Below, piece by piece: positions 1 through 64,000 of a stretch of DNA of 64,000 bases; position 1 is the first letter of the stretch; every line of letters starts with the position of its first letter. Under the pieces are notes generated by a model. The model was not told the DNA's origin. It did no database searches and saw only the letters and a list, made by a program, of their open reading frames with translations. Position numbers and translations under genes: made by a program. This stretch comes from Ruditapes philippinarum (Eukaryota). Location: positions 1 to 64,000 of the forward strand of contig NW_026862758.1 in NCBI RefSeq assembly GCF_026571515.1, read 5' to 3'.

Positions 1-533
1 CTTGATAAAACAGTGATGTTATTGAGCGATAAAATCACTGGGATATATTATTTCTTAAGTAAACATAACTTTTCCATGTATTTCATAATGCACACAATTT
101 ATAATACTCATAGTTGATGACAAATAATTCGTCGTATTGCAGTATGAACCATTCTGTTTTAATATATTTCATGATTCAAATGTCTAAATGAAACATTTCC
201 TTCATAATACAAGTACTTGTGATGTAAATATAGATATAGATTATGTTTATTTCATAGACGATATTTGTTTGATCTGCATTAAGATTGAAATATAATTTCA
301 CTATTTTCCTAACATAATTAGCTTGTGTATTCTCTACATAACCATAACTGTTCAATTATTCAAATTGTAAAAATATATCCTATACATTACCCTTTATTTA
401 TCACCAAAACACATACTCAATAAAACAAAATGTGATACTAAAATCTACTCAAATAAAAAATAAAAACATTCATATCGCTTCTTTTTCATTGATTTCATTC
501 ACCCATTCTATTTGTTCACTAAGAAAAATTAAA

Positions 534-1880
534 AAGTCGAGCGTTGCCCCCGCCCGGCGGTGGCTCTTGTTTGGCAGAGTTATGTCCCTTTCACTTTGAA
601 AATAATATAGATACATCTTAGGAATAAGCAGTTTAAGTTTGAATTTGGTCATGGTTCAATGATTTTGGACAAACTTATCTTTCTTGAATGTTGGAAAAAT
701 TTTGAACTTTTAGTTTCAGCACTCATACTTTTGTGGAAATGTATGTAGCCATTATTTTGGCTACACATATGAAATATGCTATTTTCAAAAGGTTAAGACT
801 GAATAATTTCAGTGCCTTGAACATTGTATGTTTGAATGGTTTGTGTTAACATTGAAAAGTTTTAAGGGCTTTGAACTTAAAATGAAAAAAAAATAATTTG
901 TGCAAACAAATTTGGAACTAAATATTAGAACATCTGAAATTTTGGCTGCATGCGGGGGCATCCGTGGCATGATGACACATTTCTAGTTTTCTGTGTGTTG
1001 CCAGATACACAAAAGCTTGTCCGGACTACTCCTCATAAACTACTGGTGCAATTTTATCCAAACTTTACAGGAATGATCAGTACCAAGTCTAGTTGTGCAC
1101 TGTCCGTCTGCCCAACATGAAATTGGCCATCATGAGGCGACACATGTGATCACTGATCGCTCTTGTTCATAGATCAAAGGATTTTGAAAATAATTGGCAC
1201 AAATACTAATTATAATAAGACGATGTGTCATGCGCAACACCTGCATCCCTACCTCCAAGGTCAAGGTCACACTTAAAGGTCAAAAATTAACATAGTCTGT
1301 TGTAGGGTATATTTTGTGTCCGATCTAGAACTTCTTCATAGTTCAAGGGATTTTAAATTAACAAATAGTCACAATGGTCATTTTTGCCTCAATCATCATC
1401 AAACTTGGTCAGGATGCTAGTCCGGGTGATAGCTCGGAGGAGTTCGAACATGGGTCATCTCGGATTAAAAACAAGGTCACAGGAGCTAAAAATAAAAAAA
1501 CCTTGTTAACACTCTGAACACTCTAGGGGTCACATTATTGCCTCCATCATCATCAAACTTGGTCAGGAAACTTGTCTAGGTGATAGCTCGGATGAGTTCA
1601 AACATGGGTCATCTCGGATGAAAACCTAAGTCACCGGAGCTAAAAATAGAAAAACCTTGTTAACACTCTAGATAGTGGCTACAGTTTTGATCCAAATATC
1701 CGGTAAATTGCTCTGAAAGTTTGTTTTGATGATTTTCGAACATGGGTCATCTCGGATGAAAAACTAGGTCACACCGCCAAAATATGGAAAAATCTTGTTA
1801 ATACTCCATTGGTCACATTTTTGACATAATTATTATCAAACTTTGTCAGGATGCTTGTCTAGGTAATTGTTCAGATGAGT
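534..1880 (+). repeat. Cluster of nested Helentron-like fragments
   Basis: Three 3' termini (hairpin + CTTGTT/CTAGTT) at ~534-571, ~952-989 and ~1130-1167. Tandem ~145-bp units (CATCAAACTTGGTCAGG..CATGGGTCATCTCGGA) at 1375-1880 are also found at 10540-10745. Confidence 0.65.
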
Positions 1881-3525
1881 AAATATGATAACCATACGTG
1901 TTAACCGTAAATGAGAAGTTACATTTAAATGACTGAAACGTAGAATTCCGTAAAAATGATTAATCTAATTAGCAATAATAAATCATTTTGTCAAATGTCA
2001 TAAATAAGGTTTTGACAATTAAGACAAACATATATTCTATAATTTAGAAGCCTTATTATTAGTTAAATGGAAAAACGCATGGTTGAAATAAGTTAGTATT
2101 TATAGCTTACTTTACCTAAAATTGAATTGAACTAAATTACCAATTTTATTATCCAATAATATGATTAATAAACGATCAGTGACACTCTTAAACCGATTTT
2201 TATTAAAATGACATACCGGTAGTACTTTTAAAAAAAACTTGATTCTTAAAACAGTTATTTTATTTACCATCTTTTGAAAAATGCTTTCAAAGTAGCTAAT
2301 GCAAAATAATGTGATGAAAATATTGCCGGGTTTCCTACGACAAAACAACATCCGCTTTTTGAGAATAGAAATTTTGACACGTTTTATTACGTTTTGGGTG
2401 TTCTTTCTAAAAAAGGGTCGGCTTTTGGAGAAACGAAAAAACGATACGTTTAAATACGTTACTGTCGCGGAAAGGAAATAAAGTTGGTTGAAATCACGAT
2501 AATGGACAATCAAAGATTTTTGACTAAATTGAAAATTCCCTGCAAGTAAGGCATGCTGCTGCACAAAATAATTGTCAGAACTACTGATTTGAACTGGAGT
2601 CAATAGGCCATCATTGTTGCCTCTCACTCCTAACATTGATTTTGAATGAATTTTTGTGCCCCCACTTTAGGAGGGGGGTGGGGGTGGCATTTAGATTTAC
2701 CTTTGTCCATCCGTCCGTCCGTTCTCTTGTGTCGCACGTAACTCAAAAAGAATTTGACCTAGAGTCATGAAACGTTACAGGAATGTTGATCAGCATGTGT
2801 AGTTGTGCACCTGGGTATTTTCTTGTGGATTTATATAGTAGTCTTAGAGTTATTGCCCTTCACTAAGTAAATTTTGCAATTTTCAACTTGTCGCATGTAA
2901 CTCAAAAAGGATTTGACATAGAGTCATGAAACTTTACAGGAATGTTGATCAGCATGTGTAGTTGTGCACCTGGGTATTTTCGTCTGGGTTTATTTAGTAT
3001 TTTTAGAGTTATTGCCCTTGACTTGGTAAAACTTGCAATTTTCAACTTGTGTCGCATGTAACTCGAAAAGGATTTGACCTAGTCATAAAACTTTATAGCA
3101 TGTGTAGTTGTGCACCTGGGTATTTTCACGTGGATTTATACAGTATTGTTAAGAGTTATTGCCCTTGACTTAGTAAAATTTTGCAATTTTCAACTTGTGT
3201 TGCATGTAACTCAAAAAGGATTTGACATAGAGTCATGAAACTACAGTAATTTTGATCAGCATGTGTAGGTGTGCAACGTGAATTAATTTAGTATTTGTAG
3301 AGTTATTGCCCTTGACTTAGTAAAAATTAGCAATTTTCAACTTGTGTCACATGTAGCTCAAAAAGTATTTGACCTATGTTCATGAAACTACAGAAATGTT
3401 CATCAGCATATGTAGTTCTGCACCTGGGTATTTTCATAAGCATTTATTAGCTCACCTGTCACAAAAGAAAATGGTGAGCTTTTGCGATCACTTTGGCCGG
3501 CGTCCGTCCATAAACTTTTACTTAA

Positions 3526-3870
3526 AAGCTGCATGCCTCCAGACGAGTCAAAATATTTCAAGAAAAATCAAACTTGGAAATATGTACTACGATTTTAGGA
3601 AAAGTAAAATGATTCAAGTTTCAAGTAATGTTTTACATGTAATGTGCGGTTAATGACTGATTTTTTTTCGTATTTACAACTAAATTTCTACTGTGTTACT
3701 AAAGCAGTAAGGACTATTTATGCATATTTTGACAACTTTGGTAATTTACATGGCTTGTAAGTGCCATTGATAATGTGTAAATGACTTCCTTTTGGTTATA
3801 TCACAATATTATACATTCAAATTTTAAAATTTTTCATGAAATGTAGCATGAATCTGGAGGCTTGCTGCTG
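3526..3870. mobile_element. Small TIR element inserted in the Helentron-like body (possibly Kolobok-like)
   Basis: GCTGCATGCCTCCAGA..TCTGGAGGCTTGCTGC inverted ends next to TTAA/TAA. Confidence 0.5.
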
Positions 3871-4460
3871 TAAGCAACATCTCATAAACCGCTAAGCCAA
3901 TTTCATCCAAACTTCACAGGAATGTTCCTTTGATAGTCAATTTTGAAAATTGTTCAAAGAATTCAATTCCAAGCCAGGGATTTTTTTTGCCTTATCTTAT
4001 AGCCGATATTCGGTCATATTCCCAATTGAAAATAGTATATTCACTATATTGTTTTCCCAATCCACAGGAAAAATTGCCAATTGAAGGTTACAAAATAAAT
4101 AACAAATTTTAAAATAAGGGCTTCTTCACTGTTATGGTGCTTAAATGTTTGCAGACAGTTGTTCTTTGCATTCTTTCAATCACTGCAAAATTTAAGTCAT
4201 GTACTTCTCCAACTTTTTAACAAAACATCGATGAAATTCCCAATTCCATGTGTATGGGTCATGTTCCCAAAATCCTGAGAAAAAAAACAACCTGCAAGCA
4301 GAACTATGGTTGCCATGGCAACCAAAAGATAAAAAAACCCTTAAAATATCTTCTTTTAGAGAACCGAAAGAGCTAGAGCTTAAATATATTTTAGTCGGTG
4401 TCTACCCAGTTTGTTCAAATAAATGTCTTGAGGTCAAAATTTCTTGCAAAAAAAATAATC

Positions 4461-4706
4461 AAATATACTGAAACAAAAAAGAAACTTTCTCCAAGTTTGA
4501 ATGTAGATATTTCAATCCTTTTGAAACTCGATTTTAACGTTGAATAAACATATCGGGCTTTTATACGGGGATTAGCTGACCGATTTTGCAAACAAAACGA
4601 GTTTTACAAGCTACTACATGTATATAAGTGTGTACATCTATAAGTGGTACCCTTGAACAACTGGCACATACTTTGCGAAAGTTTCTTTTTTGGTTCAGTA
4701 TATTTA
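4461..4706. mobile_element. Small MITE with ~29-bp TIRs
   Basis: AAATATACTGAAACAAAAAAGAAACTTTC / GAAAGTTTCTTTTTTGGTTCAGTATATTT. Confidence 0.6.
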
Positions 4707-4796
4707 GTTTCATATACACTTTAAACTGAACATAAAATAATTATGGATTCAATTGCATACCAGTTTTCTATTTCCTGCATACAATGCTAAAATAAT

Positions 4797-5033
4797 TGAG
4801 CCGCGCCATGACAAAACCAACATAATGCGTTTGCGACCAGCATGGACCCAGACCAGCCTGCGCATGCGCGCAGTCTGATCAGGATCCATGCTGTTCGCTT
4901 ACAAACCCTATAACAAATAGAGACTCTGACAGCGAACAGCATGGATCCTGATCAAACTGCGCGGATTTGCAGGCTGGTCTGGATCCATGCTGGTTGCAAA
5001 CCTATTATGTTAGTTTTGTCATGGCGCGGCTCA
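4797..5033. mobile_element. Palindromic MITE (TGAGCCG..CGGCTCA family), copy 1
   Basis: ~237 bp with ~100-bp inverted arms; six copies in the window. Confidence 0.9.
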
Positions 5034-5502
5034 ATTATGTGTAGTTTTGTCATGAACACTTAAGCTTAAAGGTCACTGCAAAAATCTTGTTTTGCACAGC
5101 ACACACATGAAACTTAATTATTTGAAAATGAAATAGACCTTCTCAAGTGAAAGTCTCAGAAAAGTTTTAAAAGAATTCTAAGAAGTAAGGCAGTAAAAAG
5201 TATATACAGTTTATTTGTTTATTTCATATTTTATAATAGCATAAGATTATAAATACAAAATCGTATCATATATTAGTTGCTGATTCATATGAAAGAATAA
5301 CTGAAAGACCCTCAAATATATAGTGAGAAGTTAAAAATTGGGTTACATTCACTTTGACTGTGTTAATTGAAACCAGCAAGTTACAGAAAGAATGATGGCA
5401 GGCATATATTTTAACATCTGAGTCAGTTTGATACAAACAAGCAGTATAATTATGATCAGTGAAAACTTTATTTGCAACACTGTCACTGTTTTTGACCCCT
5501 TA

Positions 5503-7622
5503 TTATTGGCTAGCCAATAAGCCAGAAAGGAGCTTACATATATGTATGATTGCTACATTGTTTCTTGCCCTTAGTTGAAGAGAAAGCAGGTAATAATTCA
5601 ATGCTTGTTGAGGTCTGTTTTCTTGTTCCATACATTGCCCTAAGATGTTGAGAGCTGTTTCTCTATGTGTAAGGTTTTTATCAGTTACTATGGTTCTAAT
5701 AAGTTTACTAAGCGCTTGTTGTTGATCTTGATGTCTTTGTAGATGACTGTAGATCTTATATTGTAGGAAGTACAGGAAAGGTAGAGAATCAACTACAGCC
5801 CAGTTCATCCAATAGTCTAATAACTCATCTCTGTGTATCATGTCATGTTGTGCAGATCTAAACATTTCATATTGTAGTTCATGAGGAACACAGTTGATCT
5901 CTTCCTGTATAAATTTGACACAAAATGCTGTAATATGTTTGATACAGTCCTCACTTTGCTCAGTACATATTCTTACTAATTCCGCTTTTACTGCTTGTGG
6001 CTGCTTACGCGAGCAGCCACAGATGGGTACAACAGGATAAGAGTAATATTGTTGTTCAGTCTGTCTCAGAATAAGTTCAGCTTTCTCCATATCTCCTGCA
6101 CTGTAGAACACTGAAGCCAATTTCAGTCTGCCAGATGAGTTATCTGAGTTTAAACCAGCTGAAAGCCAAGCCAATGCTGGAGGTGGCACTTGATTATTTT
6201 CACCAAGGCTGGATGATGCCAGGATAGATCCATATGTGGTAAAAGAACAAGGTGCTAGAAACTTGAATGCATCATGTTCTAATCTGTTACCATTATCACT
6301 GAAAGCAATAAGTTTACCTATGCAATGCTTGATTGTTACAATGCTTTTTTTTGTAAATATTTTAAAATAGCCATATGATTTATGCTTGTAACGTATGCTG
6401 TGTTTAAATAATCACAGAACATATAAAGTTCTTTTATTTCATAATGATATGCTCTTTGTGGTACCATGTTCAGTTTAACTTGCAGTCTATGGCCAAGATC
6501 ATCAATATCAATTCTAAGTAACATTTGTCTGTCATTTTGCAAATAATCACTCATATTTTTTAAAAGTTCATGTTTTTTTCCAGCTGTAAATTGCCCTGCC
6601 ATTAAATTGTTTTCTCGGATAATGAAATGTGAACAACAGTTATTCTGTACACAGCTTTGTAATTCTAATAAGCAGTATGTTAAGCATATAATTAAATTGT
6701 TCTCTTTCCATATACTTGACTCTGTGTTTTCTATACAGTGAAATAGAACTGTTTTACACATGAAACTTGATATATTGATTTCCCCGTGAGGATTGAGGAA
6801 GGATTTAAGAACCATTTTCAATAAAACATAGCACCTTATTTGCGTTATATTTAGATTGAACGTAAGGCATCTTTCTGCCAATGTTGTAGATATTCTCCAT
6901 TCCAGGTCAGGATATTTACTGACCTTACTTCCAGTTGGAACAACGAAACACCCAGTACTGGCTATATATCTTCTCATGTCTTGTGTTGGCCATCTGCCAA
7001 TACCTTGTCTATCTAACCAACCTGATGCTGATTGAGGCCAGGATTTACAAGAAAAAGCTGGCACAGTGTCTGTATCACACATTCCATGCCCTCCTTGTAC
7101 AGGATATGATGGTCCATGTTTGAAAATACACTGACCGGAAGGTCCATGTTTTAAAAAACCCTGACCGGAACCATTAAATATTGTGTTTTTTAACAATATT
7201 CTTCCTCTTCTATTATTGATATGGTGTTCTTTAGGAATGACAGTGGCAGGACGAGGTTCGTAACAATGGAGCAGTTGTAGGAAACAATAACCAGGGGTAG
7301 TATTCTCATCCTGTATCATGAGATAGTTTTTCTTGCCATGTTCCCACTCTGACCAGTCTTGTATTATATTGAAATCATGCACACAGACTAGTATATCAAT
7401 GTCTGAATTAAGTCCAATAGTAGTTGAACCTTCAGTCTGGCTCCCTAGATGATATTCAGTAAGTTTTAGATCAATTGACCTGTTTCTGATGTTACTCATA
7501 GTCTCTTTCAACATGTACCTTCTTCTCCTTCTCATCACCATTCTTTCATTGACACCAATGTCATCTAAAACCTCTGATAACATCAATGATAGGTTTTCTC
7601 TGTAGTCAGGTTCTTGAAACAT
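5503..7622 (-). CDS. cGAS-like receptor (cGLR; Mab-21 family nucleotidyltransferase) with C-terminal helical/TPR-like region; one frameshift at 6345-6352
   Basis: ORF 6336-7664 has the NTase motif GSQTEG-x7-SDID, a third acidic residue in DTDTVPAF, and Mab-21 segments WPQSASGW, LEWRISTTLAER and SFMCKTVLF. ORF 5503-6189 gives the helical C-terminus (RETALNILGQCMEQ). Adding one A to the A8 run (T8 at 6345-6352) joins both into ~706 aa with no stops (..LQKKSIVTIKHCIGKL..ENNQVPPPALAW). A splice acceptor (ttacag|A ATG) sits just before ATG 7622, so upstream exons are possible. Confidence 0.88.
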
Positions 7623-10600
7623 TCTGTAACAATTAGTAAAGGGGAAAATTGTTTTATTCAGCAACCAAGTTTATTTCGTCATGTTACTTAACTGTCCTTG
7701 ATGTCCTAGAACAGAACAGCACCGGATAGCCAGTACAGGATAGCAAATTTTGAAATTTTACATAATTTTAGGTAGATATCAATAAATAAATGAAATTGTA
7801 GATTTGTTTTCCTTTTATCTATTTGTTTTGTTATTTTTCTATTTCATTTCATGAACATTTTGATGTCTTAGTGTCTTAATAGATGAGTGGATGTGTGATT
7901 TATTAATTTCTTAATACTGAATATTAAAGTTAATCCTGGCAAAATATAACTGAATGTCTTTTTACCATGGTGGATTTTCTTTCAGTCTATTTTGTGTTAC
8001 AACTTTTCCAGTATCAATTTATTAAAAAAGTTTCTTACTTTCAATTTTGTTTAAAAAAAAAACTTTATGAAAAATAAATAAATAACTTACCAATATTTTA
8101 TCAATAGTAAATTGAACTAGTTCTTTAAAATAGTGAAACATTTTTGATTTCCAGAGTTACATTAATTTTATACTATTTTTTTTAATCAATACATAGTTAT
8201 AAATTTGATTAAATTTTGTGTAAAAATTACATTATATTAAATTGTATTAACTTGAAGCAGAAGCTAAGACAAGGATACTTGAATTTAATATAAACATTTG
8301 GCATTAAATTCTTACATAATTAAATTTTCAATGAAATACTTTGTTAAAATATTATTAATTAATAATGTAATAAATGTTGAAATATGTGTACAAAAATAAA
8401 TCACAAACTTACTTTGAAAAGATGATTTCGTACTATGTCACGAAAAAATCAAGAAATTATATTATTCTGTTTCGCAAGATCGAAAGAAATTTTGCTACTT
8501 TTACTTCCTCTGATGATGTGAGGAGGGAAATAACGCATTTTATCATCCTACTGTTTTATAAGAAAATTTTATTGTTTCCTCTGTTGAAAAAAAAACAACA
8601 ACAAAACATTAACAACATACATGAAACTATAAGGACTATAAGGACTTAAATATAAAGTACTATCTATTAAAGCAATAAAGAAATTATTAAGACAACATAT
8701 GAATTAAAATTATGTAAAGAATATTGCATGTACAAACATGCTTTCAGAGATTAGGTATATAAAAATGTTTTACAGACATGCCTAATTAAGATTTTAAGAT
8801 TATTGAAAACACAATAAATTTAGAGAGAAATGCGTTATTATTTAAATAACTGACAGAGTATTCATCAAGCTAACTTAGATATGAATATGGTACAATGTAT
8901 TATTGTTTATAAATTGAAAAATAGAAATACCAAAAAAAAAAAAATGAAGAAAGATAATGACTATTTTTTTTTTGTAATAAAACTCAGTATTTTCATGAGA
9001 AAACACATATACCACTCTTGTGGCTGAGGGGTTGCCTTTAAGGGTTGAGGCATCAAAATTGCAGCCACCGTTTATCCCTGTGTGATCATAAAGGGGGGCT
9101 AAATGGGTTTGAATTACTGCACTCTCTGCATCTATAATAGCTCCAGCTGGTAAGGTGGTTATGACCCCTGGTGTTGCTTCAAGTTTGAAACATTTAGGGT
9201 AATATCCAAATTCATCTTTCCTTTTTCAGCACAATATGACTTAGCTGGTTGGTGCCCTGTAAAACCAAACCAAACAAAAACTAAACAAAACAAAACTATA
9301 TAGGTATACAAAATAATATTATGGCAATAGATCTTCTAATAAAATATTGTCCTATATGTTATAAGTTCCCTACTAGTTAAACTGGAGGGGACTTTTAGGT
9401 GTACAAACATGTAGATACTTAAAGGGCTATGGGAAGGGTAAATTTCCTTTGATGCTTTTCATTCAGTAAGCTCTTTGGTGGCTAATTTTTCTCTTACTTG
9501 GCTAAAAGAACAATAGAGAGAACAAAAGAGTGGCAACTTATATACCAGACTTTGAGCACGTCCATTCAAACCATCTGTCCGTCCGTCCGCCCATACTTCC
9601 ATCCACAAAACTGGATCCCTTGATAACGCAAAAAGTACTGAAAATATTTTAGTGAAACTTGAAATATGGATAGATGGCAGTCTGAAGATAATGCATACAT
9701 TTTTCTTTTCTCCCTATGTTGAAACATTTGGTTGTTATGATAACAAATAGATTTAAAACATGGCAAATGTAATACAAAAACTAGATCCCGGGATAACGCA
9801 AAAAGTACTGAATTTTTTTTTTAGAAACTTAAAATATGGATAGATGGCAGTCTGGAGATTGTGCACATCTATGTTGAAAAATTTGGTTGCTTTGGCAACA
9901 AATGGACTTAAAATATGGCAAATATAACAATACATGTAGGTCTAATTGTGATAACTTAAAAATTACTGAAAATATTTTTAAAAACTTGCAATATGGATAG
10001 ATATGGAGAGGTTCACAAATCTAACACTAAAATTATTAGATTTACCTCCCCTTATCTTAGAAAAAAATGTTGTTTTTGTATAACTTCTTTATTTCTTAAT
10101 GCATCTATTTCAAATATGTGGCAATAGTTTCATATCACTTATCAGAATTATCATCCTTAATTGAACTCGGGAAATTTCATGAAAAAATGTGGTTTTCTAT
10201 AACTTCTTTATTTCTAAAGATGTCTACTTCAAACTTCAAGTACATTTATATGTTCCTTATTTTGACTCAAATCATGTGTGAGAAGATTCAATACCCTAGC
10301 TTGACTATTTCCAGCATTGTGCGCCCCCTTTTTTCTATAAATGATTATTTTTTCCTCATTTCTAACAGGATTTACTTCAAACTGCAAATTCCCAGATAAT
10401 TGTAATATGACAAGGTCTTTATACATGTATCTGCTGTCCACATTTCCAGAATAAACTTCCCTGTCAACTTTGATTTTCCCTTTTTAGCTCAGGGTGAGCT
10501 TTTAGAATCGTTGAATGTCAGTCATCCGTCCACATTTGTTCGTTAACACTCTAGCTAGCGGTCACATTTTTGCCTCAATCGCCATCAAACTTTGTCAGGA

Positions 10601-11870
10601 TGCTTGTCTTGGTAATAGCTCATGGGACATCTTGGATGAAAAACAGGAGCTAAAAATAGAGAACACTTGTTAACACTCTACTGGTCACATTTTTTACTCA
10701 ATTGTCATCAAACTTGGTCAGAATGCTTGGATGAGTTTGATGGGTCAGGTGAGCGATCTAGGGCCATAATGACCTTCTTGTTTAGTATTTGTAGAGTTAT
10801 TGCCCTTGACTTAATTTTTTTTGCAATTTTCAACTTGTGTCGCATGTAGCTCAAAAAGTATTTGACCTAGAGACATGAAACTTGTGCACCTGGGGTTTCG
10901 CTTGCGGATTTATTCTGTTTTGTCAGAGTTATTGCCCTTGACTTAGTAAAAACTATCCATTATGTTGCGATATTTGTTCCTTCAGTGCTTGAGCTAGAAT
11001 CAACCAACTTTACAGGAATAATGATAAACATCACTGTGAAGCTATGCACGTTGGGTCTTGCATGTGGAATTTTTCAAGTTTTGTTTGAATTATTGACCTT
11101 GACTTAGTATAAATTTGCAATTTTCAACTTGTTCATGCATAGCTCAAATTTTTTTGACCTGTAAGCCTGAAAAATTCAAAAATTTTGGTCAGCATGTGTA
11201 CGTACATATTTTTGGGTTTGCTTGTGGATTTGTTCAGTATTTGTAAAGTTCTTGCCCTTTTCTTAGTACAAATTTTTTAGTTTTCAACTTGTGGCACATG
11301 TAGCTCAAAAAATTTGACCTAGAGTCATAAGATTGACAAAACAGTGGCCGGAGTGTGGGGGCACCCGTGCCCTATGGACACATTTCCAGTTATTTATTAA
11401 GATGTGTTTGGTATACACTTTTTTAAGGTCTAATGTAATATTCAGGAGGCCTACATGAGTCATAAAATTTATGCCTATATCATTTGGTAAGATTTGTGTG
11501 AAAACTTTGTTATAAAATTGCTGCACACAACCTTTACGGTCACAATGACCTAGCGACTAGTCATGACAGGTAGATATTGTTTTGTCACTAGGTCAAAAGT
11601 CAGCCACAATAACCTAGCCACTTGACTAATTGACTGCTGATACTGGGCATACATGTTTTACAAAGATTTATCTATGCTCTTTAATGTACTGAGTGAATGA
11701 AAGTTGTGTTGCTGGCGTTGTATAAAGCTGTTATTTATGAATGAATGGTCTTAAATTCATACTTGAGCATTACTACTTTAAGGACAACGTCTTAAAAAAA
11801 GATCAAACTCAGTTGACATTGACCTATAAATAGCCTTTACCTTGAAGATCAAATTATAGTAATTTCATAT

Positions 11871-12940
11871 TTTTAAGCCACTGCAGCATCTGCGATGCAG
11901 TGGCATGTAGCGATTCACGTGTGTGTGTGTGCGTGCGTGTTATATAGATTATATATGAACTTGAAAAATCTTCTTGTTAAAAACCACTGGTCCAATTTCA
12001 ACCAAACTTGGCAGGATTAATCCTAGGGTGAAGGGCTTCCAAAGTTGTTTCATAAAGCACTTCATTCATTGCAGAAATCTGGTTGCCATGGCAAACACAA
12101 GGAATTAGAAAAATAAATCTAAAAATCTTCTTGTAAAGACCCACAAGGCCTAGAGCTTAGATATTTTGCATAAGGCATTGTTTGGTAGACCTCTACCAAG
12201 ATTGTTCAAATTATAGCCCTGGGGTCAAAATTGGCCCCGCCCCGGGGGTCATTGATTTTCACTATATGTACATATAGTAAAAACTTAAAAAATCATCTTC
12301 TCGAAATTGACAAAGGCTAGAGATAAGATATTTTGCACGAAATATTGTGTAGTGAACCTCTAGCAAGATTGTTTAAATTATAGCCCTGGGGTTAAAATTG
12401 GCCCTGCCTCGGGGGTCATTGATTTTTCACTATGTTCATATATTAGAACATTAAAAAATCTTATTGTCTGAAGGTACAAGGCTTAGAGCTTTGATATTTG
12501 GTATATGATATTATTTATAGGCACTCTACCAATGTTGTTAAAATTTTGCCTCTAGCGTCAAAATTAGCCCAGCCCCAGGGGTCATAGGTTTTCTTTACAT
12601 GTATATAGTAAAAACTTTAAAAATCATCTTCTCTTATTTACAAAGGCTAGAGGTTAGATATTTTGCATGAAACATTGTGTTGTGAACCTCTAGCAAGATT
12701 GTTCAAATTATAGCCCGGGGGTCAAAATTGGCCTTGCCCCGGGGGTCATGATTTTTCAGTCACTATATCATAAAGTAAAACATTAAAGATCTTCTTGTCT
12801 AAAGGTACTTATCTGATAATAACAATTTGATAGGTCAGTAATCTATGCATTATGGCAATCTTCAATTGTATAGAAACTATTACTATATAGTGTTGTATTA
12901 ATGCGGTGGCATAGCATCTTTCACAAATGCAATCTTGTTT
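11871..12940 (+). mobile_element. Helentron-derived element with ~180-bp tandem units
   Basis: 5' TTTAAGCCACTGC..GCAGTGGC hairpin plus (GT)n/(GCGT)n, repeated units (CAAATTATAGCCCTGGGGTCAAAATTGGCC), and 3' GCGGTGGC..CTTGTT. Confidence 0.75.
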
Positions 12941-13605
12941 TTGCTATAATTGGCTTAAACTGCAATAAATGTGCACACCAGTCTTAAGTTGACCTTCACC
13001 TTAATTTGACGTTGATCAAATAACAATTAGCCATAGCTATTTACTTACATATGTGGTTCATACCTTGGACAAAAAACTTTAAAACACGACAAAAGCGACA
13101 TTATTCTGAAATTACATTAACCAATCATTATTAACTGTCAAGGTCAAACTATTGAAATTTGCTTAAATTGTCGTAGCTTAGTTATTTACTTACCGATTTG
13201 ATTTATACATGTACTTGGACAAAAGAACACATGAGAAAACCAATACATGTTGAATATTCAGAAAAATAACGTTAAAAAAAACACATGTACACAAAAACAA
13301 TTTTATTCGGAGAAACTTGATTCTACAGTAGATCTAGTGAACTTTGTAAGTTTGCATATACTTAGCAAAGCAACTTTATATAAGTAACTGTACTTTTACA
13401 GTATGGAGACATGAATTTCAACAACATAAATATCAAAGTAGAACTTATTGGATATACAGCTAAGGAGTATCAAGTGTATTAAAGACATTAACCCATTACT
13501 TCATATAGAAGTCTGTTCACGCCTTTTCACTCCCTTTTTGAGGCCTCATGCCCTATTTAGACCCCAAACACTTTGTTTTGTTTAGAAATGGTGTTAAAAA
13601 ATCAC

Positions 13606-14383
13606 TTTTTCGACGCCATCCCCTATCAAATTGATACATCAAGGGGTGCCAGAGAGGGGATGAGTGGGCGGCGTCCACTTTTTGTCCGGAGTATATTTCC
13701 TATATTTTTCGCGCACAAAATTTAGGTCCCTGCGGCCCAAGTAGAGGTCATACATAGGGGTCAAAGTTCAGATAAAAATATGAAAATGTGTATTGGGACC
13801 ATTTAGTCATCATTTATTGAGGGATTGAAACACAAATGGTCATTATCATGACTACTTGTGTGAAACATGTAATTTAGATTAATATATGCAAGGTCAAGGT
13901 CACTAAAGATGATTGCCAAGGTCACTAAAGATGATAAAATATAGAGATTTTGTCCAGAGCATATCTCCTACACATACGGAGAGATTAAAATGAAACTTCA
14001 TACAAATGTTCACCACTATAAGAAGCAGTGTCCCGTGCATGAACCAAGTCTATAGGTCAAAGATCAAGGTCACACTTAGAGGTCATTGCAAAAGGCTTGT
14101 CCGGAGCAAAACTTCTACATACATAGAGGGATTTCAATATGACTTGGCACAAATGTTCACTATTGTGAGGCGGAGTGTCGCGCGCAAAATTTAGGTCCCT
14201 GCGGCTAAGGTCAAGGTCACACATAGGGTCAAAGTTCAGATTAAAAAAATCACTAGAGATGATAGTATATCCGGATATTTTCAAGATATTGCCGAGAGCA
14301 TATCTCCTACATATCTGTAATGCCCACATCATTCTCAAAGGCTTCTGCGACGGGCGTATATTGCGACAATGTTGCCCTTGTTT
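13606..14383 (+). mobile_element. Degenerate Helentron-derived element
   Basis: Repeated AAGGTCAAGGTCACA-type units, a duplicated AAAATTTAGGTCCCTGCGG segment and a 3' hairpin ending CCCTTGTT. Confidence 0.55.
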
Positions 14384-15002
14384 ACAGTTTCATTGCAATT
14401 TTCAATGAAAACAGCCATTTTTAACAAAATACTAATGATGAAATTGGATAATGCCATTATCACCGTACGGCCGTACTCTTCCGTGTATACCGCCATCACG
14501 GCGTTTAATAACCGCGAGGAACGCGCAATACATGGTCTTTCAAATTACTATTTGAAAGACCCTGCGCAATATAAGAGTACAACATTTTAGTACATTTTTT
14601 TAGAAACAATAAACAATTAATACACGACAGAGTAGGACCGGAAGGTGTGCGATAATTTTCTATATGTATGTTCTATATTTGAAAATATATACATGTGTAT
14701 TGTATAAGTAAAAATATTTAATGTATACTGAAAAATATTTATTCGATAATGGGATAGAATCACACTTAGCCTATAAATTTTGCACGAATTTCAAAATAAA
14801 GCGTTATCATCCTTGATTAAACTAAGACCATAGTGTAGTGGAAATGTCACTTGTAAATAGTGCATAATTATGCTTGATCCTCCTTATAAATATATATGTA
14901 TGTCTAAAAAATGGAAATAGATTTTAAAATATTCAGAACATAAATCGTACAATAATGTTGTTTTTTTCATTCATATGCCTAATAATTTAACCACGATATT
15001 AA

Positions 15003-15460
15003 ACTATGTGAGGATATCACGTAAGATGACTAAGAGATCATCTACATGACATATACTCTAGGTTTTATAAAAGATGTATGAGAGGATAATGTAAGATGAG
15101 CAGAGGATCATTTACATATACATACACATTAGTTGTTATGGAACATACACGTATATGAGGGGTTACCTTAGATGAATAGGAGGTCTTTACGATGCATAAA
15201 CATTCAAGTTCTTATAAAACATATATTCATAACGGATTAGGTAAGATGACCAGGGGATCATCTAGATGTAAATATACTCTTTTTTTATAATGGAAAATGT
15301 ATGAGGGGGTCACGTAAATTGAGCAGGGGATCATCTATATGTAGATAAACATTAACACGATTTTTTGATGTACACATACTATATTTATTTGTAAAATATA
15401 TAATTTAAGGGGATCACGTAAGATGACCAGGGGACTTTGAGATATAAATATACTCTAGTT
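15003..15460. repeat. Degenerate ~65-70-bp tandem repeat
   Basis: Recurring TATGAGxGGAT..GTAAGATGAxxAGxGGATCATCTA. Confidence 0.65.
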
Positions 15461-15471
15461 AATCAACTTTT

Positions 15472-15485
15472 CAATCAATCAGTCG

Positions 15486-15551
<66 letters not shown>

Positions 15552-15570
15552 CAAACAAACAAATAAATCA
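15472..15570. repeat. (ATCA)n microsatellite
   Basis: Seen directly. Confidence 0.95.
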
Positions 15571-17372
15571 AAATACATATTGAACCAGAAATTATTGTTC
15601 ATGTGCATTGAGACACGCGGTGATAATAATCAAACGTACAGCTAAAAATCTATCCATGCACTTCATTGATTCTCAACTGTATCATATATCATATAGGTGG
15701 AAAATTTCTTATACCTATTCAAAGAGACCATGTATTTAAACATAAACTCATCAAGTCAAGCCTCTAAACATGAAATAAAATGAAAGATATTTAGAAACTA
15801 TGTCAATATTTTTTCTTTGCTTAACTGACATTTAAAATGCTGTAAAAAACAAATGAGAAGTTCAACAAAACACTGTCTGTTTCCTTTAAAATTGTTAACA
15901 TTTGTGTGTATCTTTGCATGGTATCGTTGTTAAAACAAGCAATGTCTAAACCAAACAAACATCGGAGAATAAATTATTGGCAACTTGTAACTAGAACAGT
16001 TGCTTTTGTAAGTTATGTTGTTTTTGTCACTCTACTCTAGATAGGTCGAATATTTCACTATCGCTCACTTTCTTGAATATAAAGTGAGCTGTGAAGGGAG
16101 CGTATTGTCAGTAGAAAAAGAAAAGCAATAATATACAGTGCGCATTTGCATGAAACATGTGCAAAAAAAACCCACAAAAAATGATGATATTATGTTTTAT
16201 TGTGTTCGACGAAGTATCAGTTGTATGGAGTCCATAGAGTAAAAAATATGTGTAATAACTAAAGAGATTTATTTTCAATTTGTGAAGCATAATGTTTTAT
16301 TTGCAGTCTATTATAACATGGTAATAATACATGTAGTAAGACACACATTTTTTTTAAAAGAAAGTCCGAAATTGTGATAAAAATTTTAAATCATTTATAA
16401 ACCACACATTTATAAGATTAAAATTGTACTTTCCTTTTCCTGTATCTGCAATATTGAACTCTAAATTCAGCAGAGGTACAAGGGCCATAAAAACTTTAAC
16501 AATATGCTGAATTTAATTATTTGAAATTCACTATTTAACAAATATTTTCCTTTATATGCCCGGTGACATTTTTCGCCAAAAAGAAAAAATTACGATAAAA
16601 CTGTTTCTGAAAAAGTAGCAAGTTGAGAAGGTATTTTGGAAAACATAATGTTATTATACCGTTTAAATCGGTTAAAATAGTTTATGTGATATTTAAATCT
16701 ATTAAAATTTGCGTAATTTAACTTAATATAGACGTTGAACAATATAAGGGTATACTGTCAGAATTTTAAAAGACTGTGCCTTTTTCTGAAAGTTTCTTAT
16801 TCTTTTTGGGAAAGCCCGTTTCAGTAAAATGGCCAAAGTTATTTTAACACGAAATACTTTATTTTTTCTCACTTTTAGACAAAAAAAACCCTCAGGGGCC
16901 CAAAAAGGATTTTAAAAATAAATTGTAATAAATGGGCCCAAAGATAACAGATAAAGCAATTTATTTCGTCACATAAATATCGCAAACACATACAAAGTTA
17001 TTCCTTTAGGATTATACATAGTTTTTTTATGACATATGCAAAGTGAAAACTGTTAGTATATAGTGTAATCCAATGCTTACGAATATCCTGTATGCTGTAA
17101 TCAAGGATGCAACAAACAGTTAAGTGAAGTTTTATATAGCATAATAGGTATATATTATTCTTCTTAAACAATTTCAAAACAGGCAATATTATGTTAAATA
17201 CAACAAATATTTATTCACATAATAATTTAAAGTTAGAATTAATGCATTCATTTTTGAATTTAAAAAAAAACTGGCTTAGACTTTAACGAAAATCAATTTG
17301 TAATAATGCTTTTTGAAAATTACAATATTGATAAATCTTCATTTGAGCATCATATTTATGTTATAAAACGAT

Positions 17373-18428
17373 AAAAAATTTCTTAAACTTAAATACACGT
17401 CTGTTTTGTTATGTCCCGTAAGGTCAATCTGCAGACAAGTATCGTCATTTTCTTTCTGTCCTTTTCAATGCTATCTTCTGTGTTTACTGCAATTTGTTGT
17501 TTTCTGTCTTCCCATGTAATGTTTTGTACTTTCCGTTCAGCATATGTTGCCTGTGCTATTTTTTGCTATTGGACTATTGTTGTATGTTCCCTTATGTTTA
17601 TGTTGTCGTATGATACGTATCTATCGTCTTGTTGACGGTTCAATTCAGCGTATTTTACGTTACGTAATTGTTGTTGTAAGTTACGTATTTGTTACGTAAA
17701 TGTTGTATGTATTTCTCGTTTCCTGTTTCGTTGTCCGTATCTTCCGTTTTGTGTTCCTTTCAGCGTCTTTGTGCTTGCCAGTCAGATACAGTTGTGCCTT
17801 TTTGTCTGTCTTTTGCCGTTTGAAGGTCTACCGTTACTATTGTATGGTCTTCGGTATGTTCTTATAACTCGTTTTTCTGTTATTATTCCTTGTCCAATAA
17901 CGTTATCTACCGTCAAGTGTATCGATCCTCGTGTCTGTCCTCCTGTTAGCAGTGCTCGTCTCCGTCCTTTGTTATCGGTAGACGCCTCCGTTTTTCTGTT
18001 ATCAGTCCTAGCTTCCGTTCATTTGTTCTCAGGTCGTGTTTCCGTTGGTCTTGTAATCAATTCTCGTCTCCGTCCTTCTGTTATCAGTCCTCGTCTCCAT
18101 CCTCCTGCTATCAATCTTCGTATCCGTTCTTCTGTTATCAGTTCTCGTCTCCGCCCGCCTGTTATCAGTCTTCGTCTCCGTCCTACTGAAATCAGTTTGT
18201 GTTTCCGTTCTTCTGTTATCAGTCCTCGTCTACGTTCTTCTGTTATTGGTCCTCGTCTCCGTTCTTCTGCTATAAGTCCTCGTCGATAATCCGTCTTCGT
18301 TCCATCTTCTGGTTTTGTTTGTCTTGTAGTCATTTTAGTCATTCGTTCAGTGGAGTAGCGGGGGATCGAACTCACGACCCCTTGATTGGTAGGCAGATAA
18401 TGTTACCACTGCACCATAGCGCCCGCTC
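17373..18428 (-). ncRNA. Candidate Pol III transcription unit / long SINE-like element with tRNA-derived head and 27-bp tandem array
   Basis: A box TGGTGCAGTGG, B box GTTCGATCC and TATATA ~30 bp upstream. The purine-rich body has no T4 run until 17373-17378. Confidence 0.5.
17925..18300. repeat. 27-bp minisatellite (CTGTTATCAGTCCTCGTCTCCGTTCTT-like)
   Basis: About a dozen degenerate copies; these account for the repetitive ORFs on both strands. Confidence 0.85.
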
Positions 18429-20288
18429 TGAATAATAACTGTTTTTGAAAGTCCTATATACATTATCACTTCAATGGCTATCAAATAATGTATTGCAATT
18501 AAATTTTAACACCTCTGCTGGTAGCCAAATCACGTGACTTTTCATATATCGTCAATTTACTCGATTTAAGTAATATTGTTGTAGATAACTTGCTGTTACT
18601 TTAAGATACCCTGGAAATTTAGCGGAGGGTACCTGGAATCCTTAGGTATATCAGATTGTGTGATAATCTTCTTGTGGAATTTTCCTAAAACGGAGACTGA
18701 ATTCCGAAATTTTTAAGAACAGCTATGGTATCGCAAGAACCCGTACCAATCTCTCGATTTTAGACATTTAAAGCAAATAAACGGGCTCTTACGTGTAATG
18801 AAACGTTTCAAGTTCCATGAGAAACTTGTCGTTGAATAAAAGAGAATGATATGATCGGCAACATCAAAGCGATGAAAGAAGTGACTGCTACGGCTTAACT
18901 TAGGCTATTTATACTCAGATAAAAAATAAACGAATGCGACATTTAATTGTGTCATATTTAATTAGTGTCTTGTACACAAAATTGCATTTTAACCGCAAAT
19001 TCTATTTGACATGAATATTTACACTGTACAACTTTATAATCTAAAACTTTCCAAAATACTTAACTCGTTGACATACTGCTAGCTTTTAAAGGATGGTACA
19101 TGCCACTAAACTTTGAGAAAAATTTATCTTATTACAAAATATGTTAAAAACATCGAAAACTTCGTCTGTGACGTACAAATCTTATTTGATGTACTGTTCC
19201 TGACAGAAAAACTTGACTTTTTTAGGTGGTTAGGTCTTATTAAAGAGGCAAGCATCTTAAAGGTGTGATGATTACTATGGAGGGGAATATCCGCCAAAAT
19301 TATATGTATTTTGTTAACATGCTCACATCTGAATGATATCGATACAACCCATGTGTGTTGATTGCATTCTTAATAATACATGTTCAGTTTGTCCAATATG
19401 GATAAATACAAGAATGCTAAATTTCAAAGGTATGCATGCCATTGTAAGGAATAGTAAAGAAGATTGGTAATGCATAAATTGTATCATTCCTTATGGCATG
19501 TTAAACGTTGCAAAATTCAATTAATATATTTTTGGTCTATATCCAACTCTAATTTTATATTGTATACCATAAAATATTTATTCAATCCTACTGAATACTT
19601 GTCCAACATAAAAATATTTGTATGCGATAATTTTCTATATATATGTTCTATATTTGAAAATATATATTGTATAATTATATATATTTATTGTAGTCATACT
19701 GAAAAATATTTATTCGATAATTTGAATCATGGGATAGAACACTTAACATATTAAGCCCAGCCTATAAACTAAGCGCGAATTTCTGATAAAGCATCGGCAG
19801 AAGATTTGAAGACTGGGGACGGCGAAAAAGATCGGAACTTGTGCTGCGGACCAGCTGCCGATGTCCTGACTAAGCCGAGGGGAGTGGCCCTACAAAGTAG
19901 GCTTCGGGTCGACGAGGATGGTGTGCTAGTGTGCGCGAGCCCCTAGCACGGTTAGACGGCTTGAACGACAGGCCTTTTGCTGGCACCAACAACCCTTTTC
20001 AGGACTACTCTTTCATATTGTCTCAGGTTACAGTACATTTAGGTTTTCATTAAATAAATATTATAGTATACAACATAAAATTAGAGTTTTACAATTTAAA
20101 TATTGGATATAGACCAAAAAATAGACTTTTTGAATTTTGCAACTTTTAAAATGCCTTAGATCTCAGCAAGTATACACTTCTATTAATTGTGACTGTACAT
20201 GTAGGTCATTTTTTATGATTACATGTACATAAAGTCATTGTTTAACTTTATCGAACCATACATTGTGCGTTATCCAAAATTACATGTA

Positions 20289-20959
20289 CAGTAAAAACTC
20301 TCAATTAAGACCACCATTGGGACTGAAAGAAAGTAATCTTAATTGTAGGATGGTCTTAATTGTGAATATTCTTATCATAGCTTGCATGGTCTATTTTAGT
20401 CATTTTGTATGAACAAACAATATGTATCTTAACCTGCAAATACAATATAAAAGTGTGTTATAATATTTAATCTGATAAGAGGAAAACATATTTCTGAAGA
20501 AATTTGACATTAAATTCTTTTTGGTCTGATTTTAAATCTATTATATGATTTTACTATATAATAATGTACACTATTCAGCTATAAAATAAGAAATTAAATC
20601 TTCACAAAATAAATATGCTGAAAGCAATATTAAACCACTCTTCATTACAAAAAAAAACCCCAATAATTAACAGTTTTTGGCATCTTGGGATATCAAGTGT
20701 CATACCTAAGAGCATTCAAGCAGATGATAACAACAAATTTAAGAATTAGGTAGGTGTTGACTTTATTATCAGTGATCTCAATAGTAGGGTCAAATAAAGA
20801 ATAAAACAAAGAATTGGGACTGAATCTGGTACTATTAAAAGTGGATAAGCGGGGTGGGCTTAATTCTGAATTATGTAACCAATGGCATAAAGAACAGAAA
20901 ATTCCGTTCTCTTAAAAAATGGTCTCTACAGCGGGATGGTCTTGAGTAGGATTTTACTG
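20289..20959. mobile_element. Tc1/mariner-pogo-like MITE
   Basis: TA|CAGTAAAA..TTTTACTG|TA termini with internal AAGACCA/TGGTCTT repeats. Confidence 0.65.
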
Positions 20960-23067
20960 TACAAAGTAACCAGTGAATTTAACATGCGCTTAACATAATC
21001 ATGTATGACACATTCACCCGAAATCAAGTCAATGTGTGTGTGTGTGTTCAGTTTGGCGTGACTTGAAATAGCTCGGTTTATTTACCCTCATCAATAGGTG
21101 TAAACACGCATTTGACAAATTTGTAAACTTGATAAAATATATTTGATTTGATCTGCGTTATATATGCAATATTTATGCTCTTGGCGAGCTACGCAATATT
21201 TTTTATAGTGCACGGATATGAGTTACGATTAATGTTTATGGAACAAAGGTAAGTGTGTACACTATGTATAAATATTCTTCAAAAAAGTCATTTAGTTATC
21301 AAAAGGTAGAAGTTTATTGTGACGTGTATATGCTACACTTACACGAAATAGCCAAACTATTTTGACGTGCCATATAGCTAGATTCTGGGATATATTTGTT
21401 CTGGGGTGGAATATCTCTTCTACTGCCCACAATATCTCAACGCACAGTACAATTAGTTAGATCATAGGAGATTGACAAACGGACACACAGTGATTACAAT
21501 TAACGTCCTAGTTATTTACCCAGGTTCATTGAAGATTAAATTGAAAATTCAAATATGAAGAACATAGGCATTTCAGAGTTCAGCAGTTTTATTGCAAAAT
21601 AGATTTAAGATAATATGTTTCTATGTCAAAATATTCAATTGATTTCTTAAAATGTCACGAAATAAAATATAAGTTACATAAAGAACTTCATAGGGAAAAT
21701 AGAGATAAATGACCAAGTCAGGCGATAATAGGTATACGCTACCTTTTGCATATGTAGACAAGGCAATGAAATGACCGAAAATACTGGCTTATATAGCCAC
21801 TTCTCTCTGCAATCACACAATTCATGAAAAAGGCATGACTTGAAAATAAGTAACAAAAAGAGGAATGTTACAAAATATTAAGTTAACAATATCGAGAATC
21901 AATATTCTGCTTTAAAATGTATTGAAGTGTATTAAGTTAAATTTAATGAACAACCCTCTATTGGATAAAAACCTTACATAAGATATGAATAGCATGAATA
22001 TCATGAAATAATGCATTAAGTTATATATGCTTACTGTTACTATAGTTTGAAAAGATACTAAATGTATAAATAAGGCTAAGGAAAAATATTCATTGTTTAG
22101 ATATTATTCTGAAAATAAGATTATATCAGTAAAATGTAATGATAGGCTGTCCTGCTACAAATAATTGAAAAATGTAAGCAAATAATTGAAAAATAACGGG
22201 AAATATACCCCTCTATACTATAAACAAACAATAAATAAATTTACATATATTTAGCAGTTGATTGGATTGACGAAACGGGCCAAGTGCCGCCTTTTAACGA
22301 TTGTAAATCTGTACATGTGCGACGTTGACAGCGGCACCGACACTGCAAGTGAAACCAAACTAGAAAATGATTCTGTATTGGTGTAATATGTCAAAATCAG
22401 TATAATGATTTAATGGTTATTGAAGACAAAATGTAAATAAAAGAAACAAAGACAATAGGAAAATACTGATAATTAAAAAGAAACTTATGCATCAATACAC
22501 ATGTCGGTCCAAGTACGACTCGAATACAAGTAGCCAAAAATACTGATATTGCTAAAGAATGTCACCCCACGTTGCTTTGAATCTGTGTCCTTAACCAACC
22601 TACAATGAAAGATTCAAGTTCAAGTTTATGTTAGTTAAGTGAACTTGCTAGCTGCCATAGGTGAATATCTAACGTTTGTAATGCAAACAGTATGATCGCT
22701 TGATCCAATTGATATGTTTCTTTCGGTATTCATCCAAAATGTAAATTAATCACGTAAAAGAACTTGTAATTTGATTGCCTGGCCGGTCATTTTCAAACTG
22801 ACATCGATTTATTGCAGATGGTGACACCGCTTTTATCGTACCCTGGTCATCAGATTGCTTAAAAGAAAACAGTTGAGGCAACCTTGCTAAGTAAAGAAAA
22901 TAGCCCTGTTATTACATACCAGTAAGTTGTATTTTTACATTTTGACAGATAATAAATATGTGACTGATCTCCTGATTTTGTATAAGAACTTGTATTTATT
23001 AGATACCCGTGCCACATTTGCGACTCTGTAAAAAATGGTATTGCACGGCCGTATATATTATTAGTTA

Positions 23068-23168
23068 TAAAGATCGTTGACAGGTTATATGGCGCTATAT
23101 AAACGGCTATTTGTAAATATAACCCGAGCCGTTTATATACGGCCGTATAACCTGTCAACAATCTTTAT
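23068..23168. repeat. Imperfect palindrome
   Basis: ATAAAGATCGTTGACAGGTTATA..TATAACCTGTCAACAATCTTTAT; a second palindrome lies at ~23351-23444. Confidence 0.75.
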
Positions 23169-23498
23169 AACGAATTTATAATACAGCAAGCATCATTTTT
23201 AGAGAAAAAAAAATAAGATTTCTTCATGAATCGACAGCAGCCGTGTATATAAAACTATATAAACGTCACGATTATCCAATGAAAAATGACGTTACAAACG
23301 TGCAGTATTATAAAATTATTTTGACGCGCTAAATATTAAATTCGTGTAAGTTCATTACTCAATTTATTGAACTCGTTAAATAAAATATTCAAATAGGCTC
23401 ACCAGAGGCTCGTATGATATAATTTTAGTCTCGTTCAATAAATTCTGTATTAAAGTCCAACATGTATGCTACAATTATTGTAAAGGTATGAAAACATA

Positions 23499-23735
23499 TG
23501 AGCCGTGTCACGACAAAACCAACATAATGGGTTTGCGACCAGCATGGATCCAGACCAGCCTGCGCATCCGCGCAGTCTGATCAGGATCCATGCTGTTCGC
23601 TTACCAACTCTATTACAAGTAGAGAAACTGACAGCGAACAGCATGGATCCTGATCAGACTGCCCGAATGCGCAGGCTGGTCTGGATCCATGCTGGTCGCA
23701 AACGCACTATGTTGGTTTTGTCGTGACGCGGCTCA
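23499..23735. mobile_element. Palindromic MITE, copy 2
   Basis: Same sequence family, flanked by ATA/TAT. Confidence 0.9.
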
Positions 23736-23913
23736 TATATGATACACTGATCAATTAACGGTTTTATAATACATGTATAATGGAAACCACGTGCTGCTGA
23801 TTGAAATGTTAAGTTAACGCGCGTGTGTGTATTCTAATGACAGTGTATTGATTTTGGATGACGGGTAAAAATAGAAAACTGTTCTTGTTAGATCAATGAA
23901 TTTATAATGTTTC

Positions 23914-26900
23914 ATGTGTTACATTTTTTTAAATGGATATTGTAGAAAATCAGCAATGCAAAGTCAAAGAAGAAAGGTGTTTACTTTGTACTGTATCTGC
24001 GTATTGGCAATCATGATACTCGTTGTCCTGGAGACCGTTTGGAGAGAATTTGGTGAGTCAATTTTCTAATTTATCTTTGTTTGAGTTTTACGATTGCAGG
24101 TCATTTCAGTTTTTCTGATCGAAGAAGACCTCATGACCCCGTGCATTATTTCAGAGCACGACGAACTGCTTGACAGTTTCTTTACATGAGGAAATCCAAA
24201 GTCCGTGGCTGGATTCGGACCCACAGTAATAGGGCACAAATGGTTTAAAGTCAACGATCTTAACCGCTTGACCAGAGACGCCCCTCAATTTTTTATTAAA
24301 ATAATAGATTTTGGATAAATTACCACAATTCCTACTCTATGTACATTAAATAGATCGAGTATCAGGTCATTGACTTTTCATACAAAAGGAACATGCTTCC
24401 GATTTGTATGTTGGAATTATGGACGTTGTTAAACACCCTATTTTTATGAACGCTTCAAAGTAATTGTGTATATTTTATGTTTGGAAGACAACCGAAAATT
24501 CCGGAAACGTAAAAGGGGAAGCTAATGACCAAGATATACCAGGATTTGTTTCCCTTCATAAACTTTAATTGTATTCTGACAGGCCCATGATTCCAGCTGA
24601 CCAGATGACTTCTTTGAAAAATATTGTATTTCTTTCTTTGTTCTCAATATTTCTTTAGCATACAAAAGTTGCAGCAACGAACAAGTATATCTAATACCAG
24701 TTAACAATTATTGAAATATATTACTGCATCATCAACACTACATTTTACTTTTTATGAAAGAAGACTTCGGTGGATTAGTGTCTGTGATTAAGGTAGCATA
24801 ATCGTCACTTGCTAATTACCATTGTAGTTTCGTTTCATAGATTAGGAACTAGTTAATCGTACCGTGTGAGGAAACTTATATATAGTGTTTAGTGGGTAAA
24901 TTTACCTAAATACACGGTGCCTATATCACGTGACAATTTATGGTTTGAGTGGTGCAGTAAAATAATACAATTGACGGATTATTTCTATATAATGGAATTG
25001 GTTTAAACATATTTATTTAAGCTCGATTAAGAAACAAGTTCTTGGAACATTAAGCACTTTTGAATCCGCTTAATTCCTGGAACCAGCCAGTACTGGTGTC
25101 ATAAAGAAGAATCATTGTCGTGACCCGAGTAGGGCTCGAAACCATGAACTCTGGGTTGAGAGGCAGACACTTTAACCACTAGGCCACCGCTCCCCTTAAA
25201 TAATGGAATCAAGTGTAGAGTCGGCTCCATAAAGTCAGTAATACACTTCAGGATAGTATATAACTCGCCAGAGACACGCTTTTTTGGCCCGAAGAGTATT
25301 GATCTAAAGACTGCTAACATTTTTTAGAACAAACTTGTGAGCATTGGTCAGAATTCAAGAATTTCTTATGAAACTGCCCGCCGGTAATTACATGATTACT
25401 TTGCCATTGATTGCCCTGTGTTTTGATCGGTTTTGTTTTTCTTTTCTCGCGTATGCGCAATTTGTGTAATGCTGGCCCCACCCTTATGTCTTAGATGAAT
25501 AATGAAAAGCTCACTGAATACTGTTGCAAACTGATTCTTCAACCGAACTTTGCGTCAACTAAATGAATAAATGAATACGTCTTCATTATGGTAAAAGATA
25601 TAAATATTAAATTCATTTTTCTTTTTTACTTTTAAGGACACGTTGAGGAGAAAGATTCTGATATTCAGTCGATAATAGGGGAAAGGTCTGATTATTTTGA
25701 GGCTAATCAATCCAGCAACGCGTTATGGACTCCTAGTTCAAGCCTTAAATATAGAGCTCTAGTCTACACGGCAAACTCCACATTTCTGTTACCAAATCTT
25801 ACAGTTTTGAACAACAGAAATAATAGCGAAAAGAATAAACCGTTATATTTAAAGGATATATTTCCTCACTTGAAATATCCGCCATTTCAACCAGCCGCGG
25901 TTTCGGATTTTCCAACGACGGTTGGACAACAGCCGAGAATTCCGCATGTAATCCATCAGACGTTTAGATCGGAAAGTCTGCCACTTAAATACGCCAGATA
26001 TGCGAAGATGATGTATGAGATGAATCCAACATGGACGTACTACTTTTGGACTGATGATTCAGCGCGCAAACTGATTAAAGACAAGTACCCTGAGCTGCTA
26101 AATGACTGGGACTCTTTTAACAAAAGTATTAGCAAAGGTGATTTCCTCCGCTATGTTGTCTTATATGAATTCGGAGGCGCCTACATTGACTTAGATGTGG
26201 AACCTTTAAGACCGTTAGACAACGTGACAAGGAAGTACGCATGCGTCATTCCGACCGAACCATTTGAGCATAACGTGCTTATTTATGACAATCAAATCTT
26301 CATGAACAATGCCATAATGTTTTGTAGACCGAAACATCCGTTTTTTAAACAAATGGTTTATCAAATTAAAGATACACTTAAATATGATGATACGACCGAC
26401 GGAACTGGTCCGGGCTTTGTTACAAGGAATTTTATTAGGTATAACAACATTGAGGAAAATGACGAAAATAGAACGAAAACTGAATTCACGAGTAATTCGC
26501 CATATTTCTATAGGGGTGTACTACCGGAGATCCATGACGATGCTATTTATGTGCCTAATACTCATTATTTCACAGATCAGATAGATGTACGTAACCGTAA
26601 AAGGTCATTCAAAAGAACTTGCAGTAATTTTGCGGAACAGCCATTTATAACCAAAAGAGTTTGCATAGAAATGAGAAGGAGGGGTATGGTTAGGAAGGAT
26701 AAACGGTTTTCATTTTTACGACATCGATGGCACCATTTCTGGATGAACTCGGATAATTATAAAAAGCAGTTTCATATAAATATAAAGCAGATTGCCCCGA
26801 AACGTATTATATATGGTGAAACTGACAGCATTCTAAAAAGAATTGACATTAAAGACACTCCAATGGACAAACCTAAAGTACTTGTAAGTGACTCGTATAA

Positions 26901-26982
26901 AAATGTACCGCTTTATTATTCCGATACGAATGCGAGACCATACCGTGTTTCAAATCCTAGATCTACTTTGTTGAAGAAATGA
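23914..26982 (+). CDS. Glycosyltransferase family 32 (DXD, OCH1/SUR1-like), type II membrane protein; coding exons 23914(or 23956)-24052 and 25637-26982
   Basis: Motifs RIPHVIHQT, NPTWTYYFWTD, DFLRYVVLYEFGGAYIDLDV (DXD) and GTGPG. The upstream exon encodes a signal anchor (RRKVFTLYCICVLAIMILVVLETVW) and ends G|gtgagt. The acceptor tttaag|GA at 25637 is phase-compatible and reads open into ORF 25807. Confidence 0.88.
24070..24285 (-). mobile_element. tRNA-derived SINE, second family
   Basis: GGGGCGTCTCTGGTCAAGCGGTTAAG (A box), GGTCCGAATCC (B box) and a CCTCATGT/CTGAAATAATGCACGG core shared with ~37680-37860 (-). Confidence 0.65.
25008..25195 (-). mobile_element. tRNA-derived SINE
   Basis: A box TGGCCTAGTGG, B-box-like GTTTCGAGCC and body TATGACACCAGTACTGG; a degenerate plus-strand copy lies at ~36465-36635. 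Confidence 0.75.
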
Positions 26983-27056
26983 AATGAAAAAAAAATGTTT
27001 TGAAACACATGTAACATATTTATTTTGTCATTTTATTATATTAAGAAATGGAAGCG

Positions 27057-27273
27057 ATCTTTTTCTGTAATAGTATTGGTCACAATAATCTTTTTCTGTT
27101 ATAGTATTGGTCACAATAATCTTTTTCTGTAATAGTATTGGTCACAATAATCTTTTTCTGTAATAGTATTGGTCACAATAATCTTTTTCTGTAATAGTAT
27201 TGGTCACAATAATCTTTTTCTGTAATAGTATTGGTCACAATAATCTTTTTCTGTAATAGTATTGGTCACAATA
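27057..27273. repeat. 31-bp minisatellite x7 just downstream of the GT32 stop codon
   Basis: Unit ATCTTTTTCTGTAATAGTATTGGTCACAATA, near-perfect copies. Confidence 0.95.
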
Positions 27274-28097
27274 AAAACTTGTAAATGTCCACTTCATCAA
27301 ATATATTATTTAGAAATAATATATCTTTTTTATAATGAAAGCACAATTTTTACATTTTTTATCTCTGGAATGGACGCTCAACTTATATTACATTAAACTG
27401 AAATTAGGCATTAATTCGTCCTTGCCCGTGATCCTCGTGCAAAAATTTGCAAATCGTGCTGATTGTCTTCCGCTGTCCATTGTGATGGTAAAATATCATT
27501 TCACTTGAAAAAGTTGATAGCGTGTTATATGTGCATCTTTACAATTTCAAATTTATTTTGTATTTTAAATCGGTACATAGAATATCGTCTTTGAAAATAA
27601 ATTATATGAATTATATTTTGTAAATTTGATATTTGAGAAGTGTTAGAAAAAATTTGAAACTAGATAGGATAATTTCCGCGTAAACAAATGAAGTTTTGGT
27701 GTCACGTACATATAGAAGCTTTAGAAATTATTATAATTATTTATAATATTATCCATACCAAAACGCCATTGCAGTCAATTGGTTTAATATTTTGCTGAAC
27801 ATGTACAAGTTAGCTCTAATTTCGTTCTGAAGCTGTATGTGTTTGTTTTATGCGTTTCCTATAAAAGCAGCAAAAAGCATTATAAATGAATGATCTGGTG
27901 TAAATGCTGTATGTTGTAAAGTAGGACTTGTAACACCCGGACGATGAAACAGATGTTCATAAAATGGATATGTTCGGAATAGTCTAGAAACCTGCTGAGA
28001 TGTAAATCATGTCAAATGAAAAGAAGAAGAAGAAGAAAAAAAAACGGTGCCGTATTTGAAAAGACGTAGTGACGTCAATGAAGTCTACCTCACACAA

Positions 28098-28397
28098 TTT
28101 TATAGATACGTCATTTAAGTTAACGTTTCATGAGAAACTGTCACACGGACCTTGAAGTTGCACAAAAAAAGATGAACGTTTAAAGCAAGTCATCGTTGAA
28201 ACAAGCGATTGATATTCTATCATATTTTGTTTTGATAATATATAAATATATCTTTCATCTTTTTTGTGTAACTTCAAGGTCCGTGTGACAGTTTCTCATG
28301 AAATGTTAACTTAAATGACGTATCTGTAAAAGTATCCATGCTTGTATAAAATAGCTTAACTTAATAACTTAAGTTATTTTATACAAGCATGGATACT
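28098..28397. repeat. Two abutting inverted repeats (foldbacks)
   Basis: ~78-bp arms at 28098-28176 and 28254-28331, then a 67-bp hairpin at 28331-28397. Confidence 0.9.
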
Positions 28398-28559
28398 AAC
28401 AACATTTATTTAATATTTGTTCCTGTACTAAAAGGTTAAATTTATAAAAATGAGACTGTAATAAATAAAAAGATGTTTAAAAGTGTTTTGAAGAATACAA
28501 AATAAATTAATTAAATCATGTTCTGCTCAAGTGGTAGGTCATTAAATATATATTTTGTT

Positions 28560-29370
28560 GGGAGTCAAGTTTCAAACAGCTCGTCTGATATAGTTTGTCC
28601 GGAGTCAAAAACAGCTCGTCCGATATAGTTTGCCCGGAGACAAGTAACAGCTGGTCCAATATAGTTTATCTGTGGTCAAGTTACAAACAGCTTGTCCGAT
28701 ATACTTTGTCCGGGGACAATTAACAGCTCGTCTAATATAGTTTGTCCGTAGTCAAAATAACAGCTCGTCCAATATAGTTTGTCTTGGGTCAAGTTACAAA
28801 CAGGTCGTGCGATATGGTTTGTCCGGAGACAAGAAACAGCTCATCCAATACAGTTTGTCTGGGGTCAAGTTACAAACAGGCCGTGCGATATGGTTTGTCC
28901 GGAGACAAGAAACAGCTCGTCCAATATAGTTTGTCTGGGGTCAAGTTACAAACAGGTCGTGCGATATGGTTTGTCCGGAGACAAGAAACAGCTCGTCCAA
29001 TATAGTTTGTCTGGGGTCAAGTTACAAACAGGTCGTCCAATATAGTTTGTCTGGGGTCAAGTTACAAACAGGTCGTCCGATATAGTTTGTCTAGAGTCAA
29101 TTTACAAACAACTCGTCCGATGAAGTTTGTCCGGAGTCAAATGACAGCTTGTCCAATATATATTTTGTCTGGACTTAAGTGACAGCTCGTCCAATAAAGT
29201 ATTCCAAACTCAGTTAATAGTTTGTCCTGTATAGTCTGTCTGGACTCCAATGACAGCTCATTCAGTGTAGATTTTCCGGACTGATGTTATAATACAGTTT
29301 AACTGGACTGAAAGCTCGTTCAATATAGTTTGTCCAAATTCGACAGGTCGTCCAATATAGTTTGTCTGTC
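28560..29370. repeat. 35-40-bp tandem repeat with dimeric higher-order structure
   Basis: Alternating CAGCTCGTCCAATATAGTTTGTCTGGGGTCAAGTTACAAA and CAGGTCGTGCGATATGGTTTGTCCGGAGACAAGAAA units. Confidence 0.9.
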
Positions 29371-30488
29371 ATATACTCGTCAAAATAAATGATTCCCGTA
29401 TTGTATTAAATTCTAATCTTATTGATGATTCCAAATATTAATGTGTTTATGTACAAAGTCGTATTCTAAAAACGTAGATGAAGAAAATGTTTTTGAGCTG
29501 AAGTTCGTCCTGTATTACCGTTCAACGTGTACCTGACACATGGTTTTAGCCAAGAATTCTATTATGTCAAGCAAAGAATACATTTTTACACTTCTATTGA
29601 GATAAAATATTCCTAGAACCGTCATATTACCTAGACTGTAAAATAAATTCCTTAAATGATTGTGTTTGAATTTATCCTCCAACTTATCCGGGGAAACGAT
29701 AAGTAGTCCATGTGTAAGATTATTTTCGACAAGTTTGTCTAGACATTTCAATCAGAAAGTGAGATTTTCAATTTTAAGGTCGCCCACTTGTTTCGCCGAT
29801 GTTCCTCAAACATTACTTTGAACAAATTGTTTTTGACTTTTTTTTCTGAAAAAAAAAATAAGATAATCTGTTACGCGAGAAAGACAAAAGAGACAATATA
29901 TAGGAATCGACAATGTTTAATTTACATAAAACATAAATTTTGTTTCCCGAAAAGGTATCTTAATGTTAATATTTAACTTTTCGTAAATTGAAAGTACATG
30001 GTTTTAAAGTATAAACATTATTAACGTTAGAGCAAGATGATTATTGAAACACCAGCGCATTTGGTATGATTCTTTAAACAGTATCAATGATAAGGACCAT
30101 TTAGGAACATAGTTTAAGAATTCACAGTTACTAGAAAAATAATCTCTGACCGACGTATGCTTTCTATTGAAATGAAATATGGCAACAGTGAATTGGTATA
30201 TTTAACTTTAACATGATGTTAAGACGAACCCCTGTACCACTCATTGATGAAACGCAATCGTATGTTAAAAGTTACAACTGTCTTGGTCAATGCACGTTGT
30301 GAATGTACAATCAAGAAAGACTTGCCAGTGTTTATTTTTTGTTAACTTTATTTCTCTTTTGATCAGGTTGCATATATATGACCTGTCGATAACAAAATTA
30401 TCTAGTATATGGTAATAATCATTTCTTTAACAGCATTGTTATCAATTCATTTGGCCTACATACATTCCGCCCTTATCTTTATAATATA

Positions 30489-30824
30489 TGAGCCGCGTCA
30501 CGACAAAACCAACATAATGGGTTTGCGACCAGCCTGGATCCAGACCAGTCTGCGCATCCGCGCAGTCTGATCAGGATCCATGCTGCTCGCTTACAAACCC
30601 TATTACAAGTAGAGAAACTGATAGCGAACAGCATGGATCCTGATCAGACTGCGCGGATGCGCAGGCTGGTCTGGATCCATGCTGCTCGCTTACAAACCCT
30701 ATTACAAGTAGAGAAACTGATAGCGAACAGCATGGATCCTGATCAGACTGCGCGGATGCGCAGGCTGGTCTGGATCCATACTGGTCGCAAACCCATTATG
30801 TTGGTTTTGTCGTGACGCGGCTCA
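30489..30824. mobile_element. Palindromic MITE, copy 3, with internal 99-bp tandem duplication
   Basis: Same family; the internal block repeats with period 99 (30581 vs 30680). Confidence 0.9.
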
Positions 30825-30880
30825 TATGTCAATCAACTACATACATTCAACAAACATACTAGTCTTACAATAACTTTACA

Positions 30881-33800
30881 ATGGAACTGTTAAATTATTT
30901 GATATTGTTAGTTGTGTTAAATTTGTGTCCCGCTGCCGTTGCTAGGAAAGGTAGTCAAAGCAACCATCAGCTCCTACAAAGACTTGAAAATCTTGAGAGC
31001 TCTCAGAGGTAGGTAACTAAATTTAACACATTTGAAAGACTGCTCAATTTAAATATTTTGACATTCAAGTCACCCATAAAACAATATTGTAACTTTGGAT
31101 TTTAGCTCGACTATACGGAGTATATGGAGAGCTGTCCTTCTCGCCCGGCGTCGGCGGTGGCGTCCGCGTCCGCGTCCAGATTTCAGATTAAAGTTTTGGT
31201 GCAGTAAAATATTTTTCACTAGAACTTTTTATTTCTTAAGGTATCAACTTCAAACTTCAAATGTATGTTTCTTATCATCAACCATATCTTATGTGTCAAG
31301 GTTCATAATTCTAGCAATAATATTTTCAGATTATTCTCCCCTTGAACTTATAATTTTCCTTTAAAATATTATTTTTTACTGTTACTTCTTTGTTTCCTAA
31401 GGGATCAACTTCATACTTCAAGTATATGTTCCTTATCATCATCTTATGTGACAAGGTTCATAACTCTAGCACCAATATTTTCAGATTTATCTCCCCTTGA
31501 ACCTTGAATTTTCCTTAAAAAATATTATTTTTTAATGTAACTTCTTTATTTCTTAAGGGATCAGCTTCATACTTCAAATATATGTTCCTCATCATCAACC
31601 ACATCTTATGTGACAAGGTTCATAACTCTAGCACCAATATTTTCGGAGTTGTTTCCCCTTGAACTTTGAATTTTCCTTAAAATATATTATTTTTTACTGT
31701 AACTCCTTTATTTCCTAAGGGATCAACTTCATACTTCAAGTATATGTTCCTTATCATCAACCACATCTTATGTGACAAGGTTCATAACTCTAGTACCAAT
31801 ATTTTCAGATTTATCTCCACTTGAACTTAGAAATTTCTTTAAAAAATATTATTTTTTAACTGTTTCTTCTTTATTTCTTAAGGGATCAACTTCATACTTC
31901 AAGAATATGTTCCTTAGCATCAACCACATCTTATGTGACAAGGTTTATAACTCTTGCACCAATACTGCAAGAATTATCTCCCCATTAACTTAGATTTTTT
32001 TACTTGAAAAATGTCATTTTTTACTATAACTTATTTAGTTTTAAAGGTATCTCCCTCAAACTTCAAATACATATTCCTTATCATCAACCAGATCTTATGT
32101 GACAAGGTTCTTAACTCTTGAAGCAGTATATATACAACTTCTTTACTTTTTAAGGCATCTACTTCAAACTTCAAATATATATTTCTTATCATTTACACAC
32201 ATGTTGTGTGACAAGGTCCATAACTCAAGTGTGACTATTTCCAGAACTTTTCCCCCTTGAAATTGGATTTTATGTTTACAACTATAACTTCTTGTCATAT
32301 GAATGTCATATGTAATTTATATCATAATTGATTTTTCTTTCATTGTTTTATATTCTTTTCTGCATCCAGTTTTTAATAAGTCGAGCTTCGCTGTCTCATG
32401 TGACAGCTCTTGTTAACTAGTATTGTACACTTTACCGTAATAACTTACGACTTTATATCTTATTTCTTTTTCAATTATAAATTATTTTATCTTGAAGTCA
32501 AATAAATAAATTCTTATGTCACATCGTTAATAACTACCACAGTCACACCTGTTAGATTTTTAAACTAAACTTTGCAATTGAAAACTTTTTGTAGATTTAA
32601 TACCAACAAAATAACTAGACTTGAACACGATTTTAACGCACAGACTAGTACTATAGAGGAACAAAAGAAAGCAATCCACCACTTAGAAGGAACAGTGCGT
32701 CAACTTACCGCTACACTTGATAGAACAAACCGTCTTGCTCGGAGAAATCGGCGAAAATACTCGTCAATTAGAAGTTTTATACTTAATAAAGGTTTGAAAG
32801 AATGGACTGACATGAATACAAAGAATAATCAAAAGAGCCAGCTTTCATCAAGTCATAATCACAAAAAAAGCAACGACAATCACCACAAGGCTTATAAGAA
32901 CCATGATAAAGAATTGATCGCATCAAATATCAATCTGCATGGACAATATTCTAAAAATCGTAAATCAAACAAATCAAGTTATCATCAACACAATCAGCAC
33001 CAAACTGAAAGCTTAAGTACAATTAATAATAGAAATAACAACAAAACCAGTGGTGGGCATTCTTACCATCATAATCACCATGTCAATCACAAATCAAACA
33101 AAACAAATACGCACCATAACTCTAATCATCAACACCACAAGTCTGACGACTCTAGCAGTCACGGTCAATCTCGTAAACAGAATCACAGAATGGACTCCAA
33201 TAAACATACCGGCCATTCCAACCACAGAAATCAAAACAAAAACAGTCATGATCATAAAGTGAACGGTCACATAGGCAAAGAAACACACCATATTAAAACG
33301 TCTACGAACGCACATGCCAACAAAAGTAAGACATTGGTTTCAAATGGACCATTGCTGAGTGGATCAAACTCAGCTTACCGCCATGCAAGTCATTCCAAAC
33401 ACACCAACGTTACCGAAATAAATTCCAATGATTTTGAGGACACACACGGCAGTCGTATTGATCACGAACAACAGAAGAAACCAGACTTCTCTAACCGCAA
33501 AAATCACGATGAAAACCAAAAAACACGACATTTGAAATCAAATGAAACGCCAGAGCGGCGAAGGAATTTGGTGTCCCCAAGACAGTGTCAGTATCAATTA
33601 TTTTTACGTTACAATTATGTTTACTTTATGAATTGATACCATGTAATTTTGGTTATACGATGATGTTGTCTCTAAGTTGTTTAATCCGTATTGTTCTTAA
33701 AATATTTACTTGACTATTTACAATCAATGCAGATTTCTGCATTCAGTCCCACGAAACATTTTGAAATTGGAATATATCTTCGATTTGCTTTATTGTTTGT

Positions 33801-35376
33801 TCACAATTAAAATAAATGTTCGAGTAATTGATATAATGACATAAATTTATCACGAATCAAAAGATGAATGCTTTGCAAGAATTTTGAAATTTTATTCATG
33901 TAAATTCATTGTTTAATGGATCAACAACATGTTACATGTCTGAGGGTACAGCCTGTGTGGATTCAGGCTTATTTTGTTTTATTTACTTAAAATTGCAACA
34001 TCTTAATTTTTCAGCATTCGGTGGAATAGCATTTTCTGTCTATCTGGACCATGATGCCACCATTTCCCAACACGAGACGGTCAAATTTAATAAGGTAAAC
34101 ACATTCTTTTGTGTTCTCATGATCTACGTGTTTTCTGTTTCTTAACGTCAAAGTAAAGTATGACTTATTCGACATTATCTGTATTTATAAGACAGATTAT
34201 TTTTTTCCTTTGACATTTAATTTATATACATATACATCTAGATGTGTTGTTAGAATTCTTCATCAATTTACATAATATTGTATTATTCCCTTGTGGTTGT
34301 GAAACAGTCTCTAGTTAAAGATACATCTTTGAACCGCAACTTTTTGTATCTGAAGAATATTAATAGAAGGAGTGGTCTTACGAACTATTTCTTTTATTAA
34401 TGTATCTACGTGACATTGATTTTACTATATTCCATTAGGACGGGCATTCTTCTGTCTAGAATTTTATGAAAAATTCAAAATTTAAAAAAAGAGCAATATC
34501 ATGATGAAGAAGGAAATGTGGCTCAGAAAATAAAATTTATTTTCGAGTACTTAATAATCACAGTAGCAGGAAGTATTCTTAAATGAAAATGAAATATCGA
34601 ATTGAATATAAATCTAAGAGAAAATCAAATCCAAATTTACAGATAATCACAAACGACGGAGGCGGATATAGTGCGCAAACTGGAGTTTTCACGTGCTCTG
34701 AAGGAGGGGTTTACATGTTCACGTTTTCTATTGGTCAAAGAGACCAGGATCATTACATGTGGGCGGAACTTATGGTAAACAGTATGAACATGATAGATGC
34801 GGTTGTTGATACATATCACCCATCCCAGGTAACTGTTATAACAAACTATGTTATATTTTGTTATATTGTACTTGAATTTGAATATAAAGGTTGACAGATT
34901 AAATGTATTTATTATCCTCACATCATTATAAGTTATCACATTATGGTAAATGTTAAAACAATCGGCCTTCCCTGCATTTCGAACAAGTTCTTTATGGACT
35001 TACACTAAAGAGTTAAAATAACAATAACACAATCCAAATCTATCGGATACATGTATATTCAAACCAAAGGTAAACTATTTTATAAAGTTTTGTGTCATTT
35101 CACAAAACTGCCACAAAAATGCAAACAAGTTTGGCATGAGAACTATAAACGATTCGTGACCACTGCTTATTACGTGGCATTACATATTATGTTATATATT
35201 CTTCTAGTTCTTTCTCATTCTGATATTTTTAGGACCTACAGGGTGGTAATACAGTAATTGTTCGGCTCAAGCAAGGGGACCGAGTTTGGATCGATGCCAC
35301 ACATAACGGTAGTCATTTAGAAGGTAGTGGCAGCCTAAGACTTACCACGTTCTCTGGATTGTTCCTTTATGCTTAA
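30881..35376 (+). CDS. Secreted C1q-domain-containing protein; exons 30881-31008, 32595-33586, 34015-34094, 34643-34828, 35233-35376
   Basis: Signal peptide MELLNYLILLVVLNLCPAAVA, a coiled-coil segment (ITRLEHDF..LEGTVRQLTATL), then a His/Asn/Lys/Ser-rich linker. The gC1q domain is assembled from IAFSVYL..VKFNK / IITNDGGGY..TGVFTC..GVYMFTF / GGNTVIVRLKQGDRVWI..TTFSGLFLY*. All four GT-AG introns are phase-consistent (2,1,0,0). AATAAA at 35408. Confidence 0.92.
31100..32414 (+). mobile_element. Helentron-derived element in intron 1 of the C1q gene
   Basis: 5' TTTTAGCTCGACTA plus (GCGTCC)n, ~150-bp tandem units, 3' subTIR AGTCGAGC plus the GCTGTC..GACAGC hairpin and TCTTGTT. A related fragment lies at ~10030-10470. 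Confidence 0.85.
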
Positions 35377-37864
35377 TATTTATATGTATATGCATTTATA
35401 CATTTTCAATAAACCATCTTTTCCTCTACCTTATTTTATTTTCTTTGTCAATGTCTTGGTATAATTAGAAATGGTAATATTTTGGTTTAAACATATTTAT
35501 TCCCAATAGAATATATAATGTGCATACAAAGAATCAACAAACAAATTTTTTTTACATAATGGAAAATAGATAAGAACGAAAGACGAGTCATAAAGAATTT
35601 TTCCCTTTTGGCGAACTATATAGTTTGTCTGAAATTAATTAAATATCTACAAAGGAAAAAAAGTATGACATAAAAAACTTGTATAGAGTAGATTAACAGT
35701 CAATATTTTGATGTGTGTATATAAGTAAAGTTCTAGTAAGACGTAATCTGCTTAAGCCGGTGTGAGAGGGGTGTGGAGGCATGCAAAATAATTTGCATTT
35801 ATCACTGTGGTCCATGAATAGCCTCAATCAAATTCAACTGCAATATTTTCAATTTTGCCGTTTGTCGACCTTCAAAGGTTCCCACTTTACATATCTAAAT
35901 ACCCTTTTCGGTTTTTTTTGTGAAACATCGTAAATCATCATAAATAAACATTGACATTGCTGTAAACTGTTGTTGGGTTAAATAAGCCAAATATAAAACA
36001 TATGGCTTTTGACTTTGTTGTCTGAGACACTATCCACTTGACAGATTCGTCTGATCTTATATAAGTTAATGTGGTCAGGTACCATTATTATTTGTCTTAA
36101 TCTAAGTTGACTTTGCAAAATAAGTCTTTGGTGTGAACATCTTTCATTTTGATAGCTGCGTCTCAACTTCAAGCACGCCGGTGCCATTTTTAATATCAAA
36201 TTTGATTTGCAATATAAGTCTTTGGTGTTATCATCGTGTTATTTCAACTCAAACAATGCCGTAGAAAAGTCATGTTTCTGTTGAACTTATTCAATCCTAA
36301 CACAACGCGAAGAGGCCCTACCTGATATCAACGATTTTCCAGACATTGGTGATATGATAATTACATGTATTTGTGATAATATAACTATCTTAGTTTTTAT
36401 TTTGAGATTAATTTATTCCAACATAACTTATGTTATATATCAGTTGAAATCTTGCTCAATCAGAAAGTTGTGGCCTGGATGGCTGTCTCGTAACCAAGGG
36501 ATCCTGTGCTCGAGCCCTGCTCGGGTCCCGACTATAATTATTTATATGACAACACCAAGAAATGGTCTCTGAAATGTGATTGATATAATTTGCAAGCATT
36601 TTTACAATCGAGCTAACTTTTATATATCAAAACTTAACTTAGTGAAATTGTCCTTGATTGACCATATTCATGATTTTATTCAAATGAAATATAATAGCAT
36701 TCTGCTCATACAATTATTGTTGTTATTTGATTAATCATTGCATGCCACTTTGCTCCTAAAATACACATTTAGAACTTCACTTGGGACCAATAGCATAAAA
36801 CATTAAATTCGAATTTCTTACATGAACCAACTTGGGCACTTTAAACGGAAAGGTATGCAATAGATGAAAACGAAATATAATCAGAAATGATTTTTTAAAA
36901 TATTTTTTTATTATCTTTTGTGACGTTCTTATCACGATATAAGTTAAAAAAAAGTTTAAAAAAAGTCTTTCGACGCTTTTCTTTTTTTTTGGGCATTTTT
37001 TTTTCACAATTAAAATATTGTATATAATAATAAAAAAATTATATAGAGTGAGTGAATGATATGAAAATTTGCATAGTAGCTATTGGTCGAGACCGTTATC
37101 AAATGGTATATGAACCTTAAAAGAGTCCCTCTAAAGATTTATAGCTAAAATGAAAGGAAATAACTGTTGAACTATTATAACATGCTTCAACGCACTATTC
37201 ATTGTTTTTCTCATCAAACGCCGTACACCATTGTATACTGAAGTGTTAAAAAAAAATAAAATATTCAAGTTCCATTTAAACTTATATTGATTTACCGTGT
37301 TTACTTCAATGAATATATTTAACGAATAATAGGTCTTTATAAACAATTTGCATAGCCTAGTTATAAAAATAAAAGCTTGTTTAGTTTGACGTATAAACAT
37401 AACTCTTTGCTAGTATTATTGATATCTGATTACCTTATTTCTATATACCATCATGTTATTACAGTTGAAGGAAAATTCAAGCTTCAAAGGTTAGATAGAA
37501 AAAATTAAAAATCTTGTCTATATCTTATTCGTACTGAAATATTAAGAAATAATTAACATATTAATATAAATCTATTTCCATTTAATTAAGCTATTATCAG
37601 ATTTCGAACCAGTCAGTATCAGTTCATAAGCTATTAGCAGTGGACATTATCATAACACAGTAGAGGTCATATTTCCTGTTTTCTTGGTGAAGGAGGACCA
37701 AAGGTGTCCTACCGTGCATTATTTCAGACACGAACGGACATCTGAGTAGAATCACAAACGTTCCGAAAGCTAGTTGATAGCTTCCTCACATGAAGGAATC
37801 ATAGTCCATGTCGGGATTCAGCGGTGAGGGGCAAGTGGTTTGAAGTCAACGACACTAATCAATC

Positions 37865-38018
37865 NNNNNNNNNNNNNNNNNNNNNNNNNNNNNNNNNNNN
37901 NNNNNNNNNNNNNNNNNNNNNNNNNNNNNNNNNNNNNNNNNNNNNNNNNNNNNNNNNNNNNNNNNNNNNNNNNNNNNNNNNNNNNNNNNNNNNNNNNNNN
38001 NNNNNNNNNNNNNNNNNN
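37865..38018. other. Assembly gap (N run); others at 40435-40562 and 58254-58441
   Basis: N characters. Confidence 1.
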
Positions 38019-38039
38019 TAATGAAAAAAATAAAGTTAT

Positions 38040-38420
38040 TGGTGATTATGATATGAGTATTTTTATCATCATCATCATCATCATCATCATCATTATCATT
38101 ATTATCGTAAATGATAATACTGATTATTATAATGGTGATGTTGATGATGAAAATTACAATAAAATTGATGATTATCAATGAAAAAAATGAAGTTTATGTA
38201 AGTAAAATAATATGATGTGACAATTTGGCATCATCATCATCATCACCATAATCGTCATCGTGATCATTATTGTGTTGGATGACGATCTGTTAATTACAGT
38301 CTAATACAATTACAGGTTACTGTCATCGTAAATGATATTACAACTTTTACTGTTGTTACTACTGCTGCTGATAATGATAATTATATTGATGATGATGATG
38401 ATGATGGTGATGATGGTACT
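38040..38420. repeat. (ATC)n/(GAT)n low-complexity region
   Basis: Seen directly, next to the N gap at 37865-38018. Confidence 0.9.
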
Positions 38421-40814
38421 AAATAACGATGAATTAATCATTGTTAGGAAACTTTACGAAAGCTTAAAATTTGGTCTGCTAGAATATTCAGAGAATTGTT
38501 GGCTGATTACGCAAGACTACACTGACTTTTCTCATATAATATTTGAGTGGCTATTTAACACTTGCATGTGTGTTTTTGATCTTGTTATTATAATAACAAA
38601 ACTTAACTTATCTGCCTATTAATATGAACAATTACAACCAGTTGTCCAAATAGATATTTGTTTACTCCTATTTATTTTCAATACAAATAAATCAACAGAA
38701 ACGTTTTTTTATCAATGAATACAGGTGGGTGATTTAAATTATTCATACACGGGTCTAAGTGGATAAATTAACACTGTATTTATGCGCGCGCACGCTATTG
38801 TTGTGTATCAATCGATATTATACATCAATACAGAAGTAAAATGACTAGCACGCTTACAAAATAACACAGGTATAGTCTGTAATATTCTATACAATATTGT
38901 CAACATCGATCTCGACAGGAAGTGTATTACAGACGTGGATTACTTTAAATTACACGGATAGTTAACAAAACAAAGGTAATACCTTTTTTTTCTTAAAATA
39001 GATAAACAGCGTCTTATTAAAAAACAACAACAGAACCTAGCATACAATAGGGAAAAAAAAAGATTCAACAATACCTATGCTGATAAAACAATAGAAAACA
39101 ATATATTGTTATAATGATTGTATTTGACGAGTGCAAATGCATTGATTAACTCATGAGGACTTTAAATAATGAATAATGTTATGTAATGAACTGTTGCGTA
39201 TTTAATAGAGAAATTACGCGACCGATTTCAAATAACATGACACTGACATAAAAAATGATCTTGACAAAGAAAATAAAAAATCACTTCTTTGTAATGGATA
39301 CCCACTTAAGAAATGTTTGTGAAAAATTGACAACAGAATATTACAACAACGAATCAGGTGGATAAGGAATAAAAGGTACACACATATGACAAGGCCTGTA
39401 TGATTTTCAATTTGCGAAATAACACGTGCTCTAATTTGATTCACCGAACGCCTAAAAGAAGAATACGCTGTCACGCTGCTAGACAAAACTCACACCTTGG
39501 GTAGATACTTAGGAACACCTCTGTTAATAGATAGTTTGATCTCACAGCAGATGTTACCCAAGAATCACTAATTACTTGTCCATTTCTCGTGTGAATCTAT
39601 TGTATTTTACATGTATGTATTATACATATATTCTGAAAACAGCTGTTACGTTGATTAAATATGTCAGGGAAGAAAATGGATAGATCTATGTGATTTAGTG
39701 TTGACAACAAGTGAGATATCAAATTTTGCCATACGATATCTCATAATCTGTATCGCCCACTTATATCACTAATAAGATATAAATAAAAATATATTTGTAA
39801 TTTATTGATAAAGAAATGATATAAATTGTATTGATTTCATTCGTTCCTCGCGATCCTGTAAACATTTTGAAATTGTTCAAAGTTTACAATCAGATGACGC
39901 CCAGTTTCGCCAGCAAATGAGCGAAATACTCGTGCCTTTAACTTAATAAGCTGCTCAAAAGTACAGAACGCGTACAAGTGCGTTATTAGATTCTCTTTCA
40001 TGTCGTAGAACGAAAATGTAAAGCAGTCGCAAAAGTCGGTAGGTGTGAATGTCAGCATGACTTTTGCAATATTGCCTATCCTTAACACCATCTTCTAAAG
40101 TTATTTAAGACTTTATTATATATACATGACACATATAACGTACAACCAAAATAATATGCAACCATTCACAAAATGTTATTTAGAGACTCCAAAATTGTAC
40201 AATTCATTATAAAACAGTCTCAACTAATGCTAATCTGCGCTTCTTTTTACATGAGAGAAAAAAAATCATCTGTAGACAATATTCATCATAAAAAAATATG
40301 TTTCATAAGAAATATCACTTAATTAGTAACAGTCATTTACATGCAGTTAATCTAAATGTAACGTAGGCTACAAAGTTTATACTTGTTTATTATTACCAGC
40401 TCGCTACAATCTCATATTTCCCTAATAGATCAACNNNNNNNNNNNNNNNNNNNNNNNNNNNNNNNNNNNNNNNNNNNNNNNNNNNNNNNNNNNNNNNNNN
40501 NNNNNNNNNNNNNNNNNNNNNNNNNNNNNNNNNNNNNNNNNNNNNNNNNNNNNNNNNNNNNNTATACCTAAAACCATATCAAAGAGGCGGACTATGGCTT
40601 CACAAATAGGTTATACGTACTATTAACCAACGAGACAACACGTATAAAAATAATATTGAACTATGTCTGACGTAGTTAAATAATGTTTGACTAAATAAGT
40701 ATATCAATCTAACGTTAAATTTGCTCTAATTCCCGTTTTTTTTTCGTTCATAAGATGTTGACTTCGATCAAGTAGGAAATAAATGAGCCGCGTCACGACA
40801 AAACCAACATAATG

Positions 40815-42586
40815 CACGGTGATAGGGCGATTACCACAACTTTTCCGCGCAACGTCAAAATATCATCCTTCTGACCGAGACACCGTATATTTCTGGACAA
40901 AATATTAATGGCGGGATAAACAAATTCCAGGTAATAGCTTACAAAATATCTTACTGCTGGACATTGCAAGATTATTCCAATTGTTTAAGTATTCCATCAA
41001 ATTTTTGAGACAATTTATTGTTAATCTAGCACAATACAGTTCACACAAAAACACATACTTCGAAGAAATAGTGTTTACAAAAGATCGTGTGTACCTCAAC
41101 ATGACTCGTACTTGACATAAAAACATGAGTTATAACGACGATGTCTTTGTTCTATGACCTAACGAGCTTGTATATTTATTATGGTTAACCCTAAGTTCAA
41201 GTTCCATACAAAATTGTGTGTTTCTATCGTAAATTTCAAGGAATATTTGTTGAAAAAAGGCCTACTGACCCGAATATTGGAGCACCGTACAACACTGAAT
41301 TCAAACACCGCATTCTTTTTCCGTTAGACAGATAAATACTGGAACCGTCTTCTTTTGAATTATACAATAATCTTACAAATATGTTTTATAATAACTTTTA
41401 TTTGATGAAAGTTTGATGAAAGATTATTTACTTGCTGTTATGTTATGTTGCTGATGTATCATACGTTATGTTATGGAAAATTTCTGAAGATCTGATCTGT
41501 GTTAATACTACCAATTAGAAAAGTGCAATGGTATCTATATATAGATAAGGATGTGTTTTCCTTTTCGAACTTATTCAAACTGATAAACCCCACATGGAAA
41601 GATTGAAGTTCTTGGCAGACTATACCATCAAACAACATCGAGAAACAAAAGGAATGAACTATTTGTTAATGGGAATTTCTTATTGCATACTAATTTGATA
41701 AAGTTGCAAAAGTCATAACACAAATTTTCATGGTGTAGTTTTTGCAGGAACCCGGGCAATATTTCCATAATCTCTTCAGTCATCGTCTCCAATGTGCTTT
41801 TTTTAAACAATCTTTTGCGAAAGTTTGACTTCATATTCTTTTTCTTATGTGGTGCGTTACGCATATCGTCCTGAAATACAGGGAGGCGCTGATCCATTGG
41901 CGTACTGCTGATATCAGAAGACTTAGTTGGGCGCTCACCAGTTGCTGCAGTATCTGCAGCTTTGCGTATTTTGCACGTTGCTTTGGCTTGTTCAGACATA
42001 GGTTTGAACGTCTTCTTTTTCTAAAAGCAAACATTAATATCAACAATCAACGCTGCTAAAAAGACAGCAAAATGCGGTGACTTTAAGGAGGAACAATGCG
42101 GTGCCCTAATCTTATGATTGACGAAGTTGTGCGGTGCCTTAAAATACACACGTGGAAACATAAAAATCATACCAAATATACAAAAAACGGGTTATTTATG
42201 TATTGTAACTTGTTCATACGACAAGAATGTACATATTTATATTGTATTTTGACCAGTTATATGAACTGAACGAACTAGAAATACGTTATAATTCGTAATC
42301 AAAAAAGATTTTTTTCAGTATGCCCTAAATGTTTTCACTATCTTGACTTAATTAATGAAGCATTTTGCATGTAGTAAAGATAAATAAGTTTCAAATTAAA
42401 TGGCACATTCGATGAAAAAGAAAAAAAATGACGATTTTACCTTGTTTTGAGCAAATTATATGCTGTTTTCGTCTCGGTTACAGGCTTGCTATCCATTTTG
42501 TACCACAGAAATATACGGTGTCTCGGACAGAAGTAAGATATTTTGACGTTGCGCGGAAAAGTTGTGGTAATCGCCCTATCACCGTG
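40815..42586. mobile_element. Non-autonomous DNA transposon with CACGGTG termini, ~81-bp TIRs and 5-bp TSD (Transib/CMC-like), nested in a palindromic MITE
   Basis: The first 50 bp of the TIRs are perfect, with 3 mismatches out to 81 bp. TAATG is duplicated at 40810-40814 and 42587-42591. Removing the element restores the MITE sequence AACATAATGGGTTTGCGACC seen in the intact copies. Confidence 0.93.
41600..42050 (-). pseudogene. Remnant coding fragment inside the DNA transposon
   Basis: ORF 41628-41999 (..ILPGFLQKL..FPLTNSSFLLFLDVV*) is protein-like but short, with no DDE motif visible. Confidence 0.4.
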
Positions 42587-43622
42587 TAATGGGTTTGCGA
42601 CCAGCATGGATCCAGACCAGCCTGCGCATCCGCGCAGTCTGATCAGGATTCATGTTGTTCGCTATCAGTTTCTCTACTTGTAATAGGGTTGGTAAGCGAA
42701 CATCATGGATCCTGATCAGACGCAAATCCATTATGTTGGTTTTGTCATGACGCGGCTCAAATGTATTGTAATTGATTAGTTATTGAATCGTAATTGATTG
42801 ATTTTATTAGATGTTGCTTGGTTTGACACGTAGCTCAAAACAAGGCCTCTTTCTTTTCTGTACACGAACAATGTACGTTTTTATTACATGTATTCATAAT
42901 TGGTAGCTTTATTAAAAAAAAAAACAAACAAATGTCAATGTTTCATCGATGTTAGATAAAAATCTTTAATTACAATTTTTATATAAGAGCTAAAAGTTTT
43001 TACACAAATATTTTTTTTTTACTCCTGCACAGTTCAAAATGTCAAACACACTTTAAAAATGCATGAGTCATCTTGAAACATAAACAAAATGCTATTTAAG
43101 GTCATCAACACTCGTTCGTAAATGACAATAAAATAAAAAAATCAAAAGATAGCGTTATAAATAAGATCAAATTAAGATAAGTTTCAATAAAAACTACACA
43201 CTTCATTTCCTATGTAATGGATTTAGACGACTATTAAAACATCAGTAAATTCACGGACAATTAAACGTTCTTTCATCCATGAAATATACCTCTTCTACTT
43301 TATTCACATTTGTTGACAATTTTGACACTGTTAAGAGTGGACAATGCTACTATCGATTCTAACTGGGTCTTTAAATTTACTAAGATTACCATCACAAACC
43401 AGATTTATTTAGTTAACAGAATCTCGTAGATTTTTACTCATTTTTTATTCATATCGTATATGTTTTTAAGTTGATTTATGACATTTTTTATGTTGGAATT
43501 GTGTAGCTCTAAATCGATTTAACGTCATGTTTTATTATAGTGTCTGGGCTATCTTAATAAATTATTATGACAGTACACTGAGATGTTGGAAATAAGTTTG
43601 TCTAGCGGTAAAAATTATGATT

Positions 43623-43858
43623 TGAGCCGCGTCACAACAAAACCAACATAGTGCGTTTGGACCAGCATAGATCCAGACCAGCCTGCGCATCCGCGCAGTC
43701 TGATCAGGATCCATGCTGTTCGCTATCAGTTTCTCTACTTGTAATAGGATTGGTAAGCGGACAGCATGGATGCTGATCAGACTGCGCGGATGCGCAGGCT
43801 GGTCTGGATCCATGCTGGTCGCAAACCCATTATGTTGGTTTTGTCGTGACGCGGCTCA
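43623..43858. mobile_element. Palindromic MITE, copy 5
   Basis: Same family, with the central loop in the opposite orientation to copies 1-3. Confidence 0.9.
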
Positions 43859-44497
43859 TATTTTTTTCATAAGAGAGCGAGACGTCATCTTATTCATACG
43901 TAATTACATTTCCAAATAAACTTCATGTCAGGATCTGAATGTTATTTCTTATATAAGATAACATAGATGATAGCTTAACATGCTGAATCGGAGCAAAGAA
44001 TTTTACCTGCGTTGACTACCAACAGTATAGAGCCTGGCCATACTACCGGATGTGAAGGCTTGCCAGGCTTTATCATGTTGGCAAAGCAAATTACTTTCGG
44101 GTCCAATAAGTTAAGGGGTAACACTTTTGTCACGGTTGGAGTGATTGCAGATTCTGTTTTGTGATTGGAATAATTGGATTAATTCTTTAAACAAAATGAT
44201 GGTCATACTTTTTAATGCCATTCAAGTTTGAACCTCTCGAAGATAGGGATTAATATACAAATACAATACAAATACTTTTATTGCAAATAAAACATTATTA
44301 CAATGTTTATAGCAAAAACAAAACATATATATACATTCATGAAAATGAGATCTGACATGGAATGAAAAAAATAATAATAACACTATTTCCTGAAAGGTCT
44401 TAAAATACTTAGGAAATAGCAGGTTGCACAAAATGTCTTAAATGTGATATTGATACTACATCTAGATGTTAATATGATATTAATTAATACTACATCA

Positions 44498-47400
44498 TCA
44501 AGATATTCTATCTTTATTTGCAAAATATAAAAACTTCGAAAGGTTGTTTAGCTCTATTTTCGATTTAGAATTTAATAAAGACTCAAATTTATTAATTGTT
44601 GGCCACCTACAGAAATATCCCTTTAAAAACTTTTTTCTAAGCTCTCTATATCTAGGACACACCATCAAAAAGTGAAACTCTGTTTCAACTCTGTTCATAT
44701 TACAGGACTTACATAACCGTTGCTCTCGCGGAATATTCGTATATCTTCCGGATTCTATAAATAGCTTATGTGCAGATACCCGAAATTTTGATAAAGTTGT
44801 CATATATTTTCTATCTTGTATACAATCAATATACGCCTCGCGTTCAAAAGTGTGTTTAAATAAACTATAGCTTTGTAATCGCGGAGAATTATTTATTTCT
44901 GCATACCATGACTGCTTATAATTATCCAAGATTCTACGCTTTATCATATCAAAGGTAACATTATCTAGAACTTGGTTGTGCCATACGTAACCGAAACCAT
45001 GCTCTTCGAGTATAGTTTTTACATGTGAAGCCCAATTTTTGTTTCTATACGTGACATTGTTATCCGCGTCAAATTTTAGGACACTGTATGTTTTGAACGT
45101 AAGCGATAAGTTGTCATGCGAAATAAGTTTTCTCCAATATTTCAAAATAGTTATTTTTCGATAAATATTTAAAGGGACTCTACCAAGCTCCCCATACAAA
45201 GCTGATAAATTTGTTGATTTACGTACCCCTAGGATATACCTCAGAAACTTTAAGTGTATCATTTCAATATCAGTGGCTCTATGTGTACCCCATATTTCTG
45301 AGCAAAAATTCAGCACGGATCCAACTAACACATCAAATAAATGAATCTTTTTTGCGTTAGGCAATTCAATTTGTCGAAAAATAGAAAACAAGTTATGCAA
45401 TGAAAACGAGGCATGGTCGGCAATTTGTTTCTGTGTGCGTGCCCAGTTACCATTTTTGAAAAAATTTACACCGAGATATTTAAAGGAGTTCACCAGTTCA
45501 ATTTTTTGACCGTATATATAGAAATCTGCTAACGTACTTCTTCCATTTTCAAAAACCATGGCCTTCGTTTTGTTAACATTTATTTTCATACCCCATGTAG
45601 AGCAGTAATTCTCGATATCGTTAAGCATAGACTGAAGAGATTTTTGTGATGTAGCAAATAAAGCCATGTCATCCGCGTATAATATCAAAAATAGTTTGAC
45701 GTCATCAATTGTTATGACATCATCTAAATCACTGTTAATGTTTTGTGTAATGTCGTTTACGAAAAACATAAACATAAGAGGCGAACTGGGTCTCCCTGTT
45801 TTTAATCCAATGTCAGAAGAAAGAAAGTCAGAGACTTCTGAATTATAACGCACGCATGACTTCACCGCAGTATACATGGATCTTAACGCCATGACAAATT
45901 TACTACTTACGTTTTCATTTATCAACTTTTGCCACAAAAATTGCCTGTCGATTTTATCGAAACACTGCTCGTAATCGATGAAATACAATAGAGTTTTTGC
46001 TTGGAATTTAGTATCTTAGATATGACGGCGTTTAATATAAAGATACAGTCAGTGATAGATTTTCCTTTTGAAAACCAAATTGGTTGTTTGACAATTTATC
46101 ATGTTCTTTCGACCATTTACTCAAACGATTCAGTAATATTTGCGAATATATTTTCGCTATTATATTAATCAGTGTTATCCCGCGATAGTTCTTAGCAACG
46201 TTTATATCACCCTTTTTAAATACAGGGGTTATAATTCCTTGTCCCCATGCGGTGGGATATTCATGGTCATTAAAAATCTTGTTGTATAATTTATTGAGAA
46301 AGGGAGAGATTATGTCAAATGTCGATTTAAAAATTTCAGCGGGAAGATTATCTAATCCCGGAGCTTTATTACTATTTTGCATGAAAACAGCGTCACGGAT
46401 TTCTGTATTAGATATTTCCAAATCCAACGAAATATTATTAGAATTCGAATTTTCGGGGATATGTTGGTCGTTATCGTTTGTTAAACCGCCGCCGAACATT
46501 TCTTGGAAATGTCTTTTTAGCTCATCAATTGTCAGAGAGCTTGCGATTGGAGTTTTCTTTTTATATGACTTCTTAATAGATTTCCAAAAGTCACGCGGTT
46601 GAGAAGATGCCAAGCTACTAATTCTACGACCTTCTTGTATTCTATAATTACGACGCGCTTTCTTTTTTACTTTATTATAACTAGTTCTCGCGCTAACATA
46701 GGCGCAACGGTTATCGTTGTTTTTATTTCTGTTATAATTATTTCGGCATGCACTAAACGTTCGTTTGGCTGTAAAACAGCTGTCATCAAACCATTTTTTA
46801 TTTGAGAAGTCACATTTATTTTTGTTTACAGTAACTCGTTGTGTTTTCCCGAACACATCGTATGTTTGCATTTTCATGAAACTACAAAATTCGTTTACAG
46901 TACAGTCAATCGGTTGAGTGCATACTTCATTCGTTAGGCGGCTAAGTATGTCATGATTATTCATGAGTTTATCACGGAACAGCGGTATTTTACCTGTATC
47001 CCAGACAATTCGATTAATTTCATTACCTGAATTAATTTCCTTATTTTTGTCAATATTTGTGTGAACGATTCTGAATTCGAAAGATATACAAGCATGATCC
47101 GAAAATTCATTAAAATCATGAACCGTAAAATTAAAAACATTATCAAAATCTTGGTATTTCAATAACAGGTAGTCAACTAAACTTGCACCTAGTCGGGAGG
47201 TAAAAGTAACAGCCCCGATACCTAAATCACTGTCAAGCCTACCATTGGCTATCAAATAATTTGTCGCAATGCACATTGCTAGCAAACTCCGCCCACTATG
47301 ATCTAGCACGTGGTCTTGACTTATTCTTAGCGGGATAGATGTAGTGTCAATAAATGGCTGATCACTATCTAAATATTTATCAAAAGTCAAAAAATCACAG

Positions 47401-47906
47401 CTATCGCTGGAACGAGCATTAAAGTCTCCAGAAATGAAGACTTTACCTAACAATTCGTACTTTAAAATACCCTTTTCTACCTCGTCATAAAAATCAAAAT
47501 CATTAGTTTTTAAAATTTTGGAATCTGACGGGGGTATGTAAACATGGCAAATATAAACATCTGTTTTAAAATTAAACAACTGACCTGATATTCTTATCCA
47601 CAATATTCCGTTATCAATACTTTCAACTATTGAAACATATTTTGCTATTTCAGTCTTAAAATACACAGATATTCCACCACTAAAACGTCCTCTAGAGTTT
47701 TGTTTAACCTTAGTTCCATATATATGATATGCCTTATAACCAGTAATATCTAAATTTAATGTTTCTTTCTTAGAAATCCAAGTTTCATTTAAGAAAAACA
47801 AATCAAATGAATCGATAAATTCTATAAAGTCACTGTCTGTAATGTTCCGTTTAAGTCCATTTATATTCCAAAATGCAACCTTAAGTGATTCCCTCTCATG
47901 ACTTCC
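44498..47906 (-). CDS. LINE ORF2: APE endonuclease + reverse transcriptase + Cys/His C-terminus, with small homopolymer indels
   Basis: FWNINGL, LNETW, GDFNAR and SDH (APE). KAPGLD, NYRGITL, QFGFQ, FIDY..FD, YADD and FKYLG (RT). CKSC..ETEFHFLMVC at the C-terminus. Single-base losses near 46066-46069 and 45981-45983, plus a compensating +1/-1 pair at 45788-45803. Confidence 0.9.
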
Positions 47907-48926
47907 CTACTTTGTGGTTGGTAGTTTGAATTCCTCACCGTCGATGAAGAGTTTGGAACCAACAAATTTCACTGCTTTGTTGGCTTTTTTGGCGTCGTTC
48001 ATAGCCGGGTATAAAGGTTTCCTTGCCTCTCTAATTCGTTTTGGCAGCTGGGCTCCTACGCCATATCCCAAGGCTTTTAATGCGGTGTTCTTGTTGAAGG
48101 CAGACTTTCGAACGAGCTCGCGTTCCTTAGGGTAGTGAAACTTCACTACAATGGGTCTTACTTTTTTGTTGTGCTGCGGCCCAATCCGGTGTGCACGATC
48201 GATTGTCACATTGTCCGGAATATCCAGAATGTCCGAGATAATAGATTTCACCAGGGTTTCACTGTCCTCGTTTTTGCCCTTTTCACATTCTGCTATGCCA
48301 TAGAATAGCAAGTTATCCCTCATATCTCTCATTTCTAGTTCCGAAAGTTTATCGTCGAGATCCATTTCTTTTTCAAATAACTTTTTTGAATTGTGCTCAA
48401 AATTGTCGCAGGACTTTTTCAGATTCTTAATCTCCGATTTTGCGAATTTAAGCTCGTCTCGGTGCCTATCAAATTCCGTTGTCAGGAAACTACATGATTT
48501 TTCTGTTTCAGTCACTCTTAGGTCAATCATTTTTAGACTTTCTTCCATGTCGGTGACCTTAACATTTATAACATTCACGGTTTTATCTACTGTTGTTAAT
48601 TTTTCCTTGATAAGTTTCATTTCTTCTAATATTTCACATGCCCACGGAGGCGGCTGTACCGGCTGTACCGGGTTACTAAAACCGGGTGGGGTTGTGTTCA
48701 TAAGTCCAACAAAACCTCCGTGTTGAGAATAAGGAGAAAAAGACATACCACAACTTGTGTAATCCTCGAAGTTAAACCGCTTGTTAGTAGTATTCGTGTA
48801 GTCCGAATCACGATTTACCTGACTGATTTCACTTGTATTTTTACACGTGTCCAAAGGTGATATTACTTTTCGCTTATTTTTCTTCTTTTTGCCTGCACTA
48901 TTTTGGCTATTTGCTATTCCAGACAT
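47907..48926 (-). CDS. LINE ORF1 protein (basic NLS-like N-terminus, coiled coil, RRM/L1-transposase-like C-terminus)
   Basis: 339 aa with KKKKNKRK, a heptad-rich middle, and NLLFYGI..IDRAHRIG..RPIVVKF..KLFIDG motifs typical of LINE ORF1. Confidence 0.88.
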   Translation of the reverse strand: MSGIANSQNSAGKKKKNKRKVISPLDTCKNTSEISQVNRDSDYTNTTNKRFNFEDYTSCGMSFSPYSQHGGFVGLMNTTPPGFSNPVQPVQPPPWACEILEEMKLIKEKLTTVDKTVNVINVKVTDMEESLKMIDLRVTETEKSCSFLTTEFDRHRDELKFAKSEIKNLKKSCDNFEHNSKKLFEKEMDLDDKLSELEMRDMRDNLLFYGIAECEKGKNEDSETLVKSIISDILDIPDNVTIDRAHRIGPQHNKKVRPIVVKFHYPKERELVRKSAFNKNTALKALGYGVGAQLPKRIREARKPLYPAMNDAKKANKAVKFVGSKLFIDGEEFKLPTTK

Positions 48927-51900
48927 AAATAATAATGTTTATACACTGGATTAGAACAAAAATTCCAAGAAGCGCTCGATATTTCACGTAAATAATTAAA
49001 TTTTACTCAGAGCTAAAAAATCCATGTCCATCTCAAAATCATGACCTTGACCTTAAATTAATATAAGATATGTTATATTTCCTTGCTTTACAATTTATTA
49101 TTTTCGGAAACATGTGCCTTTATTTGTTACTTTGGATTGACAGTTGTGTTAAAAAAGATACACATTGCAAACGCAAAAGTACCAATGATATGGTTGTACT
49201 CAAAGTGCGTTGTATTTAAATTGTTTAATAAATACGTACCTGCATGCATATTTTACACATAATAATTAACTGTTGAAAACTGAAATGTTTCTGGTATAAC
49301 ACTAAATATCCAATATGTTTTTTAACCGTATATATAGCAATATAAATCATACGGTTTCCAATAATATAAGGAGTGCTACTACGAATTTGTTTACGCAATT
49401 AAGTTTCTATTAATCAACACTATTAACATTAATGTTTAAATGAAATGATTTTCTATAATATGCAATATTTTACATTTCAGGCAAAGAAAGACACATTATT
49501 TCTTAAGTAGCAAGACATTAATAAACCATTAGATGTATGTGATTAAAAAGTGGTGCGACATGAATCATAACGAGGAAAAGGCGACAAGGAAGAAACACAT
49601 CACCACTGCATAAGGAGAGAAACAAATTAAATATCTAATGTCTTGAAATACGTGTTTGTAGTCGGCACAAAATTAATAACATAGAGGAAGGAAAAGGGTA
49701 TTAATAAGCCTAATATAGTTTGATTTTTAATACCATATATGAACAAAGAGAACAGATAGGCTTTACCAGCAGGGGCATATGGACACAATAAACTAATCTA
49801 TATTTGACACTTGCCATCTCGATATATCTGTGACTTGTTTGATACTTTGAAACATTCAGAAAACAGGCCTCTTATTAATGGGAAAGTTCTTAACAACAAT
49901 TGTTTTTAGAGTAGCAGCACGTGTCGGTAACGAAGTAATGTTGTCCCGTGAGGTTGTCTAATGAAATAAACATACTCTATGTGAATTTGTGTTGCTCTGA
50001 ATAATTAATTAATGTGTTCGTTCGATTATTGTGCTTGATTATAGAATTGACGAGGAGCACTGGAAAAAAGATGTTACTGCAGATAAAAGGTAATTAAAAG
50101 GGAGACTGGCATCGGCGTTTGATGACGATAAGGATATATTACATAGATAGGAAGGATTTCTTTGAAGAGTTTATTGCTAGATAGTTTACATAAATATACA
50201 GTTAAGTTTACTACCTTCTGACTGGATTTGGGCATTTGATTACTCGAGAGTTATTGACAGTAGTCTGTCATATAAATTGTTGATCAAATTTCAAGAAGTA
50301 GTGAATATTTATTGTGATGTGTAGACTTCTTATGGGAATAATATAATTACAGTCCTGCAAGAGAAATCTTCAATTATCTAGAATATGAAGACTTAAATTG
50401 TAAAAAGACAGCAGAAAAAAGTTTTATATTACAAATATAATAATGTATGAGAGTGAATGAAGAGTATGAAAAGGTAGGAAGATAGTTTTTACAGCTATAA
50501 AACCTATGATGGTGACACCAGGGAGACAAATCTCCTCGTAGTTATCATGATTACTTTACCCGATACTTTAAATGCAGAATAAAATAAGGCGTGAATGTCG
50601 CCCGCTACGTTTTGTGAAGTAGCTGTGAACGCCGATAAGCTTATCTATATTTATGTGACAAGACGGATTGACAGTAAAACAGATTCATACAATACGGTAG
50701 GCGCGGTCAGCTTAACGTGCATAAAGTTACTTAAATTATATCACTGTGAAAAAAAAACAACTTATTAGCAGAGACTGTTTGGTGGTGTCCAAAGTCCTAA
50801 GAAAAGGATCACACAAGCTTTTGAGAGGAGAAAATCCCGATTGATTATCGATCTCAAGCTAAAGATTCAGATTTCATTTTTACACCATCCTGTCGTCTAA
50901 TTGTTATAAATCCAATACTTCATGTGGTTAATATAATTGCAAAGGTAATTCGGATTTTACAGCGATGTCCTTTTCGTTTATTTTGTAACAAACCTGTTTG
51001 ATTAACCAATAAACTATTACAGAGGGAGGATTATTGGAAATTATAAACGAGCAACGGGAAACACTGGTGATGCAATACCTGATGAACACGGAAAGCTACA
51101 AAAAGCTTTATGACCCTTAAAAGCAGACTGACATGTCCCGAAATAAGCAAACTGGGAGATATAAAACCACAATCAACATTCTTTCGGCAATACGTGGATC
51201 AATATCGACAAATGAGTCTAACTAATCTATTCAGTGAAACTGATTACAAAAAAGAGATAAAAGAAATAACAAAGTTGAACACGATCGTTTGATGATAATA
51301 TAAAGGAATAATATCTAGAAAAAAAAAAAGAAATTGAACGGATTAATGCTGTCTACCATTCCTGTGTCTAAAAAGAAAATTATTTCTGTTAAGGAATTGA
51401 ATAAATAACAAACCGTCTAGAAAACTTATAAGACACGTTTGATTGACAATTTGTGAATAATCCTGTCAATACTAATATTTAAACGAACATAGAAGAAATG
51501 ATAAATTGTAAACAAACTTAACAAATGTGATAACATGTTCTGTGAAATTTGACCACTCTGCTGTAGGTACTGCTGTATTTCCATGGAAACAATAAAACGA
51601 TGTTAACAGACTAGATATAGTTCAAAGAGTAGATCGATAAGGGCAAGATGTTACTATATTAAATATTGAAACAGACGGACTCTGTGGGCATCGGCCAAAT
51701 TTGGTATAATTCATAGACACGCTATAAAAATGATGATGTGAGACCATGTCGGGATAGAGAGAAAATGAACTGCTTAGACGTTGGCAGACGGTCGTGTAGA
51801 TAAATGTTGAACTTATTTGGAAGACGTCACTGTTGTTCAAGATGGGAATAAATTGAAAGCAAACTTTGCGTGCGTGTAAATAAGGCAGACAATTTAAATT

Positions 51901-52769
51901 ATATTTCGTCATGCTTGCCTATAAATCAGTTGTCTAAGAATGACACTGGGATATAACTGCACGAAGTTTCCATGGTTTTTCTGAGACAACCGTAATCAAT
52001 ACTCTGTTGCATGAACGACAATTAATATCTTCAAAAAACATTTGGAATATTTGGAATTTGAGCTTCAAATAACATGTTACGTGTTAACAAGAAATCAAGC
52101 AAATTGTCATGAAAATGGAATCAAAATTTAAAGCGGTTTAATTTAATTCTCAATCTCAAATCGAGAATTATTTTTATATCCTTCTAAAGTTTCCGGATTA
52201 TTAAAATTTTGATTTATTACCGAAAGTTAATAATCGACATTATTGAATATGCGATGCAACTTATTGCGTATTTAATCTTAAGAGAAAACGAAATTTTGCT
52301 TCGTCACGTATTGGAAATTATGCATCTATTGGATCCCGTGAAAGGGGTTTAATGGTTATTTCGAAATCTACTAGAGATTTTATGTAAATGATTCTTCTAC
52401 ATAAAATTTTAGAAGATATTGGATTTGTAAAGAGGTATTGATTGAGTATCACTCTTACATAACACAATATAAAATAATGGTGGACCGTCTTATAATGTGT
52501 TGCTATCTTGTCTTATTAATGGAGGCACCATATCCGATTTAATAATGCTAAATTAATTTCTTAAACTTGGATAACATTGGGCGTTGTTTACATGTGAAGA
52601 AATTCGCAATGCTGTGGTAAAGTATGGCGAGTGTCAAAACATTTCGTTCAAAATAAATATTTATTTTTAGCACGTGATGTGACATAAAGAATAATTGTTA
52701 TTTTATAAAAGTGACTTATTTATTTTTGAATGAAAGTTGTAAAAATTTAATTAATATTTGAAGGACAAA

Positions 52770-55700
52770 ATGATTGACTTTGGTATTGCACTAACATGGA
52801 TGATTATTTCGCCACTTGCTTTTGTTACGGATATATTTGCTATTGTTGTGATCACACATTACTTTCCTTTCTTTCACGGAACTGACGTCACGTTAATATC
52901 CATTCTTACGGCTATGGCGGGAAACGCTGTGTTTGTATTACCGATCCCAGCCTTTCTTGAATTAACAGACAGAAGATGGAACCCTAGTTTATGCACTGGG
53001 TATCTATGGTGTGTTTTGACATTTCGGTTATCGCAAATTTTAAGCCTAATGGTGATAAGTATACATTGGTCTACTTTACTGAAAATGTCCGCTCAAAAGA
53101 AGAAATATTTTTCGACGAAATTCTTAAAAATAACAATTGTGTTCATTTGGATATGTTCGGCGATATTTGGAATGCTACCACTTATTGGAGTCGCAGAAGA
53201 CGATTTTAATGAGAAGGACACGTGCAAATTTCTTGCCTTTAACATTGGCGGTGGATACGGATTATTTTTTCTTATAATTATATTCACAGCCATGTTTGTC
53301 GCCATATTATGTGCTTCAGATGCTATGATATTAATAAAACATATGAAAGTGGTCGCGAAAACTAAGTACCAAGCCGGACGATTCCACATTCCAGACAGGA
53401 GGTCGGATTTACCTTTACATGGGAACAGTTCATTAGCGGAAAGGTACCACAGACTCCAGTTTGCATGGGACCTCAGTAAATTTGCATTAGTTTTCGTGAT
53501 ATTGTCCTTCACCATCAACCAGTTTCCGTATGCGGTAAGTACGCATGTTTTATTGCATTCAATTTCAGTCTTTTGCCTCAGAAGAAAAATGGGATTATTA
53601 AGAACCTCAACAACACGCTTTCAAATGCTTTTAGAATTTGACAAGATGTAATTAAAATACTCTAGTCATGTTTAAGTCGGTGAACAAGTCTCTGAATAAA
53701 GCAATACCTTAAAAGCCTTTTAGAAGTCTTAACAATAAAATAAAGAGTGCTTGTTAATTTTAAAGCATTATATATGTCTTTGATGATCGATTTTAGTATT
53801 TAATTTGATAGGTTTGATAAGGACTCACTCTGAATAAAGACCTATTTAACCTATTTAAAGTTTTATGACTGTTTTAAGTATGTCGTTATAAAATCGTTTT
53901 AAGGCCAAAGTTGTTACGTCAATAACATTGACATAAAATAGAAAAAAATCAAATCACAGACATATAAAGACGTTATGGTTATGGTTTAATTAAAAAATGG
54001 GTGCCGTTTCCTGTCCTCGGAATTAGGGGACAAAAGTAAGTTTTTATAAGTTTTGTGCATGAAAGAATATTATCTCATTCTGATACTGAATGGGACAGTG
54101 AATAAGTTCTAAGTGTAGTAAAATAAAATATAAAATTTCATATGAGAAAACACACCCTTCCCCTCCCAAAACACACTCCTCCCCACAAAACACACTCCTC
54201 CCCACAAAACACACACGCACAAAAAAAAAATAGAGCGTAAAGTGAAAGAAATTCCACCTCACCCCCACTTCACCGTTTATATTCTTTATGAAAATGACAT
54301 TTCGATCATCTAGTGAACTGGTCTAGGTTTTCATATAAATGTCATTGAATTAAAACTTGTAGATTTGTTTCCCTGCTCTCTGTTTCCTAGTGTTTCGTTT
54401 TCGCACTAGGGTTAGAGGGAAGTCTAAATCATATACAAGCATTTTTCCCCGTCTTAATTCTTACTCAGTGCTTTACTTTTCAGTTAGGGGCAAATCATAT
54501 AATTGTGCTGTCCAATGAATACATTTTATAGATTACTTGCATTTGTTTATCTATATTCTGCCTTGTAATGTATATATCACATTTGTATACTTATTGTGTC
54601 TGTAGTTATGTAAAAACTGGTTGTGTAATTGTTCAAATCTTCATGTATTATGGAGGATAATAAATAAATAATAATAATAGTACTGAAATATTAATAAAAT
54701 ACTTAAATGTCCCCATTTGTCAACGTAATATCTAAGAGATTGAATTTATTTGAAGTAACAGTAGCGCAAAAAATGACAATGCAAACATTTTTTTTTAATG
54801 CAAACATTTGAAATTCTATAATGCTATGCTCTATTCATCATAGAATCTGTTGTTTTTTTTCTCATTCATTTATGTCTTCTGACATTAATACCACGCATTC
54901 TATTATGCACGGTGTTAATAATTAAACTATAGTGAAATAACTGACTGAGTGGTGGTAATATTCCTTTATGCTTGTTAGCGGAAATGGCAAATATAATATG
55001 TATTCTATTTCATATTTGATATTACTCAGCAATTTTCTAGATATCTCAGAGTAAAAAGGAGTGTATACATGTATAAGATCTGGCTCTGTTAAATATGTAG
55101 TACAAGTATTGTATATCAATATGTTAGTTTATTTAGAGCATAAATAAATAAATAAATAAATAAATAAAAACAATACAAAGAATTTGAAATCACACGTGCC
55201 ATACTAGTTTTCTCTGGAAAATCATAATAAGTACACGTTATTACACGAAAAATTAATACAGAGGCTATTATTTCACACTTTTATTAACTGCCAGGTTTCT
55301 TGTATGTAACAATTGATAAAGATCAAATACAGTTAGGGATAATATTACATAATTCTAAAAATAAAAGACACCAAAGCGTCAAGCAAGTATCTCATAGTCA
55401 ATAAACCATTAAATCCAATTCAACTAATGTAATATCTTATTTTTTTCTATGATAAAAATATCAGGAAAAATTAACCGATCACTGTTGGTGCCAAGATGAT
55501 GATGGTAAATGTTAACATCGATTTGTTTACGTCTGCTGACATATTCTACACAAACAATCTTCAGTTTCTCAATAATTGTATTTGAAGTTTTATTGATCAC
55601 AATATATCTCTAGTGATGTAAAGGCTTCAGTGGCGAAACATAGCATTTAAATTATCAAATAAACATGTACAAACATATTGTTTACATACCCTCATGGACC

Positions 55701-58700
55701 CCCAAAACAACCCCTACCCCCATTAAAAAATGCATAATGCAAAATGTTCTGTTGCTATTTAAATCCTTAAGATCTGTACAGGCCAGTATTAGGCGGCATG
55801 TCCATGCTGTCTGAGTTGCATCGTTTGCTATCCAGTCAGTACCAATTTTGATTTATTTTCCTAAAATTTTGATTGGTTAACTGGGAATTTTTTTTAAAGA
55901 AATTTAGAATAGTGTGTGTTCCAAAAGGTTATCAATTACAGTTATTTAGTGAAGTGTGATCGCTGTAAAAATTTCCCATTTACTTTATCCCAGCATTGAT
56001 ACAAATGCTTTTAGTACTTTTTTTGACTACTGCTCTTCAACCGGTGCTAGGGGGGGGGGGCATTGCACGTTCTAGGAGGAGGGGGGGGGGGGGGCATTGC
56101 ACGTTGAATCATCTCTCACGAACAGACTGAATAAAGTCAATAAAGTTGAATTTGAAAATTATATCTTACTGATTTTGTTTCTTTCCTACTGTTCTCGAGG
56201 GACCTCTCTTTTTTCAAATAAATTTTCAAGCAATGGTTTCTCGGATGTACTGTCTGCTATCAGAAATGTTCAAGTCAGTTTGTTCCATTTAAGTATATAG
56301 CTGTACTATGCTCATAGAGTAGAATAATTTTATCGCAGAAATTTATTGAAATCTATAAAATTCTTTCTGAATATGTCTGATTTGAATAAAATAATGAATA
56401 AACTATGTGTGGGAAGCAGCATTCACTAATACAGGTCAAGTAAACTTGGTCTTTTCTGAACAAAAAATGCCAGTTTCTTTAATAACACTATATGATTCAT
56501 ATTGTGTCAACCTATACAGTAGTGTGAAGAGTTTAAAACATGACATATTTACTTTGTGTGTTGTCAAAAATAATGTTTATTGTATATAAACAAAGAGACT
56601 GTGTAGCGATGATCAATATTTTGAAACATCAAATCATTATCATATCATATCATATCATATCCTATCATATACATCATATCATATCATATCAATCGTACAT
56701 CTTGGTATATCTGTAATACTCTTGCTGTGATAAAAACAAATGTTTTAACTAATATCAGTTTCTGCCAAGCAATATAACTTTAGACCATTCATCATTTATT
56801 TCTATAATCTATAATTGTCATTTTAATAGTTTCCATAACATTCAAAGTATATTTGTACTATGTGTCTAAATTAGGACTGTAGATGATAATATGAAGTCAA
56901 AGCATATAATTAAATAAAGGTTTTATGAACCGGTTGCCATGGCTTTGATTGATTTTTATCACAGCATAGGAAGGGCGTATACTTGAATGAGAACATAGTA
57001 GAGAAATGTTATAATCGAACTTTATTATCATTATAATTTAACTTTGTACTTATCTTTACATGTACATGTATTCATTAATCGATTAAAGTTAGGTAAGATG
57101 CTATCAGGGTAACATGTAAAATTTCAGCCGGTTTTTGTTAAAAAATGCATTTATTCTACTTGATACAGTGCAAATTTGAATTGTAGTTAACTTTTTGGGT
57201 TCCAGACCATATATGACTGCAAAGAAAATCTACGATACGTTAACAAAATCAACACCATTCCTCCCCCGAAAAAATAATAAAAACAACAACAAACCCCCCC
57301 CCCCCCCAAAAAAAAAAAAACACAACAAAAAAAAAAAAAAACAAATAAAAAAAAAAAACCAAAAAACAACAACAACCCCAACAGCAACAACAAAATAAAA
57401 CCAAACAACTACTCCACAAAAAATCAACAACAAAAAACAAACAAACAAAAGAAGAAAAAACAACAACAAACAAACAAATTAAAAGACAAAAACAACAAAA
57501 CAAAAAACAAAAGACTATTCGTTTTGTTTCAGTAAATGATCGAAATATATTTCCGGAGGAGATACCAGTATGATGTTTTATTTTCATATTTTGCGTGACT
57601 TGAGAGGAGATACAACAGCTGGTATACACCGGTGAAATATAAATTGATGCATGTACATCAAACAAAATTAATGTTCTATTTATTTCATGCTATTGTATTG
57701 GTTTTCATGCGCTTAAAATTACTAATTCTGTAATTCTGCAGCGCATCGTTATGCGTTCTCCGCGATTAAGACATAAAAATAATTCTGTGAAGTTTTTTGA
57801 AATTTTATTACGCTCATGTGTTTGCATTAATCATGTACATTTAACGATGGATGTCATTTTTTCTGAAAGTTCGATGAAATTATAAGATATGCAGTTCATC
57901 TGCTGTCGGAAAAAAACTTCGGCTAAGGTGGAAATATAGTTTCTATAATCCAACCGTGAAATTATCAAATTGTGATATAATATAACGTTTATATCGTTAT
58001 TTACAGTTTCAGTTTCAGTTTTTATTAAACCAAGGCATATAATACCATCTTAATTAGTACGCGCTATCAGTAAAAATCAGATGCGTAATGATTTCTAAAG
58101 CTAAAGATATCGTTAAAACAACAACAACAACCATTGCAAAAGCAACAGCACCCACTCCAAAAACCCCCAAAAAACCCCAACCCCCCAAAAATACCCCTAA
58201 AACCCAACAAAAACAAAACAAACAAAGGAACAAGCAAACAAACAAAAGTAAAANNNNNNNNNNNNNNNNNNNNNNNNNNNNNNNNNNNNNNNNNNNNNNN
58301 NNNNNNNNNNNNNNNNNNNNNNNNNNNNNNNNNNNNNNNNNNNNNNNNNNNNNNNNNNNNNNNNNNNNNNNNNNNNNNNNNNNNNNNNNNNNNNNNNNNN
58401 NNNNNNNNNNNNNNNNNNNNNNNNNNNNNNNNNNNNNNNNNACAAACAAAAGAAAACAGCAAAAAACAACAACAATACATCAAAACAATGGATTTTGAGT
58501 TAATTGAACAAAAAATCATCATGATGGCTCTATGAATATTTCTAATAACAACTGTATGAGCATTAGGAAGAATAAATGTACTTTATAAAATCAAACAGTT
58601 TTTTTTGTGTGTGAAATACCAGTTATATATACACGCGCACATTAAAACAATGTATTCAATGTTGAAATTTTAACAGAAAGAATGCTTGTCAGTTAAAAAG

Positions 58701-60788
58701 TCATAGTACTTCACATGTATTGACTAATGAAAATACACCTAACAATCAAGTCGCTAATGCTGCTAATCATGTGCAAAAAGCCTTCCAGAAAGTGCCAAGT
58801 AATACCAGCAGTCTGTCTAACCGCATCTATACAAACTGAGACTAGTTGATCGTATCTTAAATTGTACACACAGAGTGACATTTATTCTATTTTATTAGCA
58901 ACCTGTCTCTATTTTCCCCTGAAGCAAATTCAGTTATTATTGTGCTGCATTCGCCGCTCTGAATCCATACAAAAGTGATTGGCGTCGAATCGGATTTCCT
59001 TATAAGTGATGAATGTCACCGAACGTTCCATATGCTGGAAATAAATCCATTATTGAATGTTAATCTACTGTATCAAATCTGTGAATAGAGCATGGTTTTA
59101 CTTAAATGATTGTTAAGGACTGCTCACTAATACCATGCCTAACTTTATGATCCAAGTAAAGGTAGTAGAAAAAAAACACAACAAAAACAAAAACAAAAAC
59201 TCACAAATATAAAAAAAAATGCAAATTGATCAGAAATCGCAGTACTTTTTGTCTTGAAGCAAAGAATACCTTTAAAGTATTTGATTTTGTTTAACCCTGA
59301 TCTGTTCACATCTTTTGAAAGGCGATCTATCATTTGCGTCTTTTGTATAACGATTCTTAACATTATATCCAGTGATTTTTTTTTCTTGTAAATCTATGAG
59401 ATTGAACTCAGATATCAACGTAAGAAAACTAATACCCCCTCTGAAAAAATAATTTGCAACCATAAACCTTAAGCTCCCAAAAAATGCTTATTGGCAGCTT
59501 AATGACGTGCAATAAATAGATGGAAATATTCAAACGGATTGAAATATGATTGGTCTCTATATCAAATAAAGTGTATTCTATAAAATTAGTTATTAGGGGA
59601 ACTAATTAGTAATGAACTATGTAATTGATTGATATTTGATCTGTTAAAGAGCTAGCGAATACAAGTAATAGGGAAGAGTCGTGTAACATATTTACCAAAA
59701 TTAATTTATTGGAATTATCGCTTTTTCGTATCCATTACTGTACATTTTCGGAGATAAAATAGATAGCAACACCTTTGCAAGTAAGCTTACTTGACTATAT
59801 TAAAAGTAACTTCCATAATAAATATCTTACCGTATGTTAGTGTTTAGTTCTGTTAAGTTTCTATTAATAAAAGTGGACAGGTCTTCAGTGGGCACATTTT
59901 CCACTAGTATTTCAAATATTGTTGAAAAGAATAGAAATGTTTTATTCGGATTTTGTTATATGAAATGGTGCTTGACAAAAAAAATTGATAAAGTTTTAAG
60001 TGATTTAGATTATACTGTTTATCTGATGAATTATGATATATTGTTCTAGAACACTTTACTATCTGCTTTAAAAATATATGAGCCGCGTCACGACAAAACC
60101 AACATAGTGCGTTTGCGACCAGCATTGATCCAGATCTGATCAGGATCCATGCTGTTCGCTATCAGTTTCTCTACTTGTAATAGGGTTAGTTAGCGAACAG
60201 CATGGATCCTGATCAGACTGCGCGGATGCGCAGGCTGGTCTGGATCCATGCTGGTCGCAAACCCATTATGTTGGTTTTGTCATGGTACGGCTCAAATGTT
60301 ATATCGTATCATGTGTCTCACACTTGCCAACAACTTCCATTGTGGTTTGTTGTTATGTCTGCTACTTAGTACTATCAACATAATTATTCATTGTATTACA
60401 CACCTTCCATTATAGACCAGTTCACTTTAAGAAATGTTATTGATGTTGATGGAATATTTAAATTGTATAGAAATGCATGTCCGAATTCCAAGAAATGCAA
60501 ACATGTCTTTAATCAACTGTTCCATTTAATATTCACCCGAAACGGTTTGTGAATTATTCCGTGGAAATTAGAGTAAAGAAATGCGCAAACAATGTTTAAA
60601 TCATGTTCATGTAACGCTGTATGAAACCATGACAATAGGAAATTCACCGATTAAATCACCAGAATACAATAGCATCTCTGTGTCTGCAAATTCGGTTCGA
60701 ACAAAATAATGTATTGATCTTAAAATTGCAGAGGAGAAACGAGTTGATTACAAAATTACCGAAAGAGAATATATAAATGGTTAATAAA

Positions 60789-60839
<51 letters not shown>

Positions 60840-63800
60840 AACAACAACAAAAATCAAACAAACAAACAAAACCGCAAAACGTTTAACTTGTTTAATGTGT
60901 ATTATGCCATAATTTATGTAATTGCTCCATTATTTAACAGAGTAATGTTAAACACATTGTTGAGTCCAATACTGAATTCTATTGAACGAGTAACATAACA
61001 TATATTGGACGAGGCGCTAGCAGATCCCAACATAGATTTTGCATCTGTGTACGAGTCCAATAAAATCAGTATGGTTCTCATCTGTCCAGGGTATTGAAAG
61101 TATGTGATGTAAGGACTTTGTATAAAAAAGAGATGCTTTCTTGAAAAGAAATGAAAAAAACCTATGTATTGAATAAACAAAGGAACACATGTATATGCTG
61201 CATGTTTTATGATTATTGACATTCATCGGATTTTCTTAATTCAACTTGTAATCAAACAAATAACCTGGTAGTATAAAATGTCAAATAAGAACAGACATAC
61301 GAGTACTAGTCAACAATAACAGACATACCGGTCAAATATGCTCAACAACACTAAAGACCAGAATCAAAGAGGCTGTCTAATGATTGAGGTCATATAACGT
61401 CCAAAACAACCACAAAAGTATATCATAAAATGAAAAATTCACTTAACAGTTATCTTGGAAGAAATGTCAGAATGACAGATATTATCTCACCAAATTGAAA
61501 CATTTACTATTACGGTCACTTATACAATTACTGTTTTAGTGTCGATGTATATGCCATTTTTTTATCTATTAACCCTAAACCTCCTGGATTTCTTAGTTTA
61601 TAAAGAAATTATTTTAGTTAGATTGTAGATAGAGCTATAAACTTACAGACAAACTCTCGAATCAGTTTCTTGAACCATCCAGTATCTGAATTTCTTAAAA
61701 CACTGGTCAATGTTTTATTTAGATTATCAGTATTGAAAGTATCAATATAAAAATTGTAAATTGATTAACCAACAGTTATGGCATGTTTAGACTCCACAAG
61801 ACGGGTTGTTCTGGCTCTATACTGGTGGCAAAGGCTCATCACTTTCGCTATTCGCAGGGTATGGGTTAAAGGCACATGATTCCTGCTTATGTTAACAAAA
61901 AATTAAAATTTGTATTTAAAAGTAAAATATTGTTAAGGTAACAAAGACAATTATTTACACAATGGAAACAGCACTAACAAGTTAACAACCAATGTAAATT
62001 ATCAAAAGGAGGTCAAAATATGCAAAAATAGCCCTTACTGCGCTAGTAACGCAGAAGAAATATGATGAAAAATACTGCCAAATCGATCATATATATTGCA
62101 CATAACATTGGTATTATTACTTTTATCTTGAATTATTTACTATTTCTAAAAGTTCTGTACATTTTTCTAAAATATGATTTTCTTGAAATATTTGGCTCAT
62201 TTGGAGCCATTTACCTTTAAGGCATAATAATAATGGATTATGGATTGTCAATGGTACATTTAATATGGGCACATATGTGACTTACGGTTTATTTTGTCGT
62301 CTATAACATTTAACATGCTGGATACTGGAATACTCGTAGTATACAAAATCGTTACTCGACCGACATTTGGCGTCGGCGGTCCATTATTCATTTCTTTTGC
62401 AAAACAACTTGGAATTAATGATAAATCTGTTATAATTCAAAGTGAAACATTACATTTGAGCATTGTTTAGGTTTTAGACAAATGTAACAGAGAATCTCGT
62501 CGTGGATACTTACATTTACTCTCATACTTAGTTTTGTATTGTGACCATCCTTATAACAGAACTAGAGGTTATACCAATGCTTACTGCTTAGTTTAGGTAT
62601 ATAACTTGAATGAAATATATAAATATGTTATTGGCATGAAATATAAAAAGTTACGACGTTTTATACTGATGGAATGTAAGCTTAATTTCTACTCAATCAA
62701 ACCGAGCCTGCTACACTTTCAATTTTTCCGTTTTGTTTTTCTATCTCTATTTTATTAGGTCCATAATCACATACCGGTTACACTATTTATATCTGGTCTA
62801 AACTTTATGGAATAAACTATCATAATTAAAGTTGATTAGAATAAATAGGCAAGAAAATAATAACTACATACTATAAAATGTTATATGATGAACGGCCATG
62901 TTTTTGACAAAAGTACTACATACTAGATATTTCATTTAATATCCGTCAGATTAAACAAAACATAAAATAAATTGTCATTTTTATCTATTACACAAACAGC
63001 CATCCATATTTCTTTAGTTTGAACTTTATAAAAGGGAAGAAAAATAATTAAATAAGTTAATTCTATATCTAACAAAACTATTTATACTGCCTATTGTTCG
63101 ATTTTATTTTTAATCTAAGTTTTCTTAAAATTCATAATTTGTTATAACACAAAAAGAATTTCCTCTCGTATAACATTCACTGAAATACACTTTTTTTATT
63201 TTGCAAATGTATTATTCAGTTAACGCAACAATAATACATACAAAAACAAATAATCAAGAGAAAATTTTTCAAATATTTGACAAGTTCAACGTGCTCACTT
63301 TAAACATCGGTGTAGAATTAGTAATCAGCTACACTATTCGTCAGACTTTGAGCCAAGTCGCTCAATGATATCATCAATACGTTTCTGCAGAAACAAAAAA
63401 ACCAATGAAATTTTTTTTGAGCTAAGCTTATAGGAAAAATACTTGTTACATCTTCAAATTGCTTACTGTCAGTGAACTGTGATATTTAAGCTTGCAAGTC
63501 CCTAAAATACGGTACAGTTTATTTTGAAATTCATTTGGCAGGCACCTGAATTCATTAAATCATCGGCCAGACAGCATAGTTTGACAGGTTAAGGCATGCC
63601 TGGTACAATCTAACTTTAAACCTAACAATTAAAAGATAAACCGTGTTACTTTTTAAAATAATTTTATACTAAATTAAATATGTATTTTTGTCTTTACAAT
63701 ATTTCTCATACCTTAATATATATGGACACTTTTTTTACTTTTTCAGTTAATGCAAGGTGTTCAGACATTTACGAAGATTGATCGTGGCACACTAGAGGTA

Positions 63801-63936
63801 ATCTCGCTATATATGATTGGTTTTGAAGCATTGCTACTACCTCACACCCTTTGGCTACTGAGCAGACGATACAGGCACGCGCTGACGTACCAGTGGCAGG
63901 TGCACGTGCTGAAGAACAAAGACAAGGAAGAAGATG
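52770..63936 (+). CDS. Class A (rhodopsin-like) orphan GPCR, partial; exons 52770-53534 and 63747-63936, probably continuing beyond the window
   Basis: Six hydrophobic helices in the first exon, with Cys at the top of TM3 (WNPSLC), TM4 W..LP and an ECL2 Cys. Phase-0 donor GCG|gtaagt and acceptor tttcag|TTA lead to TM7/helix 8 (FEALLLPHTLWLLSRRYRHAL). A further donor G|gtgaga at 63937. Resemblance to GPR153/GPR162-like receptors is inference. Confidence 0.82.
57265..58480. repeat. A/C-rich low-complexity tracts in the GPCR intron
   Basis: Tracts at 57265-57512 and 58115-58480 (including the N gap 58254-58441); a poly-A tract also lies at ~60790-60838. Confidence 0.9.
60079..60294. mobile_element. 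Palindromic MITE, copy 6 (in GPCR intron)
   Basis: Same family, with a small deletion in the left arm. Confidence 0.9.
61569..61868. mobile_element. Degenerate piggyBac-like MITE
   Basis: TTAA|CCCT..GGG|TTAA ends; internal sequence resembles ~43975-44120 and ~55745-55930. Confidence 0.4.
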
Positions 63937-64000
63937 GTGAGACATAATATATATACTGATAATGCTCGTAGATATGACTAAATGTGAACTTCTTGCAAAT

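Follow-up and report, generated by a model that had tools for sequence, protein, structure and literature searches.

Two non-autonomous Helentron ends bracket a complete cGAS-like receptor gene in a venerid clam and probably moved it as one composite unit

A 7,334-bp insert in the Ruditapes philippinarum genome, at 3449-10782 (+) of the 64-kb window (the whole stretch of DNA analysed here), runs from the 5′ terminus of one HINE, HINE-A, to the 3′ terminus of another, HINE-B, and holds a cGAS-like receptor (cGLR) gene. We consider it probable that this is a composite rolling-circle unit built from two non-autonomous Helentrons (HINEs) and carrying the whole gene. The same reading had been proposed in a preliminary description of the sequence, and it is supported by the canonical ends of the insert, its register-precise insertion, a right terminus common to a second locus and an empty site for HINE-B. 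The features are collected in Table 1.

Table 1. Features of the insert and of its host element, in window coordinates
Feature	Position	Strand	Remarks
Host HINE, left part	2650-3448	+	5′ end, GTCC microsatellite, 4.6 units of ~155-bp satellite, cut after ...TTTATT
HINE-A 5′ end	3449-3527	+	subTIR AGCTCACCTG, IR GGTGAGC 16 nt downstream, short CGTC-type microsatellite
High-copy repeat nested in HINE-A	3528-3880	.	>6,000 candidates with ~90% identity from ~3520 onward
HINE-A middle segment	3881-3974	+	87-91% identity to HINE-A at six other loci
Single unit of ~166-bp A-type satellite	4295-4441	+	Arrays of the unit in relatives
Nested MITE	4461-4705	.	39-nt terminal inverted repeats; copies at 90-95% identity
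Nested palindromic MITE	4792-5038	.	121-nt arms; copies at 92-94% identity
Gene 3′ flank	5091-5502	-	Common to paralogues; CTTGTT (5086-5091) right at the homology boundary
cGLR(Mab21)-TPR coding region	5503-7622	-	One exon, ~700 codons; ATG 7620-7622, TAA 5503-5505
Upstream DNA carried with the gene	7623-10485	-	2.86 kb, homologous to paralogue upstream regions
HINE-B	10486-10782	+	Crippled 5′ end, two 123-bp repeats (10555-10729), 3′ subTIR 10746-10754, CTTGTT 10777-10782
Host HINE, right part	10783-11391	+	Satellite from TAGTATTT, 3′ subTIR, end ...CCAGTT

Junctions and target site

The insert lies within satellite DNA that belongs to a third HINE, the host. Homology with other copies of the host type begins at 2650 and ends at about 11391, in agreement with the ends first assigned to this element. 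The host 5′ subTIR, GTGCCCCCAC, is found at 2656-2665 together with a complementary inverted repeat, the 3′ subTIR, GTGGGGGCAC, at 11355-11364, and Tandem Repeats Finder returned satellite periods of 147-159 bp at 2726-3435. The last satellite unit before the insert ends in ...GCATTTATT, its final base being 3448, and the satellite picks up in exact register from 10783 as TAGTATTTGTAGAG. An intact unit reads ...GGTTTATT TAGTATTT... and thus corresponds to both junction halves joined, so that no base was gained or lost and there is neither a TSD nor a deletion. The interruption and resumption of the satellite, and a T-rich target without TSD (TTTATT|...|TAG), had been described correctly. The right terminus had been placed one base short, at 10781; CTTGTT occupies 10777-10782, which puts the terminus at 10782.

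The two ends also match each other. The exact 9-mer GCTCACCTG / CAGGTGAGC occurs at two sites only in the 64-kb window, where the 5′ subTIR GCTCACCTG (3450-3458) pairs with the inverted 3′ subTIR CAGGTGAGC (10746-10754), as the preliminary description had noted for positions 3450 and 10746.

The cargo gene and the two HINE ends

The cargo, a singleton in the window, is a full-length gene of a large venerid family whose products, cGAS-fold nucleotidyltransferases of ~700 aa, have a TPR region at the C-terminus. All of the coding region is present, as had been claimed; the claim of an entire CDS needs qualifying in that the assembly carries a frameshift, a 1-nt deletion in a T8 run (6345-6352, codon ~420) called relative to 14 paralogues. 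One independent contig (run X1) reads T9 at this run and keeps the frame. The protein is predicted to adopt a cGAS-type nucleotidyltransferase fold: an AlphaFold2 model (pLDDT 79.8) gave Sp-cGLR1 (8gjy), cGAS, MB21D2 and Cv-cGLR1 as top Foldseek matches (E about 1e-13, ~385 aligned columns), Pfam Mab-21_C matched at 5e-12, and a PDB sequence search retrieved 8gjy at 2e-8. Residues G60 S61, D74 x D76 and D183 show little or no variation across 30 family members, and the active-site motif is predicted to be complete, with catalytic positions assigned by motif, not by superposition. The upstream DNA, earlier estimated at ~3 kb, measures 2.86 kb and includes ~160-170-bp tandem repeats at 9604-10002.

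At the left end of the insert, the subTIR and its inverted repeat form a hairpin, AGCTCACC...GGTGAGCT (3449-3480), with a folding energy of -6.8 kcal/mol (z -2.4), and the microsatellite CGTCCGTCC lies directly 3′ of the HINE-A 5′ end. Eleven other A-type 5′ ends have the same structure, and a T precedes all of them (12/12 with the window copy). These features match the definition of HINEs (PMC7492417 and PMC4067079) and mark a canonical 5′ end. Other HINE-A copies are without the repeat at 3528-3880. Downstream of 4441, no HINE-A 3′ subTIR or palindrome is recognisable and the element stops there; the 650 bp from HINE-A to the gene flank are mostly later MITEs.

HINE-B is damaged at its opposite end. 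Compared with an intact copy of its own type on contig C3656, its 5′ end at 10486 (AGCTCAGGGTGAGC) is missing 14 nt, the subTIR core among them, which corroborates the internal second 5′ end without subTIR core that had been placed at ~10483. Ten 3′ ends in the family carry CAGGTGAGC, a palindrome and CTCTTGTT. The family consensus palindrome, GGGCCATCATGGCCC, is perfect, and the window copy (10760-10775) reads GGGCCATAATGACCT, folds at -1.8 kcal/mol (z +0.56), no better than shuffled sequence, and appears decayed, being recognisable only via homology to the family palindrome. Of the hairpin and CTTGTT that the preliminary description assigned to this end, the hexamer stands and the hairpin is the weaker part. 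The 3′ end that adjoins the host satellite carries B-lineage variants common to a second composite, on contig C10961, and not those of the A type. An empty HINE-B site is preserved in paralogues on C10351 and C4844, which read cccttttt|TATTCAATTA..., and this TATTCAATTA continuation is missing 3′ of the HINE-B end in both composites.

A second composite and competing explanations

The composite on C10961 has window positions 7479-10782 in common with the insert, at a uniform identity of 95.6-97.8% over gene fragment, upstream DNA and HINE-B. It begins with a HINE-A 5′ end at 529844, followed by A-type satellites and a defective HINE-A 3′ end, in which the palindrome is 3 nt short and the terminal hexamer absent. 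The homologue of window 7479-10485 abuts this defective end and is followed by the same crippled HINE-B, which terminates in CTTGTT at 524096, the same terminus as in the window. This composite splits a different, ~96-bp tandem repeat in register (junctions TTTTTT|...|CATTTG), and its flanks are unrelated to the window; the 22 nt to its left and the bases to its right are contiguous in a neighbouring intact unit (22/22). The empty sites available for comparison, namely intact units in the host satellite, the 96-bp repeat of C10961 and the HINE-B site in C10351/C4844, are paralogous, not allelic.

Among the paralogues compared with the window, none showed homology beyond the 3449 or 10782 terminus, and the possibility raised earlier that such homology might run past these ends was not borne out. 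The companion expectation, that shared homology would end at both termini at unlinked loci, holds for the right terminus through C10961; for the left, no second full-length copy with that end was found (C10961 covers the 3′ 3.3 kb only). A search for a donor locus returned none, nor was an allelic empty site found; the window and C10961 are the only two places at which the upstream DNA is joined to crippled HINE-B.

Plain HINEs of both types occupy the identical satellite position elsewhere: a plain HINE-A on C4487 has both its 5′ and 3′ satellite junctions identical to the window, C4820 has the same 5′ junction, and on C3437 and C5069 B-type 3′ ends are joined to the satellite at this position. 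Together these copies indicate a preferred target, and they mean that the register argument alone would also fit a plain HINE already nested here, its interior later replaced via ectopic recombination or gene conversion with a HINE-flanked paralogue locus; paralogues are indeed often flanked by HINE-A at one end and by a different HINE at the opposite end. Such a replacement is nonetheless unlikely, as it would require a right-hand exchange confined to the final ~35 nt, or else an exact copying of the B-lineage terminus, and as the right module of C10961 independently ends at the same base in a different register-split repeat, an outcome that transposition predicts and conversion does not.

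Ordinary segmental duplication without HINE machinery, with breakpoints that coincide with HINE ends through HINE density, would be in keeping with the many clustered members of the family (several proteins per contig), with ~120 nt of homology common to C4844 and C9132 past a HINE-A 5′ end, and with the HINE arrays found everywhere in these loci. Yet both breakpoints fall on HINE termini to the base, the register of the flanks is kept across the insert in both independent cases (the window and C10961), and a T-rich, family-typical target was entered without TSD, all of which makes duplication of this kind quite improbable. An assembly artefact, in which the contig joins the host HINE to the gene locus via repeated HINE sequence, is very improbable. 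Repeats abound in the region, and the junctions rest on the assembly, contigs from sequencing runs being ≤450 nt and the insert ends high-copy, but 2400-11800 is free of Ns and the joins lie at element termini, not within shared repeats. Furthermore, the ~75-90% identity among related HINE copies is not high enough to mislead a long-read assembler, and unique parts of the insert (5013-5429, 6110-6485 and 7048-7213) are also present in contigs from three other studies.

Proposed origin and relation to known systems

For the favoured composite unit, the following order of events can be envisaged. HINE-B would have inserted at TTTTT|TATT, 2.86 kb upstream of the ATG of a donor cGLR-TPR copy, and afterwards lost its own 5′ subTIR by the 14-nt deletion, while a HINE-A without a working 3′ end would have lain past the gene's 3′ end, with the same orientation. 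A Helentron transposase acting in trans would have initiated at the HINE-A 5′ end and, finding no terminator, read through gene and upstream DNA to halt at the orphan HINE-B 3′ end. The 7.3-kb product would then have integrated without TSD at TTTATT|TAG in the satellite of the host HINE. It is the anatomy of the left end that points to 3449 as the putative start, because a second full-length copy with this end is lacking. The genome contains at least 94 Helitron-like Rep matches, several of them in open frames of 2,000-2,643 aa.

Helitron gene capture by 3′-end bypass (read-through or transduction) is known in maize and bat Helitrons. It is also mentioned in PMC4067079. The proposed route resembles such bypass in that it would start at a 5′ end, skip a missing or defective terminator and use the next usable 3′ end, carrying along the intervening DNA; in the C10961 copy, the bypassed damaged 3′ end is still in place. 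Unlike capture in maize and bats, a Helentron is involved here, and the cargo is a complete intron-less gene plus 2.9 kb of upstream DNA as opposed to the usual exon fragments.

With the HINEs of bivalves (HINEs/Cg_HINE, non-autonomous Helentrons described as satellite-DNA carriers; Vojvoda Zeljko et al. 2020, PMC7492417) and the DINE-1 and mite HINEs (Thomas et al. 2014, PMC4067079), the window elements have in common a 5′ subTIR with a nearby complementary IR, a GTCY-type microsatellite, central tandem repeats, a 3′ subTIR and T-rich/TT sites without TSD; the short palindrome that comes after the 3′ subTIR in such elements is recognisable in the window only as a putative, decayed copy. Described HINEs carry satellite repeats only, whereas here the 5′ end of one element and the 3′ end of another surround 6 kb of host DNA that includes a whole gene; gene fragments in Helentrons were noted only for Culex and Phytophthora (Thomas et al., PMC4067079). 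The cargo protein resembles the cGLR-TPR fusions of Li et al. 2023 (bioRxiv 10.1101/2023.02.22.529553) in its predicted cGAS/cGLR fold, complete active-site motif, C-terminal TPR region and many-copy bivalve family, and that study did not address how cGLR copies spread. HINE-like DINE-1 lies at the breakpoints of the Drosophila gene duplicates Kep1, hydra and CK2beta-tes (PMC4067079), so that both systems tie non-autonomous Helentrons to duplicated functional genes. The Drosophila link is one of breakpoint association, whereas the clam data give base resolution for the two termini, for the insertion site and for a second independent insertion.

Bivalves possess hundreds of cGLR genes. At base resolution, the window offers an example of two HINE ends that probably mobilised an entire immune-sensor gene together with its upstream DNA, and C10961 a second, in which a fragment of the same gene would have been moved; together, the two cases tie the most abundant bivalve repeat class to innate-immune gene dispersal. 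Tentatively, HINE/Helentron read-through transduction might be a recurrent and perhaps still active route in venerid clams, one that places copies of entire cGLR-TPR genes with regulatory DNA at new chromosomal sites. This is hinted at by the two independent composites (about 3% divergence), by the intact annotated paralogue on C12330, whose 3′ flank starts right where a complete HINE-A has its 3′ end, and by the presence of HINE-A, in constant orientation, ≤1.6 kb 3′ of the stop codon in five of 15 other paralogues. If true, recurrent read-through would found new gene clusters and generate presence/absence variation in immune sensors. As an account of cGLR expansion and of such variation, for which it had first been suggested, the mechanism is partly contradicted by the clustering of many paralogues and by the C4844/C9132 homology past the HINE 5′ end. 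The locus provides a concrete target for studies of presence/absence variation and Helentron activity.

Boundaries and composition of the insert

The left block of the host satellite, tandemly repeated in units of 147-159 bp, spans 2726-3435; its last unit ends in ...GCATTTATT at 3448, and the satellite restarts with TAGTATTTGTAGAG at 10783. Because an intact unit reads continuously across this break (...GGTTTATT TAGTATTT...), the two halves fit with no bases gained or lost, which bears out the interruption proposed in the preliminary description. The break points therefore delimit an insert of 7,334 bp at 3449-10782, so that the right end, previously set at 10781, had been placed one base short. 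The insert region contains no Ns. A subTIR (subterminal inverted repeat) had been proposed at 3450 with its complement at 10746, and indeed a search of the 64-kb window for the 9-mer GCTCACCTG or its complement hits exactly these two positions, as the sole exact pair. Genome searches covered the 1.41-Gb assembly, and the locus, including its 10782 junction, was compared with four sequencing runs, in all of which contigs are 450 nt or shorter; the insert ends are high-copy. The neighbourhood of the host element is saturated with HINEs (non-autonomous Helentrons), with an array of a 154-bp B-type repeat to its left (1379-1669) and one of a ~166-bp A-type repeat to its right (11981-12800).

Features of the composite insert, its host element and the related unit on contig C10961
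Feature	Position	Strand	Description
Host element	2650 to ~11391		extent from homology to other copies
Host inverted subterminal repeats	2656; 11355		GTGCCCCCAC; GTGGGGGCAC
HINE-A, 5′ end	3449-3527		
High-copy repeat	3528-3880		later insertion into left HINE-A
HINE-A, middle segment	3881-3974		
HINE-A, satellite unit	4295-4441		single, 166-bp
MITE	4461-4705		later insertion
Palindromic MITE	4792-5038		later insertion
cGLR-TPR coding region	ATG 7620-7622, stop 5503-5505	minus	700-aa paralogue proteins align continuously
HINE-B	10486-10782		two 123-bp repeats, 3′ subTIR, terminal CTTGTT
Termini expected of an autonomous partner			5′ start AGCTCACCTG...; 3′ end ...CAGGTGAGC-palindrome-CTTGTT
Later insertions in C10961 composite	C10961:526490-528293 (L027)		one of 256 bp at the counterpart of window 8510, one of 635 bp at that of 9037

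The defining features of HINEs, taken from oyster, mite and fly elements, are a 5′ subTIR and, close to it, a complementary inverted repeat; a GTCY-type microsatellite; satellite-like central repeats; a 3′ subTIR and, after it, a palindrome; and TSD-free insertion where the target is T-rich or TT (PMC7492417, PMC4067079). Twelve distinct 5′ ends of the HINE-A type at 3449 were found in ~300 kb of genome examined, every one preceded by T (TTTT in six, TATT in six), together with ten 3′ ends of the form CAGGTGAGCGA..GGGCCATCATGGCCCTCTTGTT. The 5′ end at 3449 also carries the hairpin expected of a HINE (-6.8 kcal/mol, z -2.4). At the opposite side, comparison with an intact B-type 5′ end on contig C3656 (AGCTCACCTGAGCATGCTCAGGGTGAGC) revealed that HINE-B has lost 14 nt including the subTIR core, as had been suspected for an internal 5′ end at ~10483. 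The insert's 3′ end had been described as a hairpin plus CTTGTT; the hexamer is present, but the palindrome carries three changes and does not fold better than shuffled sequence. The left HINE-A is incomplete, and an exact 9-mer search of the window detected no 3′ subTIR after its parts. The terminal hexamer CTTGTT at 5086-5091 stands precisely at the point where homology to three paralogues (L016, L018 and L019) starts, and may be a hairpin-less 3′-end remnant of the left HINE-A or a chance occurrence.

We consider it likely that 3449-10782 is a composite unit with a HINE-A 5′ start, read-through and an orphan HINE-B 3′ stop. Transposition would start at the HINE-A 5′ end (3449), run on through 6 kb of host DNA for want of a terminator after HINE-A, and stop at the orphan HINE-B 3′ end (10782). 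Candidate transposases exist, as Rep-domain matches lie in long open frames: genome-wide, Helitron-like Rep matches number at least 94, ~20 of them in uninterrupted open frames of 1,600-2,640 aa, with the longest Rep-bearing open frame at 2,643 aa. Such frames suggest intact, possibly active rolling-circle transposases.

A second composite and the satellite target site

The closest relative, an independent second composite, lies on contig C10961, where 7479-10782 is matched at 95.6-97.8% identity, evenly from the CDS (5′ part) through the upstream DNA to a HINE-B with the same crippled 5′ end. Homology stops at the same CTTGTT and the following bases differ, such that the earlier suggestion to look for shared termini at an unlinked locus yields a common right terminus, within a match confined to 7479-10782. 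Left of the equivalent of 7479, C10961 carries a HINE-A 3′ end from which the terminal hexamer and 3 nt of the palindrome are missing; it comes after A-type satellites and a perfect 5′ end at 529844. Directly left of this 5′ end are 22 nt (AACATCATATCAAGTCTTTTTT) that occur again 96 nt beyond the composite on its downstream side, followed there by CATTTGTTAAGAGTCGG, the sequence found right after the composite 3′ end (22/22 match). Given this recurrence, a 5.75-kb unit comprising HINE-A, a gene fragment and HINE-B inserted in register and without a TSD into another tandem repeat. The structure matches the prediction of read-through past a damaged terminator and shows that the HINE-B 3′ end acts as terminator for a 5′ end lying upstream of it.

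Alternatively, though less probably, a HINE may already have been nested at the satellite site of the window, a history that the register argument alone fits as well. A plain HINE-A on contig C4487 (L039+L024) sits at the same satellite position with both junctions identical to those of the window (ATTTATT/AGCTCACC and CTCTTGTT/TAGTATTT, slashes marking the junctions), and B-type 3′ ends meet the satellite in this register at C3437:214738-214895 and C5069:11683-11837; contig C4820 (L023) shares the 5′ junction. However, the window 3′ end bears B-lineage variants in common with C10961, and there the same module, ending on the same base, occupies another locus. The earlier core reading, a composite element that moved a whole cGLR gene, is thus supported by the register fit, the HINE termini and the C10961 composite. 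Since HINEs of two types share the TTTATT/TAG position at unlinked loci, it appears to be a preferred HINE target, which in turn supports integration by the element's own machinery. Repeated use of TTTATT/TAG could mean either that the site is a hot spot for insertion or that nested composites have been amplified. Overall, the evidence supports this locus as a case of gene transduction by rolling-circle transposons, a process already known and here resolved unusually well; its novelty lies in the element class, for which there was hardly any documentation, and in a cargo that is a complete immune-sensor gene.

The cGLR-TPR cargo gene

A two-exon model of the gene (6336-7664 plus 5503-6189, with a 146-bp intron) was rejected, because paralogue proteins are unbroken and the frames join at a 1-nt deletion. 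The T8 run at 6345-6352, where 14 of 14 paralogues examined have one extra base, is the sole frameshift site of the coding region. As the frames meet at this single missing base, the coding part is intron-less, with the assembly's frame shifted at codon ~420. The proposal that the insert holds the entire cGLR CDS consequently holds for the ATG-to-stop span, with the frame broken in this assembly. In an independent run, X1, a 213-nt contig aligned to 6274-6485 carries T9 and a single mismatch (G>C at 6331), so the shift is either a homopolymer error of the assembly or a polymorphism. Contigs from run X15 ('RNA?') also cover non-coding parts of the locus.

The protein matches Pfam Mab-21_C (5e-12), and its best solved relative in sequence search is Sp-cGLR1 (8gjy, 2e-8). 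An AlphaFold2 model (pLDDT 79.8) resembles Sp-cGLR1, cGAS, MB21D2 and Cv-cGLR1 over ~385 columns (E about 1e-13), and G60-S61, D74-x-D76 and D183 are conserved across 30 family members. Homology and predicted fold place the protein in the cGAS/cGLR group. Weak TPR matches fall in the C-terminal 280 residues, an architecture noted for cGLRs (Li et al. 2023, bioRxiv 10.1101/2023.02.22.529553). Family members of ~700 aa number dozens in R. philippinarum and Mercenaria, with at least 40 loci in this genome at 75-86% DNA identity and this copy only in the 64-kb window. Three tandem repeats of ~160-170 bp lie upstream of the gene (9604-10002), and the same repeat forms a longer array on contig C4844 (L035, about 17280-17862 of the joined copy); part of the 'promoter region' is therefore satellite- or TE-derived.

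Paralogue boundaries and signs of recurrence

On the right, homology to the paralogues on C10351, C13738, C5914 and C4844 stops at 10485. C10351 and C4844 read on as cccttttt/TATTCAATTA..., the empty site of HINE-B, which thus inserted upstream of the gene; what originally lay past this site is absent from the window, where host satellite follows instead. A single ancient HINE common to the paralogues at 10485 was discarded, since the window and C10961 have HINE-B whereas C13738 and C5914 have a HINE-A inserted 4 nt beyond the HINE-B site, and neither element is present at this place on C10351 or C4844. Homology of the gene flank breaks off on the left between 5091 and about 5400. Overrun of the termini had been named as a check, and in the paralogue comparisons no homology reaches 3449 or passes 10782. 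C3656 was dismissed as donor because its HINE-B occupies a different site; the genome search returned no third copy of the upstream/HINE-B junction beyond the window and C10961, and no donor locus.

A candidate third transduction, judged from its left side, lies on C12330 (L021, C12330:209902-215496), where a complete HINE-A with seven satellite units (local 67-1505) is joined without a gap to the 3′ flank of an annotated, intact paralogue (P0003, 700 aa); the 66 nt left of this HINE-A bear no relation to the flanks of other paralogues. C4844 has another HINE 3′ end directly at the homology boundary. At 5 of 15 other paralogue loci, HINE-A features occur 3′ of the stop codon at a distance of no more than 1.6 kb, all co-oriented with the window's and none opposite. 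Together with the CTTGTT at 5086-5091, these arrangements hint at recurrence. As a general route of duplication, HINE transduction finds no support in C4844 and C9132, whose shared homology continues for ~120 nt past the HINE-A 5′ end. Many members of the family sit together in clusters on single contigs; given these clusters and the C4844/C9132 overrun, tandem or segmental duplication is clearly also at work.
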